A stretch of 64,000 bases of DNA from a virus (lineage: Duplodnaviria; Caudoviricetes), in the IMG/VR virus record IMGVR_UViG_3300027804_000038, positions 160,001-224,000 of that record. The stretch is one strand, 5' to 3'. The position numbers were made by a program, and so were the translations under genes. Below are positions 1-64,000 of the stretch, one piece after another (positions within the stretch are counted from its first letter, which is position 1; each line of letters begins with the position of its first letter). The notes beneath the pieces are model-generated. The model worked only from the letters and a program-made list of their open reading frames with translations, made no database searches and was not told where the DNA came from.

Positions 1-1
1 T

Positions 2-934
2 TGGGATTTATTAAATCGCTCAGATACGATTGATTCGTACGAAACGACAGTATTAGAAGAAGTAATTGGATTACCTATTAATTATGAGTTAGATAGGTTC
101 TCAAGAGATTTAAATGGTGGAAAAACGCAACAAATATATACTTTTTATTTTAAAAAACCAAATACTGATGTGTGGGAAAATAGTTTCACATACAGTGAAA
201 GGTTTACATTAAATGAAGTTAGAAAAAAAGTTAATTCATTTAAGAATTCTTTTTTTAAGTTGGACTTATATGATACCATGGACCCTAAGAAACAAAAAAT
301 TTATTTATCAATAATTATTAGGCCAACTAATGGTAATGTTATAAGTAGAGATTGTATTGAGTATTTGTTCAATCCAAAATTTGATGGGGAATTAAGATAT
401 AAGGATTGTTGTGATGTTTCAAATATTATTAATGTAACTAGCGAAAATCCTGTACCAATATGTAGCTTAGCGGGTACATCTGCTTATTTTATAACTAACA
501 CCGCTGGTTATCCTGTAAATTTCGCAAATAGTAATCCTGGGGTGTATACATCTACCGCATCTCAGTCATGTGACTGTAACGACCCTAATTCTAGTTTTGA
601 GGCGGATGATTCTATAGTACCGATATTCACGTTAGACCACGTTGGTAACCAAGAAGGGTATTATATATATTGGTTTCAAGACAAAGATTTAATAGATGTT
701 GATTACTTGTATATGACATCTAAATTTTTTGATGCGAAAGACGGTACATATACAAAATTTACAACAAAATCACAAAATAATTTTTCTGACCCATATCAGA
801 TACCTAATGAATATTTTTATTACAGAGTTAAATTTGATTATGGAGATAAAGTATATAGAATTTTAGATGCAATAAATGATATTGACTTATCAAACGTAAG
901 TTGGTTCGAATATGAAAACCCTCCTTTAGTATAA
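2..934 (+). CDS. Hypothetical protein in the virion gene block, 5'-truncated by the window edge
   Basis: The frame of track ORF 170..934 is open back to position 2 (WDLLNRSDTIDSYETTVLEEVIGLP...), so the GTG at 170 is not the true start. It is tightly packed with downstream structural genes. Confidence 0.75.
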   Translation, partial: WDLLNRSDTIDSYETTVLEEVIGLPINYELDRFSRDLNGGKTQQIYTFYFKKPNTDVWENSFTYSERFTLNEVRKKVNSFKNSFFKLDLYDTMDPKKQKIYLSIIIRPTNGNVISRDCIEYLFNPKFDGELRYKDCCDVSNIINVTSENPVPICSLAGTSAYFITNTAGYPVNFANSNPGVYTSTASQSCDCNDPNSSFEADDSIVPIFTLDHVGNQEGYYIYWFQDKDLIDVDYLYMTSKFFDAKDGTYTKFTTKSQNNFSDPYQIPNEYFYYRVKFDYGDKVYRILDAINDIDLSNVSWFEYENPPLV

Positions 935-935
935 T

Positions 936-2024
936 ATGGAAATTTTTAAAATTAAAATATCGCCAGAAGTTTTAAAGTATGATATTGAAACTATCACAAG
1001 TAGTGGATTTACATTTGGATATTACCCAAGTCTACCTAATATTTTATCTGGAGGTACTAATGGTCAGTCATTATTAACAGATTTGTCAATTCCTATATTA
1101 CTTAAAAGTGATTATAATGATATTGGATATTATTCTGTGTTTGATGGTGATTTATCACAATGTATAGAAGATGTTAATTTTATATTTTCAGGTAATACAC
1201 TATCACCATATCAAATTTGTATATATAATACATCTAATAATCTTGCTAATTACTTACAAGAAACAACTTATTTTGTAAATTGGGGTGACGGTAATATCGA
1301 ACAAGTTACAAATTTTATACCTGAGTCTGTTTGTCATTTATATTCTAATGTTGATACGGATGTTACTTATACTATTTCATTTACAGGAAGTAACAATATT
1401 GGTAACTTCATTATTGAAAAGGATATAAAGATACCATATACTATTGACCCTATAACTAATCCATACGGTACGGTAACATTCCAAGTAAACCAAGGTTCGT
1501 GGTCGACAATCCCAACATCACAAAATTATATTTTTACTGGTGATAGTGAAACAAGTGTAAATTCACAAATTAGCTCAAACTATGTTAGTACTCCTTTTGT
1601 TGTGTCTGGTTTCACCCAATCAAGATTAAACGAATTAGAAACCTACGGAGCGTCACCATATATAAATGATTTAATAATTCAAATTGAAGATGGAGGTACG
1701 GGTTATGTAATGTCACAAAGTCCAGAATATACTTCATATACAATAAATGATTTAGTATACTTTGACTATTCAGGAGGTACTACTGCATTTATTTGTTATT
1801 CGTCAGGTATTACAACAGATATGATTGTTTCTTCGGCGATGACAAAATTTGAGTATTTAATGAACATAATTGACCAACCAGAAATACAAACAAATGTATT
1901 TATTGAAAGAGGTAAAAACTCAGGATTAGAAAATTTTAGGAGAATTGGTGAAGTAAGAGGTATGGAACAATTAGTAACATATGGATACAAATTTTTTAAT
2001 GTTGTGAATTACAATGAAATATAA
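936..2024 (+). CDS. Putative virion structural protein with a PKD-like segment
   Basis: 362 aa, S/T/G/N-rich; YFVNWGDGNIEQ...HLYSN resembles the PKD WxFGDG...HxY signature; 1-nt gap to the previous gene. Confidence 0.55.
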   Translation: MEIFKIKISPEVLKYDIETITSSGFTFGYYPSLPNILSGGTNGQSLLTDLSIPILLKSDYNDIGYYSVFDGDLSQCIEDVNFIFSGNTLSPYQICIYNTSNNLANYLQETTYFVNWGDGNIEQVTNFIPESVCHLYSNVDTDVTYTISFTGSNNIGNFIIEKDIKIPYTIDPITNPYGTVTFQVNQGSWSTIPTSQNYIFTGDSETSVNSQISSNYVSTPFVVSGFTQSRLNELETYGASPYINDLIIQIEDGGTGYVMSQSPEYTSYTINDLVYFDYSGGTTAFICYSSGITTDMIVSSAMTKFEYLMNIIDQPEIQTNVFIERGKNSGLENFRRIGEVRGMEQLVTYGYKFFNVVNYNEI

Positions 2025-2043
2025 ACTTTAAATTTTTTTTAAA

Positions 2044-2949
2044 TTGGCTACAGGAAATTACGGAATAGTTAGACCATCAGACGTTAGTCCTGAGGATGTT
2101 GAGATTATTCTACACTATACACCCTCAAGAGATGATACTACAAATTTTACGTTAACAAAATTAGATTCTCTTCAATACTTAACACCATACTACAACAACA
2201 GTAGTACTGGCGGTAATAATAATGAACTACTTGGAGGACTGTATAATCTTAGATTACCTGCAGATGAATTTAATGCTTTAGGAATTTATACTTTATATTT
2301 TAGACCTTCACAAATAAGAACAAAAATAAATGATTGCGGTGTTCTATCGTCTTCACCGAATGTTAAAGGTATAATTATAAATCTACAAGACGTACCTACT
2401 GAATATAGAAATAAATTTGTCAATCAAGGACTTGTTGGATTTAGAGTGGAGTATTTAAATTCTGATGGAACTAAAATACCTAATTTTTTTAGAATAGTGA
2501 CTTCTTGTTTTTATTGTGAACCAGTTACCCAAAATTTAACAAATACTATACAAAAAGCGGTAAGGTATCGATACACAGATGGTACTAGTGATTTACTATT
2601 TTGTACATTGTCACCATCGGCATCACCAACAGTAAAACCAAATGCGACTCCATATATTGGGGTACCAAATCAAAATATTGTTTTTACAAATACTTTTTTT
2701 AACCCAACAGTGGTTGAAGTTGAGATTGTCGAACATGACTCCTCAACTATTGCAATTGCATTATATGGTAATCAAACGAAATCAATTGATGATGGAATTT
2801 ATACTATATACGATAGCGATAATAATATATATAAACAATATAATCTTTATGAAATCCGAGACCAATTCAACGAACTTCTTTATGAAGTTAGACAAGACAG
2901 AGGGGATGATATTGATAACACTAAGAACTTTGAAAATATAATTTCATAA
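2044..2949 (+). CDS. Hypothetical virion protein (TTG start)
   Basis: 301 aa ORF whose stop overlaps the next ATG (TAATG); located in the structural block. Confidence 0.6.
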   Translation: MATGNYGIVRPSDVSPEDVEIILHYTPSRDDTTNFTLTKLDSLQYLTPYYNNSSTGGNNNELLGGLYNLRLPADEFNALGIYTLYFRPSQIRTKINDCGVLSSSPNVKGIIINLQDVPTEYRNKFVNQGLVGFRVEYLNSDGTKIPNFFRIVTSCFYCEPVTQNLTNTIQKAVRYRYTDGTSDLLFCTLSPSASPTVKPNATPYIGVPNQNIVFTNTFFNPTVVEVEIVEHDSSTIAIALYGNQTKSIDDGIYTIYDSDNNIYKQYNLYEIRDQFNELLYEVRQDRGDDIDNTKNFENIIS

Positions 2950-5891
2950 TGGCTAAATACGCTTGTCCACCACAAAAACCTAGCGGTGCTGGTTCTTTCT
3001 CAGACAACCTTGTTGGTTTACAAATCGTACAAGGTGGAGGACTTACGCAAGGTAATTTCCAATTTACAACAAGTGTAGTTGAAAAAGTTAATAGGACATT
3101 TGATATTGGTGTATTTTCAGAACCAATATCACTTTCTGATTTAGATATAACTTCAATTGACCAAGCCCAACAAATTTATAATGCTAATTTTAAAGTATAC
3201 CCAAATTTTGACGAAACAAATATTTTAAACTTTGTCGCATACGGGCCATTAACTAATAGATTTTCAGCCGCGGTAACTAATATAGTTAATTTTTACCCTG
3301 CGGCTTTAGAGGTTGATAAAATGAGGTTAAATTTAACAACAGGGTCAACCGCTTTTAATATAACCTATGATAGTTTAGAAAATCTCACAAGTTTAGATAT
3401 TTCTGTTGCATCTATTAAGAATCCTTTTTCTATAGATTTTACTACAAATGCAACTCAAAATATAAATAACTTAGAATTTGAAGTTTCAAAGTATAGAAAT
3501 TTAACTAGTGAATTTGTTAATTATATTTTACAGGTAAATAATAATTCATACGAATTATTTGATATTACACCTACAACATCAATAAGTGCTGGTACACTAT
3601 CAATAATAGTTGTTGGTGACCCATTTAGTGGACAATCAGTATCCTACGATTCTTTAGTTATAAGACCAAATGATACAATAGTTAATGAGGTTTTTAATTT
3701 AGAATTAGATGAGGTAGAAGAATTACTTTTAAACCGATATATTACACCAAGATATACCGCGAAATTCCAAGTACCTACCGAAGGTGATGATGGAACAATA
3801 TTCATTAAATTTCAAAGCGTAACATGGAATTTAGACGGACAATGGAATATTGATATAAGAACTTCCGCCTTTCAAGATTATATTGAAACTTTAAATTTAA
3901 TAGGGGAAGATTTTGATACATTTAGGACCGATTTAGTTTCAAGATTTTATACGACAGACGCATTTAAAGAGTTTGATACTAGCGACAATAAAGTTGCAAA
4001 AGTATTGAAAATTTATGGACGTAGTTTTGACGAGACTAAAAAATATATCGATGCCATAACTCACATGACATCAATAAATTATAATGTTGGTAATGATGTA
4101 CCGTCAAAATTACTGGTTAACATTGCTCAAACATTAGGATGGTCAACAAATATATCCCCAATACAGAACAGTGGATTTATTACTTCTTTATATGGACAAA
4201 CACAAAATGAGTTTCCAGGATATTCGGACAGTAAAACATTAGAAGAATTACAATATCAGTATTATAGAAATTTAATAATGAATTCAGGTTATCTTTTTAG
4301 GTCTAAAGGAACTAGAAAGTCTATAGAATTTTTATTAAATTTTATAGGGGCACCAGAGGCACTAATTGAGTTTAATGAAAATGTTTATTTAGCGGATGGT
4401 CCTATATCTATTGAACAATTTGATGAATTATATATAACGATTACTGGAGGGACCTACGCCCCAACATTACCACAGTTAGATTCAAATAACACATATAGAT
4501 TTAATGGAGTAACCTATTCGGCATTTACTTCTTCAACATCAATAATTGATATATCAACAACCATCAATGATTTCCCAATAGACGATAATGGATATCCATC
4601 GTCACCACAAGATACTGATAATATGTTTTTCCAAAAAGGAGAAGGGTGGTTTGAATCAACACCACAACATAGAAGTCCTGAAATAGTTGACAACACTAAT
4701 AGTGTTTTTACTGGACAAAACTTCAATGTTCAAACATCATTAGAACCTTTTACATATGGTGAAAAATATTTAGATATTTATAGAAATTTTCCATATTTAG
4801 GTATTGGATTTGAAATTCTTAAAACAAATGACAATAAAAAATCTTGGTCAAATTCTGATAGTGAATTTAGAAAATCTTTAAATGCTGGGTATAATTCATT
4901 ATACGAAGTTAGTGATGATAAACTTGTTATAAACGTTAAGAATATCGATTTATTTTTAAATCCTGCACAAGCATTGGCTTATGATGTGTGGTACCTATCA
5001 AATACAAAAAGTTACCCAATACCAAGTACAGGACTATCATCACCATATCCACAAACAGGAGGTACTGATTGGACATTTATCAATCCTAAACCACAAAATA
5101 AAACTTTCTATGAGTTTTATAGAACATTTTGGAGTAATATGATAAATGTTAGAAATAGACAATTTTCTTCAGATGGAAAAACTAGCGGATACCCAACACT
5201 ACAGTCTATTTTTTGGAAATATCTAACAATGTACCAAGACGTTGGAATTGAAAATAATAACTTCAATTATCAAAATATGATAAACTACATTGAAGGAATA
5301 GGTGATTATTGGATAAGACTTGTCGAACAATTTATTCCCGCAACTACTATATGGAATACAGGAACTAAATTAGAGAATTCAATTTTCCACAGACAAAAAT
5401 TTATTTACAGACCACAAAGAGGTTGTTTTACAATAGAAGAAGAAATCTCAGGACCACAGGTCGGAGGAGGATATAATAACAATGATTGTAGTGAAACTCA
5501 ATTCATTGTTGACATGGAATATGATTTAAACAACATCCAAACTCAGTACAATTTATCTAAACTTGCTTTAGATTGTGACCCTAGCACAACAACTATAGTT
5601 AGTATGCAATATGGTTTTGATATTGTGATTACAAATTATGACGGAACTTCAAATACTTTATCTTATATTGACCCAGTTGTATTTTTAGCGGGTTCATTAG
5701 ATATTACTGAGACTCAGTGGTATGATTTTATTGCTCAAGGAATGTCGTATATTTTCTTAGAACTCGCTCAATTAGGTATTGGATATACTAAAAATGGTTA
5801 TAATTTAATATTTACATCTGAAAATTGTGAAGTAATAGATAGTATTGAATTAGAATTAAAATTCATAAATGTTCAATTAACATGTATCTAA
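2949..5891 (+). CDS. Putative baseplate wedge / tail protein with a P2 gpI-like motif
   Basis: 980 aa; VPSKLLVNIAQTLGW...YRNLIMNSGYLFRSKGTRKSIEFLLNFIG matches the LAxxLG...R.LI......KGT..(G/S)IE..L pattern of Tail_P2_I-type wedge proteins (recognised by eye). Confidence 0.55.
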   Translation: MAKYACPPQKPSGAGSFSDNLVGLQIVQGGGLTQGNFQFTTSVVEKVNRTFDIGVFSEPISLSDLDITSIDQAQQIYNANFKVYPNFDETNILNFVAYGPLTNRFSAAVTNIVNFYPAALEVDKMRLNLTTGSTAFNITYDSLENLTSLDISVASIKNPFSIDFTTNATQNINNLEFEVSKYRNLTSEFVNYILQVNNNSYELFDITPTTSISAGTLSIIVVGDPFSGQSVSYDSLVIRPNDTIVNEVFNLELDEVEELLLNRYITPRYTAKFQVPTEGDDGTIFIKFQSVTWNLDGQWNIDIRTSAFQDYIETLNLIGEDFDTFRTDLVSRFYTTDAFKEFDTSDNKVAKVLKIYGRSFDETKKYIDAITHMTSINYNVGNDVPSKLLVNIAQTLGWSTNISPIQNSGFITSLYGQTQNEFPGYSDSKTLEELQYQYYRNLIMNSGYLFRSKGTRKSIEFLLNFIGAPEALIEFNENVYLADGPISIEQFDELYITITGGTYAPTLPQLDSNNTYRFNGVTYSAFTSSTSIIDISTTINDFPIDDNGYPSSPQDTDNMFFQKGEGWFESTPQHRSPEIVDNTNSVFTGQNFNVQTSLEPFTYGEKYLDIYRNFPYLGIGFEILKTNDNKKSWSNSDSEFRKSLNAGYNSLYEVSDDKLVINVKNIDLFLNPAQALAYDVWYLSNTKSYPIPSTGLSSPYPQTGGTDWTFINPKPQNKTFYEFYRTFWSNMINVRNRQFSSDGKTSGYPTLQSIFWKYLTMYQDVGIENNNFNYQNMINYIEGIGDYWIRLVEQFIPATTIWNTGTKLENSIFHRQKFIYRPQRGCFTIEEEISGPQVGGGYNNNDCSETQFIVDMEYDLNNIQTQYNLSKLALDCDPSTTTIVSMQYGFDIVITNYDGTSNTLSYIDPVVFLAGSLDITETQWYDFIAQGMSYIFLELAQLGIGYTKNGYNLIFTSENCEVIDSIELELKFINVQLTCI

Positions 5892-5894
5892 TAG

Positions 5895-8078
5895 ATGGGA
5901 TTAATATATTATAACATATCAACAGTAGGTGATTGTTCAAACACATCATCGGGGTCGTTTAGTTTATCAGTTAGTGGGGATTCTCCACCATTTAATATTA
6001 CATGGATATCGCCAATTTCAGGACTAACGTTTTCATCTCAAACAATTACAACAAATCCTTATGTTGTTAATAGTTTGAGTGCTGGAACCTACGCATTTCA
6101 ACTAACAGATTCATCTTTATTAACATCGGCTAGTACTGTAATAGGTTCCGTATCCATAGTCTCATCAACAACTATTAATTTAGGAGTATTTAAGGATACT
6201 ACCTGTGGACAAAATAACGGGATTATTACTGCTAATACCCCAACAAATTTTATATCAAATACAGTTTCTTTATTTAAAGATGGTGAATTATATGAAACAC
6301 AAAGTGGTGGTGGAACTATATTTAGTTTTATAAATTTAGGTCCTGGTATTTATTATTCTAATGTCGAATCTGAAGGTGGATGTGTTGGAACTAGTGATTC
6401 TGTAATTATTCACGGTTCTGAAACTTTAGATTTTGAATTATATGTTATTAATAATCCTGCGTGTTTATTAAACAATGGTAAGATATACGTAACAGGATTA
6501 ACTGGAACACCACCATTTACGTATGAATGGTCAACTAATGTACCATCAGGACAAACATCTTATTTTGTAACAGGGTTAACTAGAAATAATTATAGTGTAA
6601 CTGTAACTGATTATTATGGATGTAGTTTAACTAAGGGTGTTTTTGTTGATAATGCAAGTCCAATTAGTTTAGTTAATTATTCGGTAGTACAACCTACTTG
6701 TTTACAAAGCGACGGCTCAATAACTTTCACAATATCAGGAGGTAGTGCCCCATATTATTATTTATTAAGTAATGGATATGGAGTCGTTAGTTATTCAGAA
6801 CAAATAACATTTTCAGGTTTATCTTCAGGTTTATATGAATTAAATGTAACTGATGTTAGTTTGTGTACATTTAAAACAAATGCTAGATTAAGTACACCTA
6901 ACACTTTTTCAGTTGTTTCTATAACTTCTGAAAATTCAAAATGTGGTTATAAAAATGGTTCAGTTACCGTACAATTAAATGGAGGGGCTCCACCATATTT
7001 AATGTCGTTAATAAATTCTCAGGGTACCGAAATAAACATAAGTTCAACATTAACAAATACAACCTTTAATTCATTAAGTTCTGATACCTATACTTTATTA
7101 ATTAGGGACTCATTTAGTGCTTGTACTTATAGTGGAAGTACTGTTATTACTAACAATCCTTCTTATGATTTTTCAGTTAATTCTACGGGTACTACTTGTG
7201 GTAACAATGACGGGATAATACAAATATCAATAATAAGCGCCAGTACTACTGGTAATTCTTATACTTATTCACTTAGTAATGGAAGTTCATCAGTTGATAC
7301 CACTGCAACAACATATACTTTTACTGGTGTTTCTGCGGGTAATTATGAAATTTCTGTGGTAAATTCCGAACAATGTAAACAATTAGATTATGCGGTAGTA
7401 AGTAATTCGGAACCATATTCCATATTTATGTATCCGTCAACATGCTATAGAGGTACTGATGGTACAATACAAGTTTTAATTGAAGAATCTGACGGTCCAT
7501 TTAATTTAACTTGGAGTGATAATGTTAATGGACAGACTGGTATGTACATTACAGGATTAACTGCTGGAACATACTATTTAACCGTAAGTGGAGAAACAGG
7601 GTGTCAACAATTATTAAGTACTGATATAGTATGTGTACCATCAACCTCAACAACCTACTCATTTACATACGGTAGTGGGGTTAGAGAGTATAGTCCTTCA
7701 TCAAAATTAAGTTTAAAAAATATGCTTTATTCGGGATATTCTTCGTTAGTTACGGATGCTGAATATTGTAAATTAAACAGTGCTGAATTTAGTTTGAAAG
7801 TTACGATTGATTCAACTGACTACACATTCCCATTCTATTATACAACCACTTTCGATAGAATACCTACACTATCTTATTTTTCAGGTATTTTGGAAAATGC
7901 GATATTGAGTATTCCATATATTACAGATTGTACAGTTGATGCTGTTAATGGTTCTATTGAAATTGAATCTGAAGTTGTTGGAGGGGTTGAATACTATAAA
8001 GATGAGACAATAACATTTGATATCTTAATAGATTATGATATTAGTTGTTTGTCGATAAATGATATTGTTTGTCCATAA
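5895..8078 (+). CDS. SprB-repeat, Cys-rich beta-sandwich protein (putative virion adhesin or decoration)
   Basis: Repeated C...G.I.V...GG..PY.Y.(W/L)S...GL..G.Y.V.VTD..GC units, e.g. [56 protein letters not shown]. Confidence 0.7.
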
Positions 8079-9091
8079 TGGGATTAATTACAATAAATGA
8101 TATTTCAGGTATACCACCTTATAATGTAAGTGTATGTGACATTAATGAATTTTCATGTGTATATGTTACAACAATAACACAATATGTACCACCTTCAGTT
8201 GAGTTTAATTTGCCATCAGAATTTATCATGGCTCCAATTGTTTTAATTAAAATAGTTGACTCAACTGGATGTGTATTTACTTCTCAGTATCAATGTTTTA
8301 CATCACCAACCCCGACACCATCTATTACCCCTTCTATTACACCTACAATAAGTATTACACCTACAAACACACCTACAATAAGTATTACACCTACAAACAC
8401 ACCTACAATAAGTATTACACCAACAATAACATCAACCCCCACAATTACACCGTCAGTTACTCCGACATATACCCCAACTCCGTCAGTTACACCTACAAAT
8501 ACACCAACACCATCAATATCTTCACCACCATCTTTTATAAGTGCGATTTTATTTATTGAACCATATTCTGGTTCGACCGATATTGGACAATGGATGTATG
8601 ATAAAGGATTATCATTTTACGGATTTACAAATGGTAGACAACCTGCAACTAATCAAACAGATTTTAATATACAATTTAATAATTATGTTGACTTTTCAGG
8701 TTGGACAAGTGGCTCATTCCCTCAGAAATTTTACTCAGATGTGCCATCGACTTCAGGAGGAGTTGACGATTATGGTAATCCTATTGTTAAATATAACTTT
8801 AAAACCATGTCAATACCTGCAAATACTGTAGAAGACCAATCATGGTATACATGGATAATACCAACTGGACTGACAAATGGATTAATACAAAAAGAAATTG
8901 ATGTAAGTATTGATAACCCAAATGTGTTAACTAGTACTTTAATGGAATCAACAATTTACGCTTATACATTTACATATACAGGAAATACAATTCCAAGAGC
9001 GACATATAGAGTTTATACGTCATTCCCATCATCAAATTTCCAACTAAAAAATTCAACAAATATATATTTTAGAGGAAGTGTAGTTGGGTGA
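8078..9091 (+). CDS. Putative virion protein: N-terminal ~75-aa Cys module, Pro/Thr linker and C-terminal globular domain
   Basis: ATG at 8078 overlaps the upstream stop (TAATG), so it is preferred over the track start 8069. The N-terminus aligns by eye with ORFs 15589..15816 and 23658..23882, followed by a (TPT/SIT)n linker. Confidence 0.65.
8339..8421 (+). repeat. 30-bp coding tandem repeat, about 2.7 copies ([10 protein letters not shown])
   Basis: acctacaataagtattacacctacaaacac occurs at 8341-8370 and 8371-8400, with a partial copy from 8401. Confidence 0.9.
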
Positions 9092-9106
9092 TAATTATAT
9101 AATAGT

Positions 9107-12100
9107 ATGTCAAATTTTCCATATAAAAAATCTATTTCGCCAATACAATTACTCGGAACACAATCAGTTAACCGAGAAGCGACCTATGGTACTCATTTTA
9201 GTACTGATGGTATCGGTGGATACATGGAAGTTTTTAATGTAACTGATTTAATTTTTACGATACCAACAGGACAAACAGGTTCAATTGAATATACTGGTAA
9301 TACAATTCCTGTAAATTTATTGAAAGGAGGTGCTGGACCATTTTCAACTGACGTTTTAACTCTAAACCCTGATAATATATCTTCAGGTAGAAGAAAACTT
9401 GGGATGTTAGTTTATGTTTATGAATATGACCAAGTTTACCAATTTGCAATAGATAACTACGAAACACTTTGGAATAACGCCACTGGGGCAACAAATACCG
9501 TTGTTATTTCTGAATATGGAACAACCGTAAATACCTCAACACCTGAAGGACAACTTTTAGTATCATCATGGACCGCAAATACAATTGATGGGGTAAGTGG
9601 TGTAACAAGAAGTAATGCGGTTTGGAAAAAATATTATGGTACTAATTTGGCGGTTACGGGAGGTTCTTTTAACGGAGTAACTGGAACCTTAACTCTTACT
9701 AATATAACAGGTGGTACACAAAATATTACTGGATTTGGTTCAGGTGGAGGTGGAGGAGCTCCAATTACAGGAGGTACTTTTGATAGTAGTAATTTAGAAT
9801 TAGATTTAACTTCTTCAGCGGGAACAATAACTGTTACAGGTGTAACAGGATTGTATATTTCGGCAGGAACATATAGTAGTGGAAATACAACATTATCATT
9901 ATCAAACTCAACTGGTGGAACAATAACCATCACAGGTTTTAGTCAAACATTTTCAGGAGGGTCAGGAAATTGTATCAACCAATTATATTTGAATGAAATT
10001 TACCCATGCACTTCTGATATAAAAATTCAACCACTGTCAACAGGTAGAGTTTACTTTGGAAATAACAGTGGGGCTTCAGGTTTAACAATTGACTTTAATT
10101 CAGAAACGGCTCAAAAATCTGCAAGATTAGGATTAAACATAAACAATCCTGAATATACATTTGATTTTAAGAGTTTTGATAGAAAATCGGGATTTTTCTT
10201 TAGAGATGACATAGTGGCACCATTTGGTGATTGGAAACAAATTGCAATTTCAGGAGATACTGATAATGTATTAATGTATACTTCTTTTCAGCCTGATGCC
10301 TCAGGAAGTTTAGGGCCACATGGTATTGCAATTGGGTCAAGAGGATATGGTAATTCTAGTACTACAACAAATAACTCTTTAGGAAGAACTGGTGACACAT
10401 TTGTGTTTGCCTTTTCAAATACAAATGGGTTAAATATTATTAATGGACCTGGAACAAATACTGATGATTATATAAGATTTTATGCTGGTCAAACTGTAGG
10501 TAGTAATACTCCTGATGTTCATATACAAGGTAGTGGGTCAACAAGAGGATTTGTAGGGATAGGAACTACTGCAGTAACAAACCCATTACATGTTTATGCA
10601 ACTTCTAATCCATTGAGATTAGAGGGTCTACAATCGTCCGCTAATACAAGATTTTTAGTTGCCAATTCAGACGGTGTTGTAACTTACACAACAACCGCAC
10701 CTAGTGGAGGAGGAGGATTTAGTGCCGTATCTATTAATAATGTGGTACAATTTGACACAAGTGCGTCACAAACTATTAATTTCAGTGGTGTTAATATAAA
10801 CATAACTTCCGCATCTACTAACACATTAGTCTTTAGTGGAGGAGGTGTTACCGTACCTGGCTCAAATAATCAAGTATTAACCTCAAATGGGTCAGGAGGA
10901 ATTGTTGCTGAGTCATTGTTAACTTTTGATGGATTAGCATCATCTCCACCATTAAATGTGAATGGAATAACTATATGGAGAGGGAAAAACAACTCAAGTA
11001 AAAGTATTGGTATTGGGCCCCTAACTTTAAATAACACAACAAGTGGTGTTGCAAATATTGCTATTGGTCCAGGGTCACAAACTAATACAAATACTGGATA
11101 CAATAATATAAGTATAGGTCTTTCATCGTTATCTGCAAACACATCAGGAAATCGAAATATTGCGATAGGTACATACGCAATGAACCTAAATAGTGGTGGA
11201 TATGGTAACGTTGCGATAGGAGATAGGTCTTTATACAAACACTATATAGGGGACTTTAATATAGCTATAGGGGCTAGTTCTCTATATTATAGTGACACTA
11301 ATTCTTCAGGAACTGATTTTAATATTGCTATAGGTAGATGTGCAATGTTTTATAATTCAGGTGGAACTGAAAACATTGCTATAGGTAGAAGAGCTTTGGC
11401 AGGTAACAATCCTAATAAGCAGTTTGGTAATTTTAACATAGCCTTAGGGAGAGGAAGTTTATATCAAAATTATAACGGTGACTATAACATTGCTATAGGT
11501 AGAAGTTCACTATATTCTAATAGTACTGGTTTACACAACGTTGCGATTGGTAGGAATTCTAATGGTGAAAATACAACAGGAAATAATAATATATCTATAG
11601 GGTATAATTCATTATATTATAATACAACAGGGTTAGGAAATGTATCAATCGGAGCTGACAGTTTATACAGTAATGTATATGGTAACCATAATGTTTCTAT
11701 AGGTTATCTTTCAGGTAAAAACAGCGCTGGTAGTAGAAATGTATTCATTGGTAGAGAGTCAGGATTTAATGAAGTTAATTCTGATAGATTACACATTGCT
11801 AATTGCCAGACTAGGATACCACTAATTTTTGGTGAATTTGACACTAACAGATTAGGTATCAATACAACAACTGTAACTAATACTCTTCATGTTTCGGCAA
11901 CTACACATCCTGTTAGATTTGAAGGATTACAATCTTCTGCAAATACAAGATATTTGGTGGCGAATTCTGATGGAGTAGTAACGTATGTTACAGGTACAAC
12001 AGGTTCATTCTCAGGAGATTATTTACCTTTAAGTGGGGGAACAGTTACTGGAGGAACTTCTTTTACTGCGGGACTGACTGCAAATACTATTTCAGCAACA

Positions 12101-12571
12101 ACGTATTTAAATTTACCAATCGACCCTGATACGTATGTTACAGGTTTTACTTTAAATTCTAATACGGTAACCCTATCTCAAAATAGAAATGACCAATATT
12201 CAGCGTTTACAATAAATTTATCTGCATATACAGGAAATACAGGACTAAGTTATTATACGGCAACAACAATAGGTGATGGTGTTATAGATACTATTGATAC
12301 TACAATTGGATATAGACAAGTTAGTTATGATTATACTTTAACAAGTAATAATGGCTCAATAAGAAGTGGAACTTTTACTGCGAATTGGAATACAGGTTTA
12401 ACAATTATTAATTATTATGATGCTGGACCATCCGAAATTATGGAGTCAACTGATGTTATTGATAATCTTTCAGCAATTATAAATGGTACTGATATAGATA
12501 TAACCTTATCAGTCACACCTAATACTGAAACATGGGTGTTTAAATCACTTAAAAAACTTATGCCTGTATGA
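9107..12571 (+). CDS. Long tail-fibre-like protein with 17-residue NIAIG beta-roll repeats
   Basis: 1154 aa, G/S/T-rich; many N(I/V)(A/S)IG...G repeats with a period of about 17 aa, reminiscent of trimeric autotransporter head repeats; internal duplicated segment LEGLQSSANTR(F/Y)LVANSDGVVTY. Confidence 0.7.
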   Translation: MSNFPYKKSISPIQLLGTQSVNREATYGTHFSTDGIGGYMEVFNVTDLIFTIPTGQTGSIEYTGNTIPVNLLKGGAGPFSTDVLTLNPDNISSGRRKLGMLVYVYEYDQVYQFAIDNYETLWNNATGATNTVVISEYGTTVNTSTPEGQLLVSSWTANTIDGVSGVTRSNAVWKKYYGTNLAVTGGSFNGVTGTLTLTNITGGTQNITGFGSGGGGGAPITGGTFDSSNLELDLTSSAGTITVTGVTGLYISAGTYSSGNTTLSLSNSTGGTITITGFSQTFSGGSGNCINQLYLNEIYPCTSDIKIQPLSTGRVYFGNNSGASGLTIDFNSETAQKSARLGLNINNPEYTFDFKSFDRKSGFFFRDDIVAPFGDWKQIAISGDTDNVLMYTSFQPDASGSLGPHGIAIGSRGYGNSSTTTNNSLGRTGDTFVFAFSNTNGLNIINGPGTNTDDYIRFYAGQTVGSNTPDVHIQGSGSTRGFVGIGTTAVTNPLHVYATSNPLRLEGLQSSANTRFLVANSDGVVTYTTTAPSGGGGFSAVSINNVVQFDTSASQTINFSGVNINITSASTNTLVFSGGGVTVPGSNNQVLTSNGSGGIVAESLLTFDGLASSPPLNVNGITIWRGKNNSSKSIGIGPLTLNNTTSGVANIAIGPGSQTNTNTGYNNISIGLSSLSANTSGNRNIAIGTYAMNLNSGGYGNVAIGDRSLYKHYIGDFNIAIGASSLYYSDTNSSGTDFNIAIGRCAMFYNSGGTENIAIGRRALAGNNPNKQFGNFNIALGRGSLYQNYNGDYNIAIGRSSLYSNSTGLHNVAIGRNSNGENTTGNNNISIGYNSLYYNTTGLGNVSIGADSLYSNVYGNHNVSIGYLSGKNSAGSRNVFIGRESGFNEVNSDRLHIANCQTRIPLIFGEFDTNRLGINTTTVTNTLHVSATTHPVRFEGLQSSANTRYLVANSDGVVTYVTGTTGSFSGDYLPLSGGTVTGGTSFTAGLTANTISATTYLNLPIDPDTYVTGFTLNSNTVTLSQNRNDQYSAFTINLSAYTGNTGLSYYTATTIGDGVIDTIDTTIGYRQVSYDYTLTSNNGSIRSGTFTANWNTGLTIINYYDAGPSEIMESTDVIDNLSAIINGTDIDITLSVTPNTETWVFKSLKKLMPV

Positions 12572-13971
12572 GTAATACTTTAGAAGTAAGAGGTAGTTTA
12601 AATAGTAATAATTTAATTTACTCTAATAGTGTTAGTGCAAATACTATTAGTGCTTCTACTTTTTTTGGTAATTTAAATGCATCATATGTTGGAAACAATG
12701 ATGTTAACAACACAGAGTTTGGATATGTTAGTGGGGTTACATCTAATATACAAGAACAATTAAATAGTATACCTGATGCGTCCCTCCCACTATTAACTTA
12801 TAGTTCAAGTACTCTTTTAACCAATGATAGAGTAATTACCGCTGGTGAAAATATTATTTTACAAGATGACGGTAACAATCTATCAATGTCGATGGATATT
12901 GGGGTTTTAGATGTTAATGAGATTACAGTAACACCATTAAGTGCTCAAACCGACTACAACCCAACAGGATGGAATTCAACTTATCCTAACAAATCTACAG
13001 TAATTACATTAACACCAAGTGCCGCAACAATCATCTCAGGATTTGAAGGGGGTGAAGAAGGTAGAGTTTTAATAGTTAGAAACTTAGGTAGATTTTTAGT
13101 TATATTAGAACATTTAAGTAGTAAAAATTCATCTAGTTCAAATAGAATGTCGTTCGCAAGAAATGGAGGATGTTTTTTAGTACCATGGAAAACTGTGACA
13201 TTAATTTATAATTCAACAACCTCGTTATGGGAAGAAAGTACCGAAACTGAAGGACCCTATAATGATTTTTCAATTTTTACTGACTTTGCCAATGCTCCAT
13301 TATCACTCCAAATTGTTGGAGGAGGTGGGTTTTCTCCATTTGGAGGGTTTGCGTTTTATAATAAAGGTGGAACCACACAAATAATACAAACTGGAGATAC
13401 AGATAGTTTTGGTGCGGTTTTTTTTGGAGGAGCGACTAATGTATCACAATATTTTTCTTGGGGCCAAGGAAGAAATGTAGGTAGTGCTAATCAATTAAAT
13501 GCAACAAGACTTAAATTATTAAACATCCCAACCGCCACATCTGACTATAAATTTTTAACTGGTACTGATGGTAATTATATTTCGGGTAGTTTTGAGGGGG
13601 TTTCACAGGGAGCTAAATGGAAAGTTGATAGAACAGTTTCGCCAACAAATTGGGTAATACAATACGCAACAGGACAAACCTCAAATGTGGTTTTTACAAC
13701 AAATGTCCCATTAATTACGTCCGCATATACTATAGTTGGTCACTACCAACAGGCTACTTCCGTCGCTGGTAATAACAGAAACGCTTGCTTTTTTTATTCA
13801 TATGATGATAAAGATTACAGTATTGAAAGACAAATTTTGACTGGATTTATTATAGGTAGTTTAAATAATATTATGAATGTATCTATGACTGGAGGTGCCC
13901 AAGCGGCAACAAATTTAAGAGGTGTAATTATTGATTGGGTTGGATTAACTTTTTATAATGATAATGTATAA
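12568..13971 (+). CDS. Putative tail fibre / receptor-binding protein, paralogue A
   Basis: 467 aa; N-terminal half is paralogous to the next gene (YVGNNDVNNTEFGY; NPTGWNSTYPNK); ATGA overlap with the upstream fibre gene. Confidence 0.6.
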   Translation: MSNTLEVRGSLNSNNLIYSNSVSANTISASTFFGNLNASYVGNNDVNNTEFGYVSGVTSNIQEQLNSIPDASLPLLTYSSSTLLTNDRVITAGENIILQDDGNNLSMSMDIGVLDVNEITVTPLSAQTDYNPTGWNSTYPNKSTVITLTPSAATIISGFEGGEEGRVLIVRNLGRFLVILEHLSSKNSSSSNRMSFARNGGCFLVPWKTVTLIYNSTTSLWEESTETEGPYNDFSIFTDFANAPLSLQIVGGGGFSPFGGFAFYNKGGTTQIIQTGDTDSFGAVFFGGATNVSQYFSWGQGRNVGSANQLNATRLKLLNIPTATSDYKFLTGTDGNYISGSFEGVSQGAKWKVDRTVSPTNWVIQYATGQTSNVVFTTNVPLITSAYTIVGHYQQATSVAGNNRNACFFYSYDDKDYSIERQILTGFIIGSLNNIMNVSMTGGAQAATNLRGVIIDWVGLTFYNDNV

Positions 13972-15368
13972 TGAGTAATATGTATAATATATATGGAGAC
14001 TTAAACGTTAAGTCAGCAACAACATCATATAGTGTATCCGCATTTACTATTAGTGCAAATACGTTTTATGGGGACTTAGACGCTACATATGTTGGTAACA
14101 ATGACGTTAATAACACTGAATTTGGGTATCTATCGGGATTAACAGGATATGTACAAACACAATTAAATTCTAAACTATTAGGTAACGTACCAATATTATC
14201 ACTGTCCGCAGGAACAATATTAACAAATGAAAGAGTTTTCACTGTTGGTGAAAATTTAATTTCAGTTGATGGAGGTGCCAATTCGACATACACAGTGTCA
14301 GGTCATATTGCATCACTAAAGGTTGGAGTTGTGGAAGATACAATATCGGCCAACCAAAATAACTACTCACCAACTGGATGGAATGGAACTTATCCTAATA
14401 AAGCCACTCAGATTTTAATTACACCTACACAAGTTGTTAAAATTTCAGGACTAAGTGGAGGTACTTCAGGGAGAATTGCAACAATTACTAATATCGGTAA
14501 TTATTTAATTATTTTAGAGAATGAAAGTACTAATAGTAGTTCTGGTAATAGATTTTCATTTTCAATACCATTTGGATATTTTTTACCACCCAAAAAATCA
14601 ATAAATTTAATATATAGTACCGCAACAACTTATTGGCATCAAACAAATCATTCCGCAACTTTAGGTTTAGATGTATTTGAAAGATTTTATGCATTCGACT
14701 CAACAGGAGCGGTTAGACAAGCTAATAACACCGCATTCTACTACGCCCAAGCAACTGGTACTAGTTGTACTTTTGGATTCGGAGGATATGGAGGAGCTTA
14801 TATTCGTAGAGGGACGGTCGCAACAAATAGGGCTAGAGTTGGAGTTGTTGGAAATAATTTATTTGAGACAGTGAACGGTAGCTGGATTTTAACTGTGGGT
14901 AGATGGGGATTCCCAACCGTAGGAACAACTGTAGGCCCCCCAACAACAACAAATAAATACGCAACAATAGTTGGTACACAAAACAATGATTTAAGTACTG
15001 CATATGTTACAGGACAATTAAATGGAGGTTGTTATTGGGAAGTCGATATAGATATTAATTCTTCGTTCGCCTCAATGGTTATGCAAGTTACGGGTAATTC
15101 ATTACAAAGAGCAACGTCAACTTTACCATTATCATCATTATCCGCCGCGAACGCTACAGTAACAACTGGAGTATATAGTTTAAATTATAGTAGTGCAACA
15201 TTTTTTTGGTCAACCAATGGAAATACTTTTACAATAGAACCCCCAATAAGTTATACTGGCGGTACTATTATGGGTTATCCAGGTATTGCTTTATTTGGTC
15301 AAGCGGGTACCTCAAATGCGGTTGGAATTGCAATTTTTAATTTAGGTAATAGTTTTGGTTCATTATAA
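13971..15368 (+). CDS. Putative tail fibre / receptor-binding protein, paralogue B
   Basis: 465 aa; shares YVGNNDVNNTEFGY and SPTGWNGTYPNK with paralogue A; divergent beta-rich C-terminus. Confidence 0.6.
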   Translation: MSNMYNIYGDLNVKSATTSYSVSAFTISANTFYGDLDATYVGNNDVNNTEFGYLSGLTGYVQTQLNSKLLGNVPILSLSAGTILTNERVFTVGENLISVDGGANSTYTVSGHIASLKVGVVEDTISANQNNYSPTGWNGTYPNKATQILITPTQVVKISGLSGGTSGRIATITNIGNYLIILENESTNSSSGNRFSFSIPFGYFLPPKKSINLIYSTATTYWHQTNHSATLGLDVFERFYAFDSTGAVRQANNTAFYYAQATGTSCTFGFGGYGGAYIRRGTVATNRARVGVVGNNLFETVNGSWILTVGRWGFPTVGTTVGPPTTTNKYATIVGTQNNDLSTAYVTGQLNGGCYWEVDIDINSSFASMVMQVTGNSLQRATSTLPLSSLSAANATVTTGVYSLNYSSATFFWSTNGNTFTIEPPISYTGGTIMGYPGIALFGQAGTSNAVGIAIFNLGNSFGSL

Positions 15369-15382
15369 AAATATTTAAAAAT

Positions 15383-15607
15383 ATGGAAGAATTAAATTTT
15401 AAATGCGAATGTTATAAATTTGAAAATTTATCAAATGAAATAGTTATAGTTGAAATCATTGATTGTGATGGTAATTATAAAAATTTAGAAATAGAACCAA
15501 ATAATTCTATATACATTAAAATTTCAGGTGGATTATCGTATAACGGACCTGAAATTTTAAAAATAAACGGTCCATTAGATGACACGGAATGCCAGCAAAT
15601 TACATAA
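15383..15607 (+). CDS. Small hypothetical protein
   Basis: 74 aa ORF with 4 Cys, in the operon. Confidence 0.55.
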   Translation: MEELNFKCECYKFENLSNEIVIVEIIDCDGNYKNLEIEPNNSIYIKISGGLSYNGPEILKINGPLDDTECQQIT

Positions 15608-15816
15608 CAATTAATAGTATAAACGGATTACCACCATACCAAATTTATTTATGTGATGTTGGGTTTTATAGTTGTGAGTATATTACAACTATAGATGACC
15701 CTATAACTTATCCTGTTGAAATAAATTTACCTTTGAAATTTTCAGGTACCTCAAGAGTCGCAATTAAAATGGTCGATAGAAATGGGTGCGAAAATTTTAA
15801 TGTCTTTATTTGTTAA
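15589..15816 (+). CDS. Small Cys-module protein (75 aa), member of a three-copy family
   Basis: ITINSINGLPPYQIYLCDVGFYSCEY...KMVDRNGC aligns with the 8078 N-terminus and with 23658..23882. Confidence 0.7.
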   Translation: MPANYITINSINGLPPYQIYLCDVGFYSCEYITTIDDPITYPVEINLPLKFSGTSRVAIKMVDRNGCENFNVFIC

Positions 15817-15856
15817 GTAAACTACAAAAAAAACTAAATCTTATTATTTATATGTA

Positions 15857-18022
15857 ATGGCACTAGGTTTTCAAGACTGTTGTAATACATCTAATTATTT
15901 TTATTTAAACGGAATACCTGCTACGGTATCCGAGTTTGAAGTTTATTATATTGAAACAACTCAGGGAGAAAATTTCTGTGCAACATATGTTAATGTACCA
16001 ACATTAAATTACCAACCACCTACTTATGACTTACTTGTGATGACACAACAAACTGATTGTGAAACATGTACAGATAGTTATAGTTGCCCATCTGAGGAAA
16101 CAATATTTTTAAATCAGTTTGGTGCAGGGTCTGTGGCAACAGGAACTGATTGTTATATTAAAACAATTTTTCCTATGTATGTTGAGTGTTCCTCAAGCAA
16201 CCCAACCGCACTCAATTTATATGACGGACAGGTTTCTATTTATGTAACTGGCGGAACAACACCTTATGTATTTTATAGTGGTAACACAAATCAAGTTATT
16301 GGTCCAAATACATTACCAATATCAAATGTGTTTTCAGTATTTCCTAATGCAACTCAAGGAACATATAGTATAAGAGTTGTTGATAAATATGGTGATTTTA
16401 CACAGACAATTGATTGTACTTTAGATGCCGCACCAGCAATATTAAGTGCGTATTGTGCATCAATTTCAGTATCTGCGTTTGGGGCTAACAATGGACAATT
16501 AAATGTACAAGCTTTTGGAGGAGTACCTCCATACACATACATATACACAGGTACAAGTACTAATTTACCTGTTACAGGATTAACTGCAGGTACTTATTCT
16601 TTAACTATAAATGATTCAGGTGAAGGAGAAGATTTACAAACATTCACTATAGATTGTGAAGTGGGTACTCCTGATAGAATTGATTATCCTGATAATTTAT
16701 GTTTAGAAATTAATGTTTGCGGAACAAACTTTAATTTAAGTTTCACGGCTAATGGAGAATACAACTATGTTACACAATATACCCTTACAAATCCATCAGT
16801 AATTGCTATAACAGGAATGACATTATACAATGGACCACAAGGATGGGTAACAAGTATTGAAACACTAACAGGTACCCCACAATTTGTAACTTATTGTGGT
16901 CTTGATTTTACAACTCCACAAGTGTTCTTTAAATCTACAACACCAAATGATGTACAACCAATAGGTGTTTGGGATGGATATGGTATATTCTTTAATAATA
17001 CCGCTAACGTAGTTCCTGGAGAATGTACTAACCAATCAAGCGGGGGAGGAACCCCAATAGTATTACCTACGGTATCAACAATTAATATTACAAATGCGAC
17101 ATGTACAAATAATGTTGGTAATGTTACTTTATTGGCTAATGGTGGTTCTGGTGCTCCATATACATACTATTTGAATAATTCTCTACAGAGTGGACCGACA
17201 ATTTCTAATTTATTACCAGGAAACTATTCGGCTTATGTTATAGATGTTAATGGAAACCAAAGTCAGACTATAACATTCACAATAACACAGCAACAACCAT
17301 CGGTTATCTCTATGAATTTAAATACTGCTATTGATAGTGCTAATGTTATTACTGATGGACCGTACACTGTAAATGGTGCGGGTGGACCGTACACTAATTG
17401 TTATTATACATATCGACCTATGACTGTTACTGCGACAATTACAGGTATCCCTGCAGGACAAACAGTTACAGGATATTTTGTGATTAAAACAAAGATTCAG
17501 GGAGCGTTTACTGATGGATTTACTCAAACGGTATGGCAAGGAGGAGGTTCATCTAACATGACCATTACAGGGTATAGAATAAACGGTTCGTCTCAATTTA
17601 TTCCATCTTCAACCTTAATTAGTGATGATACATTAATTAGACCAAATGGAATAAACCCATCTTTCTTATTAACACAAGAAAGCCAAACATGTGTATCAAA
17701 ACAAACAAGGAAAACTATAAAATCAAACACTCTTAATAGTATTACTTTAAATAATAGTAGTGTTATTGAGTTTGATTTATTAATGGAGTCACAATTTAGA
17801 CCCGAAGGTAACCAACCTTCTCACGGAGTAGACTCAAATATAAATGGATGTACCCCAGGTTCCGCAGTTCAATTTGAAATTGAGTTCATTAAAACATCTC
17901 CAAACATAAACTGTTATAATTTTGTATTTAACAATAATTTGACACCATATATTAGAAGTTCAAAACAAAAAGGACCACAAACATATTTGGGGCCAATAAG
18001 TACTTCATTAATTATAAGCTAA
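15857..18022 (+). CDS. SprB-repeat protein with an N-terminal CC/CxxC module
   Basis: DGQVSIYVTGGTTPYVFY, NGQLNVQAFGGVPPYTY and GNVTLLANGGSGAPYTY repeats. The N-terminus FQDCC...YYI...C...CETC..SYSC resembles the N-terminus of 20912..23656. Confidence 0.65.
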   Translation: MALGFQDCCNTSNYFYLNGIPATVSEFEVYYIETTQGENFCATYVNVPTLNYQPPTYDLLVMTQQTDCETCTDSYSCPSEETIFLNQFGAGSVATGTDCYIKTIFPMYVECSSSNPTALNLYDGQVSIYVTGGTTPYVFYSGNTNQVIGPNTLPISNVFSVFPNATQGTYSIRVVDKYGDFTQTIDCTLDAAPAILSAYCASISVSAFGANNGQLNVQAFGGVPPYTYIYTGTSTNLPVTGLTAGTYSLTINDSGEGEDLQTFTIDCEVGTPDRIDYPDNLCLEINVCGTNFNLSFTANGEYNYVTQYTLTNPSVIAITGMTLYNGPQGWVTSIETLTGTPQFVTYCGLDFTTPQVFFKSTTPNDVQPIGVWDGYGIFFNNTANVVPGECTNQSSGGGTPIVLPTVSTINITNATCTNNVGNVTLLANGGSGAPYTYYLNNSLQSGPTISNLLPGNYSAYVIDVNGNQSQTITFTITQQQPSVISMNLNTAIDSANVITDGPYTVNGAGGPYTNCYYTYRPMTVTATITGIPAGQTVTGYFVIKTKIQGAFTDGFTQTVWQGGGSSNMTITGYRINGSSQFIPSSTLISDDTLIRPNGINPSFLLTQESQTCVSKQTRKTIKSNTLNSITLNNSSVIEFDLLMESQFRPEGNQPSHGVDSNINGCTPGSAVQFEIEFIKTSPNINCYNFVFNNNLTPYIRSSKQKGPQTYLGPISTSLIIS

Positions 18023-18038
18023 AGATATTTACTAAATA

Positions 18039-20231
18039 ATGGGATATATAATAAAAGATAATCAGGGTTTAGTTGTTACAAGATTAACTGATGTAGGAAG
18101 AAGAAAAATTTCACAAGGGTCTTTTAACATAAGCTATTTCCAAATAGGGGATAGTGAAGTTAATTACACATCTATACCAAATTATAATCAAAATGATTCT
18201 ATGGTGTTAGAACCACCATATAACGCCCACAATAATACAGGAGTACCACAATCTACTAAAAACGATATCAAATATCCTTTTTATTTACAAGGTACATCAG
18301 GAATAACTTATGGAATACCATACCAAGCTTCAAATATTGATGAGGTATATAATACATCTGCGCCTTCAGGATTTTTCTCTGCAAACACTTCTTGTTACCC
18401 TCCACTAAAAAGTTCTGCTTATACCTATAATTCAGAGTATCAGGCGGATATATTAACTGGAGGTTTTAATGGTGGCACGTCAATAGTAACAGTATTTAGT
18501 AATCCTTGTTCAGATTCATCAACAGGCACTATTTCTGCAGGTACTTATGTTACAATTTTTATGGATGGTGATTCTGGTGACCAATGTGGATGTTTCCAAT
18601 CTTGTTTTCCAATATTAACATATCAAGTATTATCATGGAATTCAGGTACATTACAAGTTGCTTTAGATAGAGAACTACCTGATTTGGTGTCGTTGGGATA
18701 TTCAGGGTTTGTTAGATTATTTTTCTATCCTAGTGGAATGACAGGGTACGACTTGTCAACACCGATGAATTATTGGAGTAATAGTGTAATTAATTATGAA
18801 TCAATATGTACACCTGAGGATGGTATAGTTAAGATATGGAACATGAATATTCCTTGGTCTGAAAGTCCAGCGGGTATTAATCCTATACAGAACTATACTT
18901 ACGATTATTTTAATTCAAAAGATTATATTGGGACTAAAGAATATTACGGTTATATGTCATCTTCAGGACAAACCGATACCTCTGCGGTTACTTATTATAA
19001 TTCATATGGTGAACAAATTATTGTGTCACCTGAAGAACAAAAAACGATTGCTATTGTTCATTATACTAATAATACAATTATTAATTTTTATGGTGAAAAA
19101 TTCGCAACCGAAGCTTATGATTCATCTAACCCTGGACAAACAGGTCAGGCAAGAAATTTTAAAATAACAATGCCATGGTTAAATTGGCATAAAAATACAG
19201 AGTGTTGCTCAGGAACCACATTTTATATTGACCCACCAGGATTTGATGGGTTTGATTTATTGACTCCTTATTATATAAAGTCGTCAAAAAATACGGATAT
19301 GAATAATCCTGGTATAAGATATTATCATTTATACGATACCAACGAAGCATATAATGATGGACCTCCAAACAGAGTAGGTAAAGTTTTCCCTGACGATAAA
19401 ATTATAATATTTGATGATGAAGAAATTGTTGCTGCAATGTCGTATGTCTCAAATAGAAATTTCACATTACCTGCGCCTAGATTAGGGCTTATAACACCTG
19501 GAGTTTGTGACGGTAGTTCCGATGGATTATTAGACAATGACTCAGAATGTGTTTGGATTACTTATGGATTTGAAGGTGATTGGCAAGGTATGCATTGTAA
19601 CTACTACCAAAAAATAGTAGGACCTACTTCTGGATGCTCAACTGATGAGAAAAATGTTACAGTTTCATTCGGAGGAGATTTCCAATGTATGACCACTGGA
19701 AATACATATGGATGGGGAGGAAATGGATTTTTCATATTGGCTCAAAAAACAAGTAGTTCACAAAATAGACCATCTTCAACAGGATGGATTAAAATAGACT
19801 ATACTACTCACCTTGATAATAATGGTTATGTAGATTCTAATGGATACATAATACCTGAAGGATTAACGGCATTAACATTTACAGTAAGTCAAACAGACTA
19901 TAATAATGGTACTTCATATTTGTTAGACTCACAAATTAGTTTACCTGCAATAGGACAACCTGATTTGTTAAATTTTGGAGATGAATATTTCTTTTACGGT
20001 ACGATAGAAACTGACATTGAGGCAACAATATATGAAATGAGATATTTGATTAATTTACCAAATAATCAATTTGTAAATAGCTCAAATCCAAGTTGGAGTA
20101 ATACATATACACCATACATGTCTGAAATAGGTTTATATGACACTGATAAAAATTTATTAGTTTTAGCTAAATTACAATCACCACAAGCAAGACAAGGTAT
20201 ACAACAAGTTGTCATTAAATTAGATTTTTAA
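18039..20231 (+). CDS. Putative baseplate / tail-fibre attachment protein (DUF3751-like ends)
   Basis: N-terminal RLTDVGRRKISQGSFNISYFQIGDSE and C-terminal MSEIGLYDTDKNLLVLAKL resemble the two ends of the tail-collar fibre DUF3751 domain, separated by a long insert. Confidence 0.45.
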   Translation: MGYIIKDNQGLVVTRLTDVGRRKISQGSFNISYFQIGDSEVNYTSIPNYNQNDSMVLEPPYNAHNNTGVPQSTKNDIKYPFYLQGTSGITYGIPYQASNIDEVYNTSAPSGFFSANTSCYPPLKSSAYTYNSEYQADILTGGFNGGTSIVTVFSNPCSDSSTGTISAGTYVTIFMDGDSGDQCGCFQSCFPILTYQVLSWNSGTLQVALDRELPDLVSLGYSGFVRLFFYPSGMTGYDLSTPMNYWSNSVINYESICTPEDGIVKIWNMNIPWSESPAGINPIQNYTYDYFNSKDYIGTKEYYGYMSSSGQTDTSAVTYYNSYGEQIIVSPEEQKTIAIVHYTNNTIINFYGEKFATEAYDSSNPGQTGQARNFKITMPWLNWHKNTECCSGTTFYIDPPGFDGFDLLTPYYIKSSKNTDMNNPGIRYYHLYDTNEAYNDGPPNRVGKVFPDDKIIIFDDEEIVAAMSYVSNRNFTLPAPRLGLITPGVCDGSSDGLLDNDSECVWITYGFEGDWQGMHCNYYQKIVGPTSGCSTDEKNVTVSFGGDFQCMTTGNTYGWGGNGFFILAQKTSSSQNRPSSTGWIKIDYTTHLDNNGYVDSNGYIIPEGLTALTFTVSQTDYNNGTSYLLDSQISLPAIGQPDLLNFGDEYFFYGTIETDIEATIYEMRYLINLPNNQFVNSSNPSWSNTYTPYMSEIGLYDTDKNLLVLAKLQSPQARQGIQQVVIKLDF

Positions 20232-20259
20232 TTTACAAAACTTATTACTTTATTAAGAT
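20232..20259 (+). promoter_or_regulatory. Sigma70-like promoter upstream of the resolvase gene
   Basis: TTTACA (20232-37), N16, TAAGAT (20254-59); ATG at 20270. Confidence 0.4.
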
Positions 20260-20269
20260 TAATTTACTT

Positions 20270-20860
20270 ATGGCAAAAAGCATTAAAAATTCGCCCAAAA
20301 TTTTGGGATTAGACGTGTCAACAAAGACAATAGGATGGGCACTTTTTGATATGTCCTCAAAAGACTTATTGGAATTAACTCACATATCCCCAAGACCAAA
20401 GCCAGTTCCTGAAAATAAAATGGAGGAGTTACTAATGAAATCTGGAATATTCAGAAAAAAATTGGAGGAATATAAAGGTCTTGGAATAATTAAATGTGTT
20501 ATTGAGGAACCATTATTAAACTCTAATAACGCTTACACTATTGGAACTCTTTTAAGGTATAATACTCTTATTAGTAAAGAAGTTTATGATGTGTTAGGTG
20601 TTGTACCTGAATATGTATCAACATACGAATCAAGAAAAAGAGCGTTTCCTGAATTAGTTCAAAAAAATGAAAAAGGTAAATTTGTTTTGTTCGGAGGATA
20701 TCCTAAAGACTGTGATAAGAAACAAATAGTTTGGGAACTTGTTGCGAAAAGAGAACCACAAATTCAATGGTTGTTCACTAGAAATAATACACTAAAAAAA
20801 GAAAATTTTGATATGTCAGATTCTTACACAGTTGTATTGAGTTATCTGAATAGTATATAA
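20270..20860 (+). CDS. ruvC: RuvC-like Holliday junction resolvase
   Basis: RNase H-fold acidic motifs ILGLDVSTKTIGWA, VIEEP and DMSDSY. Confidence 0.75.
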   Translation: MAKSIKNSPKILGLDVSTKTIGWALFDMSSKDLLELTHISPRPKPVPENKMEELLMKSGIFRKKLEEYKGLGIIKCVIEEPLLNSNNAYTIGTLLRYNTLISKEVYDVLGVVPEYVSTYESRKRAFPELVQKNEKGKFVLFGGYPKDCDKKQIVWELVAKREPQIQWLFTRNNTLKKENFDMSDSYTVVLSYLNSI

Positions 20861-20888
20861 ATTATAATTTGATTTATTTTTTTTACTC

Positions 20889-20913
20889 AGGGGGTGATTT
20901 TCACCCTTTTTTT
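20889..20913 (+). terminator. Rho-independent terminator between convergent genes
   Basis: AGGGGGTGA-TTT-TCACCCTTT stem followed by a T run; lies between the resolvase (+) and the 914-aa gene (-). Confidence 0.75.
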
Positions 20914-23656
20914 ATTCCTGACACGGTAGTAATCTAACAATACCGTTAGCCTTTAATGACGAGTAAGTTGAGAAATTACCAACAGCAATTACTCTATTTT
21001 GATTGTCAGAAATTAAACCTTGTGAATTTGAATTAAATCCACTTGTTGTTAAGAATTGGTTAACTAATAATCCGTCTTGAGTTATTTTAAATATTCCGTT
21101 AGTTGTTGTTCCATTATAATTTGATAATGCGAATGGTACAATAAATACTAAATTACCATCTGCGGTTTCAGTACTATCATACGCATATGCTGTAACTGAA
21201 AGACCAGTTCCTGCATTAGTATTAAATGTTGAATTTAAGGTTCCTGTTAAAGATAATTTAATGATACCTCTTGCAACTGAAGAACCATTATATGTTGTAA
21301 ACGTACCTGTTATAAATAAATTATTATTTGATTCTAAAATAGAACGAGTCGTACCATTAAACCCTGTACCATATACAAAGGTACCATCAATTGCTCCATT
21401 ACTCGTTAATTTAACTATCCTATTTGCAGAAACACCATTATATGTTGTAAAGCTACCTGTAACAACAATACTATCATCTGATAGTACTACTAAATTATTT
21501 GGTATTAAATTGAATCCTGAACCTAAAGGATTAAACGTAGAATCAAAACTACCATCAGTATTTAATCTACAAATTTTACCAACCGAGTTACCGTCAAATT
21601 GAGTTAAATATCCTATACAAATCAATTTACCGTCTGATTGTTTTTTAATTGATATTATAACACCATTTGGACCAGTTCCGTAGTTAAATGTGGTATCTAA
21701 ACTACCGTCAGTATTTAATCTACAAAAATTAGGAACAGATACTCCACTATAATAATCAAAATAACCTGAACAAACTAACTTACCATTAGATTGCTCCGTG
21801 AAGCCTAAAGGTCTCATCAATAAAAATGTTGCTCCACTAAAACCAACTTCAGTATTGAATGTTTTATCGTATACACCGTCTTTACTAATTCTAATTAAAC
21901 CATTTCCTATTGAATTAGAGTATCCTGAAAATGCTCCAAAAACATAATAATTATTATAAATACTTGATTCATAAACACCTAATGTTGATTGTGACCCTGA
22001 AGGTAAAAATCCTTCACCTGAAACAAAACTAAAATCAATACCAACCATTTGACATGAACTTGTAGATGGGGTTAATGTTATTGTCGGAGTTATAGTCGGA
22101 GTAACAGTTGGAGTTGGTGTTGGAGTTTGAGATGCAACTGGCACACAGAACCTACATTCAAACAAATTACCACTATCTATTGATTGTAATATTGATGTTG
22201 CGGGACTGAAAACATCACTATCATATGTAACACAAGTTGATTTACCATTTATAGTTGCTAAAAATGTGGAACCAGTATTATAAGGTAGTGGTTCAGATAT
22301 AATATATTTAAACCCATTAGAACAGTCAGTTAATTGTTTATTAAAGTTACTTGAGAAAATAGACTCAAATGTTCTAAATTCAACAGTATCAACAATCGAA
22401 CAATTTTTAGACGCATTTGTTGGAGTAGGAGTAGGGGTTGAAGTTAAGAATGGGAAGTAAAATGTTGAACCTGACACATCTACTGATTTACCATAACAAA
22501 CTTGAGTAGATGTTGGTGTTGGAGTTATTGTTGATGTTGGAGTTAATGTTGGGGTAGGTGTTGGAGTAGTTCCTGAAGTAACACTACAATCAAAAGATGC
22601 ATTAAAATTAAAAGTTAAACATTCATCAGTAGTTGTTGGTGTCGGTGTAGGACAGAAAGGACCAAAAATAGAACTATCTAAGTCAGGACATAATGAGCTC
22701 GAATTTGTTGGTCCAAATAAAAAGCATTCGCCACCCACACAATCAGATAGACACCATCTAGTGTCTCCTGTATTATAATATATAAAATATGGTAAAATTC
22801 CTGAAGGATTGTGAAATACGTCATAACCATCATAACCACCATAGTTATAATATGTCCCATCATATTTAGTAGTACTACTAAAATTTGTAAACAGACAGAA
22901 ACTATTATATGTACATCCAGTCCATGGTGTTGACGTAGGACTTGGTGTTATTGTTGGTGTAATACTTGGTGTAGGTGTAGGTGTACAGTCAGGTGATGGT
23001 AGTGAAGTTTTAGTTATTGTTGGAGTTGGAGTATTTGTTGGAGTTATACTAGGGGTTGCGGTTATTGTTGGTGTGTTAGTTGGAGTTATAGTATTTGTTG
23101 GGGTTATACTTGGTGTTGGAGTATTTGTCCTTGTTGGTGTATTTGTTGGTGTTAAACTAGGTGTTGAGGTTATAGTTGCGGTTATACTTGGAGTCGGAGT
23201 TATAGTTGCAGTTATACTTGGAGTCGGAGTTATAGTTGAGGTATTTGTTGGAGTTTGTGTTTGGGTTGTTGTTGGAGTCGGAGTTTGGGTTGAAGTAATT
23301 GTTGGGGTTTGAGTTGTAGTTGGTGTTGAAGTAATTGTTGGAGTTGGACTCTTTGTAGGTGTAGGTGTTGGAGCTGGAGTTGCCGAAGGAGTTTGAGTAG
23401 GACCTGGCACGCAAGGATAAACTGCGGTACAAGAAGCACAAGATGCATATGAGGTAGTGTCCGCACTATATAAATTGTATACAGTTACTCCTGATGTAAA
23501 ACCAGTTGCAATTGTTTGAGAACAACCTGTGTACTTATCTGTTACTAAATAGTATGTTAAACCTGTTGTAAAAGTATTAGGCGGTGACACCGTTTGAATT
23601 TGAAACGTGTCTCCGTAACAACATCCTGAAAATCTATACCAAATTATCGAGCTCAA
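20912..23656 (-). CDS. 914-aa protein: Cys-rich N-module, long Pro/Thr linkers and C-terminal delta-60 (DUF5122-like) beta-propeller
   Basis: The reverse complement of 23656 downward reads TTG AGC TCG ATA ATT TGG (MSSIIW) and the ORF ends ...PCQE-TAA at 20912, so it is on the minus strand despite the track label. Repeats include [10 protein letters not shown]...[17 protein letters not shown] and [10 protein letters not shown]...[13 protein letters not shown]. Confidence 0.75.
23169..23238 (-). repeat. 30-bp coding tandem repeat within a long Pro/Thr low-complexity tract (about 22960-23400)
   Basis: gttatagttgc(g/a)gttatacttggagtcgga twice plus a partial copy; encodes [10 protein letters not shown] units. 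Confidence 0.85.
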
Positions 23657-23657
23657 A

Positions 23658-23882
23658 TTAAGTTACTGTAAAACAATTAGTTATTTCACACCCATCGTTA
23701 TCAACTATCCTTACACAATATCCTTTTAAATCTTGAATAGGGTATGGTACGTTGAAACTATAAGGTAATTCTGCTGACGTAATAACACCCATATAATAAC
23801 AAGGTGTCCCACCTGTTAAACATAAATATAACTCATATGGAGTTGAACCTGTAATATTACTAACTGTTACTGAAGTCGGCAT
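23658..23882 (-). CDS. Small Cys-module protein (74 aa), third copy
   Basis: [26 protein letters not shown]...RIVDNDGC aligns with 15589..15816; TATTTATA motif 3 nt upstream of the ATG. Confidence 0.7.
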
Positions 23883-23954
23883 ACCTATAAATATAAAAGT
23901 CTTGAAAAGTTTGTGAAGTTTGATTTAATTAAGTTTTTTATTATATTTTAGTTT

Positions 23955-24851
23955 ATGGAAGAAAATGAAGTATTAGTTGACATGTTAAGGGAACTATTCG
24001 GAAAGGATAAAAATTACTATGCTTCAAAAGGACAAATTTCGTTTAATTGTCCATATTGTGATGAGGGTAAGAACAAAGGAAATTTAGAAATTAATATTAA
24101 CGAACACGTATATAAATGTTGGGCGTGCTCTGATTATAATGGTACCCACGGTGTTTTAGGTAAATTAATAGATATTTTTGGTACAAAAAAACAAAGAAAA
24201 ATATACGATGTATTCAAGCCTGAAGAATACAAAGTTAGAGAAAAACATAAACCAAAGATTAAATTACCTAAAGAATTTATTTCATTTAAAAACGTAAACC
24301 CATTACATATACCACACAAAGAGGCTGTTAATTATTTGAAAAAACGTGGAATAACTGATGAGATAATAGAAAAATATAATATAGGATTTGCAACTGAAGG
24401 TGAATATGCTGGAAGAATAATAGTACCATCTTATGATAAAGAAGATGAATTAAATTATTTTGTTTCTAGAGCTTGGTTTAAAACTAAAAATAAGTATAAG
24501 AATCCTGAATACCCTAAAGAAACTATAATATTTAATGAAAAATTAATAGATTGGACTAAACCAATTTATTTATGTGAAGGTGTGTTCGATGGATTCTTCA
24601 CCCCAAATCCAGTGATTTTACTTGGTAAAATATTGTCTGATTTGCTTTTTGAGACAATATATACTAATGCTCAATCTGACGTTATAATTTGTTTAGATGC
24701 GGACGCTTGGAAAGATGCTCAAAGCCTTTATAACAAATTAAATGGAGGTAAACTAAGGGGTAAAATTAAAATATTAAAGTTACCAAAAAATACAGATGTT
24801 GCCGAACTTATGGGTAAAATTGATGATTTTTATTATCAAATGAATTATTAA
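23955..24851 (+). CDS. DNA primase (zinc-binding domain plus TOPRIM)
   Basis: CPYC...CWAC zinc motif, YLKKRGI, TOPRIM LCEGVFD and CLDADA. Confidence 0.85.
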   Translation: MEENEVLVDMLRELFGKDKNYYASKGQISFNCPYCDEGKNKGNLEININEHVYKCWACSDYNGTHGVLGKLIDIFGTKKQRKIYDVFKPEEYKVREKHKPKIKLPKEFISFKNVNPLHIPHKEAVNYLKKRGITDEIIEKYNIGFATEGEYAGRIIVPSYDKEDELNYFVSRAWFKTKNKYKNPEYPKETIIFNEKLIDWTKPIYLCEGVFDGFFTPNPVILLGKILSDLLFETIYTNAQSDVIICLDADAWKDAQSLYNKLNGGKLRGKIKILKLPKNTDVAELMGKIDDFYYQMNY

Positions 24852-25159
24852 TGGATTTACAAAAATTAAAACTCTCAAGTATACGTAGAACTCAAAAAAT
24901 ATCAGAATCTAAAAAAAACAAGATTAAATTAAGTATTCTGAAAAAAGGGTTTGATTATAATAAAGGATATATTACCGTAGATAGAAAAAATATAATTATT
25001 AATGGTAATCATAGACACCAGTCTTTAATTGAGATTTACGGAAAAGAACATGAGATATTTGTAAAAAAAACAAAATTAAGTAGAAAAACATATTATCTAA
25101 TAGTATGCTCAATAATAATAATAGTTTTTTACTTTTTATTTAATATATTAAAAAAATAA
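24851..25159 (+). CDS. ParB/Srx-like domain with a C-terminal transmembrane helix
   Basis: YITVDRKNIIINGNHRHQSL resembles the ParB/Srx I.V...I.DGxHRxxA motif; hydrophobic C-terminus YYLIVCSIIIIVFYFLFNIL. Confidence 0.5.
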   Translation: MDLQKLKLSSIRRTQKISESKKNKIKLSILKKGFDYNKGYITVDRKNIIINGNHRHQSLIEIYGKEHEIFVKKTKLSRKTYYLIVCSIIIIVFYFLFNILKK

Positions 25160-25160
25160 T

Positions 25161-26015
25161 ATGGAACTAAAACAAATTGCATTAGAAATAAGAGAAATTA
25201 TATCTAATAAACAAAAAGAACTTGAATTATCTTTTATTGAAGATACTCATACATATTTTATGAAAGATACTGATGGGGTTGTTAAAAACTCATTTCCATC
25301 AGTGTCAAAAGTACTTAAAAAATTCTATCCCGAATTCCCAACTGATGAGGCTGCTGAAAAAAAATCAAAAGGTGACCCTGTAGTAAAACAACAATTAATT
25401 GAAGAATGGGCAGCGGCTGGAGACTACTCAACAAATATGGGAAGTAGAGTCCATTATTTTTTAGAAAAAAAAGTCGTTGAAAATAATGGAAGTTATAAAG
25501 AAGTTAGACAACCAATTTTTGATTGTGATTTTACACAAATTTTAAAAGGTGACAGTATGATTAGTGCTGGTAACAAGTATCTAAAATTAATGGAAGATAG
25601 AAATGTGGTATTATTAGATACTGAAATGGTATTAGGTCATCCTATTTTAGGTTATACAGGACAACCCGATAAAGTTTGGTTAGTTGTAAATAAAAAGGGG
25701 GATGAATTCGGGATATTAATAACCGACTGGAAAACAAATAAACCTAAAAACTTTTTGTCAAACAGTTTTACAAAACCAATGTTCAAACCTTTTGAAAACT
25801 ATCCAAATACTGCATTAGGACACTATTATGTACAATTACCATTATATGGTAAATTACTAATTGAAATGTTAAAAGGTTCTAAATATGAAAATATTAGACT
25901 ATATGGATGTATTGTTGTTTTGTTAAGAGAAGATTCTGAATTTGAAGAATTTAGAGTCCCACAAAATGTTATTGATATAGTACTTGATATGGATATTAAA
26001 GAATACCTTACTTGA
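25161..26015 (+). CDS. PD-(D/E)XK family exonuclease
   Basis: MGSRVH, TEM, GQPDKV, ITDWKT and YYVQLPLY motifs typical of phage RecB/lambda-exonuclease-like nucleases. Confidence 0.75.
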   Translation: MELKQIALEIREIISNKQKELELSFIEDTHTYFMKDTDGVVKNSFPSVSKVLKKFYPEFPTDEAAEKKSKGDPVVKQQLIEEWAAAGDYSTNMGSRVHYFLEKKVVENNGSYKEVRQPIFDCDFTQILKGDSMISAGNKYLKLMEDRNVVLLDTEMVLGHPILGYTGQPDKVWLVVNKKGDEFGILITDWKTNKPKNFLSNSFTKPMFKPFENYPNTALGHYYVQLPLYGKLLIEMLKGSKYENIRLYGCIVVLLREDSEFEEFRVPQNVIDIVLDMDIKEYLT

Positions 26016-26040
26016 AATAACTAAAATAATTAACTATAAT
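26012..26040 (+). promoter_or_regulatory. Sigma70-like promoter
   Basis: TTGAAA (26012-17), N17, TATAAT (26035-40); ATG at 26046. Confidence 0.5.
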
Positions 26041-26045
26041 TGAAT

Positions 26046-26264
26046 ATGCAAACACTAATTTTTGACACAAAAAATAAAAAAACTACACTACATGCTGGAC
26101 ATGTTGTAAACACTGATGCACTATTTTCTTATAATGACACACCTACAGTTCAGGTTAGAGATGGATTTTATGAAGTTATGTATAAACCATCTGATGTCGA
26201 TAAAGCAATACCTGTATTAAGAGTTCCTATTTCAAATACAAACATGATTATTAAAAATTTATAA
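26046..26264 (+). CDS. Hypothetical protein
   Basis: ATG at 26046 is preferred over the track TTG at 26040, which overlaps the -10 box; 72 aa. Confidence 0.6.
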   Translation: MQTLIFDTKNKKTTLHAGHVVNTDALFSYNDTPTVQVRDGFYEVMYKPSDVDKAIPVLRVPISNTNMIIKNL

Positions 26265-26265
26265 T

Positions 26266-26499
26266 ATGGATTTACAAAAACCAAAGATTGATTTAAGAAA
26301 GATGGATTTTGTCAATTGTGACAAATGCGGTAGCAAAGAATTTAAAGAGATTACATACCTCAAAAAAGTACCAAAAATATTAACAGGTTCCGTAGATGAT
26401 ACCATTGTACCATTCCCAACGTATGCTTGTTTATCTTGCGGGCATGTAAATAAAGAGTTGAACCCTTTTGATATTGATTCTCCACAATTAGAACTATGA
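26266..26499 (+). CDS. Small zinc-ribbon protein
   Basis: CDKC...CLSC pair in 77 aa. Confidence 0.6.
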   Translation: MDLQKPKIDLRKMDFVNCDKCGSKEFKEITYLKKVPKILTGSVDDTIVPFPTYACLSCGHVNKELNPFDIDSPQLEL

Positions 26500-27275
26500 T
26501 AAATAAAATTGTTCACTTTAGTGACCTTCACGTAAGGTTATATAAGGACCACGCCCTTTACAAAGGTATTTTGGAAGATGCTTTTAGACAATGGAAAGAT
26601 ATTGCTCCTGATAGAATTGTATTCACTGGCGACTTGGTTCATAGTAAGAACCAAATGACACCTGAACTTGTTGAGTTTATCGCTTGGGTATTGACCGAGT
26701 GTTCAAAGATTGCCAAAACAATTTTAATCCCTGGCAACCACGACTTCCTTGAAAACAATATGGAACGATTGGATGCCCTAACACCTGTGGTTGACTCACT
26801 TAAAAATGAAATGGTTGTTTACTACAAGAATAGAGGAGTATACCCCGACCAAAATATTGATTGGTGCGTGTATTCACTTATGGACCATAACATTCCACCT
26901 ACAATTGAAAAATCTGATAGAGTTAAGATTGGGTTGTTTCACGGACCAGTACAAGGACTTACAACCAACTTAGGTTTTAAGTTTGAGGATGGATTTGAAA
27001 CCTCAAAGTTTGACGGATGTGATTTGGTATTCTGTGGCGATATTCATAAGAGACAAATCTTTGATATACCTGGTGGAAAGAAGGCGTATATGATTGGCTC
27101 GACTATTTGCCAAAATTATGGAGAAACTGTTACAAAACATGGATATGGGATTTATAATGTTGAGAAAGACGAATATACTGTTGTTGATTTACATAACCCA
27201 AAACCATTCGTGGCCTTTAGAATAAACTCATACGAAGATATTGAAAATGGAACAGAAAAATTCGTTAACTATTGA
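26496..27275 (+). CDS. sbcD: Mre11/SbcD-like metallophosphoesterase (recombination nuclease)
   Basis: All five calcineurin-like motifs are present: HFSDLH, FTGDLVH, PGNHD, LFHG, GDIH. An SbcC-like ATPase lies nearby. Confidence 0.85.
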   Translation: MINKIVHFSDLHVRLYKDHALYKGILEDAFRQWKDIAPDRIVFTGDLVHSKNQMTPELVEFIAWVLTECSKIAKTILIPGNHDFLENNMERLDALTPVVDSLKNEMVVYYKNRGVYPDQNIDWCVYSLMDHNIPPTIEKSDRVKIGLFHGPVQGLTTNLGFKFEDGFETSKFDGCDLVFCGDIHKRQIFDIPGGKKAYMIGSTICQNYGETVTKHGYGIYNVEKDEYTVVDLHNPKPFVAFRINSYEDIENGTEKFVNY

Positions 27276-27741
27276 TTTATCAAAACAAGATATTGAAGAC
27301 TTTAATTCATTTTGTAAACTAAATGAAATAACAGATTCAGAAGGGTTTGCTAAATTATGTTTTCGTAAAGGATATTATGTTGAGAAATATGGGTTACTAA
27401 ACCAAGGTAATTTGCCAGACATTATTGAACGAGAACTTGAAAAAGAAGTCATCAAAGAGGTTATTGTTGAGAAGGAAGTAATTGTTGAAAAACCAATAAT
27501 TGATAACCAAAAAGTTGAAGAATTACAAAATGAGATTTATATTTTAAAGGGTAAGTTAGAGAACCAAAAAGAAGTTGAGTGTGGCAAACTCCAAGACACA
27601 CTAATGGAATTAAATAGACAACTTGGAGATAAAAACGAAACAATAAAAGAATTAAGAAATAAGGTTAACGACCTTGAGAATCTAACAAAAACTTCTTATG
27701 CTTTTTATCTAAAAAATTCAAATTTAAAAGACAGATTATGA
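27247..27741 (+). CDS. Hypothetical coiled-coil protein
   Basis: E/K-rich with a heptad-like C-terminus; in-frame ATG at 27247. Confidence 0.6.
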   Translation: MEQKNSLTIDLSKQDIEDFNSFCKLNEITDSEGFAKLCFRKGYYVEKYGLLNQGNLPDIIERELEKEVIKEVIVEKEVIVEKPIIDNQKVEELQNEIYILKGKLENQKEVECGKLQDTLMELNRQLGDKNETIKELRNKVNDLENLTKTSYAFYLKNSNLKDRL

Positions 27742-28094
27742 TTACAATATTATTAGCTTGGTTTATTATGAGTTATGGACTCATGAACATTATGGTTTAT
27801 GGTTCAATTTTCAAAGGATTTAGAAAATTCTTTTCAGACTGGGGTGAATCCAAGTACGCTCCATTTAGCGGTGTAGGGGAATTTATTTCAGGTATTTTAT
27901 CTTGTCCTATGTGTTTTAGTACTTGGGGAGGATTTTTCTTAGGGTTCTTTATCTACTCACCATCACATGAACTATTACAAACACACGAATATATTTCATG
28001 GTTCTTTGATGGTATCTTATCTTCAGGGGCAGTTTGGGCAATAAACGCAATAATAGAATGGTTTGAACAAAATAGACCAAATAACAACAATTAA
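27738..28094 (+). CDS. Membrane protein, DUF1360-like
   Basis: Three hydrophobic segments and an SCPMCFSTW motif. Confidence 0.5.
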   Translation: MITILLAWFIMSYGLMNIMVYGSIFKGFRKFFSDWGESKYAPFSGVGEFISGILSCPMCFSTWGGFFLGFFIYSPSHELLQTHEYISWFFDGILSSGAVWAINAIIEWFEQNRPNNNN

Positions 28095-28105
28095 AAATAT
28101 AAATT

Positions 28106-28282
28106 ATGCCAAAATCAAGACAAAGAAAAAACCACAAAAAGAAAGTACAAGCACGTAAGCTTAGAATTAAAGGTATCCAAAATAAGTACCAAAACTTATT
28201 TAACAAAGAAATGTCCAAATATCTTGAAAGTCTTAGCGGAGAAACGGCTCAAAATGAGACAGAGACCACAACAAGTATTTAA
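28106..28282 (+). CDS. Small basic protein (58 aa), not in the ORF track
   Basis: MPKSRQRKNHKKKVQARKLRIKGIQ...TTSI-stop fills the gap before sbcC, and implies the sbcC start is the ATG at 28320. Confidence 0.65.
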   Translation: MPKSRQRKNHKKKVQARKLRIKGIQNKYQNLFNKEMSKYLESLSGETAQNETETTTSI

Positions 28283-28319
28283 TTTATTTTCAACCCCCGT
28301 AGATTATACACCTATTAAA

Positions 28320-30647
28320 ATGATAAAAGATTTAGATTTTTCAAAATTAGAAAATCCATACATACAAGTAGTTTGGGAAGACTTTCCTGAAAATTTTACA
28401 CAAGAAAAATTAAAAAGTGTAAAACACTATTTTCAGAAAAAGTATCAGACTACTAGTGTTAATGTTATTACTAAACTTAAAAAATCTGAAGATGTTGAGG
28501 ATAATATTGATGTTTCATTAAATATAATGGACAAAAACTACCAACATGAACTTATTAAAAGTTTATTGGAAAGTAAAAATCAAGGAACTCAATATGATGA
28601 AATTATCAAAATAGATAATGTTGTTGAGAACAAAATGTTGTCAGAACAAGAAGAGACTACAGCATTTAAAAAATGGTATATAAGAAACATAGAGTTTTCT
28701 AATTTCTTATCGTATGGGGATAATCAAAAACTTGATTTTGAAAAAATAAATGGTATTACTGTTGTTGAATCAGCCCCACCTAACTTTGGAGGTAAAACAG
28801 TATTATCCGTTGATTTACTTCTGTTTTTATTCTTTAACACAACTACTAAAACAAATAAAGCTGAAGAAATCTTTAATAGATTTTCAAATAGTAATAAAGT
28901 TACTGTTAAAGGTGAAATTATAATTGACGGTGAAGATTATATTATTGTTCGTGAACTTGAAAGAAAACTATCTAAATCTGGAGAATGGAATGTTAAAACA
29001 GAGTTAGATTTTTTTAAGAGATATTCAGATGGTTCCTTAGTTAAGTTCACAGGAGAACAAAGAAGAGAAACCGAGAACTTTATAAAGGCCTCAATCGGAA
29101 GTTACGATGACTTTCTAATGACAATCCTAACCACTGGTACTAACTTAGAAGATTTGCTTGAAGCAAAACCGACCGCTAGAGGACAAGTACTATCAAGATT
29201 TTTAGGTTTAGATTTTTTAAAAAAGAAGGAAGAAATAGGAAAACAGGTATATTCTGATTTTTCTAAATCTATGATTTCAAACATCTACAATACTGAAAGT
29301 TTAAAAACTCAAAATGATGAACTTAATGTTTCGATAACTAATTTAAAGGATGTAATTGAACAATGTGAAATCAAAATAGTAGATGTAAAAGGAAGACTAC
29401 AAAAAGGACAGGAATATCGTGACAATTTGTTATCACAAAAAGTTACAGTAGAAAAAGAATTAACTCTTTTGAATCCCGACCAAACCAAGAAAGAAATTGA
29501 GGGATTTGAATCTCAAATTAAACAAAATATCTCTCTACGTGACGGTGTTAAAATTGTTGAACCTTCAGAGTTCTATAAAGAAAACGAACACGATAAAGTT
29601 AAAGAAGAATACCAAACGGCCTATAGAGAAAAGGTTGAGATTGACACTAACATCAATGGTATTAACAAACTAAAGAGTTCGGTTAGTGGTGGAATCAAGT
29701 GCGAACATTGTGGAATTGAACTAATGAATGCATCTATTACACAATCCAGAATTGCTGAACTTGATGGATTTGCCCTTCGTAAAACCGAGATTGAGAAGTT
29801 AATGCAGGAATTATCAGACAAAGAACAAGGTTTTGTTAAGTTGAAAAAAGACTTTGATGAGTATGAAAGAAACAAACTTGTGTATGAAAAATACCAAGCA
29901 ACGATTGAAAACCTACAAACAAAGAAAGAAACTTTGGAAGGAAAACTAGGTAGATATGTGGAGATGCAAGACGTAATTAAAACTAATGAACAGATTGAAT
30001 CTCAAATAATAAAGGCTAATTTAAGATTGGATGAATTAAAAAGAGAAGAAAGTGAAATAAATAAAACAATCTCAAATTCTGAATTTCAAATTAAACAAAA
30101 CCAAGAAAAAATTGAAGGTAATCTAAAAACAATTCAAAAAATATTAGAAGAACAAGAGAAAGAAACTAAATACAAGTTATATTTGGAATTGTTTGGTAAA
30201 AACGGAATTGCTAAAAGAATCATGAAAAATATGATGCCTTTGATTAATTCTGAGTTACAAAGATTATTACAAGATTCATGTTACTTTAGACTTGAGATTC
30301 GTATTAGTGAGAAGAATGAAGTTGAGTTTTGGATGATTGATAATAATACTCAAATTGAAAAATTAATGGTTTCAGGGTCAGGATATGAGAAAACTATTGC
30401 TTCGTTAGCTCTAAGAGCGGTATTGTCAAAAGTATGTTCATTACCAAAACCTAACGTGGTTGTTTTTGACGAAGTTTTTGGTAAAATATCTAACGATAAT
30501 TTGGAACTTGTTTATGAGTTCTTTATAAAAATAAAAGAATATTTTGAAAATATTTTTGTTATCACCCACAATCCCATGATTAGCCAATGGGCCGACAACA
30601 CAGTAAAAGTTAAAAAAGTTGATAACATCAGTAAAATAGTTAATTGA
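28320..30647 (+). CDS. sbcC: Rad50/SbcC-like (T4 gp46-like) SMC ATPase with an N-terminal extension
   Basis: IRNIEFSNFLSYG, Walker A variant PPNFGGKT, coiled coils, zinc hook CEHCG, signature variant SGSGYE, Walker B VVFDE, H-loop ITHN. Confidence 0.85.
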   Translation: MIKDLDFSKLENPYIQVVWEDFPENFTQEKLKSVKHYFQKKYQTTSVNVITKLKKSEDVEDNIDVSLNIMDKNYQHELIKSLLESKNQGTQYDEIIKIDNVVENKMLSEQEETTAFKKWYIRNIEFSNFLSYGDNQKLDFEKINGITVVESAPPNFGGKTVLSVDLLLFLFFNTTTKTNKAEEIFNRFSNSNKVTVKGEIIIDGEDYIIVRELERKLSKSGEWNVKTELDFFKRYSDGSLVKFTGEQRRETENFIKASIGSYDDFLMTILTTGTNLEDLLEAKPTARGQVLSRFLGLDFLKKKEEIGKQVYSDFSKSMISNIYNTESLKTQNDELNVSITNLKDVIEQCEIKIVDVKGRLQKGQEYRDNLLSQKVTVEKELTLLNPDQTKKEIEGFESQIKQNISLRDGVKIVEPSEFYKENEHDKVKEEYQTAYREKVEIDTNINGINKLKSSVSGGIKCEHCGIELMNASITQSRIAELDGFALRKTEIEKLMQELSDKEQGFVKLKKDFDEYERNKLVYEKYQATIENLQTKKETLEGKLGRYVEMQDVIKTNEQIESQIIKANLRLDELKREESEINKTISNSEFQIKQNQEKIEGNLKTIQKILEEQEKETKYKLYLELFGKNGIAKRIMKNMMPLINSELQRLLQDSCYFRLEIRISEKNEVEFWMIDNNTQIEKLMVSGSGYEKTIASLALRAVLSKVCSLPKPNVVVFDEVFGKISNDNLELVYEFFIKIKEYFENIFVITHNPMISQWADNTVKVKKVDNISKIVN

Positions 30648-30688
30648 TGTTATCAATTCCTAAGTATCTTTTATTTTTAAAAATATTT

Positions 30689-30720
30689 TTTGGATTTTAG
30701 TTGAAATTAATGTAGTTTTG
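30689..30720 (+). promoter_or_regulatory. Bacteroidota sigmaA-type promoter upstream of the sigma-factor operon
   Basis: TTTG (30689-92), N20, TAGTTTTG (30713-20) fits the TTTG/TAnnTTTG consensus; ATG at 30734. Confidence 0.6.
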
Positions 30721-30733
30721 TAAAAAATTAAAT

Positions 30734-31276
30734 ATGAGTTATTTCTTATTTGTTTACGGTGATTATCAGGAGCATCTATTTGTAATAAAGAATATTGCAA
30801 AAATGTTAAATAAAGTTTCATCTGATGATGTAAAATATCAGTATGGTGATGCAGGTGCAATATTTCACTTCAAATCTATATACAGTGTTGAAGAATTGAA
30901 AAATTCAATAACTCCATCACTTAAAGAATTATCCGCAATGTTTTTCTTATTTAAAAACACTGATAATATAACATATAATTTCCAAGACAAAGAAATTGAA
31001 AATCATCTAATGAATTTTTCTGACAATGTGTCAGAAAATGACAATAAGTCAGATGAATTTAAAACGTATAGTTATGATGTCCCATTGGACTATTTAGAAG
31101 AATTTTCACAAATTCTTAACGAATATATGTCAAATTCCACTTATACCGATACTACAACTGAAATTAAAACCGAAAAGAAATTATCTTTGGACGAATTATT
31201 GGATAAGATTAATGAAAATGGAATTAATAGTTTAACTGAAATCGAAAAAAAACAATTATATGAGTATTCTAAGTGA
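30734..31276 (+). CDS. Hypothetical protein with a DUF6576-like C-terminus
   Basis: LSLDELLDKINENGINSLTEIEKKQL resembles the LDKI...G..SLT..EK..L tail seen on Bacteroidota rhomboids. Confidence 0.55.
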   Translation: MSYFLFVYGDYQEHLFVIKNIAKMLNKVSSDDVKYQYGDAGAIFHFKSIYSVEELKNSITPSLKELSAMFFLFKNTDNITYNFQDKEIENHLMNFSDNVSENDNKSDEFKTYSYDVPLDYLEEFSQILNEYMSNSTYTDTTTEIKTEKKLSLDELLDKINENGINSLTEIEKKQLYEYSK

Positions 31277-32078
31277 AGAAAAAAATGACAAAAATGTATC
31301 ACCAATCAATCAAGAAGAGATTCAGTATTATCTGAAAGAACTTAGAAAGATTAAAGTAATGACTCCTGAAAGGGAGAGAGAGCTGTCTGCGAAAATACAA
31401 AGTGAAAGCATCACAGATAAACAAAGACAAGAGATAAACCAAGAATTATTGAGAGGTAATTTAAGATTTGTTATCACAATTGCGAAACAGTACCAAAATC
31501 AAGGGATTGATTTATCTGATTTAATTGCCGAAGGAAATATCGGATTAATGAGGGCGATAAATAATTTTGATTGGACAAAAAATCTAAGATTTATTTCTTA
31601 TGCGGTTTGGTGGATTAGACAGTCAATACTACAATGTTTAAACGAGAACTCAAGGACTATTCGAATACCTGTGAATGTTGTTCAAGATTTACATAAAGAG
31701 AAAAAAAGAGTAGAGAAAACAGGTGACCAAATGGACTCAAGATTCATTAACCTACCGTCAGTAATTAATTTAGAAAGTCAAATTAATGAAGATGGAGACA
31801 CCTTGATTGACTTAATTGAGAATAAAGATTCATTAATGCCTGACCATTCGTTTAATAATGATAAACAAGTTAAAGAAGGTTTATTGAATTTATTAGATGT
31901 TTTAGATGACAGAGAAAAACAAATCATTATGGATTATTATGGACTGTCAGGGACCCCAAGAACCTTAGAAGATATTGGACAAGATTTTAATTTAACAAAA
32001 GAAAGAGTTAGACAAATTAAGGAAAGAGGACTTAGGAAAATGAGAAACGAATGTTCTATGTTATTCGATTATCTTTAA
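31260..32078 (+). CDS. Phage-encoded RNA polymerase sigma-70 family factor (RpoD-like)
   Basis: Region 1.2 YLKELRK; region 2 NLRFVITIAKQY...DLIAEGNIGL...FISYAVWWIRQSI; region 4 TLEDIGQDFNLTKERVRQI. Confidence 0.92.
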   Translation: MSILSEEKNDKNVSPINQEEIQYYLKELRKIKVMTPERERELSAKIQSESITDKQRQEINQELLRGNLRFVITIAKQYQNQGIDLSDLIAEGNIGLMRAINNFDWTKNLRFISYAVWWIRQSILQCLNENSRTIRIPVNVVQDLHKEKKRVEKTGDQMDSRFINLPSVINLESQINEDGDTLIDLIENKDSLMPDHSFNNDKQVKEGLLNLLDVLDDREKQIIMDYYGLSGTPRTLEDIGQDFNLTKERVRQIKERGLRKMRNECSMLFDYL

Positions 32079-32124
32079 TTTACTATTTATTAGATTATAA
32101 TATTATTTTTTAAACAAAAAATAT

Positions 32125-32403
32125 ATGGAAAAAATACAAAAATATTTACCCTACGCAACAATAGTTTTTATATTTTTAATTCTATTGAAAAGTTGCGGAA
32201 CGTCATCAAAAGTACAGATGATTGAAAAAGAAAATAAAGTACTTCGATATAAAGTAGACTCTTTAACTAGTATAACTTTGACGGAAGACAAACTGAAGAA
32301 AATAATGGAATCTACGGTACTTTGGAGAACTTTAGAAATTGAAGAACTTTCTGATAAGAACAATATGCCAATAAACCATTATAAAAGTGAATCTCAGAAA
32401 TGA
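32125..32403 (+). CDS. Putative lipoprotein or membrane-anchored protein (spanin-like candidate)
   Basis: Hydrophobic N-terminus ending LLKS-C, then a short coiled coil; first gene of a trio ending in an amidase-like gene. Confidence 0.4.
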   Translation: MEKIQKYLPYATIVFIFLILLKSCGTSSKVQMIEKENKVLRYKVDSLTSITLTEDKLKKIMESTVLWRTLEIEELSDKNNMPINHYKSESQK

Positions 32404-33338
32404 GAAAATTATTTAAGTGGGTTAAAGATAACCCGAATAGGACCATGTTTTTGGTCCCTATTCTTTTGGTGGCGGGTATATCCATATCACACGTAGTCTC
32501 TTGGTACGACATTGCCAACCCAATCAGTTGGGCCATTTATTTGTCAATAGCCATTGAGGTTGCGGCTATGACTGCACTTGTTGCTGCAACAAATAGAATT
32601 AAGGGTGGGGTATGGTTCATGTTTATTTTGGTAACTATTATTCAGATGATTGGTAATATATTCTTTTCATTTAAAGAAATAGATGCTAATGGTGACCTTT
32701 TTAAGTCTTGGGTTGAACTTACTGGCCCACTTTGGGAAATGTTAGGTTCAGACCCTGGAGATGTTATATCACAAAAAAGGTGGTTAGCATTTTTGGAAGG
32801 AGGACTTCTACCAATCATATCTTTAACATCATTACACTTCTTTACAAAATACGATAGAAACACTCCAAATGGAAACGAAGAAGTTAAAGAAGTACCAATG
32901 ATTACTAAACCTGATGAAAACATAACTGAAGAAGAATATAGTAAGATTATTGATGAGTTTGTTAAAAGACAAAAAGAAGAATCTGAAAAAATTAAGTACA
33001 CCCCAAAGGAAGAAGATTTAGAAAAATTAGATGAATTTTTAAATAATGTGGGTTATGACGGACCAAAAAAAACTGAGACTGATGAATCAGTTAAATTCAC
33101 ACCTAGTTATGAGGAGTTAAAAAAAATAGAAGATATTTTATTAAATCAATCAAAAAATATCCCACAAGAAGAAGAAATTTTTACTGATAATATTGAAGAC
33201 ATTGAAAAAGTTAAAAGAGCTTTGATTGATTATAATAAAGAGGATATTAATGTTAATGATGACGAAAATGAATACGTTGAATTATCAAATCCCGAACCAA
33301 TAAATAAAGTATTGAATTATTCAAAAAGAGATGAGTGA
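32400..33338 (+). CDS. Multi-pass membrane protein with an acidic C-terminal tail (holin candidate)
   Basis: About four hydrophobic helices in the first 150 aa; overlaps both neighbours. Confidence 0.45.
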   Translation: MRKLFKWVKDNPNRTMFLVPILLVAGISISHVVSWYDIANPISWAIYLSIAIEVAAMTALVAATNRIKGGVWFMFILVTIIQMIGNIFFSFKEIDANGDLFKSWVELTGPLWEMLGSDPGDVISQKRWLAFLEGGLLPIISLTSLHFFTKYDRNTPNGNEEVKEVPMITKPDENITEEEYSKIIDEFVKRQKEESEKIKYTPKEEDLEKLDEFLNNVGYDGPKKTETDESVKFTPSYEELKKIEDILLNQSKNIPQEEEIFTDNIEDIEKVKRALIDYNKEDINVNDDENEYVELSNPEPINKVLNYSKRDE

Positions 33339-33927
33339 TGTTATTAAATTTGGAAAATTTAAAAATTTTGAAAAAAATAAAAATAAAAAACAAATAATTC
33401 TTTGTAATTCTTTTAGAAGTTCTGAGAAATATTTAAATTCTTTAAAGTACAGAAATAATGGGGACTATAAAAAAGTCCCCAATTATTTTATTGATATATC
33501 TGGAAAAATAATAAGTCTGTTACCAGATGACTCCGTATCTAATTTCTTTAACGATTATGAAGTTAATAGAAATTCAATAATAATATGTCTTGAAAATAAT
33601 GGATGGTTGAATAAAACACCGTTTAATTTGGGATATATTAATTGGATTGGTGATATTTATAATGGTAAAGTGTTTGAAAGAAAGTGGAGAGATAAGATTT
33701 ATTGGCAAACATATACCGAAGAACAGGTTAATTCCTTAGTTGATATATGTAAAAAAGTAACAAAAAAATTTTCAATCTCAAGAAGGTTCATTGGACACAA
33801 TACAAAAGTTGATGGAGTTAAGATATTTAATGGTATAGTATGTCGAAGTAATTATGATAATCGATATACTGATGTTAATCCATCATTTGACTTTGAAGAA
33901 TTTAAAAAAAGAATTGAAAATGAATGA
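33331..33927 (+). CDS. N-acetylmuramoyl-L-alanine amidase-like protein (Amidase_2 fold)
   Basis: PNYFIDISGKI, NRNSIIICLEN, YTEEQVNSL, IGHN, TDVNP; the first Zn-ligand His appears to be replaced (IILCNS). Confidence 0.65.
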   Translation: MSDVIKFGKFKNFEKNKNKKQIILCNSFRSSEKYLNSLKYRNNGDYKKVPNYFIDISGKIISLLPDDSVSNFFNDYEVNRNSIIICLENNGWLNKTPFNLGYINWIGDIYNGKVFERKWRDKIYWQTYTEEQVNSLVDICKKVTKKFSISRRFIGHNTKVDGVKIFNGIVCRSNYDNRYTDVNPSFDFEEFKKRIENE

Positions 33928-34510
33928 AATTGATTTAATAAAAAAACAAATTAGAACTCTTAGAGACATCTATAGTGAAACTAACCCAATTGTTTCAGAG
34001 CACGTAAAAGAAATTAAAGACAAATATTTAATTACCGAAGACGACTCACCAAGGGACATTAATAGATATAATGTACCTAAGTCTACTGAACAAGAAATTG
34101 AAAATGATGAAGGTAAACCAGATGACGTTAGTCAAGGGTATAGAATAAGTGGAGGGGTATTAGTAATTCATGGAGATTCTAGTAAAGAAACCGAGCTAAC
34201 AACTGACGATAAAACTGCTTTCCAAGAAACTATGGATGAGTTTGTTTCTGAAGTTTCAGACTTAGTAAATTTTGGACAACTAAATGTTTATAAAAACAAT
34301 GTTGATTGGTCAGGATTGATAATTGATTTTGATGTTGAATTTTATTTTACAATTGGTGAAAGTAATGGAATATACATGTCAGGTGAAATGATGAAAATTG
34401 ACGAAAATTATTTACAGATGGTTGAGAAATTACAAAAATATTACGAAAAATTTAAATCAAAATGGGCTAAAATATTAGCCGTACGTAAAAAAACCTCACA
34501 AACTAAGTAA
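33920..34510 (+). CDS. Hypothetical protein
   Basis: ATG at 33920 (MNEIDL) overlaps the amidase stop; the track start 33854 is likely too early. Confidence 0.65.
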   Translation: MNEIDLIKKQIRTLRDIYSETNPIVSEHVKEIKDKYLITEDDSPRDINRYNVPKSTEQEIENDEGKPDDVSQGYRISGGVLVIHGDSSKETELTTDDKTAFQETMDEFVSEVSDLVNFGQLNVYKNNVDWSGLIIDFDVEFYFTIGESNGIYMSGEMMKIDENYLQMVEKLQKYYEKFKSKWAKILAVRKKTSQTK

Positions 34511-34511
34511 A

Positions 34512-34757
34512 ATGGCACTAACAGCAACAGACAAGAAAGAAATTGAAAAAATTGTAAGACAAGAAATTAAACAATTTTTGAATGCTAATACAACTAAACA
34601 ATATGAAGATAAATTAATTGATTTAGTCGCTAAAGAAGTTAAGAAAGGTAAAATTGAGGGTGAGGTTAAAGACATTGTTATTAAAATATTTAGAGAATTC
34701 TATCAATTCATGTGGACACAAAGAAGTTACTGGGAACCACGATTAAAAAATGCTTAA
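34512..34757 (+). CDS. Hypothetical protein
   Basis: 81 aa ORF in the operon. Confidence 0.65.
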   Translation: MALTATDKKEIEKIVRQEIKQFLNANTTKQYEDKLIDLVAKEVKKGKIEGEVKDIVIKIFREFYQFMWTQRSYWEPRLKNA

Positions 34758-34762
34758 ATAAT

Positions 34763-35605
34763 ATGGATTTAAAAACTCAACTTTTAAAAAAAATACAACA
34801 AGAATACAGTAAAGATTCTAGAACGACTGGCACTGATAGTGCTATTGAGATTGCGGATTATAAAAGTCAACTTAAAGAAAAATGGTCCGAAAAGTATAAG
34901 AACTCAATAAACTGTAAAAACCCAAAGGGGTTTAGTCAAAGAGCTCACTGCCAAGGAAAAAAGAAAAAAAGTGAAAACAAAGAAGCGATGGGGGCATCAT
35001 CTGCAGGTGCCTATTCAGGACCCTTATTTACTAAAATGAATGAAGAAAAATTAAAAGGTGGTTTAGCCGACAATAAAACTTTAAAAGATATTGCAATAAA
35101 ACATGCTTACGACGACTCAAAGGACTCAACATCTAATGAGAAGATTATGAGTATGTATAAAAAATTAAAGTTACAATTTAAAGAAGGTATTAAAGTAGAG
35201 ATGGAACATACTAAAGATAAAGAAAAGGCTAAAGAGATTGCTATGGACCATTTGTTTGAAGACCCTAATTACTATGATAAGTTAAAAAAAGTTGAGGCTA
35301 AAGAAGCAACAACTTCAGCATCGTCAGGACAATATTCAGGACCTGCGTTCGGGGCCAAATCAATGAGTCCTAAAGATTGGAGAGGAAGAGCTAAAACAAC
35401 ATATCCTGGAGGTTCATTTGTACAAGTAAAAAAGAAATGTAAGAATTTTCCATATTGTAATCAGGGAGATATTAACGCACTAAACCTGAGTAAAAGTAAA
35501 AAAGTTAAAAGAAGTGCTAAAAAACTTTCTGAAAAATATAATATTAGTGAGGAATTGATAATTGAGTTTTTTACTAAAGAAATAATGAAAAAGATAAAAA
35601 AATAA
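34763..35605 (+). CDS. Mosaic protein containing a DUF5661-like module
   Basis: GIKVEMEHTKDKEKAKEIAMDHLFEDPNYYDKL (DUF5661-like), KWSEKYKNSINCKNPKGFSQRAHC, and a duplicated A..S..G.YSGP motif. Confidence 0.6.
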   Translation: MDLKTQLLKKIQQEYSKDSRTTGTDSAIEIADYKSQLKEKWSEKYKNSINCKNPKGFSQRAHCQGKKKKSENKEAMGASSAGAYSGPLFTKMNEEKLKGGLADNKTLKDIAIKHAYDDSKDSTSNEKIMSMYKKLKLQFKEGIKVEMEHTKDKEKAKEIAMDHLFEDPNYYDKLKKVEAKEATTSASSGQYSGPAFGAKSMSPKDWRGRAKTTYPGGSFVQVKKKCKNFPYCNQGDINALNLSKSKKVKRSAKKLSEKYNISEELIIEFFTKEIMKKIKK

Positions 35606-35628
35606 CTATTTATATAAAAAAATTAAAA

Positions 35629-36819
35629 ATGAGAAAAATTAATAATTTAGTAAATAAAATTTTATCTGAGTCTTTAACTAAAAAGGCTAGTGAAATTACT
35701 GAGAAAATAAAAAATAAGTTAAAATATAATGAGTTTGACTATGTTGCCGAAACTGAAATGAATGAAAAGTGGAAAGGTGATGTTGAGGTTGAAAAAACTG
35801 GAGAATATTCTGACATGAGTATTTCTGAAATTAACTCAGAAATTAAAAAATTAAAATCTAAAACTGAAAAGTATAAAGAAGAAGGTAAAAAAGTCCCAAC
35901 CTCAATGAAAGAAAAAATGAGTGAACTTTATTTTGCTAAAAGAGCTAAACAAGGATGGAAAGGAAAGGGTAAAGCGGTTGTTGATGAGGAAGAAATGGAA
36001 GAAGGAAATGCTTTTACAGGAGCACTTGCAAAGGCAAAAGAAATGGGAAAAGATACTTTTGAAGTTGGAGGTAAAGAGTTTAAAGTACAAAAAGAATCAA
36101 TTGTCTACCAAGTGGAAATTGATGGTGAATTAATTAATTTATCTGAAAATGAAATGGTGGATATGATTGAGGATATTGTTTTAGAAGAAAAAATTAAGTC
36201 TAATATAAGAGGTACTGGTAAAGCTAAGGGAACTGTTGAGTACGATAGAGTACATAAAAAAGACGAGGATATTAATGAAAAAGCAATAAATGATGTTGCT
36301 AAAAAAATGGAGGAATACGTTAAACCTGGGTCTAAATCCAAATTTGACATGAATCCTAAAACTTTCCCAAAAGGTAATGGTGAATTAGGAGAAATGTCTA
36401 AAAAGGCATACCAAGCCTCAGATGCCGTTGAAGAGTATATCACCAATTTTGCATATGCTCCAGGTATGGAAAATTTGAAAACAGATGAAATTGATTACAA
36501 TGACGAGTGGGTTACAAAAAATATTGAAGGTTCTGAACTAACAGGTAATTCTCCAAAATACGCAAATGCTGTCGATACTGGATTTGGTAAAAAGATAAAC
36601 AAAAAGAGAAAAGAAAATTGGTATCAAAAAGAGTTAGACCAAAGTTATAATAGAGTTACCCAACCAGTAGACAACGCTGGAGATTCAAAAAAAGACGGTA
36701 AGTTAAAAAATATGTTTAAAAAATTGAAAGAATCTGAAAATGAAGAAACTGAAAATATCTTAAACGAAGAAATGGTTAAAATGAAACATCTTTTAACTTA
36801 CAATAAAAAAACACAATAA
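35629..36819 (+). CDS. K/E-rich late protein, possible internal head or core protein
   Basis: TATTTATA at 35607-14; leader MRKINNLVNKILSE; many xxE-bounded segments. Confidence 0.5.
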   Translation: MRKINNLVNKILSESLTKKASEITEKIKNKLKYNEFDYVAETEMNEKWKGDVEVEKTGEYSDMSISEINSEIKKLKSKTEKYKEEGKKVPTSMKEKMSELYFAKRAKQGWKGKGKAVVDEEEMEEGNAFTGALAKAKEMGKDTFEVGGKEFKVQKESIVYQVEIDGELINLSENEMVDMIEDIVLEEKIKSNIRGTGKAKGTVEYDRVHKKDEDINEKAINDVAKKMEEYVKPGSKSKFDMNPKTFPKGNGELGEMSKKAYQASDAVEEYITNFAYAPGMENLKTDEIDYNDEWVTKNIEGSELTGNSPKYANAVDTGFGKKINKKRKENWYQKELDQSYNRVTQPVDNAGDSKKDGKLKNMFKKLKESENEETENILNEEMVKMKHLLTYNKKTQ

Positions 36820-36867
36820 TTTACATATTAATTTTTATAGTTATAATTCTCCATATGAATAATACAT

Positions 36868-37344
36868 ATGGAGAATTTTTTTACATACATATCTAAACCT
36901 GTTGATAAGGAAGATGTTCAAATTTGGATTGAACGAAATAATATATGTTATGTTAAGTTCGAATTATTTCATGATTTTGTTAATTCTTTAATACATTTAA
37001 TTTATACAACATATCTTGGAAATAATGTTGATAAAAGCACCAACATATATTTTAGTGATGAGGACAATCTTAAACATTTTATTTGGTGTTGGCAAAAAGT
37101 AATAAGTAATTTTAAAAAAGAAGAAATTTATTTTGAAGAGGACGGAGAGCATCTCGAATTCTTCAAAGGGTTTATTGTCGACACATTCTATAAACAAAAA
37201 ATAAATGAGGTAAAGTATTCCTTAGACAGATTCTTCAACGAAATATTTAATCTTGACTCAATGTATACAATGTCTGATTTGGACTTATTAAAAACAGTAT
37301 ATAAAAGTTTAGATAAAAATTTAATGAATAATAATTTACATTGA
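36868..37344 (+). CDS. Hypothetical protein
   Basis: 158 aa; TTTACA-N16-TATAAT (36820-47) upstream. Confidence 0.65.
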   Translation: MENFFTYISKPVDKEDVQIWIERNNICYVKFELFHDFVNSLIHLIYTTYLGNNVDKSTNIYFSDEDNLKHFIWCWQKVISNFKKEEIYFEEDGEHLEFFKGFIVDTFYKQKINEVKYSLDRFFNEIFNLDSMYTMSDLDLLKTVYKSLDKNLMNNNLH

Positions 37345-37397
37345 TTAAAATAGAAATTATTTTTAATATTATAATAAACAATTTTTTTTAAACACAA

Positions 37398-37574
37398 ATG
37401 GAAACAATTGAAAAAATTAAAGAACTTACAGAAACAATTTCAGTTGACGCTGGTAAGTTTTATAAGGGTAACAAAAGTGCAGGTACAAGAGCTCGTAAGA
37501 CTGCTCAAGAATTGAAATCTTTGTTACAGACACTTAGAGTTGAAATTTTGAACGAATCTAAGAAAGATGCTTAA
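37398..37574 (+). CDS. Histone H1-like Hc1-family nucleoid protein (58 aa), not in the ORF track
   Basis: METIEKIKELTETISVDAGKFYKGNKSAGTRARKTAQELKSLLQTLRVEILNESKKDA; KGNKSAGTRARK matches the Bacteroidota Hc1-like KGNKAAGTRARK motif; TTGATT-N17-TAATAT upstream (37341-69). Confidence 0.8.
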   Translation: METIEKIKELTETISVDAGKFYKGNKSAGTRARKTAQELKSLLQTLRVEILNESKKDA

Positions 37575-37749
37575 TATAACAACTATATTTATTTTCTTAT
37601 TCGTTCTAAACATCTTTAATGTGTTGAACGTTTTTTTAAGATTTATAAGAGCTTTATTAAAACCTGAAAGATTTAGTATGGGAAAAATAGAGCTCTTATT
37701 TTTCTGGATATCATTATCATACATTATAACATTTATACTACAAAATTAA
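37567..37749 (+). CDS. Small two-helix membrane protein
   Basis: 60 aa with two hydrophobic stretches; overlaps both neighbours. Confidence 0.55.
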   Translation: MLNITTIFIFLFVLNIFNVLNVFLRFIRALLKPERFSMGKIELLFFWISLSYIITFILQN

Positions 37750-38189
37750 TGGGTTTATATAAAGAACTTTCACCAATTTCTAACTATCTTCATCAAATAA
37801 GAAAAATGGAAGATTATTTAGTCTTTGATATGCATTTTCCAAATACATGGAAGATATTAAAAAAATTTATTACTGAGGATAGATTTGTAAATCATGGACA
37901 AATTGAAACTGATAAAATGATGTTATCATTTGTTTCTGAAATTACAGATGAAAATTTAACATTAGTACATAGTAATATTTTAGGTATTATTAATTACAAT
38001 TTGGAAAGAGAAATGAAAGATAGGTTACTACAATCTAAGATAGATGAACTAAGAACAATTTTTGAAAAACAAACCTTAGATAATTTAAAGTCTCTTAAAT
38101 TTGATATAAAACCAACTTTAGAAATTAATTTAAATACAAATGGAAAATCAAAAAATGATGAATTGGTTAGAGAAAGCCAAGAAGAATGA
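37749..38189 (+). CDS. Hypothetical protein
   Basis: 146 aa ORF in the operon. Confidence 0.65.
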   Translation: MGLYKELSPISNYLHQIRKMEDYLVFDMHFPNTWKILKKFITEDRFVNHGQIETDKMMLSFVSEITDENLTLVHSNILGIINYNLEREMKDRLLQSKIDELRTIFEKQTLDNLKSLKFDIKPTLEINLNTNGKSKNDELVRESQEE

Positions 38190-38319
38190 TAGTATTGAAT
38201 TAGAAGCTGAAAAGAAAAAAATTGTACAACAAATTAAAGGATTAAGTAAGGAAGACGTAATCCCAAGACAAGTCAAATTAACATTATGGCAGAGAATAAA
38301 AAAAGCACTGAATTTCTAA
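38140..38319 (+). CDS. Small hypothetical protein (59 aa), not in the ORF track
   Basis: MENQKMMNWLEKAKKND...LTLWQRIKKALNF-stop bridges the gap between 38189 and 38286. Confidence 0.55.
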   Translation: MENQKMMNWLEKAKKNDSIELEAEKKKIVQQIKGLSKEDVIPRQVKLTLWQRIKKALNF

Positions 38320-38510
38320 GTAAATTAGCATTATTAACCGACGCAGCACAAGATTTGTGTAATGGTAAGGTTAGTATTATCTTTGAGTTGAATTTAGAAG
38401 ATTTCAGAAATATGTATTTAAAATTTGAAGATAAAGTGGACACAGAAAAAAAACAATTTAAAGTAGATATATCAGGTACCGATTTTATTTTTATTTTAGA
38501 TGAGTCGTAG
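38286..38510 (+). CDS. Hypothetical protein
   Basis: 74 aa ORF. Confidence 0.55.
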   Translation: MAENKKSTEFLSKLALLTDAAQDLCNGKVSIIFELNLEDFRNMYLKFEDKVDTEKKQFKVDISGTDFIFILDES

Positions 38511-39126
38511 TATTTCTATATAAGAAATCTTTATTATACCCATAATTTTCTAAAATCTGATACAGATATTTTTTTTGAGGACTTGAAAAATCTTTAACTA
38601 TTATAAAATTTTTCTTATCTGAATATTTTGGTAGTAAATCTAAAAGTCTATCACAGTCGTATTCATTTTTCAACGAGAAAAGAGTGTACACATCATCAAA
38701 TTGTATAACAAACTTATTATTAAGTTTTGATATCATATATATTTTATTTTCATTTAAGTAAGATTTTAATAAATCATCAAAAGATATCCTCTTATTTTTT
38801 TTTACGTCAAAAATCTTTTCTTCTTTATTATATATTGAAATCTTATTAAGATATAAGTTAGAATCTAATTTAGGGTTTATAATAATATTTCTACCAATTT
38901 CATCAGTATAATGTATTTGGTCTTGTTTCCAGTTACTAGATACTAAACCTATTTTATACTGACATTTAATTCCATTTTCATATTGGATGTTAAATTTTAC
39001 GTTTTCAGATTCTTTTATTTTTTTATTAAAAAATTCATTTGCATTATTTTCAGTTATGAAAGTTTTAAGAACCTTTCTTTTTTTATTATTTTTGAATATT
39101 ATTACATAGAAATTTGATTCTTTCAT
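38491..39126 (-). CDS. Hypothetical protein
   Basis: 211 aa K/N-rich ORF, divergent from dnaJ. Confidence 0.6.
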   Translation of the reverse strand: MKESNFYVIIFKNNKKRKVLKTFITENNANEFFNKKIKESENVKFNIQYENGIKCQYKIGLVSSNWKQDQIHYTDEIGRNIIINPKLDSNLYLNKISIYNKEEKIFDVKKNKRISFDDLLKSYLNENKIYMISKLNNKFVIQFDDVYTLFSLKNEYDCDRLLDLLPKYSDKKNFIIVKDFSSPQKKYLYQILENYGYNKDFLYRNTTTHLK

Positions 39127-39164
39127 AATTTTAATTTTAATAAAATTTTTAAAAAGATATAGAG

Positions 39165-40088
39165 TTGGAAAACTATTATGATATTTTAGGAGTCGCGGAA
39201 ACCGCTACACAAGATGAAATTAAAAAGGCTTACAGACAAAAGTCAAAAGAACATCATCCTGATAAGGGAGGTAACGAGGAAACTTTTAAAAAGATAAATG
39301 AGGCGTATACTACTTTGGGTGACGATAATAAAAAAGTCCAGTATGATAACCAAAGAAAGAACCCATTTGGTAATAATCCTTTCGGTGATATATTTGGAGA
39401 TTTTTTTGGAGGTTTTGGAGGACAACAAGTTAAAAGGGCTCCTGATAAGATTATAAATGTACAAGTAGGTGCCGTAGATTCTTATTTAGGTAAAGAAATA
39501 AATATATTTTTTAACAGGAAAAATAATTGTCAACCTTGTAATGGACAAGGAGGAACTAGAAATACTTGTAAAAAATGTAATGGTAGCGGATTTATTACAC
39601 AAAGAGTTGGTAATGCGTTTTTCTCTAACATTATACAAACTCATTGTAATGAGTGTAATGGTAAAGGTTATAGTCTAACTAATGTTTGTCAATCATGTTT
39701 AGGAGAGGGAAGAATCGACGAAACAAAATCAGTCTCAGTTAATCTCCCAAAAGGAATATCTGACGGGCAGTTAATAAAGGCTGGGGGAATGGGTGATTAC
39801 TCTAACGGTATGTTTGGTGATGTTATATTTAAAATTAATATTATACCACAAGCGGGATTTGAAAAATCAGGTTCCGACTTAGTTTATAATAAATTTATGT
39901 CATTAGATGATTTTACTAAAGAAAAAATCCAAATTCCACATCCATCAGGTGATTTAAATTTAACATTACCTGACGACATAGACACAAGTAAACCACTTAA
40001 AGTAAAAGGTAAGGGTTACCAAAATGAAAATGGTGATTTATATGTTAGAATGTATGTTAGACATAGAAAAAATAAGTTAGATTATTGA
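39165..40088 (+). CDS. dnaJ: DnaJ (Hsp40) co-chaperone
   Basis: J-domain YYDILGV...HHPDK, short G/F region, four CxxCxGxG repeats and a C-terminal domain (GD(V/L)); TTG start. Confidence 0.92.
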   Translation: MENYYDILGVAETATQDEIKKAYRQKSKEHHPDKGGNEETFKKINEAYTTLGDDNKKVQYDNQRKNPFGNNPFGDIFGDFFGGFGGQQVKRAPDKIINVQVGAVDSYLGKEINIFFNRKNNCQPCNGQGGTRNTCKKCNGSGFITQRVGNAFFSNIIQTHCNECNGKGYSLTNVCQSCLGEGRIDETKSVSVNLPKGISDGQLIKAGGMGDYSNGMFGDVIFKINIIPQAGFEKSGSDLVYNKFMSLDDFTKEKIQIPHPSGDLNLTLPDDIDTSKPLKVKGKGYQNENGDLYVRMYVRHRKNKLDY

Positions 40089-40955
40089 ACTAACTAACTT
40101 ATCAACATCAAACATTTCGGAAATTGACATATAAGGACACTCGTGGTTTATTCCCTCAAATGAGTAGTCAAATAAATATGAATCTATCAATTTTACTGTG
40201 TCTGAAGGTAAATTAGCAACAATGTTATTGTGTAAATCGTAACCAAAATTTTTGGGTGAAGTACCAATCCAAATTACGTTAGACTTTAGACCAAGAGCTG
40301 ACGATGCATGTTGTAAACATGAATCAATTAGGATTCTTTTATCTGACACTAAAAGAATTGAGAATAAATCATTAGATGATAACTCATCATTAACAACCTC
40401 AACACCACTGAGTTGTCTAGAAGATGGTTTACAAATTTGAATTATATGGTGAGTCCTTTCAAATTTTTTAACCAAAGACTGAGATACGTCAAAAGGAATA
40501 TCTCTAGTCCATGAATATGGTTGTTTTGAATTAAAGGCACCTCCATTAGTTTGTATAACTAAAATAGGTTTTTCTCTGTACCATTTATTAGATGACCTTT
40601 TTTGTGGTAAATTTAAGTTAAGTACTGGAGTTTGATTTTTATAATCAATACCTAACAAATCAGCCCAATTTTCAATTAGATGGGATTTTTTATGAATATG
40701 ATTTGATTGATAATATGGTTCATGTCTGAAAATTATGGTGTCCTTATCTTTTATATAATCATCATAAAAATATTGAGTGTTACCTAATTTATAAACTCTA
40801 TATATCGAATCATTATTTAAAAATACTTCAGGATATGATGCAACGACTACTATTTTTCTATCTGAATATTTTTCTTTAAGTGAAGATAGTAATGAAGTTG
40901 CCGCAATATTTTTTCCTAAACCACCCTGTATGTGCCAAACTATATATTTTTCCAT
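40077..40955 (-). CDS. GT9-like (heptosyltransferase fold) glycosyltransferase
   Basis: IQGGLGKNIAATSLLSSLKEKY at the N-terminus and ILIDSCLQHASSALG near the C-terminus, resembling the GT9 GLGD and DSG..H.A.ALG motifs. Confidence 0.7.
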   Translation of the reverse strand: MEKYIVWHIQGGLGKNIAATSLLSSLKEKYSDRKIVVVASYPEVFLNNDSIYRVYKLGNTQYFYDDYIKDKDTIIFRHEPYYQSNHIHKKSHLIENWADLLGIDYKNQTPVLNLNLPQKRSSNKWYREKPILVIQTNGGAFNSKQPYSWTRDIPFDVSQSLVKKFERTHHIIQICKPSSRQLSGVEVVNDELSSNDLFSILLVSDKRILIDSCLQHASSALGLKSNVIWIGTSPKNFGYDLHNNIVANLPSDTVKLIDSYLFDYSFEGINHECPYMSISEMFDVDKLVSSII

Positions 40956-41398
40956 TATTTTTTTGTCCCAATTCTTATAAATTTATACCAAACACGCTCA
41001 TGAATAAAGTAAACTATAGGTTTAAATAACAATTCACCAATACCAATTAGAGATGATAGTTCTAATGAAATACCTAAAGAAAAAGCTGAACCAACTGTTA
41101 TTAAAGTACCTAATATACGATAAGAAATTGTTTTTAAAATGTGTCTTGTAAGTACCGATTCTTCTTTAATTGTAGTTATATAGGCTACAGTATTTTTTAA
41201 TTCACATACTCCTTTACAGCTAATATGCCACTTAAATTCATTTAATTCGGGAACCCAATCCTTAGTTGTATAAGTATGACCATCAACAATTATATCGGAA
41301 ACTAAAATTTCATTACCGTTTTCAATTAGTCTCCATCTCTCACATTCATTTGTTGAGTTAGTATTGTATCTTATTTGAAAAGTTTTTATATTCTTCAT
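40955..41398 (-). CDS. Two-domain protein with a C-terminal DUF2061-like membrane domain
   Basis: RHILKTISYRILGTLIT...KPIVYFIHERVWYK matches the DUF2061 pattern. Confidence 0.7.
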   Translation of the reverse strand: MKNIKTFQIRYNTNSTNECERWRLIENGNEILVSDIIVDGHTYTTKDWVPELNEFKWHISCKGVCELKNTVAYITTIKEESVLTRHILKTISYRILGTLITVGSAFSLGISLELSSLIGIGELLFKPIVYFIHERVWYKFIRIGTKK

Positions 41399-41793
41399 AA
41401 TTTACCTTCAAGCCTCATTTGTTCCCTTATTTTAGTTGCAGAAATGTCGTGTATTTCTTGTGGAGGGATTCTTTCAATAATATCATATCCAACACCTCTA
41501 CCAAATTCTATTGAACATATATCAGGTATAACCATCACTTTAACCCTATCACTCAATTCTGAATAGTGTAACTCAATATTACTTTTAACTTCTTGTGCGG
41601 TAAATGGATTTTTTTCATCTGGCTCAATATCTCTAATACAAATTAGAACATTCTTACCTTCATCCATAGCTTGTTTAAATAGCTCCTGGTGTCCTTTATG
41701 TAGAGGTTGCCACCTACCAACAAACATTGCAAATTGACCATCTTTTGATTTTAAAGAGGATTGAACGTGAAGTTTTTTATCCCAATTACTCAT
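41395..41793 (-). CDS. HxGH-superfamily nucleotidyltransferase (cytidyltransferase/NadM-like)
   Basis: FVGRWQPLHKGH and ISATKIR motifs; 4-nt overlaps with cysC and the DUF2061 gene. Confidence 0.8.
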   Translation of the reverse strand: MSNWDKKLHVQSSLKSKDGQFAMFVGRWQPLHKGHQELFKQAMDEGKNVLICIRDIEPDEKNPFTAQEVKSNIELHYSELSDRVKVMVIPDICSIEFGRGVGYDIIERIPPQEIHDISATKIREQMRLEGKL

Positions 41794-42218
41794 TTTCTAT
41801 TAAAAGGTATTAAATTAAGACATTCGTCTATAGTTTTATTTGTTGTATCGATATTAATAAAGTCTTCAGTTGGTTGTTCATATTCCTTAACAAAATTATG
41901 TTCTCTACCCCTGATTTCACTTGTGTGAACATATATTTCACAAACTTCATTAGTTTCCTTTAATGAGTTTCTCATTTTTTTATAAGGAGCAACAACAGAA
42001 ATAACAACAGTAAATCCCTTGTGGTCTAAAAATCTAGCTAAATCTAATACAGATTGGATATTTTTAATTCTACCTTCTGAAGAATAATCAAAGTTTTGAA
42101 ATAGTTCTCTCAAACCATCTCCATCAACATTAATACAATTATCTGAACACTTCTCAATTAAAGCGTTTGCTAATGTTGTTTTTCCTGCACCAGGTTGACC
42201 TGTAAACCAATAAATCAT
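41790..42218 (-). CDS. cysC: Adenylyl-sulfate (APS) kinase, compact form
   Basis: IYWFTGQPGAGKTTLA P-loop, DGDGLR, GRIKNI, VISVVAPY, EIYV and YEQP. Confidence 0.8.
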   Translation of the reverse strand: MIYWFTGQPGAGKTTLANALIEKCSDNCINVDGDGLRELFQNFDYSSEGRIKNIQSVLDLARFLDHKGFTVVISVVAPYKKMRNSLKETNEVCEIYVHTSEIRGREHNFVKEYEQPTEDFINIDTTNKTIDECLNLIPFNRK

Positions 42219-42478
42219 TGTGATATGTAGTTTTTACCCGATTGAATTGAATCGTTAATATCCTGTAGTTGGTTTTGAGTTAATCCTGACATAAACCAAT
42301 CTTTATTTTTCATCAATTCTAAATGTTTATAGTTTCTTTCTACAGTATTTTTTTTTGTGTCAATATCGTCATTAATAAGTTTAGACCCATCGATTATACC
42401 ATTTATTAGGTTCACTGAGTCAAATGCTGAATTAATTGACCTTGCAACATTTGGAACTCTTTCTTTTTCGTTATCCAT
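42215..42478 (-). CDS. Hypothetical helical protein, possible fibre-associated chaperone
   Basis: 87 aa; the DSVNLIN...RNYKHLELM..KDW pattern recalls small ORFs found beside phage fibre genes (recollection, not a search). Confidence 0.45.
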   Translation of the reverse strand: MDNEKERVPNVARSINSAFDSVNLINGIIDGSKLINDDIDTKKNTVERNYKHLELMKNKDWFMSGLTQNQLQDINDSIQSGKNYISQ

Positions 42479-42484
42479 ATTATT

Positions 42485-43300
42485 TTATTTATAGTTAAAT
42501 TTATTAAAAAACCAATTATAATGATTATATAATCTATTACAATTTTCAATACCTAATATCTCATTATAATCTTCTTTTTGAGGAGAAAGAGTATTTTTAA
42601 TGGTATGGTCACCAAAAATACCATGGATTACATCATTTTCATGAGTTAATTGTTCTATTCTCTCAAAATCATGTTGATATGGAGGTATTTCTAAATAATT
42701 ATAAATTCGTTTTAGTTCTAATTCAGGATTTGAAGTTAAATCTTCAAATCGGATAAATAAAATATCTTTATCGTATCCTTGGTGAATTGATTCATATAAC
42801 CATTCTAAAGATGGACCAATTGGCGGAGATATCGAAAAGTGGTCAATTCTTGAATTAGTTGTCATATTTTTCAGCTCAGAAACATTTACTAAAAGAGGGT
42901 CCTTATGTGAGTTCTTTCTATAGTTTTTTTCCATTGAAGAAAAAATAGACCTAAGGTCTCTAACCATACAGATAATTTTTGGAGTACCGTAAAACCATTT
43001 TAAGAAATGGTAGTTACCAATCCAAGCTCTACTCTTATCAATAACATAAGGTCTTTCAGTAATACCATCAAAAAAACCATTTAAACCTTTTTCACAAAAA
43101 CTTCTTAATCCCTCTTTCATTTCATCAGGATTTTGAGCTTTAAATGCGTCTCCTGTTGAATATATTGTTCTGGCTTGTAAAATTAATTCTATAACACCTG
43201 ATGTTGGTGTAGAATATATGTCAGGATTTTGCATTAATATATTTTGAATTAATGTCGAGCCCGCTCTAGGTAAAGAGGCATTAAAAAATATTTTCTTCAT
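42485..43300 (-). CDS. PAPS-dependent sulfotransferase (Sulfotransfer_3-like)
   Basis: 5'-PSB loop SLPRAGSTL, 3'-PB motif RDLRSIFSS, and IRFEDL. Confidence 0.85.
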   Translation of the reverse strand: MKKIFFNASLPRAGSTLIQNILMQNPDIYSTPTSGVIELILQARTIYSTGDAFKAQNPDEMKEGLRSFCEKGLNGFFDGITERPYVIDKSRAWIGNYHFLKWFYGTPKIICMVRDLRSIFSSMEKNYRKNSHKDPLLVNVSELKNMTTNSRIDHFSISPPIGPSLEWLYESIHQGYDKDILFIRFEDLTSNPELELKRIYNYLEIPPYQHDFERIEQLTHENDVIHGIFGDHTIKNTLSPQKEDYNEILGIENCNRLYNHYNWFFNKFNYK

Positions 43301-43337
43301 GGGTTAATTTTAACCTATAAAGTTATAAATGTCAAAG

Positions 43338-44855
43338 TTAAGCTAATAAAACTTTATATGAATTACCATTAATTATAATTTCCCAAGTTCTATAAGATTT
43401 ACAAGATTCATAAGTTATTGTTCCTGCGGGAAATGACGAGCTTCCAACCACTAATTGGTTATTTGCGGTTGCAAATGCGTTATGACCAATAATAATTGAC
43501 GAGCGATAATTATAAGAGTTTGTATTACAACCTATAGCAATATTGTTCGAACCTGTAGTATTATAATATAATGATTTATAACCTATTGAAATATTATTGG
43601 CTCCTGATGTATTATAATATAATGACTTATAACCAATCGAAATTAGATAACTAGCTCTTGTACTATTTACGGTTGACCTAAATCCTACTGAAACATTTTT
43701 ACTTCCATTATTATTTGAATACAATGAACTTCTACCTATTGCAATATTAAAACTTCCACAGTCATTTAAATACATTGAACCTCTACCCATTGCTATGTTA
43801 TACGACCCTCTATTTCCATAACTAGTACTACCAGCCAAAGCTCTCCTACCAATTGCAATATTACCTGAACCATTCCTGTTACATAATAATGCGCATCTTC
43901 CTATTGAAATATTAAAATCGTTATACTGACTTAAATTGTAGTACATAGATGATTGACCTATTGCGATATTGAAGTCTGATTTATTTAAATTTAGTCTTAA
44001 AGAATCGTAACCTATTGCAATGTTTGAATCACCATCACAACTAGTTCTCATGGAGTTTGTACCTATTGATATATTTTTAGTACCATTGATATTAGAGCGT
44101 TGAGAATTAACACCTAATGATATGTTATTATCCGCTTTATTATCAATTAGAGTACTAGCCCCTAACGAAATATTATTACTACCACTAGCTGAGTAATATT
44201 GAGAATCATTACCCAAAGAAATGTTATTAACTCCCCCACTTCTTCTTTTTTGACTATTCCTACCTATTGCGATATTATCACAAAAATTTGCAGAAATACA
44301 ACAACCCTCTAAAGAAGAAGTTCCTATTCCTATATTATTAGAACCAGTAGATAAATTTTTTAAAGTACTTTTACCTATAGAGACATTATTATCTAGTAAA
44401 GATACAGGTAATTTAAATGCAACATTACCTATCGAAATATTACTAGAGTCATTTCCATTGCCCCTACCAATACAAACACTATTAACATCCAAAGTCGGAG
44501 ACGACACTGTACCATCAAAAGTCAATAAAGATTCTGCAACTGTTCCACCAGACCCATTAGATGTTAATACCTGATTGTTTGAACCTGAAATACTAAACGA
44601 AGGTGTTCCACTAAAGGTAAGTTTATCACTTCCATCTATAATAGTAATATTAACACCACTAAAACTTTTCAGAGCAATGTTTCCACCTGTAACACCAGAT
44701 ATATCTGAGACACCGTTACCAACAGTGTAAGCACTTGTTATGTAACTCGTAAGTGCGGAATATACCTCCCAATATATACCATTCCATTCCCACGTTTTAT
44801 TATCGTAAGTATATTGTTGATTTGGTGACGGACTATTTGGAAAATTAATTGGCAT
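43338..44855 (-). CDS. Tail-fibre-like protein with 17-residue NISIG/NIAIG repeats
   Basis: N-terminus MPINFPNSPSPNQQYTYDNKTWEWNG typical of fibre modules; the repeat block is paralogous to 9107..12571. Confidence 0.7.
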   Translation of the reverse strand: MPINFPNSPSPNQQYTYDNKTWEWNGIYWEVYSALTSYITSAYTVGNGVSDISGVTGGNIALKSFSGVNITIIDGSDKLTFSGTPSFSISGSNNQVLTSNGSGGTVAESLLTFDGTVSSPTLDVNSVCIGRGNGNDSSNISIGNVAFKLPVSLLDNNVSIGKSTLKNLSTGSNNIGIGTSSLEGCCISANFCDNIAIGRNSQKRRSGGVNNISLGNDSQYYSASGSNNISLGASTLIDNKADNNISLGVNSQRSNINGTKNISIGTNSMRTSCDGDSNIAIGYDSLRLNLNKSDFNIAIGQSSMYYNLSQYNDFNISIGRCALLCNRNGSGNIAIGRRALAGSTSYGNRGSYNIAMGRGSMYLNDCGSFNIAIGRSSLYSNNNGSKNVSVGFRSTVNSTRASYLISIGYKSLYYNTSGANNISIGYKSLYYNTTGSNNIAIGCNTNSYNYRSSIIIGHNAFATANNQLVVGSSSFPAGTITYESCKSYRTWEIIINGNSYKVLLA

Positions 44856-44864
44856 ATCTTTTCG

Positions 44865-46079
44865 TTATAAATAATATAATATTTCAGCAGTTCCTAAGAA
44901 AGTTGCATTAGCCCCCAATGGGGTAATACAAACCCACATTTCATCTAAAGTACCATTCACATTAGAACCTACTCTTATTTGGTTATCATCCACTTTTATT
45001 GTTGTTAATGCTGATGTTCCAGCCTCCCCAATTAATGAAGACATAATGTGTCCACTACTTGTTATTGTGGTAGCCCCAACACCTAATGAATATTGGAATG
45101 GTGAGTTAGGAATATCAGTCCAAGTTGGTGTCGCTGACAAGGTTGGGTTAAACTCAATGGTCATTAAATAGTTATCATTTGATGTATTTAATAAACTTAA
45201 ACTACTATATTGTGATGTAACAGATTTATAGGATTGTTTTAATCTATACCCAATATATGGATATTTTGTACCTGAAGTCGATAAGGTTGCAGTTGATGAA
45301 TGTATAACCCCAACGGTACTATATAAACCATTTAATGCACCTTCAGTAGAAACTTGACTACATATCATATCAAAACTACCCGAACCCGACCCAACTTGTC
45401 TTATCTCATATCTTATAGGTTGGTTTGGTGAACTCATATAAACTAAACTTTCATTATTAGAACAATTATGTTCAGTAAAATAAAATGTTTGTCCAGATAA
45501 AGCAAGTCCAAATCTCAACCTACCAACTCCTAACCATTGGTAATCAACAGTCATTAACTGAGTGTTTGACCATATAAGATTTGTTGGGTCAAATTCATTT
45601 GTTTCCCAAGTTGTTGTTGACGCACTAAATATTGTTGTACCTGACCTCCAAATTTGAAAACTTATCGTATTTGATGTTCCGTTACTTTCCAAGAAGAACC
45701 CGTCAAAAACTGAATTATAAGTTGATGCGGTTGTTGTAGTAAAACATCCCACTCTTTTTATTACATTTGTTTCTAACTGAAAATTTGAAAAACTTCCCTC
45801 AAATAACTGACTCTTACCAGGTTGGTATATTGGGTGTGTTTTTGTTTGTCTAATTACCAAATCATTATTTGAAGATGTTGACATTCTAACTCTCGCATAC
45901 TCCTTATTAAAAACTGATGTCGCAGTTCCTGCGGTTACTTCATTAACTTGTAATGGGTTTTTGTCGTAAACATGCTTAATGTCCAATAGATTTTGTACCG
46001 CAGCAGTCCTCAATCTACCAAAAGCGTCAAGATTTGGACTATCAGAATATTTTACCGCATTATTATATATAAAACTCAT
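44865..46079 (-). CDS. Putative virion structural protein (beta-rich)
   Basis: DAFGRLRTA...RQTKTHPIYQPGKSQ...DYQWLGVGRLRFG; ATG at 46079 overlaps the upstream stop, whereas the track uses TTG 46091. Confidence 0.55.
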   Translation of the reverse strand: MSFIYNNAVKYSDSPNLDAFGRLRTAAVQNLLDIKHVYDKNPLQVNEVTAGTATSVFNKEYARVRMSTSSNNDLVIRQTKTHPIYQPGKSQLFEGSFSNFQLETNVIKRVGCFTTTTASTYNSVFDGFFLESNGTSNTISFQIWRSGTTIFSASTTTWETNEFDPTNLIWSNTQLMTVDYQWLGVGRLRFGLALSGQTFYFTEHNCSNNESLVYMSSPNQPIRYEIRQVGSGSGSFDMICSQVSTEGALNGLYSTVGVIHSSTATLSTSGTKYPYIGYRLKQSYKSVTSQYSSLSLLNTSNDNYLMTIEFNPTLSATPTWTDIPNSPFQYSLGVGATTITSSGHIMSSLIGEAGTSALTTIKVDDNQIRVGSNVNGTLDEMWVCITPLGANATFLGTAEILYYL

Positions 46080-46768
46080 ATTAAATACCAATTTCCGCCC
46101 CTAACCATACAGGTTAAAGACATATAGTTTATGTTCATATCAACGTAATTATTGTTGTCAATTGTTCCTGATGAAGGTGTTAATCTTATTCTATAAGTAC
46201 CACAAATCCCTGCTTCATCTTTTATTATTAAATAATAACCCTCTTTACCTACTACCGATGGTAATACCAAATCAACATTACTATTACCACTTATACCCCA
46301 ATATGTTTTATCCCAAGTTAAAGATTGTCCTGTAGTAATTCCTGTTGTTGTATAATATCCCGCATCAGGTGATAAAGGACCTGGTACCGAGAACGGCTGA
46401 ACCCATTGTTGTGAATCACCATCATCAATCCAAACCAATTCAACACCTGTATTTGTATTGAACCACCTATCCCCACTTATAATAATTCCTGTAGGTGTTG
46501 ATGCAGATATATAATATTGTAGACCTCCACTCGAAGACCCTGAAACAGGACCCCAATAAGCATAACCTGTACCATCGGTTAATAAAGCATATCCATTTTG
46601 TTCAGTTCCATTAGAATAGGTAAAACCGCTATAAACTGTTAAACCTGAAGAAAAAATTGGATTAACAGGAATTGAACCACCTATACGATAAACAACACCT
46701 GTTGAAAGGTCAGATTGAAGTACGTAATTATAACTATCCTTAATTAATTGGTCTTTAATATCGGCCAT
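46076..46768 (-). CDS. Short tail-fibre-like protein
   Basis: GDRWFNTNTGVELVWIDDGDSQQWVQ fibre module; first gene after the palindromic TATTTAT element. Confidence 0.5.
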   Translation of the reverse strand: MADIKDQLIKDSYNYVLQSDLSTGVVYRIGGSIPVNPIFSSGLTVYSGFTYSNGTEQNGYALLTDGTGYAYWGPVSGSSSGGLQYYISASTPTGIIISGDRWFNTNTGVELVWIDDGDSQQWVQPFSVPGPLSPDAGYYTTTGITTGQSLTWDKTYWGISGNSNVDLVLPSVVGKEGYYLIIKDEAGICGTYRIRLTPSSGTIDNNNYVDMNINYMSLTCMVRGGNWYLI

Positions 46769-46792
46769 GCTTTAATTTTACAATTTTTTGGT

Positions 46793-46804
46793 TATTTATA
46801 AATA
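46793..46804. promoter_or_regulatory. Palindromic double TATTTATA element between divergent genes
   Basis: TATTTATAAATA is a perfect palindrome carrying the motif on both strands; ATGs at 46768 (-) and 46807 (+). Confidence 0.55.
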
Positions 46805-46806
46805 GT

Positions 46807-47136
46807 ATGGCTACCATTTGTTACGCTTGGGATGAGACACCCTTTGCATGGATTGATACCCCTTTCACTTGGGTGGAAGGATGCGTCATTGAAAAAATAG
46901 TCGGAGGAGGAGGGTCCATATCGTCCTATCAAATAAGAAAAAGACTAGATGCGTTACCTGAAGACGAAAAAGAAATTTTAATAAATTTGTTTGTTAGATT
47001 AAATGTTGATGAAATAGAATTTGAAAAACGTGTTAATAGAACTAAAAATACAAAAGTTAAAATAAAATTAAAAGATGTTGAAATTTCTCTAAAAGAACAA
47101 AGAATGATTAATGTAAATGTGAAAATAATAGATTAA
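46807..47136 (+). CDS. Hypothetical protein
   Basis: 109 aa with a W-D/I-x-T-P-F-x-W repeat at the N-terminus. Confidence 0.6.
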   Translation: MATICYAWDETPFAWIDTPFTWVEGCVIEKIVGGGGSISSYQIRKRLDALPEDEKEILINLFVRLNVDEIEFEKRVNRTKNTKVKIKLKDVEISLKEQRMINVNVKIID

Positions 47137-47155
47137 TAGATATTTATAATTGATT

Positions 47156-47641
47156 ATGGGATATAAATTATACACTGATAAGTCAAATAAATTCAATTGT
47201 AATATTGAAGTTGAGGGTACTTCATTATCTAAATCACAAGTTAGATTAGTTATAGAATCTGAAGATTTAATTTATATGTTTAAAGGAAGTATTCAGAGTA
47301 ATGGTGAATGTGAAGTTATTGTACCTAAAACAAAATCATTTTTAAATGAAGGTTCTAAGGGTAACATGAGATTAGAAGTTATTGCTGATGATGTTTATTT
47401 TGAACCTTGGTCTTCTGATTTCTCAGTGGTTACAAATAAGAAAGTAACAGTTCAAATTGCTGAACAAGAAGAAGAAAAACCTAGAATGAAAGTTCAGGTT
47501 GTCGAACAAAAAGAGGAACCAAAAAAAGAAACTATAAAAGAATCGCCTAAACCTAAAGAAGAGGTTAAGAAGAGACGTATTATAGTTAATCAAAATGTGT
47601 TTACAAAAGATGAGATAATTAAAAAATTAATGGGAAAATAA
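47156..47641 (+). CDS. Hypothetical protein (beta-rich N-domain, K/E-rich tail)
   Basis: TATTTATA at 47141-48; ATG at 47156. Confidence 0.6.
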   Translation: MGYKLYTDKSNKFNCNIEVEGTSLSKSQVRLVIESEDLIYMFKGSIQSNGECEVIVPKTKSFLNEGSKGNMRLEVIADDVYFEPWSSDFSVVTNKKVTVQIAEQEEEKPRMKVQVVEQKEEPKKETIKESPKPKEEVKKRRIIVNQNVFTKDEIIKKLMGK

Positions 47642-47782
47642 ACCAATAATTTTCATAATCACATCAATTATTCCGTACACACCAAAACCAAAAAATATTA
47701 CAGAAACTATCACATAAGGTAGTACTGATTTTTTAGCGTTTTCACATTTACTACATTTCTTTTTTTCTTGTTTGTTTTCCAT
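47627..47782 (-). CDS. Small CxxC membrane protein (51 aa), not in the ORF track
   Basis: MENKQEKKKCSKCENAKKSVLPYVIVSVIFFGFGVYGIIDVIMKIIGLFSH-stop. Confidence 0.55.
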   Translation of the reverse strand: MENKQEKKKCSKCENAKKSVLPYVIVSVIFFGFGVYGIIDVIMKIIGLFSH

Positions 47783-47842
47783 ATAAAAAAATTACTAAAT
47801 AAATTATTAGGTGTAAAGTTTAATAGAATAATATTTATAATT

Positions 47843-48244
47843 ATGAAATTAATATATTCTTTAAGTTCTTTAATAACTGAAAAAAAAATTGGTGAACTAC
47901 AAGATACTGTATATATAAATTATGTATTACAACATACACCAAGTAGTAAACACGGAATTTTCAGAAAAAAAAGACACGAGAAAGAAGACGGAGGAGAAAG
48001 AATTACCGATTATCATATATTAGAGTTATGTAAAAAGGCAAAAACTAACATAACCCAATATATTGTTATGGGTGAAATAATTGACGGAGTTAGATTTATA
48101 GTATCATCTAAAGAATTTCCTTTTTTAAATATTGTAATTAACCCACAAGAAAACTCACCATTTGATTGGACATTAACAGTTGTTACTGTAATGAACAAAG
48201 AAGATTTTAATATTGGTAGAAATCAATTACAAATTTTCATATAA
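47843..48244 (+). CDS. Hypothetical late protein
   Basis: TATTTATA at 47832-39; ATG at 47843 (MKLIYSLSSLITE), which the track extends to a TTG at 47768. Confidence 0.6.
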   Translation: MKLIYSLSSLITEKKIGELQDTVYINYVLQHTPSSKHGIFRKKRHEKEDGGERITDYHILELCKKAKTNITQYIVMGEIIDGVRFIVSSKEFPFLNIVINPQENSPFDWTLTVVTVMNKEDFNIGRNQLQIFI

Positions 48245-48280
48245 AGAAAAACCCCCGATGTATTCTGACAACGAGGGTTT
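48243..48280 (-). terminator. Terminator hairpin, stronger on the minus strand and probably bidirectional
   Basis: AAACCCCCG (48249-57) and CGAGGGTTT (48272-80): the C-A mismatch on + becomes a G-U pair on -, and the A run gives a U tract on -. Confidence 0.7.
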
Positions 48281-48390
48281 AATCTTTTTCACTTAATTAA
48301 GTTGAGGCTTCCGCCCCTGAACATCATCGTGGTTCAGTTCCGCCGAGTTCTTGTAAGGGAATATCTCGGTTCAACCCTTCATATAATTTC
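48246..48390 (-). ncRNA. Candidate structured small RNA (four-way junction)
   Basis: Closing stem GGGTTGA/TCAACTT with inner stems CCGAG/CTCGG, CTGAAC/GTTCAG and GGC-GGAA-GCC; GC-rich island; TATATTTG (-7 box) on - at 48403-48396; terminator downstream. Confidence 0.5.
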
Positions 48391-48461
48391 GATTACAAAT
48401 ATATATCAAAATATTTAAATAAAAAAACTTTTTTTAAAAAAAAGTACAGTATCTTTGCTAA

Positions 48462-48599
48462 ATGAAACAGGAAACATTACCACTTAACATACGACATGTT
48501 GCTCAAATAGTAAGACGTAACATGATTACAAAAACAGTACCATCAGGTAAAGTTTACTCACGTAAGAAATCTAAGAAGGTTGACATCTACCAAGATTAG
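48462..48599 (+). CDS. Small basic protein (45 aa), not in the ORF track
   Basis: MKQETLPLNIRHVAQIVRRNMITKTVPSGKVYSRKKSKKVDIYQD-stop; TATCTTTG (-7 box) at 48450-57. Confidence 0.55.
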   Translation: MKQETLPLNIRHVAQIVRRNMITKTVPSGKVYSRKKSKKVDIYQD

Positions 48600-48622
48600 G
48601 ATTATTTTTTTATAAAAAAAGT

Positions 48623-49462
48623 ATGCTCTCATATATAGGCGGTAAAAGTAAAATTGGTAAATGGATAGTACCGTATTACCCAAAAGACATGGAAACATAT
48701 GTAGAGACATTCGGAGGAATGTTTTGGTGTTTCTTTAATATGGATTTAAAACAATATCCAAATCTTAAAAGAGTTGTTTATAACGACTTTAATCCTTTAA
48801 ATTATAATTTATTTATGTGTCTTCAGAACCCTGGCGTTCTACTGTCTGCGGTTAATAGAATTCCTTGCCAACAACAAGGAGTTGAGGAGACACCTCCAAT
48901 CTACCGAGAACAGTTTAACACATTCCAAAAAGAAATATTTGGGGATGGGTTTACTATAAACTATCCTGATTATGATGTCGCCGCAAAATACGCATATGTC
49001 TTAACACAAGTATTCAGCGGGTCCAAACCTGAAACTAGTTCCTTTATTGATTTGAAGGGTAAGTATAAATCAAAATACCTTACATTTAGAGACAAATTAT
49101 CTAAACCTGAATGGGTAGAACATTTTAACAGAATATCTCATTTTAGAATTGGGGATTTTGAAGATGTGATTAAAGAATTTGATAGCCCAACAACTTATTT
49201 TTATCTTGACCCACCGTATTGGAAAACTGAAAATTATTATTCTAATCACGATTTTGACAGAGATGACCACGAAAGACTTGCAAATTGTTTAAAAAATATT
49301 GAAGGAAAGTTTTCGTTATCTTATTATGATTTTGTACTTTTACACGAGTGGTTTCCCGAAGATAAATATAGATGGGAGAAAAAAGAATTTGCTAAAGCCG
49401 CGGCAGCAAAAAAAGGTAAATCACAAAATATGGGAGAAGAACTATTAATAATGAATTATTGA
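48623..49462 (+). CDS. DNA adenine methyltransferase, D12/Dam-like family
   Basis: YIGGKSK, YVETFGGM, VYNDFN and catalytic FYLDPPY; TTGACA-N17-TATTTT upstream (48580-608). Confidence 0.85.
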   Translation: MLSYIGGKSKIGKWIVPYYPKDMETYVETFGGMFWCFFNMDLKQYPNLKRVVYNDFNPLNYNLFMCLQNPGVLLSAVNRIPCQQQGVEETPPIYREQFNTFQKEIFGDGFTINYPDYDVAAKYAYVLTQVFSGSKPETSSFIDLKGKYKSKYLTFRDKLSKPEWVEHFNRISHFRIGDFEDVIKEFDSPTTYFYLDPPYWKTENYYSNHDFDRDDHERLANCLKNIEGKFSLSYYDFVLLHEWFPEDKYRWEKKEFAKAAAAKKGKSQNMGEELLIMNY

Positions 49463-49490
49463 TATATTTATATAAAAAAATATTTTTAAA

Positions 49491-50843
49491 ATGAAATTTA
49501 CCACCTTATTAAAATCAGTAATTCTTGAGAATTCAAGATTTAAAATATTGTACGATAATTTAGTCCCTAAAAAAGAAGAAAAAGGTAAAAAATCTGACCC
49601 AAAGAAACTACCTTTTGATATTCTTAAAAAGATAATTGCTGCTGACCCAGATTCAAAATTTCCACAAGGATTTGATTTTGACACCGCAACTCCTGAAGAT
49701 ATGGAGAAAGGTAAAGTTGGTAAATATACTAATTGGTTAATTAAAAACTTTATGAAACCATCTGCAAGTTCTATAGATGCTGACCCTTCAGATGAGAGAG
49801 CTTATGGAATTGCGGTTAAAAACTATAAAGATTTATTTTTAGAAGACTTATATAAAACTACTAATGACCTTAAAAAGTTTGAGAGATTTAAAAACCAATT
49901 ATCTGCGGATAAAAGAGATATTATGAAGTTATCACCAAGTGAACTATTTGACTTGGTAAAAGACTTTTCATTGGAAAAAACTAAGGCTACAAAATCTGAA
50001 AAAGAGACTGCTAAAAAGACTTATGAACATCCAGGTGGTAAAGTTGCCTTTAGAGGCCCTAATTGGACTGTAATTAAAATTGAAGGTACTGGTGAACTAC
50101 AAAAAGATGCTGCTTGTTTTTATGGAGGTTCTCATGAATATGATAAAGGTGAATCTAGATGGTGTACATCTTCACCTGGTATGTCCTATTGGAAAAATTA
50201 TTTGAGTAGAGGCCCATTATATGTAATATTACCTAATGAATCTTCTGATGTGGGTAAAGTATCTGGATTACCAGTTGAAAGATACCAATTCCAATTCCCT
50301 GATGCTCAATTTATGGACAGACATGACCGACAAATTGATTTAGTTGGAATGTTAAATGGTAAACTATCTGAAGTTAAGGAGTATTTTAAACCTGAATTCG
50401 CAAAGGGACTTATGAAGTCTAATGAGAATAAGGCGGTAATCACCTATCCTGATAGTGCATCAGGTAAATTTGTTGCATTATACGGATTCGAGGAATTATT
50501 CAACTCATTCCCTGAAAGTTTAGAAAGTTTAGTAATTGAAAATAAATCCAGAGATAACGTTGCTTTAGATGTACCATCTAGTATTGGTAAATTTAAAAAT
50601 TTAACAACATTAATGTTACAAAATATTGTAAGAACATTACCTGAAGAAATTGGACAACTTACAAAATTAGACTTTTTATCACTACCTGATAATAAAGAAT
50701 TAAAAGAATTACCTAATAGTATCGTTAATTTAGATAATATGACTTTTATAAATCTTAGAGGTAGTAACCCTGATATCAAAATACCTGAAGGAATCACTGA
50801 AAAATATGAAGATTTAGGTGGCGGATTTTGGTATACTGCGTAA
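49491..50843 (+). CDS. Protein with C-terminal leucine-rich repeats
   Basis: SIGKFKNLTTLML...LPEEIGQLTKLDFLSLPDNKELKELPNSIVNLDNMTFINLRGSN; central WCTS motif; TATTTATA at 49465-72. Confidence 0.75.
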   Translation: MKFTTLLKSVILENSRFKILYDNLVPKKEEKGKKSDPKKLPFDILKKIIAADPDSKFPQGFDFDTATPEDMEKGKVGKYTNWLIKNFMKPSASSIDADPSDERAYGIAVKNYKDLFLEDLYKTTNDLKKFERFKNQLSADKRDIMKLSPSELFDLVKDFSLEKTKATKSEKETAKKTYEHPGGKVAFRGPNWTVIKIEGTGELQKDAACFYGGSHEYDKGESRWCTSSPGMSYWKNYLSRGPLYVILPNESSDVGKVSGLPVERYQFQFPDAQFMDRHDRQIDLVGMLNGKLSEVKEYFKPEFAKGLMKSNENKAVITYPDSASGKFVALYGFEELFNSFPESLESLVIENKSRDNVALDVPSSIGKFKNLTTLMLQNIVRTLPEEIGQLTKLDFLSLPDNKELKELPNSIVNLDNMTFINLRGSNPDIKIPEGITEKYEDLGGGFWYTA

Positions 50844-50877
50844 TTTTTCATAAATTAGCAACTTAAATTAAGGTGCT

Positions 50878-51177
50878 ATGAAAACAAATGTTGACTGTGA
50901 AATTTATCTATCAAACTTCATAGGATTCTTTGATAAGAATCCAAATGACTTGATTGCACTTATTGGGCAACATATGGACAAAAGTAAATTTTATGAGAAA
51001 GTTAGAACACAGGTATATTCAAATCATGAAAATGGTGATGAAATCACTTTAACACAAAAACAAATAATTGATATTTTGGTTAGTTTACATAATCAAAATA
51101 AAATTAAAAATTATGATTTGAATAAAGTCAAAATTCCTTTTCTTGAAACAAAGTACGGTAAGTTATTTTTAAATTAG
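50878..51177 (+). CDS. Hypothetical protein
   Basis: 99 aa ORF. Confidence 0.6.
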   Translation: MKTNVDCEIYLSNFIGFFDKNPNDLIALIGQHMDKSKFYEKVRTQVYSNHENGDEITLTQKQIIDILVSLHNQNKIKNYDLNKVKIPFLETKYGKLFLN

Positions 51178-51200
51178 TTTAATTTTATTATATTTTTTTT

Positions 51201-52817
51201 ATGATTAATTTGTTAAAAATTAAAAATGAAAGAGTATTCATTACTGAATATCATGATTATTGTGACGTAAAACCTGAGGATAATTCACTGTTTGGATACA
51301 ATATGGTAACTGGTGTAAAAAATGAATGGAAATTCAAAGGAAATTATACTTGTACCGAAGAAAAAATAAAAGACTATGGTAATTTATTATGTTCAGTGAA
51401 TATAATCAGACATACATTATGTTTAGATGAGAATGATGATATCGTCTCTATAAGAGCTTATTTTTTCACTAAAAATAGAAGGGTCGGAAGTAGGTTTTTT
51501 AAAACTAATACAAATATGAAGTTTTTAACCTACAATAAAAAAACAAAAAATTTTTATAATGGTAGTATGTTTAACTATCATTTAAAAAGAAAAAGGACAT
51601 CATCTATTAAATGTAATTTCTTTTTTGATAATTTTTTTAATCATGTCTACTATAGTTTTGCTAGAGTAAACCAAAATACGCCCCAACCAATATTAGAGTT
51701 TGATAAGTCCAAAGTTGATGAGATATTTCAAACTTTCCTGAGTAAAGTCGGTATTGAAAATGAGTTTAATAATAAAACATTTATTAATGATTTATTTGGT
51801 AAATTATTAGATGATAAAGGAATTAAAAAACCAAATAATTTCTATGCATTTAAATACTGTATACCTAGACCGACTAAAAAAATATATAAGAACAACAAAA
51901 ATAAAATGGTTGAATCTTATATGGATATGTACGGGATTCATGGGGATAAAATGAAAAAAATTCTACATAATCTAAAAGAAATTAATTTAAAATTAATTAA
52001 ACAAATAATTGATATTTTTGGGCATACTTATTTATCACAGAAATCAGAGATTGATTTAATTTTATTTTATGAAAATATTATTAAGAATAATATATTTTTA
52101 GATAAAAATTTTATAGACCTCCTTTCAAAGAAAGAAAAAGAAAACTTTTTTAAATGTGTTTTAATAATTGACAATAACGTAGGTATTAATCAATGGTCAT
52201 TTAATGACCACATGGTTTTTTATAAAAAAATACTAAAATACGAAAAAATAAAATGGAAATCTTTTGACCTAAATTCATTTAAGTCGGAACATATTGAGTA
52301 TAGCGAAAAGAGTGAGTTTTATTCTAAAGGATATTATGTGAGAAATTATGATAATAAATTCAAAGATTATATCCAAGAAGAAATTGTTATAAATAACCAA
52401 ACATATTGGCCAATTCTTCTTGAAGAGTATGAACAATATACAGAGGAAAGTTCACATCAATCAAACTGTGTTAAAACTTATAATTCAAGAGTTGATTCTG
52501 TAATAGTTTCTCTAAGAAACGAAAGTAATGATAGGTTAACAATACAAATGATACCTAAAAAAAATAATAACGGTAAAATTTTTTGGAAAAACGCTCAAAC
52601 TAGAGCAAAATTCAATGAAATGTATACGGAAGATTGGATATTACCAATCACAATATTAGAAGAAAGATTTTCGACATCAAAATTTGAATTACCTGAATTT
52701 TTTTATGTTAATTATTTAGGTAAAAATAAAGTAAATGTTACATTTAATGAAGTAATAGAAGAAACCTATGACAGTGGTCACATTAAACCAAATCAGTTTG
52801 ATTTATTAAATTTTTAA
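51201..52817 (+). CDS. PcfJ-like domain protein
   Basis: C-terminal EESSHQSNCVKTY...IVSLR...TIQM...QTRAKFN resembles the PcfJ E...(M/Q).(H/N)CV..Y...Q.RG..N pattern. Confidence 0.6.
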   Translation: MINLLKIKNERVFITEYHDYCDVKPEDNSLFGYNMVTGVKNEWKFKGNYTCTEEKIKDYGNLLCSVNIIRHTLCLDENDDIVSIRAYFFTKNRRVGSRFFKTNTNMKFLTYNKKTKNFYNGSMFNYHLKRKRTSSIKCNFFFDNFFNHVYYSFARVNQNTPQPILEFDKSKVDEIFQTFLSKVGIENEFNNKTFINDLFGKLLDDKGIKKPNNFYAFKYCIPRPTKKIYKNNKNKMVESYMDMYGIHGDKMKKILHNLKEINLKLIKQIIDIFGHTYLSQKSEIDLILFYENIIKNNIFLDKNFIDLLSKKEKENFFKCVLIIDNNVGINQWSFNDHMVFYKKILKYEKIKWKSFDLNSFKSEHIEYSEKSEFYSKGYYVRNYDNKFKDYIQEEIVINNQTYWPILLEEYEQYTEESSHQSNCVKTYNSRVDSVIVSLRNESNDRLTIQMIPKKNNNGKIFWKNAQTRAKFNEMYTEDWILPITILEERFSTSKFELPEFFYVNYLGKNKVNVTFNEVIEETYDSGHIKPNQFDLLNF

Positions 52818-52818
52818 A

Positions 52819-53142
52819 ATGGATATAAAAGAAAAATATTTTACTAAAGAAAAAGATTTTTTTGATAAATTTGGATTATTATCTGTAATCAATTACGAAG
52901 ACTCACATAAACTAACCCCAAAGGAACTATCAAGTAAAAAAAATACAGAATCTGTTTTAATAATATCTACGTATCAAAACGATAAAGAGTTTATTACTGA
53001 CTATATTTGTTCAGTACAAAAAAAATTTTATATTTATTTGTCATCTACTATTATGGAAAGTAGTTATAAATTAAGAATATATTATTCACCAAATGATATT
53101 GCTGAAATAAAAATGTTAATACAAAATTTAAAAAATGATTGA
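52819..53142 (+). CDS. Hypothetical protein
   Basis: 107 aa ORF in the operon. Confidence 0.55.
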   Translation: MDIKEKYFTKEKDFFDKFGLLSVINYEDSHKLTPKELSSKKNTESVLIISTYQNDKEFITDYICSVQKKFYIYLSSTIMESSYKLRIYYSPNDIAEIKMLIQNLKND

Positions 53143-53437
53143 AGTATCACCTGAAGAATTAAAAGAAAAAATTCAAAATAAAGAGACCATGATGGTTGAT
53201 TTTTACGCAACTTGGTGTATTCCATGTGGCAGACTTATTGAAGAACTTAATGACATTGACACAGAGGTTCCAGTATATAAGATAAACGTTGAGGATGACG
53301 TTGAGTTTTCAAAATCCTTAGGGATTAGGTCTGTACCCACCGTAAAAATATTCAAAGAGGGTCAACCAATATCAACAATGGTTGGATTTAAACCAAAAAG
53401 TGAGATAAAAAATATTTTATCTGAAAGTTTATCATGA
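53135..53437 (+). CDS. Thioredoxin
   Basis: VDFYATWCIPC, KINVED and GIRSVPT...FKEG. Confidence 0.85.
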   Translation: MIEVSPEELKEKIQNKETMMVDFYATWCIPCGRLIEELNDIDTEVPVYKINVEDDVEFSKSLGIRSVPTVKIFKEGQPISTMVGFKPKSEIKNILSESLS

Positions 53438-53703
53438 ATAAGTTAGTGGTATATACAATGAAAGGTTGTCCTCATTGTGATGACTTTAAAAAAATGTTAA
53501 AAAATGAAAAAATAAAATTTACGAATAGAGATGTTGAAAAACATTCTGATGAGTATGAGTTATTTGTTAGTGTAACTAATGATTTTGTTCCAGCATTTAT
53601 GATTATTAATATGGAGGAACCAAATAAATCTGAATTATTTGCACCTGATTTACATTTTAATGATTTAGAAGAAGGTTTGAAAATTATTAAAGAAAAATTA
53701 TAA
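53434..53703 (+). CDS. Glutaredoxin/thioredoxin-like protein
   Basis: VYTMKGCPHC and cis-Pro motif FVPAF. Confidence 0.8.
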   Translation: MNKLVVYTMKGCPHCDDFKKMLKNEKIKFTNRDVEKHSDEYELFVSVTNDFVPAFMIINMEEPNKSELFAPDLHFNDLEEGLKIIKEKL

Positions 53704-54231
53704 ATGAGAGAATTAACATTTAGAAAAAAAGGGGTGGTCCACACCCCTTTGGTTTATTGGGAAATTGATAAAAATAATAAAATAGCGATATATCAGGGAG
53801 GTAGAGGTGCTCGTCCTGATTTGGACTTCATTGTTAAACATAAACAAGAAGGTAAAAAATTAAGAACACCGTCACATACTCATTGGATTGTAGATTTAAT
53901 TGCTAAAGCTCAATACGATAAAGGTAGAGTTAAATCCTATGTTGAGGATATGATACAAATGTATGACGAGTGTGAACCATTTAAGGACGAAGAAGAGAGA
54001 AACAATTACAAGTTACAATGCCCTACCAAGTATTGGATGAAACACATTATGCTTGAAGATAAAGGATATTATCCGATACAAGTATTGACAGCCTTTATTG
54101 AATTATTTTCTAAATGTGAAAAACAAACACCTGGAGCATTTATGTTTAGAAACCTACTAACATTAGTTAAGGATTATTGTGAAGGTAAGAAAGATTTTTA
54201 TCAGGTCGTAGGGTACTCTAAAAGAGTTTAA
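53704..54231 (+). CDS. Hypothetical protein
   Basis: 175 aa ORF convergent with the next gene. Confidence 0.65.
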   Translation: MRELTFRKKGVVHTPLVYWEIDKNNKIAIYQGGRGARPDLDFIVKHKQEGKKLRTPSHTHWIVDLIAKAQYDKGRVKSYVEDMIQMYDECEPFKDEEERNNYKLQCPTKYWMKHIMLEDKGYYPIQVLTAFIELFSKCEKQTPGAFMFRNLLTLVKDYCEGKKDFYQVVGYSKRV

Positions 54232-54935
54232 ATTACCTGAAAAAAACTGTTTTCTTTAATTTTTAACCATGGTCTATAATTTTGGTCTATTAAATAATAT
54301 TTCATGAAATCATGAGATTTAATAATCTCGTTAATTTCTAATACATCCATTTCAAAATTATCCATAATGATTGATTTAAGTTTTGATGATGGATATATTG
54401 AATCGGAAATAATGTTAATAATATTAATCGTACCGTTATTGTGCTCCTCGATTTCGAATTCAATAAAATTATAATTAAAATGGTTTTGTATATTGTATGC
54501 AATCATTTCCAAGTATAGGTATAAATTTTTTAAATAATATTTTGAATACCCAAACGGAAATTTAGAATTGACGGATGATTCGTAAGATATATAATTAGAT
54601 TTATTTACATACTGAAAATCTTTATTAAATCTAATTTTAATTTTTTTTTCTTTAAGTTTACTTTTATCAAAATAAGAAATTAAGTCTAAAGTGTTAATAT
54701 TCTCAATATTCATAAAATTAAATTCAGACTTATACTTAGAAATAAACTGATTAACTAATTCTTGAGATGTTAATACGTTTGGAGATTCGGTAATACCCTT
54801 TAAAATAATTAAAGATTCAAAATCAGATACTCCTATAACTGTATTGAATTTCCCATTTTCACTTATTTTCTCACATAAAAATTCAGAAAAAAGATTACAA
54901 AATCCCTGTCTACTATCAATTAAAAAACTATTCAT
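54228..54935 (-). CDS. Hypothetical protein with weak MetK (SAM synthetase)-like features
   Basis: ATG at 54935 after a TATTTATA motif (plus-strand 54964-71); CNLFSEFL...IILKGIT...PFGYS loosely parallels MetK CDQISDAI...VAGEIT...MFGYA. Confidence 0.35.
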   Translation of the reverse strand: MNSFLIDSRQGFCNLFSEFLCEKISENGKFNTVIGVSDFESLIILKGITESPNVLTSQELVNQFISKYKSEFNFMNIENINTLDLISYFDKSKLKEKKIKIRFNKDFQYVNKSNYISYESSVNSKFPFGYSKYYLKNLYLYLEMIAYNIQNHFNYNFIEFEIEEHNNGTINIINIISDSIYPSSKLKSIIMDNFEMDVLEINEIIKSHDFMKYYLIDQNYRPWLKIKENSFFQVI

Positions 54936-54976
54936 ATACAAATTTAAAAACAAAAAAAAACAGTATAAATAGTAAT

Positions 54977-56380
54977 TTAAAAATAATCTCCTATTGAATA
55001 ATTAATACAATTATCGACCTGACTTGAGTTAGGGTAATCGTCTAATCTTGGTACTCTTAATGATTCACGAGCTCCATCATCTATTAAATCTTTTAGTAAT
55101 CTACCGTAACTACCAAAATACTCAATTGTATCACAATGAATTCCATCACAATCCTTGTTTTCAGTTAACCATTCCGAAACAACTTCATATACACATTTTG
55201 TGGCTTTGTATCTTGTTCCGTAAAATGTTTTAGATACTTGTTTACCTTCTTTATCCCAAACTTGTTTTTTGTATGAATACTCATCTCGTTTGTTGTCATC
55301 AATTACAAAACCAACTAGTTCAGACATTAAACTATCATACCATTCATCAGTTAATGTTCCTTCATAACAACCGTGATAGATATCATATAAATCACTTCGT
55401 ATATCATCTAATTCCTTATTAATTAGGTACTCAATAGTATCATCATCACCAAGTATACGAGAGATGACCTCATCAGTTAATTCAACATCATCACGACCTT
55501 GTTCCTGAGCAATTTCTTCAAGTAATTCAGTATCGGTACCGATTGTTTTCATATCTTTAAGTTCAGATGTAATTCTTTCATTAACCAATTTTTTATTTTC
55601 ATTAGTTAACTCATCATATACGTCTCTATAAACATCATCAGTCACATCCCAAAAACTCACATCATACTCACCATTTAAAATACTCTCAATTGAATCACTA
55701 CTAATTTCATTACGATATGACGTATTGAAAAACCCTGAAAGTTCACCTGAAGATGTGTCAAAATAATAATCACTTCCTATTTTTATAATATCTGAAAGAT
55801 ATTCATCAACTATTCTCCAAACAAAAGAACTATCATTTTCATAAAACGCATAAAATAATCGATTTTGGTAATCTTCATATATTGGATTAAATGGGTCTAT
55901 CCTATTTAATAAACCTTTTTTACTTAAAATTTCGAAATAATTTTCGATACCACCAAAAAACTTATCAAAAAATTCAATACCTTCATCATCCTCTAATTTC
56001 TTTATAATTTTTAAAAATTTTTCATCTTTTTCTGACAAGTTTTCTTCATTTTGTTCTTTTATATTTTTCTTTTTTAAAAATTTGAGTAATGGTTTTTCAT
56101 CTGTAACGTCTGCTCGACTAGATAATTTTGAAAATTCATCACTCTTTTTCTTATAGTCCCAGTGGTCAGGTAAATCTTCAGAATCAATGACTTTATCATA
56201 AACAACATCATCACTTAATGGAACCAAGTCCAATTCTGGATGAGCAATATATATACCTTTATTACCCCAATCCCAAACTCTTGTTGGTTTATTTAATAAC
56301 TTTCTAAAATGTTTATTAGAAAAAAAGTTATCTTGGTTATAACCTCTAATAATTATGTAATCACCTGTCTGTAAAGTCAT
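54977..56380 (-). CDS. Acidic hypothetical protein (467 aa)
   Basis: D/E-rich ORF; TATTTAT 4 nt upstream of the ATG. Confidence 0.65.
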   Translation of the reverse strand: MTLQTGDYIIIRGYNQDNFFSNKHFRKLLNKPTRVWDWGNKGIYIAHPELDLVPLSDDVVYDKVIDSEDLPDHWDYKKKSDEFSKLSSRADVTDEKPLLKFLKKKNIKEQNEENLSEKDEKFLKIIKKLEDDEGIEFFDKFFGGIENYFEILSKKGLLNRIDPFNPIYEDYQNRLFYAFYENDSSFVWRIVDEYLSDIIKIGSDYYFDTSSGELSGFFNTSYRNEISSDSIESILNGEYDVSFWDVTDDVYRDVYDELTNENKKLVNERITSELKDMKTIGTDTELLEEIAQEQGRDDVELTDEVISRILGDDDTIEYLINKELDDIRSDLYDIYHGCYEGTLTDEWYDSLMSELVGFVIDDNKRDEYSYKKQVWDKEGKQVSKTFYGTRYKATKCVYEVVSEWLTENKDCDGIHCDTIEYFGSYGRLLKDLIDDGARESLRVPRLDDYPNSSQVDNCINYSIGDYF

Positions 56381-56392
56381 ATTAATAAATAT

Positions 56393-56419
56393 AAAAAAAG
56401 GGGAAAATAACTTCCCCTT
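56393..56419 (-). terminator. Rho-independent terminator
   Basis: Perfect 8-bp stem AAGGGGAA/TTCCCCTT with a U tract on the minus strand. Confidence 0.8.
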
Positions 56420-56451
56420 GTAATCTAGATTAATTTTTTGGTTTTATTGGA

Positions 56452-56490
56452 TTATTTTCCACATCCGCAACCACCACCACCGTTTTTCAT
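56452..56490 (-). CDS. Candidate 12-aa micropeptide MKNGGGGCGCGK
   Basis: ATG to TAA, with its own TATTTATA motif (plus-strand 56520-27) upstream and a terminator downstream. Confidence 0.45.
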   Translation of the reverse strand: MKNGGGGCGCGK

Positions 56491-56530
56491 AGCGCTATTT
56501 TTTTTAATGGTTTATTACTTATAAATATTT

Positions 56531-56656
56531 TTATTTTTTGTTTTTGTTGTAGTATTTCTCAATAACCTTTTTAACAGAGTCTTGTGAAGATGTATTCTTT
56601 TGAGGTAAAGGTTGTTGATTTGACTGATTTTGCTTATTTTTACATGAACACCCCAT
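56531..56656 (-). CDS. 41-aa protein with an N-terminal CxC motif
   Basis: MGCSCKNKQNQSNQQPLPQKNTSSQDSVKKVIEKYYNKNKK-stop; TATTTATA (plus-strand 56684-91) upstream. Confidence 0.6.
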   Translation of the reverse strand: MGCSCKNKQNQSNQQPLPQKNTSSQDSVKKVIEKYYNKNKK

Positions 56657-56753
56657 AATATTAGAATATTAATTTTTATTATATATAAATATTTCACTAA
56701 GATATTAAAAGGAAATAGTAAGTGGATTTATATATTTATAAATAAAAACAATA

Positions 56754-58094
56754 ATGAATTATCATTTAAAGAAAATTTTAAAATCTATTATAAGTGAACA
56801 GGATGAAAATGAATACATTTTTATCCAACCACAAGAACTTATTGATATGTTAAAATTCGTATCCTATGACGTTAATGCTTTAAGTAAGTTAAAAAAATAC
56901 AGAAACAAAAATATAGTAGTTCAAGGAAACTTGAATCTAAGCGGATTACCAATTAAGTCATTGAGTCCAATTAAAAAAATAGAGGGAAGACTTGATATTT
57001 CAAATACAAAAGTATCTAGTATAGATGGTATTGAAGTTACAGGGTATGTGACAGATTATGGGACACCAATTGAGTCTAAACGAAAGGCTAAAATTAGAGC
57101 GGAGAAAATTTCAGGAGCTAACGCAAGAAGAGAAGACAATGAATGGGATTTAGAAGTTTACAATGACGAAGAAAGTTTATATGCAAATGTTTTGTTTGAT
57201 TATCTAGAATCGGATATTGATGAAATTGTTAGACCTAAAAATTATTCTGAATTATTGAGTAATTTACAGACTAAAAGAAGTAATTTAGAATATGACCAAG
57301 AACAATTAGAAGATGTTAATAGTAGTGAATACAACGAGATACAAGAAAAAATTGATGAAATAGACACTGAAATTGAAGAATTGGAAGATAGTGTAGATGT
57401 GTATTTTTTAATACCCAGTAAATACACGCATTACGGGTTAACAGTATTTGAAGTATTAATACCATCAAAAGAAGGAGAAGAATATACTGTTGGTACTGAA
57501 AGAGATATGGACAATGCTATTAGGGATTATCAAGAAGAATATTTTAATGAACATGGTGTTAATGGTTACCGAAGAGACTTTTGGTTAAATTATATCGATT
57601 TAGATAGGATTTATGATGATGCATTAGAAGTTTATGAGAGTGATGTTAGAGACAATCCTGATTCATATTTGAGTGATAGTGATAAAGAATTGAGTCAAGA
57701 ACAATTAGATGAGATTAAAAAATTGGAAGAGGAAAAAGATGAACTTGAATCACAACTTCATGACTTGGAACCTGGGGATGATGAGTATGATAATATTGGA
57801 GATAGAATTAATGAAATAGATATTGAAATAGGTGAAATTGAAGATTCTCCAGATGGCGAATATAATGATAGTGCGATAGAAGAGAAGGCCGAAGAACTTG
57901 CAAGTTATTACAGAGATAATCCCGAAGAATTTGCTGGAAACATGGGATATGATTTGTCAGAATACATTGACAAAGAAGAATTAATAGAGGCTTCAATTTC
58001 TGAGGATGGGTATGGTAACATGAATCATTATGATAATGATTATGATAGTTTTGAATTTAATGGTGAAACTTATTATATAATGAGAATAACATGA
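56754..58094 (+). CDS. Highly acidic protein with a short LRR-like N-terminal repeat and coiled coils
   Basis: VQGNLNLSGLPIKSL..IKKIEGRLDISNTKVSSI; D/E-rich helical hairpins; TATTTATAAATA at 56733-44; leader MNYHLKKILKSIISE. Confidence 0.6.
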   Translation: MNYHLKKILKSIISEQDENEYIFIQPQELIDMLKFVSYDVNALSKLKKYRNKNIVVQGNLNLSGLPIKSLSPIKKIEGRLDISNTKVSSIDGIEVTGYVTDYGTPIESKRKAKIRAEKISGANARREDNEWDLEVYNDEESLYANVLFDYLESDIDEIVRPKNYSELLSNLQTKRSNLEYDQEQLEDVNSSEYNEIQEKIDEIDTEIEELEDSVDVYFLIPSKYTHYGLTVFEVLIPSKEGEEYTVGTERDMDNAIRDYQEEYFNEHGVNGYRRDFWLNYIDLDRIYDDALEVYESDVRDNPDSYLSDSDKELSQEQLDEIKKLEEEKDELESQLHDLEPGDDEYDNIGDRINEIDIEIGEIEDSPDGEYNDSAIEEKAEELASYYRDNPEEFAGNMGYDLSEYIDKEELIEASISEDGYGNMNHYDNDYDSFEFNGETYYIMRIT

Positions 58095-58849
58095 TTAAAG
58101 ATATTGTTAAAAATAAAAAAACAAATTTTAAAATGGATACAGATTGGATATTCACAGAGCCAATCGATTTAGAACATAAACAATATATGTTACTAGATTT
58201 CTTAAAATATTGTGATAAAAAAATTGATAAATTTGAACTTTACCCAATGTATACTGAATTATCAGTTCACCTTGCAAATTTACAATCAATTTCTAGTGAT
58301 TTTAAAATGATTTATTTTGAAAGAAAATTGGAAAACGTTGACGACGAAGTTTTATTATCTGATTTAAAATTTAGACCTATACAAATAACAAATGAGGAAG
58401 ATTTAATTGAATATGATAAGATTTTAAAATATTCAGGGCAAAAAATATTAGACTATTTTAATATAGTTAAAGCTTTGTGGACTTTGATATACGATACAGT
58501 ATCAATTAAAATAATTAAAAACGATAGAAACATTTCAGAACTTACTGGATATTTTTTTTATGAAAAAGAAGGTACTAAAAAAATTTGGAAATATATTATA
58601 GATAAGAAGGATAATCTTACAATTGATAATAAAGTTTACACTAGAGAATTGATTAATTTTAATAACAATGATTGTGTAGAATCGATAATATATAATTCTG
58701 AAAACGTTAAGAAATTACCAATTTTTGAATTAAAGGCAACTAATGAATTTCCGATGGAAAGTACATTGTTACCTATTTTCAAAAGGAAAGTTTTGAATTA
58801 TACTATACAAAAGGGCATCATAAAAAATCTGAGGAATGGGATTCAATAA
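58091..58849 (+). CDS. Hypothetical protein
   Basis: 252 aa; ATGA overlap with the upstream gene. Confidence 0.65.
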   Translation: MIKDIVKNKKTNFKMDTDWIFTEPIDLEHKQYMLLDFLKYCDKKIDKFELYPMYTELSVHLANLQSISSDFKMIYFERKLENVDDEVLLSDLKFRPIQITNEEDLIEYDKILKYSGQKILDYFNIVKALWTLIYDTVSIKIIKNDRNISELTGYFFYEKEGTKKIWKYIIDKKDNLTIDNKVYTRELINFNNNDCVESIIYNSENVKKLPIFELKATNEFPMESTLLPIFKRKVLNYTIQKGIIKNLRNGIQ

Positions 58850-59009
58850 AAAAATAGTTGGAGAACAAGAAATTATTTTTTTAACAGATAATCCTAGTGT
58901 TATTGAATTTTATTTAAAATGTGATGTTATTTTTTTTTCTAATGAAAAAGTACAAATAAAATTTAATAAAATAAAAGATGATTACATTAAGAGAACAAGT
59001 TTTAAATAA
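58836..59009 (+). CDS. Small hypothetical protein (57 aa), not in the ORF track
   Basis: MGFNKKIVGEQEIIFLTD...KRTSFK-stop fills the 58849-58978 gap. Confidence 0.5.
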   Translation: MGFNKKIVGEQEIIFLTDNPSVIEFYLKCDVIFFSNEKVQIKFNKIKDDYIKRTSFK

Positions 59010-59181
59010 GTTAAGAACTGAAATTCACGTATCATTTATAAGTGAAGTTATTTTAAAATTACCTATGGATAAAACAATTGAACTTATGGAAGATTTAGTT
59101 TCCGATGGTTTTATTGATAATTTGGGAAATGGTTACTACATTTTAAAAAAAAATAAAAATGGAAAAATTCAAAACATTTGA
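58978..59181 (+). CDS. Small hypothetical protein, possibly winged-helix
   Basis: 67 aa ending LVSDGFIDNLGNGYYIL. Confidence 0.5.
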   Translation: MITLREQVLNKLRTEIHVSFISEVILKLPMDKTIELMEDLVSDGFIDNLGNGYYILKKNKNGKIQNI

Positions 59182-59566
59182 ACCCTTAAAGTCTAATAGA
59201 TGGATAATCTCATTTAACGATGAGGTAAAAGTACCTCCATACCAGTTCAGTAAGTATAAACTTAAAAACGAAGGAGAAAATCTTATATTAACAACATCAA
59301 TGTATAACACTGTTGTTTATTCTTTTAATCCTGCTGACCTATATAAAATAACCGATGTTAAGATTGAATATTTAGACCCAATCGGTGAAGTGGTTAATGG
59401 GTTGTTGTTACCTGTTAAAGGTTCAAATCTTGAGATTAAATGTTCATATAAAGATGATAATCTTATGTTTACAAAATTAAGATTTGTTATCGATACTAGC
59501 AAGATGACACCAATCTATAAAAATACAATTGAAACAAATTATGATGGAACAGAAGGAAATGGTTAA
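59159..59566 (+). CDS. Divergent tail-tube-like protein
   Basis: FEPLKSNRWIISF and KIEYLDPIGEVV recall the EPK..NRF and L..LDP.G.VV motifs of T4 gp19-like tube proteins. Confidence 0.4.
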   Translation: MEKFKTFEPLKSNRWIISFNDEVKVPPYQFSKYKLKNEGENLILTTSMYNTVVYSFNPADLYKITDVKIEYLDPIGEVVNGLLLPVKGSNLEIKCSYKDDNLMFTKLRFVIDTSKMTPIYKNTIETNYDGTEGNG

Positions 59567-59780
59567 TAACCCAGAACATTATGGGGGTGCGGAAAATGTT
59601 TATGAAGTTGTTAAAGTTTGTGAGGCGTGGGGGTTAGATAAGGATGCGTACCTTTTTAATGTTGTTAAGTATATTGGAAGGGCGGGTAAAAAAGAATCAG
59701 ACAAAGAATTACAGGATTTGAAGAAAGCCGCTTGGTACCTTAATAGAAGAATCGAAAACATAGAAAAATTATTAAAATGA
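59529..59780 (+). CDS. DUF3310-like protein
   Basis: VNNPEHY...FNVVKYIGRAGKK...QDLKKAAWYL. Confidence 0.8.
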   Translation: MKQIMMEQKEMVNNPEHYGGAENVYEVVKVCEAWGLDKDAYLFNVVKYIGRAGKKESDKELQDLKKAAWYLNRRIENIEKLLK

Positions 59781-59944
59781 TAACATTTATTGTTAGTTAT
59801 GTTTTATCATCATTAATTTTATTCTCTTTAATTTTATTAGGTGAATACTATTCAAACAAAAAACCAAATAGTAAATTTAATATTTGGTGGAACAAACACA
59901 TAATTACGAAAATATCTAAAGAAGAGGAAGATTATTATGATTGA
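59777..59944 (+). CDS. Small membrane protein (55 aa), not in the ORF track
   Basis: MITFIVSYVLSSLILFSLILLGEYY...; overlaps both neighbours. Confidence 0.55.
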   Translation: MITFIVSYVLSSLILFSLILLGEYYSNKKPNSKFNIWWNKHIITKISKEEEDYYD

Positions 59945-60806
59945 AAATTACGTAAATAGAGTAATCAACGGGGATTGTATTGAGGTTATGGGTAACATGC
60001 CAGAATCATCAGTTGATTTGATTGTTACATCACCTCCATACGGAGTAAACATTAATTATGATGTTCATGATGATGATATGGAAATAAATGAGTATTTGGA
60101 TTTTACTCGTAAATGGATGACTAATGCTTATAAAATCTTGAAAGACGATGGACGAATTGCTTTAAACATACCATATGAAATAAACAGACAAGAAAAAGGT
60201 GGTAGAATTTTTTTGGTATCTGAAGTATATCAGGTTATGAAGGAAATTGGGTTTAAGTTCTTTGGTGTTGTTGATTTAGAAGAAGATAGTCCTCACAGAA
60301 GTAAAACAACTGCTTGGGGTAGTTGGATGAGCCCGTCTAGCCCTTACATATATAATCCTAAAGAATGTGTAATACTTGCATACAAGAAAAACCACATTAA
60401 AAAAGTTAAAGGAGTGCCACAATGGAATGGAGTTCCAACTAAAATTGAACAAGAAGATGGAACATTCAAGACAAAGGTAGTTTATCAGGAAAAAGACAAA
60501 AAAGAATTTATGGAACTTGTGTTCGGACAGTGGAAATACTTAAACGACTCAAGACCAATGACAAAAGCAACATTTTCAATGGATATCCCAACTAAGGCTA
60601 TTAAGATATTGTCATACAAGAATGATATTATATTAGACCCATTTAATGGGAGTGGGACCAGCTGCGTAGCTGCTGAAACACTTGACCGAAGATGGATTGG
60701 AATTGAGTTATCACCAAACTACACTGAAATTTCAAGGCAAAGAATACAAGCATTTGTTGACCAAAAAAAACAACAAAAAATTGAATTTGAAACTGGAGGT
60801 AATTAA
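59937..60806 (+). CDS. DNA methyltransferase, N4/N6 (beta class)
   Basis: GDCIEVM, catalytic IVTSPPY preceding the SAM-binding ILDPFNGSGT, and WIGIEL. Confidence 0.88.
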   Translation: MIENYVNRVINGDCIEVMGNMPESSVDLIVTSPPYGVNINYDVHDDDMEINEYLDFTRKWMTNAYKILKDDGRIALNIPYEINRQEKGGRIFLVSEVYQVMKEIGFKFFGVVDLEEDSPHRSKTTAWGSWMSPSSPYIYNPKECVILAYKKNHIKKVKGVPQWNGVPTKIEQEDGTFKTKVVYQEKDKKEFMELVFGQWKYLNDSRPMTKATFSMDIPTKAIKILSYKNDIILDPFNGSGTSCVAAETLDRRWIGIELSPNYTEISRQRIQAFVDQKKQQKIEFETGGN

Positions 60807-60821
60807 CCTCCATTTTTTTTT
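60794..60821 (+). terminator. Rho-independent terminator
   Basis: TGGAGGT-AATTA-ACCTCCA followed by a T run; overlaps the methyltransferase stop. Confidence 0.8.
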
Positions 60822-60851
60822 AATATGATGGTATTTATTAAATAAAAGTTT

Positions 60852-61226
60852 ATGATGGATAATTCAGAAATAATTAAAAAATTAGTAGAATCACAAATAC
60901 AACTAAAATTCTTACACTGGCAAACAAAATCTTATGCTAAACACAAAGCTTATGGTGAGTTATATGAAAGTTTAGGAGAATTAATTGATGATTTTGTTGA
61001 GGCTTGTATGGGTAAACACGGAAGACCATCATACGAAGGTGGATATACCATACAGGGACAAGACATTTCTGAAATATCTGTTCAAAATTTTATCGACGGA
61101 GTTTGTATTTTCTTAATACAATTAACTGAAGTATTTGACCCACAAGAGGATTCAGACCTTTTAAATTTGAGAGATGAAATGTTACATGGGTTCAATAAAT
61201 TAAAGTATCTCCTAACATTAGAATGA
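60852..61226 (+). CDS. Ferritin/Dps-like four-helix protein (DUF5856-like)
   Basis: LHWQTKSYAKHKAYGELY...IDDFVE; TATTTAT at 60832-38. Confidence 0.7.
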   Translation: MMDNSEIIKKLVESQIQLKFLHWQTKSYAKHKAYGELYESLGELIDDFVEACMGKHGRPSYEGGYTIQGQDISEISVQNFIDGVCIFLIQLTEVFDPQEDSDLLNLRDEMLHGFNKLKYLLTLE

Positions 61227-62626
61227 GAAAAATTATATCTGAATCAGGTATTAGAAATATAAGAGAGCTTTCTAACAGATATAAGAAGGCTAAAATTTAT
61301 TTTCACCAAGACCTAGATGGTGTCACTACCGCAATAGCCATGAGGGACTATTTAAAGTCAAACGGAATTGACGTGGTTGACGTGGAAGTTATTCAATATG
61401 GAGATAAGGAGTTCGCGGTTAAAAAAACTGATGCTAGAGGTGAAGTTATGCCAGTTTTAGTTGATTTTGCACATGGTAAACCAATGTTTATTATTCACAC
61501 TGACCATCATGATAGACAAGCTGGTGCGGAAGAAACTGGCTCAAAATCATTTAGACAAGCAAGGTCAAACGTTGAAACCTTGTCTCAAATAATACCCAAA
61601 AGTGACTTATTTCCACCTGAAGATGTTGCCACAATATCTATGGTTGATAGTGCTGATTATGCTAAAAGAAATATTACACCTGAGATTGTAATGAATTATA
61701 TCTTTAAATTTGATAAAGATAAATCTGCGGCTGATAATAGAATGATGTTAGGATTGGTTACTAATAAATTACTTTTGGCATTTAAAAACAAAAAAGGATT
61801 TTTAGAAGAATTAGTTATGGAGTGTGAACCTTCATTAATTTCATTATTTAGAAAAATTAAAGAAATAATGAATTTAAAAGGATTTCCTTCAGAAGATGTT
61901 TTAGAAAAAAACAAAGAAATTTATGTTTCTTCCATGAAAACACATCCTCAGGTTTCTGGTAATATCATTGTTCAGTATGGAGGTGGTAATATGATGAAAC
62001 CTGGTTCGTATGATAGATATACACCATTTAGAAATAATCCTGAAGCTGATTTCTTGGTAATCGCTTGGCCTCTTGGTTTGTTACAAGCCTCTTGTAATCC
62101 ATTTAAAAAAGAAAGAGAACTTAAAGGTGTTAACCTTGGTGAAATAGCTCAAGAAGTTTTATCTAAATGGGAATCACAATTAAAAGAAAAACAAATACCT
62201 TTGTCAACTATAAAGTGGGTTTCTGAGACTGCAACTAATGAAGAATCTGTTGGGTTCACATTCAAGGATTTTGCGGCAATTTATGGTGAAAAATATGTGA
62301 AAGATAAAGACGGTATTAAAAGTTTGATGGATATTAAATCTTTAATGGAAAAAAAATCATCAGATTTAACTGAAGATGAATGGACTGTTCTTGACCAATA
62401 CACGGTTCCTGTTTGGGATGTTATTCAGGCTAATTCTGGAGGACACAAATGTATTACCAATATTTCAGGACTTAATTACATTGGTAGGAGTAAAAGACCA
62501 CCAAAGGGTGGATATAGGTATGATGCGGAAAAAGAGGATTCTCCGTATATTAAATTTTTAAAAATGTTACAAAGAGACTTTGTTAAAAACCTTCAAGAAA
62601 AGATTGAATTATCAAAGAATCAGTAA
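61223..62626 (+). CDS. DHH-family phosphoesterase
   Basis: YFHQDLDG, VLVDF, TDHHD and a C-terminal SGGHK (DHHA1-like). Confidence 0.7.
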   Translation: MRKIISESGIRNIRELSNRYKKAKIYFHQDLDGVTTAIAMRDYLKSNGIDVVDVEVIQYGDKEFAVKKTDARGEVMPVLVDFAHGKPMFIIHTDHHDRQAGAEETGSKSFRQARSNVETLSQIIPKSDLFPPEDVATISMVDSADYAKRNITPEIVMNYIFKFDKDKSAADNRMMLGLVTNKLLLAFKNKKGFLEELVMECEPSLISLFRKIKEIMNLKGFPSEDVLEKNKEIYVSSMKTHPQVSGNIIVQYGGGNMMKPGSYDRYTPFRNNPEADFLVIAWPLGLLQASCNPFKKERELKGVNLGEIAQEVLSKWESQLKEKQIPLSTIKWVSETATNEESVGFTFKDFAAIYGEKYVKDKDGIKSLMDIKSLMEKKSSDLTEDEWTVLDQYTVPVWDVIQANSGGHKCITNISGLNYIGRSKRPPKGGYRYDAEKEDSPYIKFLKMLQRDFVKNLQEKIELSKNQ

Positions 62627-63149
62627 CAACCCAATTTTTAGTATACTCTATATTATTAACACAAAATTTGGCATAATTATTAATTTTAGGTGAACCTGTA
62701 TTATAAGCTCCACACGCTTTAGCCCAACTTTTGTATTTATCGTAATTTTTTGATAATATTTTCATTGACACCATTACATTAAGTTCTAAATCATACATTA
62801 AGTCTTTTCTAGTAACTTTACTACCAGCATAATAAGATGCGTATTTAGGGATAATCTGCATGGCTCCAACAGCCCCTGCTTTAGAAGATAAATAAGGATT
62901 ATATAATGTGTCTGATGGACCTTTATATCTGGTTTCTTTGAATGCAACATTATAAGCGATGTATTTTGGAACACAGAATGAATCAGAGTAAGTCTCAATT
63001 AGATAATATAATCTATATGATGGTTTAGAATTTGGATTTGCTCCAATTTCATAAAGTACATCTTTATCTATTTTTATAGGATATGGTATAATAAATGAAG
63101 ATGAAATAATAAATGATAGTAAAAGTAATAAAATTTTAATTTTGTTCAT
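62583..63149 (-). CDS. Lytic transglycosylase (SLT domain) with an N-terminal signal/anchor
   Basis: Catalytic KETRY, SKAGAVGAMQI, LELNV and AYNTG. Confidence 0.8.
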   Translation of the reverse strand: MNKIKILLLLLSFIISSSFIIPYPIKIDKDVLYEIGANPNSKPSYRLYYLIETYSDSFCVPKYIAYNVAFKETRYKGPSDTLYNPYLSSKAGAVGAMQIIPKYASYYAGSKVTRKDLMYDLELNVMVSMKILSKNYDKYKSWAKACGAYNTGSPKINNYAKFCVNNIEYTKNWVVTDSLIIQSFLEGF

Positions 63150-63167
63150 AATACTAAAATTAAAAAA

Positions 63168-63527
63168 TTATTTTGAAAGGTCAAATATAAAACTACATTT
63201 GTCTCCCATTTTAATACCTTCATTCTGACAACGACCACCCTCAATCTCTAATACATATTTACCGTATCCATTATAATTCTTACAAATTGGTGATTCACAC
63301 GGCTCGCAGTTATAATGTATTTCAGTTACTGTTAAATCACTATCAATAAAGATAATATCTAAAGGTATGATACAGTTCTTCATCCAAAAACTATGATACC
63401 CATTACCCATAAAGAATAACATACCATCAAATCCAATAAATTCTTTACCCATCATTCCTTCAGAAATTTCTTTGGGTGAATTACATACCTTAACTTTTAT
63501 ATTTTCATTTTTTATTCTTACAAACAT
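63168..63527 (-). CDS. DUF192 family protein
   Basis: GMM...DGMLFF...FWMKNCIIPLDIIFID...YVLEI; TATTTAT upstream (plus-strand 63536-42). Confidence 0.85.
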   Translation of the reverse strand: MFVRIKNENIKVKVCNSPKEISEGMMGKEFIGFDGMLFFMGNGYHSFWMKNCIIPLDIIFIDSDLTVTEIHYNCEPCESPICKNYNGYGKYVLEIEGGRCQNEGIKMGDKCSFIFDLSK

Positions 63528-63571
63528 AGTTAATGATAAATATTTTTTTTTTAAAAAAAATCAAATATTTA

Positions 63572-63919
63572 TTTGATACTACCAATTTCTTGCCGTAAGT
63601 TTGTAAAAGATTTGACACTTATAGGTGATGAAAGATACTCGGTAGTTAAATCAAAAAGTTCTTGTTTTATTTAGAAGATTGAAAATACTTCACGGGTGGC
63701 TCCCTTAATAGTTAAGGCTGACCTTAAACATCCACTCTAAAGTATACAGGGGGCGAAAGTGAAAAAAAATATTAATTTATTTGACAGATTGAAAAAAATG
63801 TCGTAAGTTTGTAAAAGATTTGAGATTAAGGTTCACAAAGTGGTAAAACGATGAAAGTTTCCAAATCTCAAAAAAGTTCACAAATAACTTGACAAATAGA
63901 AATAAATGTCGTAAATTTG
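63572..63919 (+). promoter_or_regulatory. Three tandem Bacteroidota sigmaA-type promoters
   Basis: TTTG 63572-75, N20, TAAGTTTG 63596-603; TTTG 63780-83, N20, TAAGTTTG 63804-11; TTG 63889-91, N20, TAAATTTG 63912-19. Each is followed by TAAAA. Confidence 0.75.
63689..63763 (+). ncRNA. Candidate pseudoknotted RNA element
   Basis: TTCAC/GTGAA, GGGTGG/CCACTC, TTAAGG-CTGA-CCTTAA, and a crossing pair CTCCCT/AGGGGG, in a GC-enriched non-coding stretch. Confidence 0.3.
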
Positions 63920-64000
63920 TAAAACAATTCGGAAATGTCCGAAACGTTCTTTGAAAAAATAGATTATCCATTCTCTGAGTAAGTCGTATTCCCGCCTTCG

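Follow-up and report, generated by a model that had tools for sequence, protein, structure and literature searches.

Gene organization at the locus

The DNA analysed here (the window) is a stretch of 64,000 nucleotides, corresponding to positions 160,001 to 224,000 of the IMG/VR virus record IMGVR_UViG_3300027804_000038 (Duplodnaviria; Caudoviricetes). The record is 293,850 bp long and is rated complete by CheckV. A tightly packed run of minus-strand genes, placed after tail-fibre-like genes, contains a 132-aa HxGH nucleotidyltransferase, which is referred to below as the mini-NT. Given in the order of transcription, the genes of this run are as follows.

42485..43300, minus strand: PAPS-type sulfotransferase of 271 aa (PF13469, 64 bits; PF00685, 40 bits; phrog_27463)
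42215..42478, minus strand: ORF of 87 aa that separates the sulfotransferase gene from the APS-kinase gene
41790..42218, minus strand: short-lid APS kinase (CysC-like) of 142 aa (PF01583, 67 bits; TIGR00455, 76 bits)
41395..41793, minus strand: mini-NT, a 132-aa HxGH nucleotidyltransferase and candidate minimal ATP sulfurylase (ORF with ATG start; PF01467)
40955..41398, minus strand: protein of 147 aa whose C-terminal part is a DUF2061 membrane domain (PF09834, 50.7 bits)
40077..40955, minus strand: 292-aa protein, the last of the run (weak match to phrog_8954)

The mini-NT starts within an ATGA sequence that also contains the stop codon of the 142-aa APS-kinase ORF upstream, and its own stop codon shares a second ATGA with the start of the downstream DUF2061 ORF. 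These two junctions suggest that the translation of the kinase, the mini-NT, and the DUF2061 protein is coupled. The overlap with cysC that had been noticed in the first-pass annotation was therefore borne out, with a PF01583 APS-kinase ORF as the overlapping partner. In the translated mini-NT, residues 26-35 form the motif GRWQPLHKGH and residues 117-123 the motif ISATKIR.

The APS kinase of the window keeps the P-loop and the DGDxxR, (E/D)GRxxN, and SPYxxxR positions, and it is about 14 lid residues shorter than canonical CysC. The sulfotransferase gene lies two genes upstream of the mini-NT, and its translation contains a PRAGST loop near the N-terminus as well as the segment RDLRSIFSS, which we read as 5′-PSB-like and 3′-PB-like motifs, respectively, from their sequence. 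The 87-aa ORF had no match in Pfam or PHROG. The 292-aa protein had no match in Pfam and is possibly a glycosyltransferase. A megablast search with the module against GenBank phages gave no match.

Sequence matches and predicted fold of the mini-NT

The mini-NT falls into the CTP_transf_like family PF01467 of Pfam (33.1 bits, cut-off 21), and all of its Pfam and NCBIfam matches were to HxGH families. The best NCBIfam matches were models of NadM-type NMN adenylyltransferases (NMNATs), which covered residues 22-91 only and scored far under their cut-offs, with 31.8 against 181.2 bits for TIGR01527 and 38.4 against 127 bits for NF002243. The ATP-sulfurylase model PF01747 reached 17.3 bits, which is below its cut-off of 24.3, over no more than 24 residues (29-52). 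When the complete phage genome (293,850 bp) was searched with PF01747, the same sub-threshold 24-residue match in the mini-NT was returned, with no Sat homologue above the cut-off, and the genome likewise contained no match to PF01507 or TIGR02039 (CysD). The statement of the first-pass annotation that the protein is neither CysD/CysN nor a full Sat thus stands. Weak PF01747 matches sit on the HxGH and ISxT regions.

The AlphaFold2 model of the mini-NT, calculated with an alignment of 105 members, had a pLDDT of 95.1 and a pTM of 0.86, and consisted of a single domain comprising residues 14-132. Since 7459 clusters of relatives at 90% identity match the mini-NT and the mean pLDDT of its model is 95, the gene is no chance ORF. 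In a Foldseek search of the PDB, archaeal NMNATs were the best matches of the model, followed by phosphopantetheine adenylyltransferase (PPAT). The exhaustive structural search with VIA-align gave NMNAT 1f9a (Z 9.8, 110 residues, rmsd 2.9), PPAT 4nah (Z 9.7), NadR (Z 8.5), and TagD 2b7l (Z 7.1). The ATP sulfurylase of Thermus (1v47) was aligned over 115 residues with a Z of 7.9, in agreement with the earlier view that the mini-NT and Sat belong to one HxGH superfamily, while human PAPSS1, the Aquifex Sat/APSK protein, and the yeast and soybean Sat enzymes gave Z values of 6.0-6.3. No Sat was among the matches of a profile search of the mini-NT against the PDB. According to the predicted model, the mini-NT has the general HxGH fold that is common to it and Sat, yet it is closest to NadM.

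The residues R27, H35, G98, G102, and R123 are invariant in 105 diverse members of the family, and H32, G34, R54, P63, R99, V101, Y103, I117, S118, and T120 are nearly so. This conservation indicates that the nucleotide-binding and catalytic motifs are under selection.

Comparison with NadM

The NadM reference set was composed of real NadM proteins from Patescibacteria and Pseudomonadota genomes. Known structures of this type include those of NadM from M. jannaschii (1f9a) and M. thermautotrophicum (1ej2) and of a NadM-Nudix protein (2qjt). The family and NadM could be aligned over their full length with hhalign (99.8% probability, E 5e-30). The motifs GRxQPxHxGH, NPFT, IPD, and ISATxIR (ISxTxIR) of NadM are all kept in the mini-NT family, so that the first-pass reading of GRWQPLHKGH and ISATKIR as NadM/cytidyltransferase-like motifs was correct.

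The differences from NadM are concentrated in three places. A gap of 26 columns (40-44 residues in MAFFT) lies in the family at the segment following strand 4 in which the invariant Trp of NadM, W84, sits, a residue that stacks on the nicotinamide ring. The family has R54-D55 at the site of the invariant G35-S36, which follows strand 2 in NadM, and it carries a specific loop, G98-R99-G-V-G102-Y103 (GRGVGY). Two arginines that are invariant or nearly so, R54 and R99, have been gained in this way. The gap over the Trp segment and the replacement of Ser36 by R54 speak for a small anion as the acceptor and against NMN. Judged from the sequences, the acceptor side of the mini-NT is reduced and more cationic, and a small anion would be a better fit there than NMN. 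The profile of the family is matched by true NadM proteins over positions 2-77 only, and the two groups are consequently easily told apart.

The same data bear on the possibility that the mini-NT is a genuine but shortened NMN/NaMN adenylyltransferase for NAD salvage, in which case the neighbouring P-loop kinase would, as in NadR, act on a nucleoside or on ribosylnicotinamide. NadM NMNATs are indeed the best matches in both sequence and structure, NadM-Nudix proteins are encoded by phages, and a distant fusion protein of the Casjensviridae adjoins a NADAR-domain gene. This explanation has to accommodate the deletion of the Trp segment, the change of the invariant Ser after strand 2 to Arg, NMNAT scores far under the NCBIfam cut-offs, and the fact that true NadM proteins of the same phyla are matched by the family profile over 2-77 only. 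Moreover, the genomic partners of the mini-NT differ from those of NadM, being APS kinase and sulfotransferases instead of NAD genes; the kinase partner is an APS-kinase homologue that is fully canonical in many fusions, and sulfotransferases recur as neighbours. We therefore regard a role as an NMNAT as very improbable.

Comparison with Sat, CysD/CysN, and other HxGH enzymes

When the family was aligned with the catalytic domains of Sat using hhalign, a partial match of 76% probability (E 2e-5) was obtained, and NadM itself matched Sat with 69%. The Sat domains of Patescibacteria have invariant Q-T-R-N, H..H, and G-R-D-.-A-G signatures, and the mini-NT sequence contains neither QxRNPxHxxH nor GRDHAG. 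The GRGVGY loop (G98-R99) and R54-D55 are both candidate counterparts of the GRDHAG loop of Sat, between which the hhalign mappings of the family to Sat (76%) and of NadM to Sat (69%), each of modest probability, disagree.

The nearest functional parallel is provided by the PAPS synthases and Sat-CysC proteins (PAPSS1, 1x6v; Aquifex aeolicus, 2gks; the Patescibacteria fusions), in which an HxGH/HxxH adenylyltransferase is likewise coupled to APS kinase. As with the mini-NT, the coupling takes the form of a fusion in either order or of adjoining genes, sulfotransferases are supplied, and the adenylyltransferase fold is common to both (Z 6.1-7.9). The adenylyltransferase part of the mini-NT comprises only ~110-130 aa, compared with ~390 aa in Sat, and the PUA-like N-terminal domain is absent. 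CysD/CysN has the same proposed position in the pathway, upstream of CysC, but its fold is unrelated (a PP-loop ATP pyrophosphatase and a GTPase), and no GTPase partner was seen with the mini-NT. PPAT (CoaD) and TagD (glycerol-3-phosphate cytidylyltransferase) illustrate that an HxGH core of 115-160 aa can by itself transfer a nucleotidyl group to a nucleophile of the phosphate type. They differ from the mini-NT in the elements that bind the acceptor, and they are not linked to APS kinase.

Size of the family and fusions to APS kinase

The exhaustive search yielded 1282 representatives at 50% identity with E <= 1e-3, 499 of them with E <= 1e-10, and at least 510 IMG/VR contigs encode relatives of the mini-NT. 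The first-pass annotation had expected such genes to be widely mis-annotated as NMN adenylyltransferases. This holds in part, since that name is found in the databases for family proteins along with two others, cytidyltransferase-like protein and phosphopantetheine adenylyltransferase.

Fusions were counted among the best 150 representatives at 50% identity, of which 37 are fused to APS kinase, 27 in the order kinase-NT and 10 in the order NT-kinase. Of the 54 long members, 37 contain the APS-kinase domain PF01583 according to Pfam (best E 9.5e-69). The two orders of the mini-NT/kinase fusions mirror those of Sat and CysC, for which the kinase leads in the PAPS synthases of animals and Sat leads in the fused proteins of fungi and bacteria. 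The kinase is of the short-lid type of the window in some fusions, and in many others it is a canonical CysC (191-210 bits). The fusions P0155, P0159, and P0221 have textbook CysC motifs (LDGDNxR, DRxENIRR, KGLYKKAR, FTGI), and the CysC domain of P0159 matches positions 3-152 of the 152 in PF01583 with 191 bits.

Viral gene neighbourhoods

The gene neighbourhood was analysed in 80 viral loci whose nucleotidyltransferases are 62-97% identical to the mini-NT of the window. In 76 of the 80, the next gene upstream, on the same strand, encodes an APS kinase, and in the other four this position lies beyond the contig end, which gives 76 of 76 testable loci. Together with the fusions in both orders (37 in the best 150), the neighbourhood and fusion statistics with cysC that the first-pass annotation had proposed are thus strongly positive. 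A DUF2061 homologue follows directly downstream of the nucleotidyltransferase in 65 of the 80 loci, a window-type sulfotransferase is encoded in 41, and a homologue of the 292-aa protein lies beside the module in 35, with the 87-aa ORF having homologues in 8 loci only.

The neighbouring sulfotransferases match three Pfam models, PF13469/PF00685 in the window and in locus L125, and PF03567 in loci L124, L037, and L025. In L037, which has no window-type sulfotransferase, the PF03567 sulfotransferase is directly upstream of the kinase. More distant members have similar surroundings: a PF03567 sulfotransferase comes after the P0279 fusion, P0195 has the order sulfotransferase-kinase-NT, and P0285 the order kinase-NT. 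In the phages encoding P0221 and P0155 (loci L003/L004 and L122/L123), a kinase-NT fusion is followed by DUF2061, and at P0215 a GT2 gene precedes an NT-kinase fusion, after which comes a GT9-like ORF (seen in locus L121).

Cultured phages of Xylella (Casjensviridae; Salvo, Sano, and Bacata) and Stenotrophomonas (DLP_6) encode a distant kinase-NT fusion with ~30-38% identity, which adjoins the NADAR gene mentioned above. At these loci, a sulfotransferase neighbour (Sulfotransfer_4-like) was detected only below the threshold. This distant branch may serve NAD- or ADP-ribose-related biology.

The nature of the kinase is also central to another reading, in which the mini-NT uses ATP or CTP to activate a different small anion or a phosphate ester. 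The product would then be phosphorylated at the 3′ position by the APS-kinase homologue, and the resulting cofactor would resemble PAPS without being PAPS. In the O-methyl-phosphoramidate pathway of Campylobacter, the CysC homologue Cj1415 reportedly phosphorylates cytidine diphosphoramidate, so that APS-kinase homologues are apparently able to use other nucleoside 5′-diphospho compounds. In addition, the window kinase is a divergent short-lid form (67 bits), and the acceptor of the mini-NT has been assigned indirectly. We nevertheless consider this reading improbable, as the CysC domain is fully canonical in many fusions (191-210 bits), PAPS-type sulfotransferases matching three Pfam models lie nearby, the gene run of the window has neither the glutamine kinase nor the amidohydrolase of the phosphoramidate route, and in one phylum the mini-NT holds the place of Sat or CysD beside APS kinase.

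Probable displacement of known sulfurylases in cellular genomes

The family is also present in cellular genomes. P0159 is encoded on cellular contigs, where it adjoins a divergently transcribed sulfotransferase, and the sole true cellular relative returned by a search of genome contigs with P0159 was an 88% identical protein in a Candidatus Saccharibacteria MAG. Full-length family members were found in 2 of 301 sampled Patescibacteria genomes (G001 and G245). In G001, the mini-NT is fused to APS kinase. In G245, it forms an operon with a sulfotransferase-like gene, which matches PF03567 below the threshold (20.8 bits), and with APS kinase, in the order sulfotransferase-NT-kinase, beside GT2 and GT1 genes. 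The 401 sampled Pseudomonadota genomes contained no full-length family member and only NadM-Nudix proteins.

A strong APS kinase is encoded by 14 of the 301 Patescibacteria genomes. Its partner is Sat, fused or adjacent, in nine, CysD beside CysNC in one, and the mini-NT in two; no partner was found in the remaining two, one of which is G109. No Sat or CysD scored above the cut-off anywhere in the assemblies of G001 and G245, whose completeness is not reported, and two of the partner types (Sat, CysD/N, mini-NT) were never found in one sampled Patescibacteria genome. The occupation of the partner slot of APS kinase by either Sat, CysD/N, or the mini-NT is the pattern expected of non-orthologous displacement.

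It is also conceivable that the mini-NT is an accessory of the APS kinase, which binds or recycles APS, PAP, or ADP-sulfate-type nucleotides or acts as a regulatory subunit, with the APS itself being delivered by CysDN or Sat of the host. Hosts are expected to own sulfate-activating enzymes, and a phage whose host can supply APS has no strict need of a sulfurylase of its own. A precedent is found in fungal ATP sulfurylase, whose degenerate partner domain serves for regulation. The residues of HxGH and ISxTxxR are invariant or nearly invariant in the 105 members, unlike those of a non-catalytic domain, and the two bacterial genomes with the kinase/mini-NT pair show no other sulfurylase. An accessory role is for these reasons unlikely.

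Proposed reaction of the mini-NT

From the comparative evidence, we infer that the 132-aa mini-NT is probably a minimal ATP sulfurylase, which evolved from an NadM-type NMNAT and not from Sat or CysD. The homology of the kinase alone is no proof of this; it is the PAPS-type sulfotransferase neighbours and the pattern of apparent displacement of Sat and CysD that point to sulfate. The interpretation as a minimal sulfurylase that had been put forward in the first-pass annotation is thus supported, with the catalytic activity deduced from relatives and genomic context.

The reaction would be ATP + sulfate -> APS + PPi. As in the HxGH relatives, ATP would be held, and the attack on its α-phosphate stabilized, by H32 and H35 of the HxGH loop and by S118, T120, and R123 of the ISATKIR helix. 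The GRGVGY loop would take the place of the deleted Trp segment of NadM and, together with R54, could line a small, positively charged pocket that binds sulfate, in which R54 and R99 are the putative anion ligands. Sulfate bound there would attack in line, producing APS and PPi. The APS would then be handed to the translationally coupled APS kinase and converted to PAPS, and the kinase would thereby pull the equilibrium of the sulfurylase. The forward reaction of ATP sulfurylase is thermodynamically very unfavourable, which could explain why the mini-NT always occurs with APS kinase where its context can be seen. A complex prediction for the window APS kinase and the mini-NT gave a score of 0.00, which counts neither for nor against binding.

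In the last and most tentative step, the sulfotransferase encoded two genes upstream would spend PAPS, probably on a glycan of the host or the virion. A glycan target is suggested by the glycosyltransferase-like neighbours and by the position of the run behind tail-fibre genes. The cysC gene of the window most likely belongs to a module that sulfates a glycan.

Implications for sulfate activation

To our knowledge, two families of sulfate-activating enzymes are established, Sat and CysDN. The mini-NT family is rather likely to represent a third and independent class of ATP sulfurylase, with a core of ~110 residues derived from NadM by the loss of the nicotinamide segment and the gain of two arginines, which works only in tandem with APS kinase, is common in phages, and takes the place of Sat or CysDN in certain ultra-small bacteria. 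No description of the family or of an NadM-derived sulfurylase was found in the full-text literature outside subscription journals.

If this assignment is correct, a third and very small sulfurylase would change the annotation of sulfate activation in genomes, and it would explain the supply of PAPS in those organisms and phages in which APS kinase and sulfotransferases are encoded but a sulfurylase cannot be recognised. In a 2025 review, cysC of aquatic viruses is treated as an unvalidated auxiliary gene of 'assimilatory sulfate reduction' (PMC12713726). With a third class of sulfurylase, many viral 'cysC' auxiliary genes would instead be parts of self-contained sulfation modules. A sulfurylase of ~13-15 kDa could also be a compact part for the enzymatic regeneration of PAPS.

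The DUF2061 gene downstream of the mini-NT was also considered as a general marker of sulfate activation, and this was rejected. DUF2061 occurs in 45 of 201 sampled Pseudomonadota, and four of the six loci checked there lie beside a LysR regulator and a peroxidase, not beside cys genes. A search for longer DUF2061 fusions gave nothing useful. The neighbouring peroxidase is of the catalase-peroxidase type at three of these four loci, and at the fourth it is a di-haem cytochrome c peroxidase.

Cultured phages with a distant kinase-nucleotidyltransferase fusion

Distant fusions of APS kinase and the HxGH nucleotidyltransferase in one protein were found in cultured phages, in which the function of this enzyme pair can readily be tested. 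In Bacata, the fusion gene comes directly after a gene encoding a NADAR domain and an ORF of 192 aa that matches Sulfotransfer_4 below threshold.

L001:4184-5360, distant fusion, phage Bacata (Xylella)
L002:4593-5324, distant fusion, phage DLP_6 (Stenotrophomonas)

Additional genes within and beside the module

The ORFs placed between the module genes, together with a chaperone gene located just downstream of the module, were as follows:

Window 42215-42478, minus strand, 87-aa ORF between the sulfotransferase and APS kinase genes
L074:5623-5991 and L078:5620-5991, 122-aa HAD-phosphatase-like ORF between the APS kinase and nucleotidyltransferase genes
Window 39165-40088, plus strand, full DnaJ with J domain and CxxCxGxG zinc finger

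The 87-aa ORF had no match to any family and was kept in only 8 of the 80 related viral loci. The HAD-phosphatase-like ORF, which separates the APS kinase from the nucleotidyltransferase gene in some viral relatives (L074, L078), could be a pyrophosphatase or PAP phosphatase helping to pull the pathway. GrpE and DnaJ were also encoded near a kinase-nucleotidyltransferase fusion in another phage (L003:5945-8374).

A DUF2061 ORF lies directly downstream of the nucleotidyltransferase in the window. In Pseudomonadota (genomes G319, G327, G347, and G483; loci L142-L144 and L139), stand-alone DUF2061 mini-proteins were flanked by a peroxidase gene on one side and a LysR-type regulator on the other. 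The peroxidase was of the catalase-peroxidase type in three of the four loci, whereas L139 had a di-haem cytochrome c peroxidase. These flanks suggest a DUF2061 function tied to oxidative stress and unrelated to sulfate.

Unusual domain architectures

Some metagenomic members of the nucleotidyltransferase family carried long N-terminal extensions, comprising PF07460 in P0138 and Cys-rich segments without a Pfam match in P0123 and P0127, which look like homing-endonuclease modules joined in frame to the nucleotidyltransferase. Two further architectures were rare, each represented by one of the proteins P0144 and P0186: in one, the nucleotidyltransferase is fused to a SUF-type Fe-S assembly domain (PF01883) at the C-terminus, and in the other to an LpxB-like domain (PF02684).

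Canonical ATP sulfurylase (Sat) was fused to APS kinase in proteins of 548-630 aa in several ultra-small Patescibacteria genomes (G206, G042, G189, G102, and G034). Thus, PAPS synthesis, and presumably also sulfation, is not rare in this reduced-genome phylum.

Follow-up and report, generated by a model that had tools for sequence, protein, structure and literature searches.

Conserved phage micro-genes encoding two short polypeptides with a shared cysteine tip

Two very short reading frames located between divergent genes of an uncultured freshwater jumbo phage are real, conserved genes, encoding a 41-residue protein (ORF1) and a 12-residue peptide (ORF2) that each carry an exposed Cys-Gly/Ser-Cys-(Gly)-Lys tip. 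The same tip also ends unrelated proteins of giant viruses of eukaryotes, and its role, probably in metal or disulfide chemistry, has not been measured. The DNA analyzed, referred to here as the window, is a stretch of 64,000 nucleotides corresponding to bases 160001-224000 of the 293,850-bp IMG/VR record IMGVR_UViG_3300027804_000038, a genome of about 30% G+C. This genome encodes tail-spike-like virion proteins, a terminase large subunit and a portal, together with SprB-repeat and DUF5122 proteins that point to a Bacteroidota host. As gene callers skip frames this short, both families are invisible in annotations.

Organization of the intergenic region

The original prediction described two Cys-containing micro-ORFs on the minus strand, each preceded by its own motif and closed together by a terminator, and this observation is confirmed by the sequence, except that the terminator stem has 9 pairs rather than the 8 proposed. 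The elements occupy a 373-nt gap between two divergent genes and are collected in Table 1.

Table 1. Features of the gap between the divergent genes and of its flanks, in window coordinates
Position	Strand	Feature	Remarks
56754-58094	+	Divergent gene, 446 aa	
56733-56740	+	Box, 13 nt before the 446-aa gene	Overlaps the minus-strand copy at 56737-56744
56737-56744	-	Box copy	Overlaps the plus-strand box
56684-56691	-	Upstream box 1 (TATTTATA), 27 nt before the ORF1 start	Candidate promoter of ORF1
56674-56680	-	AATAAAA element	Follows box 1
56531-56656	-	ORF1, 41 aa, starting MGCSCKNKQ and ending KYYNKNKK	Met-Gly-Cys-Ser-Cys-Lys tip, disordered Gln/Asn/Ser/Pro spacer, predicted C-terminal amphipathic helix ending in EKYY plus Lys-rich residues
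56520-56527	-	Upstream box 2 (TATTTATA), followed by TAATAAACC at 56509-56517, 29 nt before the ORF2 start	Candidate promoter of ORF2
56452-56490	-	ORF2, 12 aa (MKNGGGGCGCGK)	Met-Lys-Asn, four Gly, then Cys-Gly-Cys-Gly-Lys
56421-56432	-	Perfect 12-nt palindrome (TAATCTAGATTA)	Just upstream of the terminator; no role assigned
56393-56419	-	Intrinsic terminator ending the ORF1/ORF2 unit	Hairpin at 56398-56419 with a 9-bp stem (4 G-C pairs) and a 4-nt loop; T-run to 56393
56384-56391	-	Box variant (TATTTATT), one mismatch, 3 nt before the 467-aa gene	
54977-56380	-	Downstream gene, 467 aa	Acidic; two invariant Cys (C338, C458); function unknown

Judged alone, these pieces are not beyond chance. 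The box occurs 21 times in the window against 20.0 expected, and terminator-like sites number 2 against 1.3 expected in 5.5 kb. It is position and conservation that lift them above chance: of 100 box copies in the genome, 68 lie in the 10.8% that is intergenic, and 51 lie within 40 nt upstream of a called gene start in the sense orientation, most of them at 3-20 nt. Box, ORFs and hairpin also recur in the same order in dozens of diverged relatives.

The original prediction called the motif late, and this is plausible, as the same box precedes the terminase, portal, a protease-like protein, a peptidase/endolysin-like protein, a tail-spike-like protein and an SprB-repeat protein. A promoter for late or structural genes with very short leaders is therefore plausible but inferred from position only, with no transcription start, timing or sigma factor determined. 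Like the T4-type late promoter (TATAAATA, recognized with gp55 near -10 of late genes), the motif is an 8-nt A/T-only box close to the starts of structural genes and without a -35 partner. However, on the coding strand it reads TATTTATA, the reverse complement of the T4 box and not the T4 box itself, and it lies only 3-30 nt from the ATG. ORF1 and ORF2 share a longer version, in which the box is followed after 3-4 nt by (A/T)AATAAAC, about 27-30 nt before the ATG.

The terminator had been attributed to the 12-codon ORF, but it is not specific to that frame, as it ends the ORF1 unit in all clades, including those that lack ORF2. Across 52 distinct ORF1 loci the box is present in all 52, most often 29 nt from the ATG and with a conserved AAATAAAC(C) about 3-4 nt after it, while a hairpin plus T-run is present in 49, with stem sequences that differ between clades but stay complementary. 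A box-like motif follows the terminator in 47 of 49 relatives.

Two families of short genes with a common tip

Conservation of frame and of the CxC motif in related phages had been set out in advance as the test of these frames, and both pass it, with coding-type substitution patterns and members found far beyond this genome; there is no expression, translation or proteomic evidence for either frame. A relative with 48% identity in the neighboring gene has a 51-codon homologue of ORF1 at the same place, with the same box and a terminator. A profile search found 12 clusters in a 90%-identity collection, an exhaustive search of 1.84 billion proteins found 173 representatives at E<=1e-3, and a DNA pattern found 88 IMG/VR loci with 40 distinct proteins, many on contigs of 270-322 kb. 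ORF1 is a near-universal gene of a widespread group of freshwater jumbo phages. The C-terminal block, which the search pattern did not constrain, has codon-position entropies of 0.66, 0.35 and 1.36, the signature of coding sequence.

The tip is strictly kept across 155 members. The residues between Met and the first Cys are Gly (127), Ser (17), Ala (5) or Ala-Gly/Ser-Gly/Gly-Gly (6), the residue between the two Cys is Gly (151) or Ser (4), and Lys follows the second Cys in 155 of 155. Exactly two Cys occur in 154 members and KYY in 148. The ORF1 of the window, with Cys-Ser-Cys, thus carries the minority variant. Between the tip and the C-terminal helix ending in EKYY, the Gln/Thr/Pro spacer varies freely in length and sequence, and the AlphaFold2 model of ORF1 has residues 1-20 without regular structure and a helix at 21-40.

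Synteny is fixed in relatives of 45-60% identity, where a divergent gene of about 430-446 aa is followed by ORF1, a gene of about 440-470 aa and a gene of about 205-240 aa, and beyond these, on the opposite strand, by a 175-aa gene, glutaredoxin and thioredoxin. The 467-aa neighbor follows ORF1 (and ORF2 where present) in the relatives examined. It has 182 homologues, all hypothetical, no Pfam or PHROG family and no PDB sequence match, and its confident AlphaFold2 model (pLDDT 84.7) gave no Foldseek match to the PDB at E<=0.001.

No Pfam, PHROG, PDB or literature match exists for either peptide. For ORF1, Pfam and PHROGs gave only sub-threshold noise, and searches of PDB sequences and the ESM Atlas gave nothing useful. 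Among cultured-phage records, neither blastn with the 3.3-kb region nor tblastn with a family member gave a match, and a scan of 185,579 prokaryote species found a single 2.7-kb MAG contig, so this is not a host gene family. All Rfam matches to positions 56300-56800 were far below gathering scores, and literature searches with the peptide strings gave no hit, only DNA strings matching.

ORF2 is also real, although patchy in its distribution. It belongs to a family of 11-23-residue peptides, Met-Lys followed by Asn/Gly filler and then Gly-Gly-Gly-Cys-Gly-Cys-Gly-Lys. Close relatives keep it unchanged, while a more distant clade has a 16-17-codon version with an Asn/Gly insertion. In an alignment of seven diverged cassettes the box, TAATAAAC, the ATG and the next eight bases (ATGAAAAACGG) are invariant, whereas the 5' leader between the first two of these elements and the ATG varies; every substitution inside the ORF is third-position and synonymous, indels are whole codons, and conservation stops at the stop codon. 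A pattern for the last seven codons plus the stop hit 106 IMG/VR loci, while the same residues in permuted order (KGCGCGG plus stop) hit none. This pattern allowed only synonymous variants, and so cannot reveal degraded copies. Eighty-seven hits are micro-ORFs of 11-27 codons ending in GGCGCGK, almost all starting Met-Lys, such as MKNNNGGGCGCGK and MKKGGGCGCGK. Seventy-four of these have an ORF1-family gene 15-100 nt upstream, in three layouts: a 24-nt gap without a box (fused transcript), about 40 nt with a box, and about 95 nt with a terminator and a box, the peptide gene in this last case standing between two terminators. ORF2 is dispensable, as four of five complete ORF1-bearing jumbo genomes have no ORF2-like frame, and in the fifth it lies about 45 kb from ORF1.

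The remaining 19 hits are longer, unrelated proteins of 48-192 aa that end in the same heptapeptide, including basic peptides, a two-helix membrane protein and a Cys/Ala/Pro-repeat protein. Several lie in genuine giant-virus contexts, namely a 196-kb bin with NCLDV capsid genes, and contigs with an NMT-like gene, PolX-ligase or NAD-ligase genes and FG-repeat proteins. Conversely, other phages have 80-103-aa proteins that start with MGCNCKNKQ, two of them with a further CxxxC pair near the C-terminus. In the genome studied here G-C-G-C is coded only once, in ORF2, and CxC is otherwise at the expected frequency.

Inferred role of the terminal dithiol

The interpretation given in the original prediction is partly supported: these are micro-genes, each with its own upstream motif, that share a CxC motif, but none of the roles proposed for them (metal-binding peptides, thiol-crosslinking cement or precursors of modified peptides) was assayed. 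We favor a reading, to which we assign a probability of roughly 55%, in which both are genuine protein-coding genes of a phage probably infecting Bacteroidota, and in which they share one functional unit, G-C-G-C-(G)-K, placed at a chain end and portable to unrelated viral proteins. After removal of the initiator Met, ORF1 members would expose Gly/Ser/Ala-Cys-Gly(Ser)-Cys-Lys at the N-terminus, and the exposed CXC dithiol, its thiol pKa lowered by the neighboring amine or Lys, would either bridge a metal ion or Fe-S cluster between chains or carry out thiol-disulfide exchange or cross-linking. The ORF1 helix would dock the tip onto a partner, most likely a late or virion protein. Of this picture, the analysis itself demonstrates gene status, family membership, architecture and linkage, whereas the promoter role of the box, late timing, Met removal, docking by the helix and all of the chemistry are inference.

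That a Cys-Gly-Cys unit occurs at a free chain end next to Lys, in hosts from two domains of life, argues for chemistry that needs no host-specific machinery, but the two chemical options cannot be told apart on present evidence. Two Cys per chain cannot hold a metal or cluster alone, so oligomers or partners would be needed and none was shown; a complex prediction of an ORF1 dimer with Zn scored 0.05, which counts neither for nor against binding. The bacterial cytoplasm is reducing, so that a CXC disulfide of high potential would be reduced there and a redox role would have to act in the virion or after lysis. Thioredoxin and glutaredoxin genes lie 2.8 kb away in conserved synteny, although this is circumstantial. 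No Erv1/ALR sulfhydryl oxidase was found in the genome, but the control genomes were silent too, making this search uninformative.

There is precedent for such chemistry. H-Cys-Gly-Cys-NH2 has E0' = -0.167 V and a low thiol pKa, mimicking protein disulfide isomerase, and designed CXC-linker-HDEL peptides, with an N-terminal CXC, a linker and a C-terminal anchor, work in vivo (bioRxiv 10.64898/2026.01.27.701630). ORF1 has this same plan, with a small residue between the Cys, a cationic Lys after them and only one or two small residues between Met and the first Cys; the preprint links a nearby positive charge, the N-terminal ammonium, to the low thiol pKa. The designed peptides are synthetic and act in the oxidizing endoplasmic reticulum, whereas ORF1 and ORF2 are natural and made in a reducing cytoplasm; disulfide exchange activity and redox potential were not measured here, and the target of the handle is unknown.

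GciS (mimivirus R633b), from the glycine/cysteine-rich Fe-S protein family of Megavirinae (Villalta et al. 2023, as described in PMC12499515), is, like ORF1 and ORF2, a very small viral polypeptide with no folded domain, and it is built around Gly and Cys. It is described as the most abundant virion protein, binds [2Fe-2S] and linear [3Fe-4S] clusters and has no known role, and shows that viruses encode tiny thiol-rich peptides at high level. No homology was shown, the R633b sequence not having been compared with either family, and neither Fe-S binding nor presence in virions was assayed for ORF1 or ORF2. Members of the GciS family are about 6 kDa and exceptionally rich in Gly and Cys. ORF2 is 8/12 Gly plus Cys but only 12 aa long with 2 Cys, and ORF1 has 2 Cys and 1 Gly in 41 aa and is mostly a Gln-rich spacer plus a helix, so that composition does not settle membership either way. 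With one CXC unit at a chain end, any cluster would need several chains, and the hosts here are bacteria. Inter-chain zinc sites built from half-motifs, such as the zinc clasp of CD4 CxC with Lck CxxC and the Rad50 zinc hook, offer another comparison, as a two-Cys motif at a flexible end could pair with a second from another chain to hold one metal ion, although no metal binding or pairing was shown.

A broader and more tentative reading, unlikely on present evidence but not excluded, is that viruses of both bacteria and eukaryotes use a portable, genetically encoded terminal dithiol tag, carried as a free 11-23-residue peptide, on a spacer-plus-helix handle, or on the ends of structural or membrane proteins, and acting as a minimal redox catalyst or inter-chain metal/Fe-S ligand during virion assembly or stabilization. 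That would make ORF2 one of the shortest independently transcribed functional genes known, and ORF1 a natural counterpart of designed CXC peptide catalysts. If the shared tip is a working dithiol, it would show that phages encode minimal thiol cofactors or cross-linkers, would link them to the unexplained Gly/Cys-rich virion proteins of giant viruses, and would give a natural test case for the idea that a CXC peptide can do an enzyme's job. The conserved order of box, micro-gene, terminator and box is also a clean system for defining the promoters of these uncultured phages.

Alternative readings

Among the alternatives, all of them weaker, the least unlikely is that ORF1 and ORF2 are precursors of ribosomally made, post-translationally modified peptides, with Gly-Cys units turned into thiazoles or thioethers and the ORF1 helix acting as a follower recognition element for a maturase. 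Two small neighboring genes share one short Gly/Cys core and are flanked by conserved proteins of unknown function, Gly-Cys cores are typical substrates in microcin B17-type products, and N-terminal cores with C-terminal followers exist, as in bottromycin. However, no YcaO, radical-SAM, lanthipeptide or other maturase family was found by Pfam or PHROG among the neighbors, a wider survey of the genome not being carried out, and the modeled downstream protein has no enzyme-like structural match. In addition, an 11-residue peptide leaves no room for a leader, and the tag sits on membrane and basic proteins of giant viruses, unlike a natural-product precursor.

It is similarly doubtful that ORF2 is a regulatory leader peptide, on whose Gly and Cys codons slowing ribosomes would control read-through of the terminator into the 467-aa gene, as in amino-acid operon attenuators or the polycysteine leaderless short ORFs that act as cysteine-responsive attenuators in mycobacteria (bioRxiv 10.1101/834739). 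The layout is the classical one, with a promoter-like box, a short ORF rich in two amino acids (6 Gly and 2 Cys in 12 codons), a terminator 30-45 nt after the stop (32 nt in the window) and then a gene, and some clades have a C-rich stretch right after the stop codon that could pair with the G-rich terminator arm. Against this, the terminator is present in all clades that lack ORF2, and a box, itself only inferred to be a promoter, lies between terminator and gene in 47 of 49 loci. Folding of the window finds no helix competing with the terminator (z = -1.3), the terminator stem changes between clades without matching changes in ORF2, and the spacer after the stop is not conserved. The heptapeptide also ends proteins of 48-192 aa, which cannot be leader peptides, and in one clade ORF2 lies about 45 kb from both ORF1 and the downstream gene.

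Slightly less likely again, the conserved GG-rich string could be an untranslated nucleic-acid element in the 3' part of the ORF1 transcript, such as a two-tetrad G-quadruplex or a protein-binding site. Runs of GGN are striking at about 30% G+C, a GG tract in codon positions 1-2 would also tolerate only third-position changes, and ORF2 is too short for any direct coding statistic; such an element cannot be excluded. It does not, however, explain the retention of the ATG-AAA start, the stop codon and the TG of both Cys codons, the whole-codon indels, or the variation of position 3 as Asn/Lys/Gly/Thr while the frame holds. The heptapeptide plus stop closes long ORFs in viruses of 40-46% G+C, and the cassette has its own box and in some clades terminators on both sides.

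Lipid attachment or membrane targeting by S-acylation of the Cys pairs, next to an N-terminal Gly or near a C-terminus, is the weakest reading, for although Met-Gly-Cys-x-Cys resembles eukaryotic dual-acylation signals and one giant-virus contig with a tagged membrane protein also encodes an N-myristoyltransferase-like protein, the host here is a bacterium, the genome has terminase, portal and tail-type genes, no bacterial system for such acylation is known to us, neither peptide has a hydrophobic segment or a lipobox, and position 2 is Ser, Ala or two residues in 28 of 155 members, which does not fit N-myristoylation.

The 12-nt palindrome upstream of the terminator is partly kept in three relatives. 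A 28-aa frame antisense to ORF2 (56438-56524, plus strand) is considered an artefact, as it starts in the non-conserved spacer and all expression signals face the other way.

Genes and sequence elements around the micro-genes

The thioredoxin (100 aa, active site WCIPC) and glutaredoxin (89 aa, CPHC) genes lie about 2.8 kb from the micro-genes, and the pair keeps the same position relative to ORF1 in distant relatives (L013-L019). Upstream of this pair is a 538-aa protein with a PcfJ-like domain (PF14284, 27.3 bits). The 467-aa neighbour folds confidently in the predicted model (pLDDT 84.7) yet matches nothing in the PDB by Foldseek, and in several clades the first 100 or so residues, a small beta domain, are missing.

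The palindrome (TAATCTAGATTA) lies between ORF2 and the terminator and is partly kept in the relatives L129, L160 and L203, although no role is known for it. At two divergent intergenic regions, two boxes overlap on opposite strands (TATTTATAAATA), giving a palindromic double box that may be a bidirectional promoter.

Positions of the accompanying features (L-numbers denote loci or contigs of other viruses)
Location	Feature
window 46793-46804	Palindromic double box
window 51201-52817	538-aa protein
window 53135-53703	Overlapping thioredoxin and glutaredoxin genes
window 54977-56380	467-aa neighbour
window 56421-56432	Perfect 12-nt palindrome
window 56733-56744	Palindromic double box
L032:7974-8237	Protein with ORF1-type tip
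L040:6748-7056	Protein with ORF1-type tip
L067:1758-1997	Protein with ORF1-type tip
L125:4049-7282	Contig with NAD-dependent DNA ligase within a few kb of tagged small protein
L127:9924-10979 (minus strand)	Contig with tagged membrane protein and N-myristoyltransferase-like protein
L130:6956-8830	Contig with NAD-dependent DNA ligase within a few kb of tagged small protein
L158:191-2041	Contig with NAD-dependent DNA ligase within a few kb of tagged small protein

Similar cysteine motifs in other viruses

Other, smaller AT-rich phages have 80-103-aa proteins that begin with the ORF1-type tip (Met-Gly-Cys-Asn-Cys-Lys-Asn-Lys-Gln) but continue with unrelated domains, two of them with a CxxxC pair near the C-terminus, and these lie inside operons without the box. 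In related jumbo phages, a large protein (L222, L223 and L225, the 835-aa ORFs in relatives G004, G006 and G007) has a dense Cys cluster that includes Ser-Cys-Gly-Cys-Gly-Cys and several CxxC pairs, which is probably a metal-binding domain and a possible partner site for the tips.

The ORF2-type tag also ends a two-helix membrane protein on a prasinovirus-like giant-virus contig (L127), which encodes the N-myristoyltransferase-like protein as well (PF01233, 48.6 bits). Three AT-rich giant-virus contigs (L125, L130 and L158) each have the ligase within a few kb of a 60-63-aa small protein that ends in this tag. This may be a conserved neighbourhood, and in one contig the ligase is fused to a PolX polymerase.
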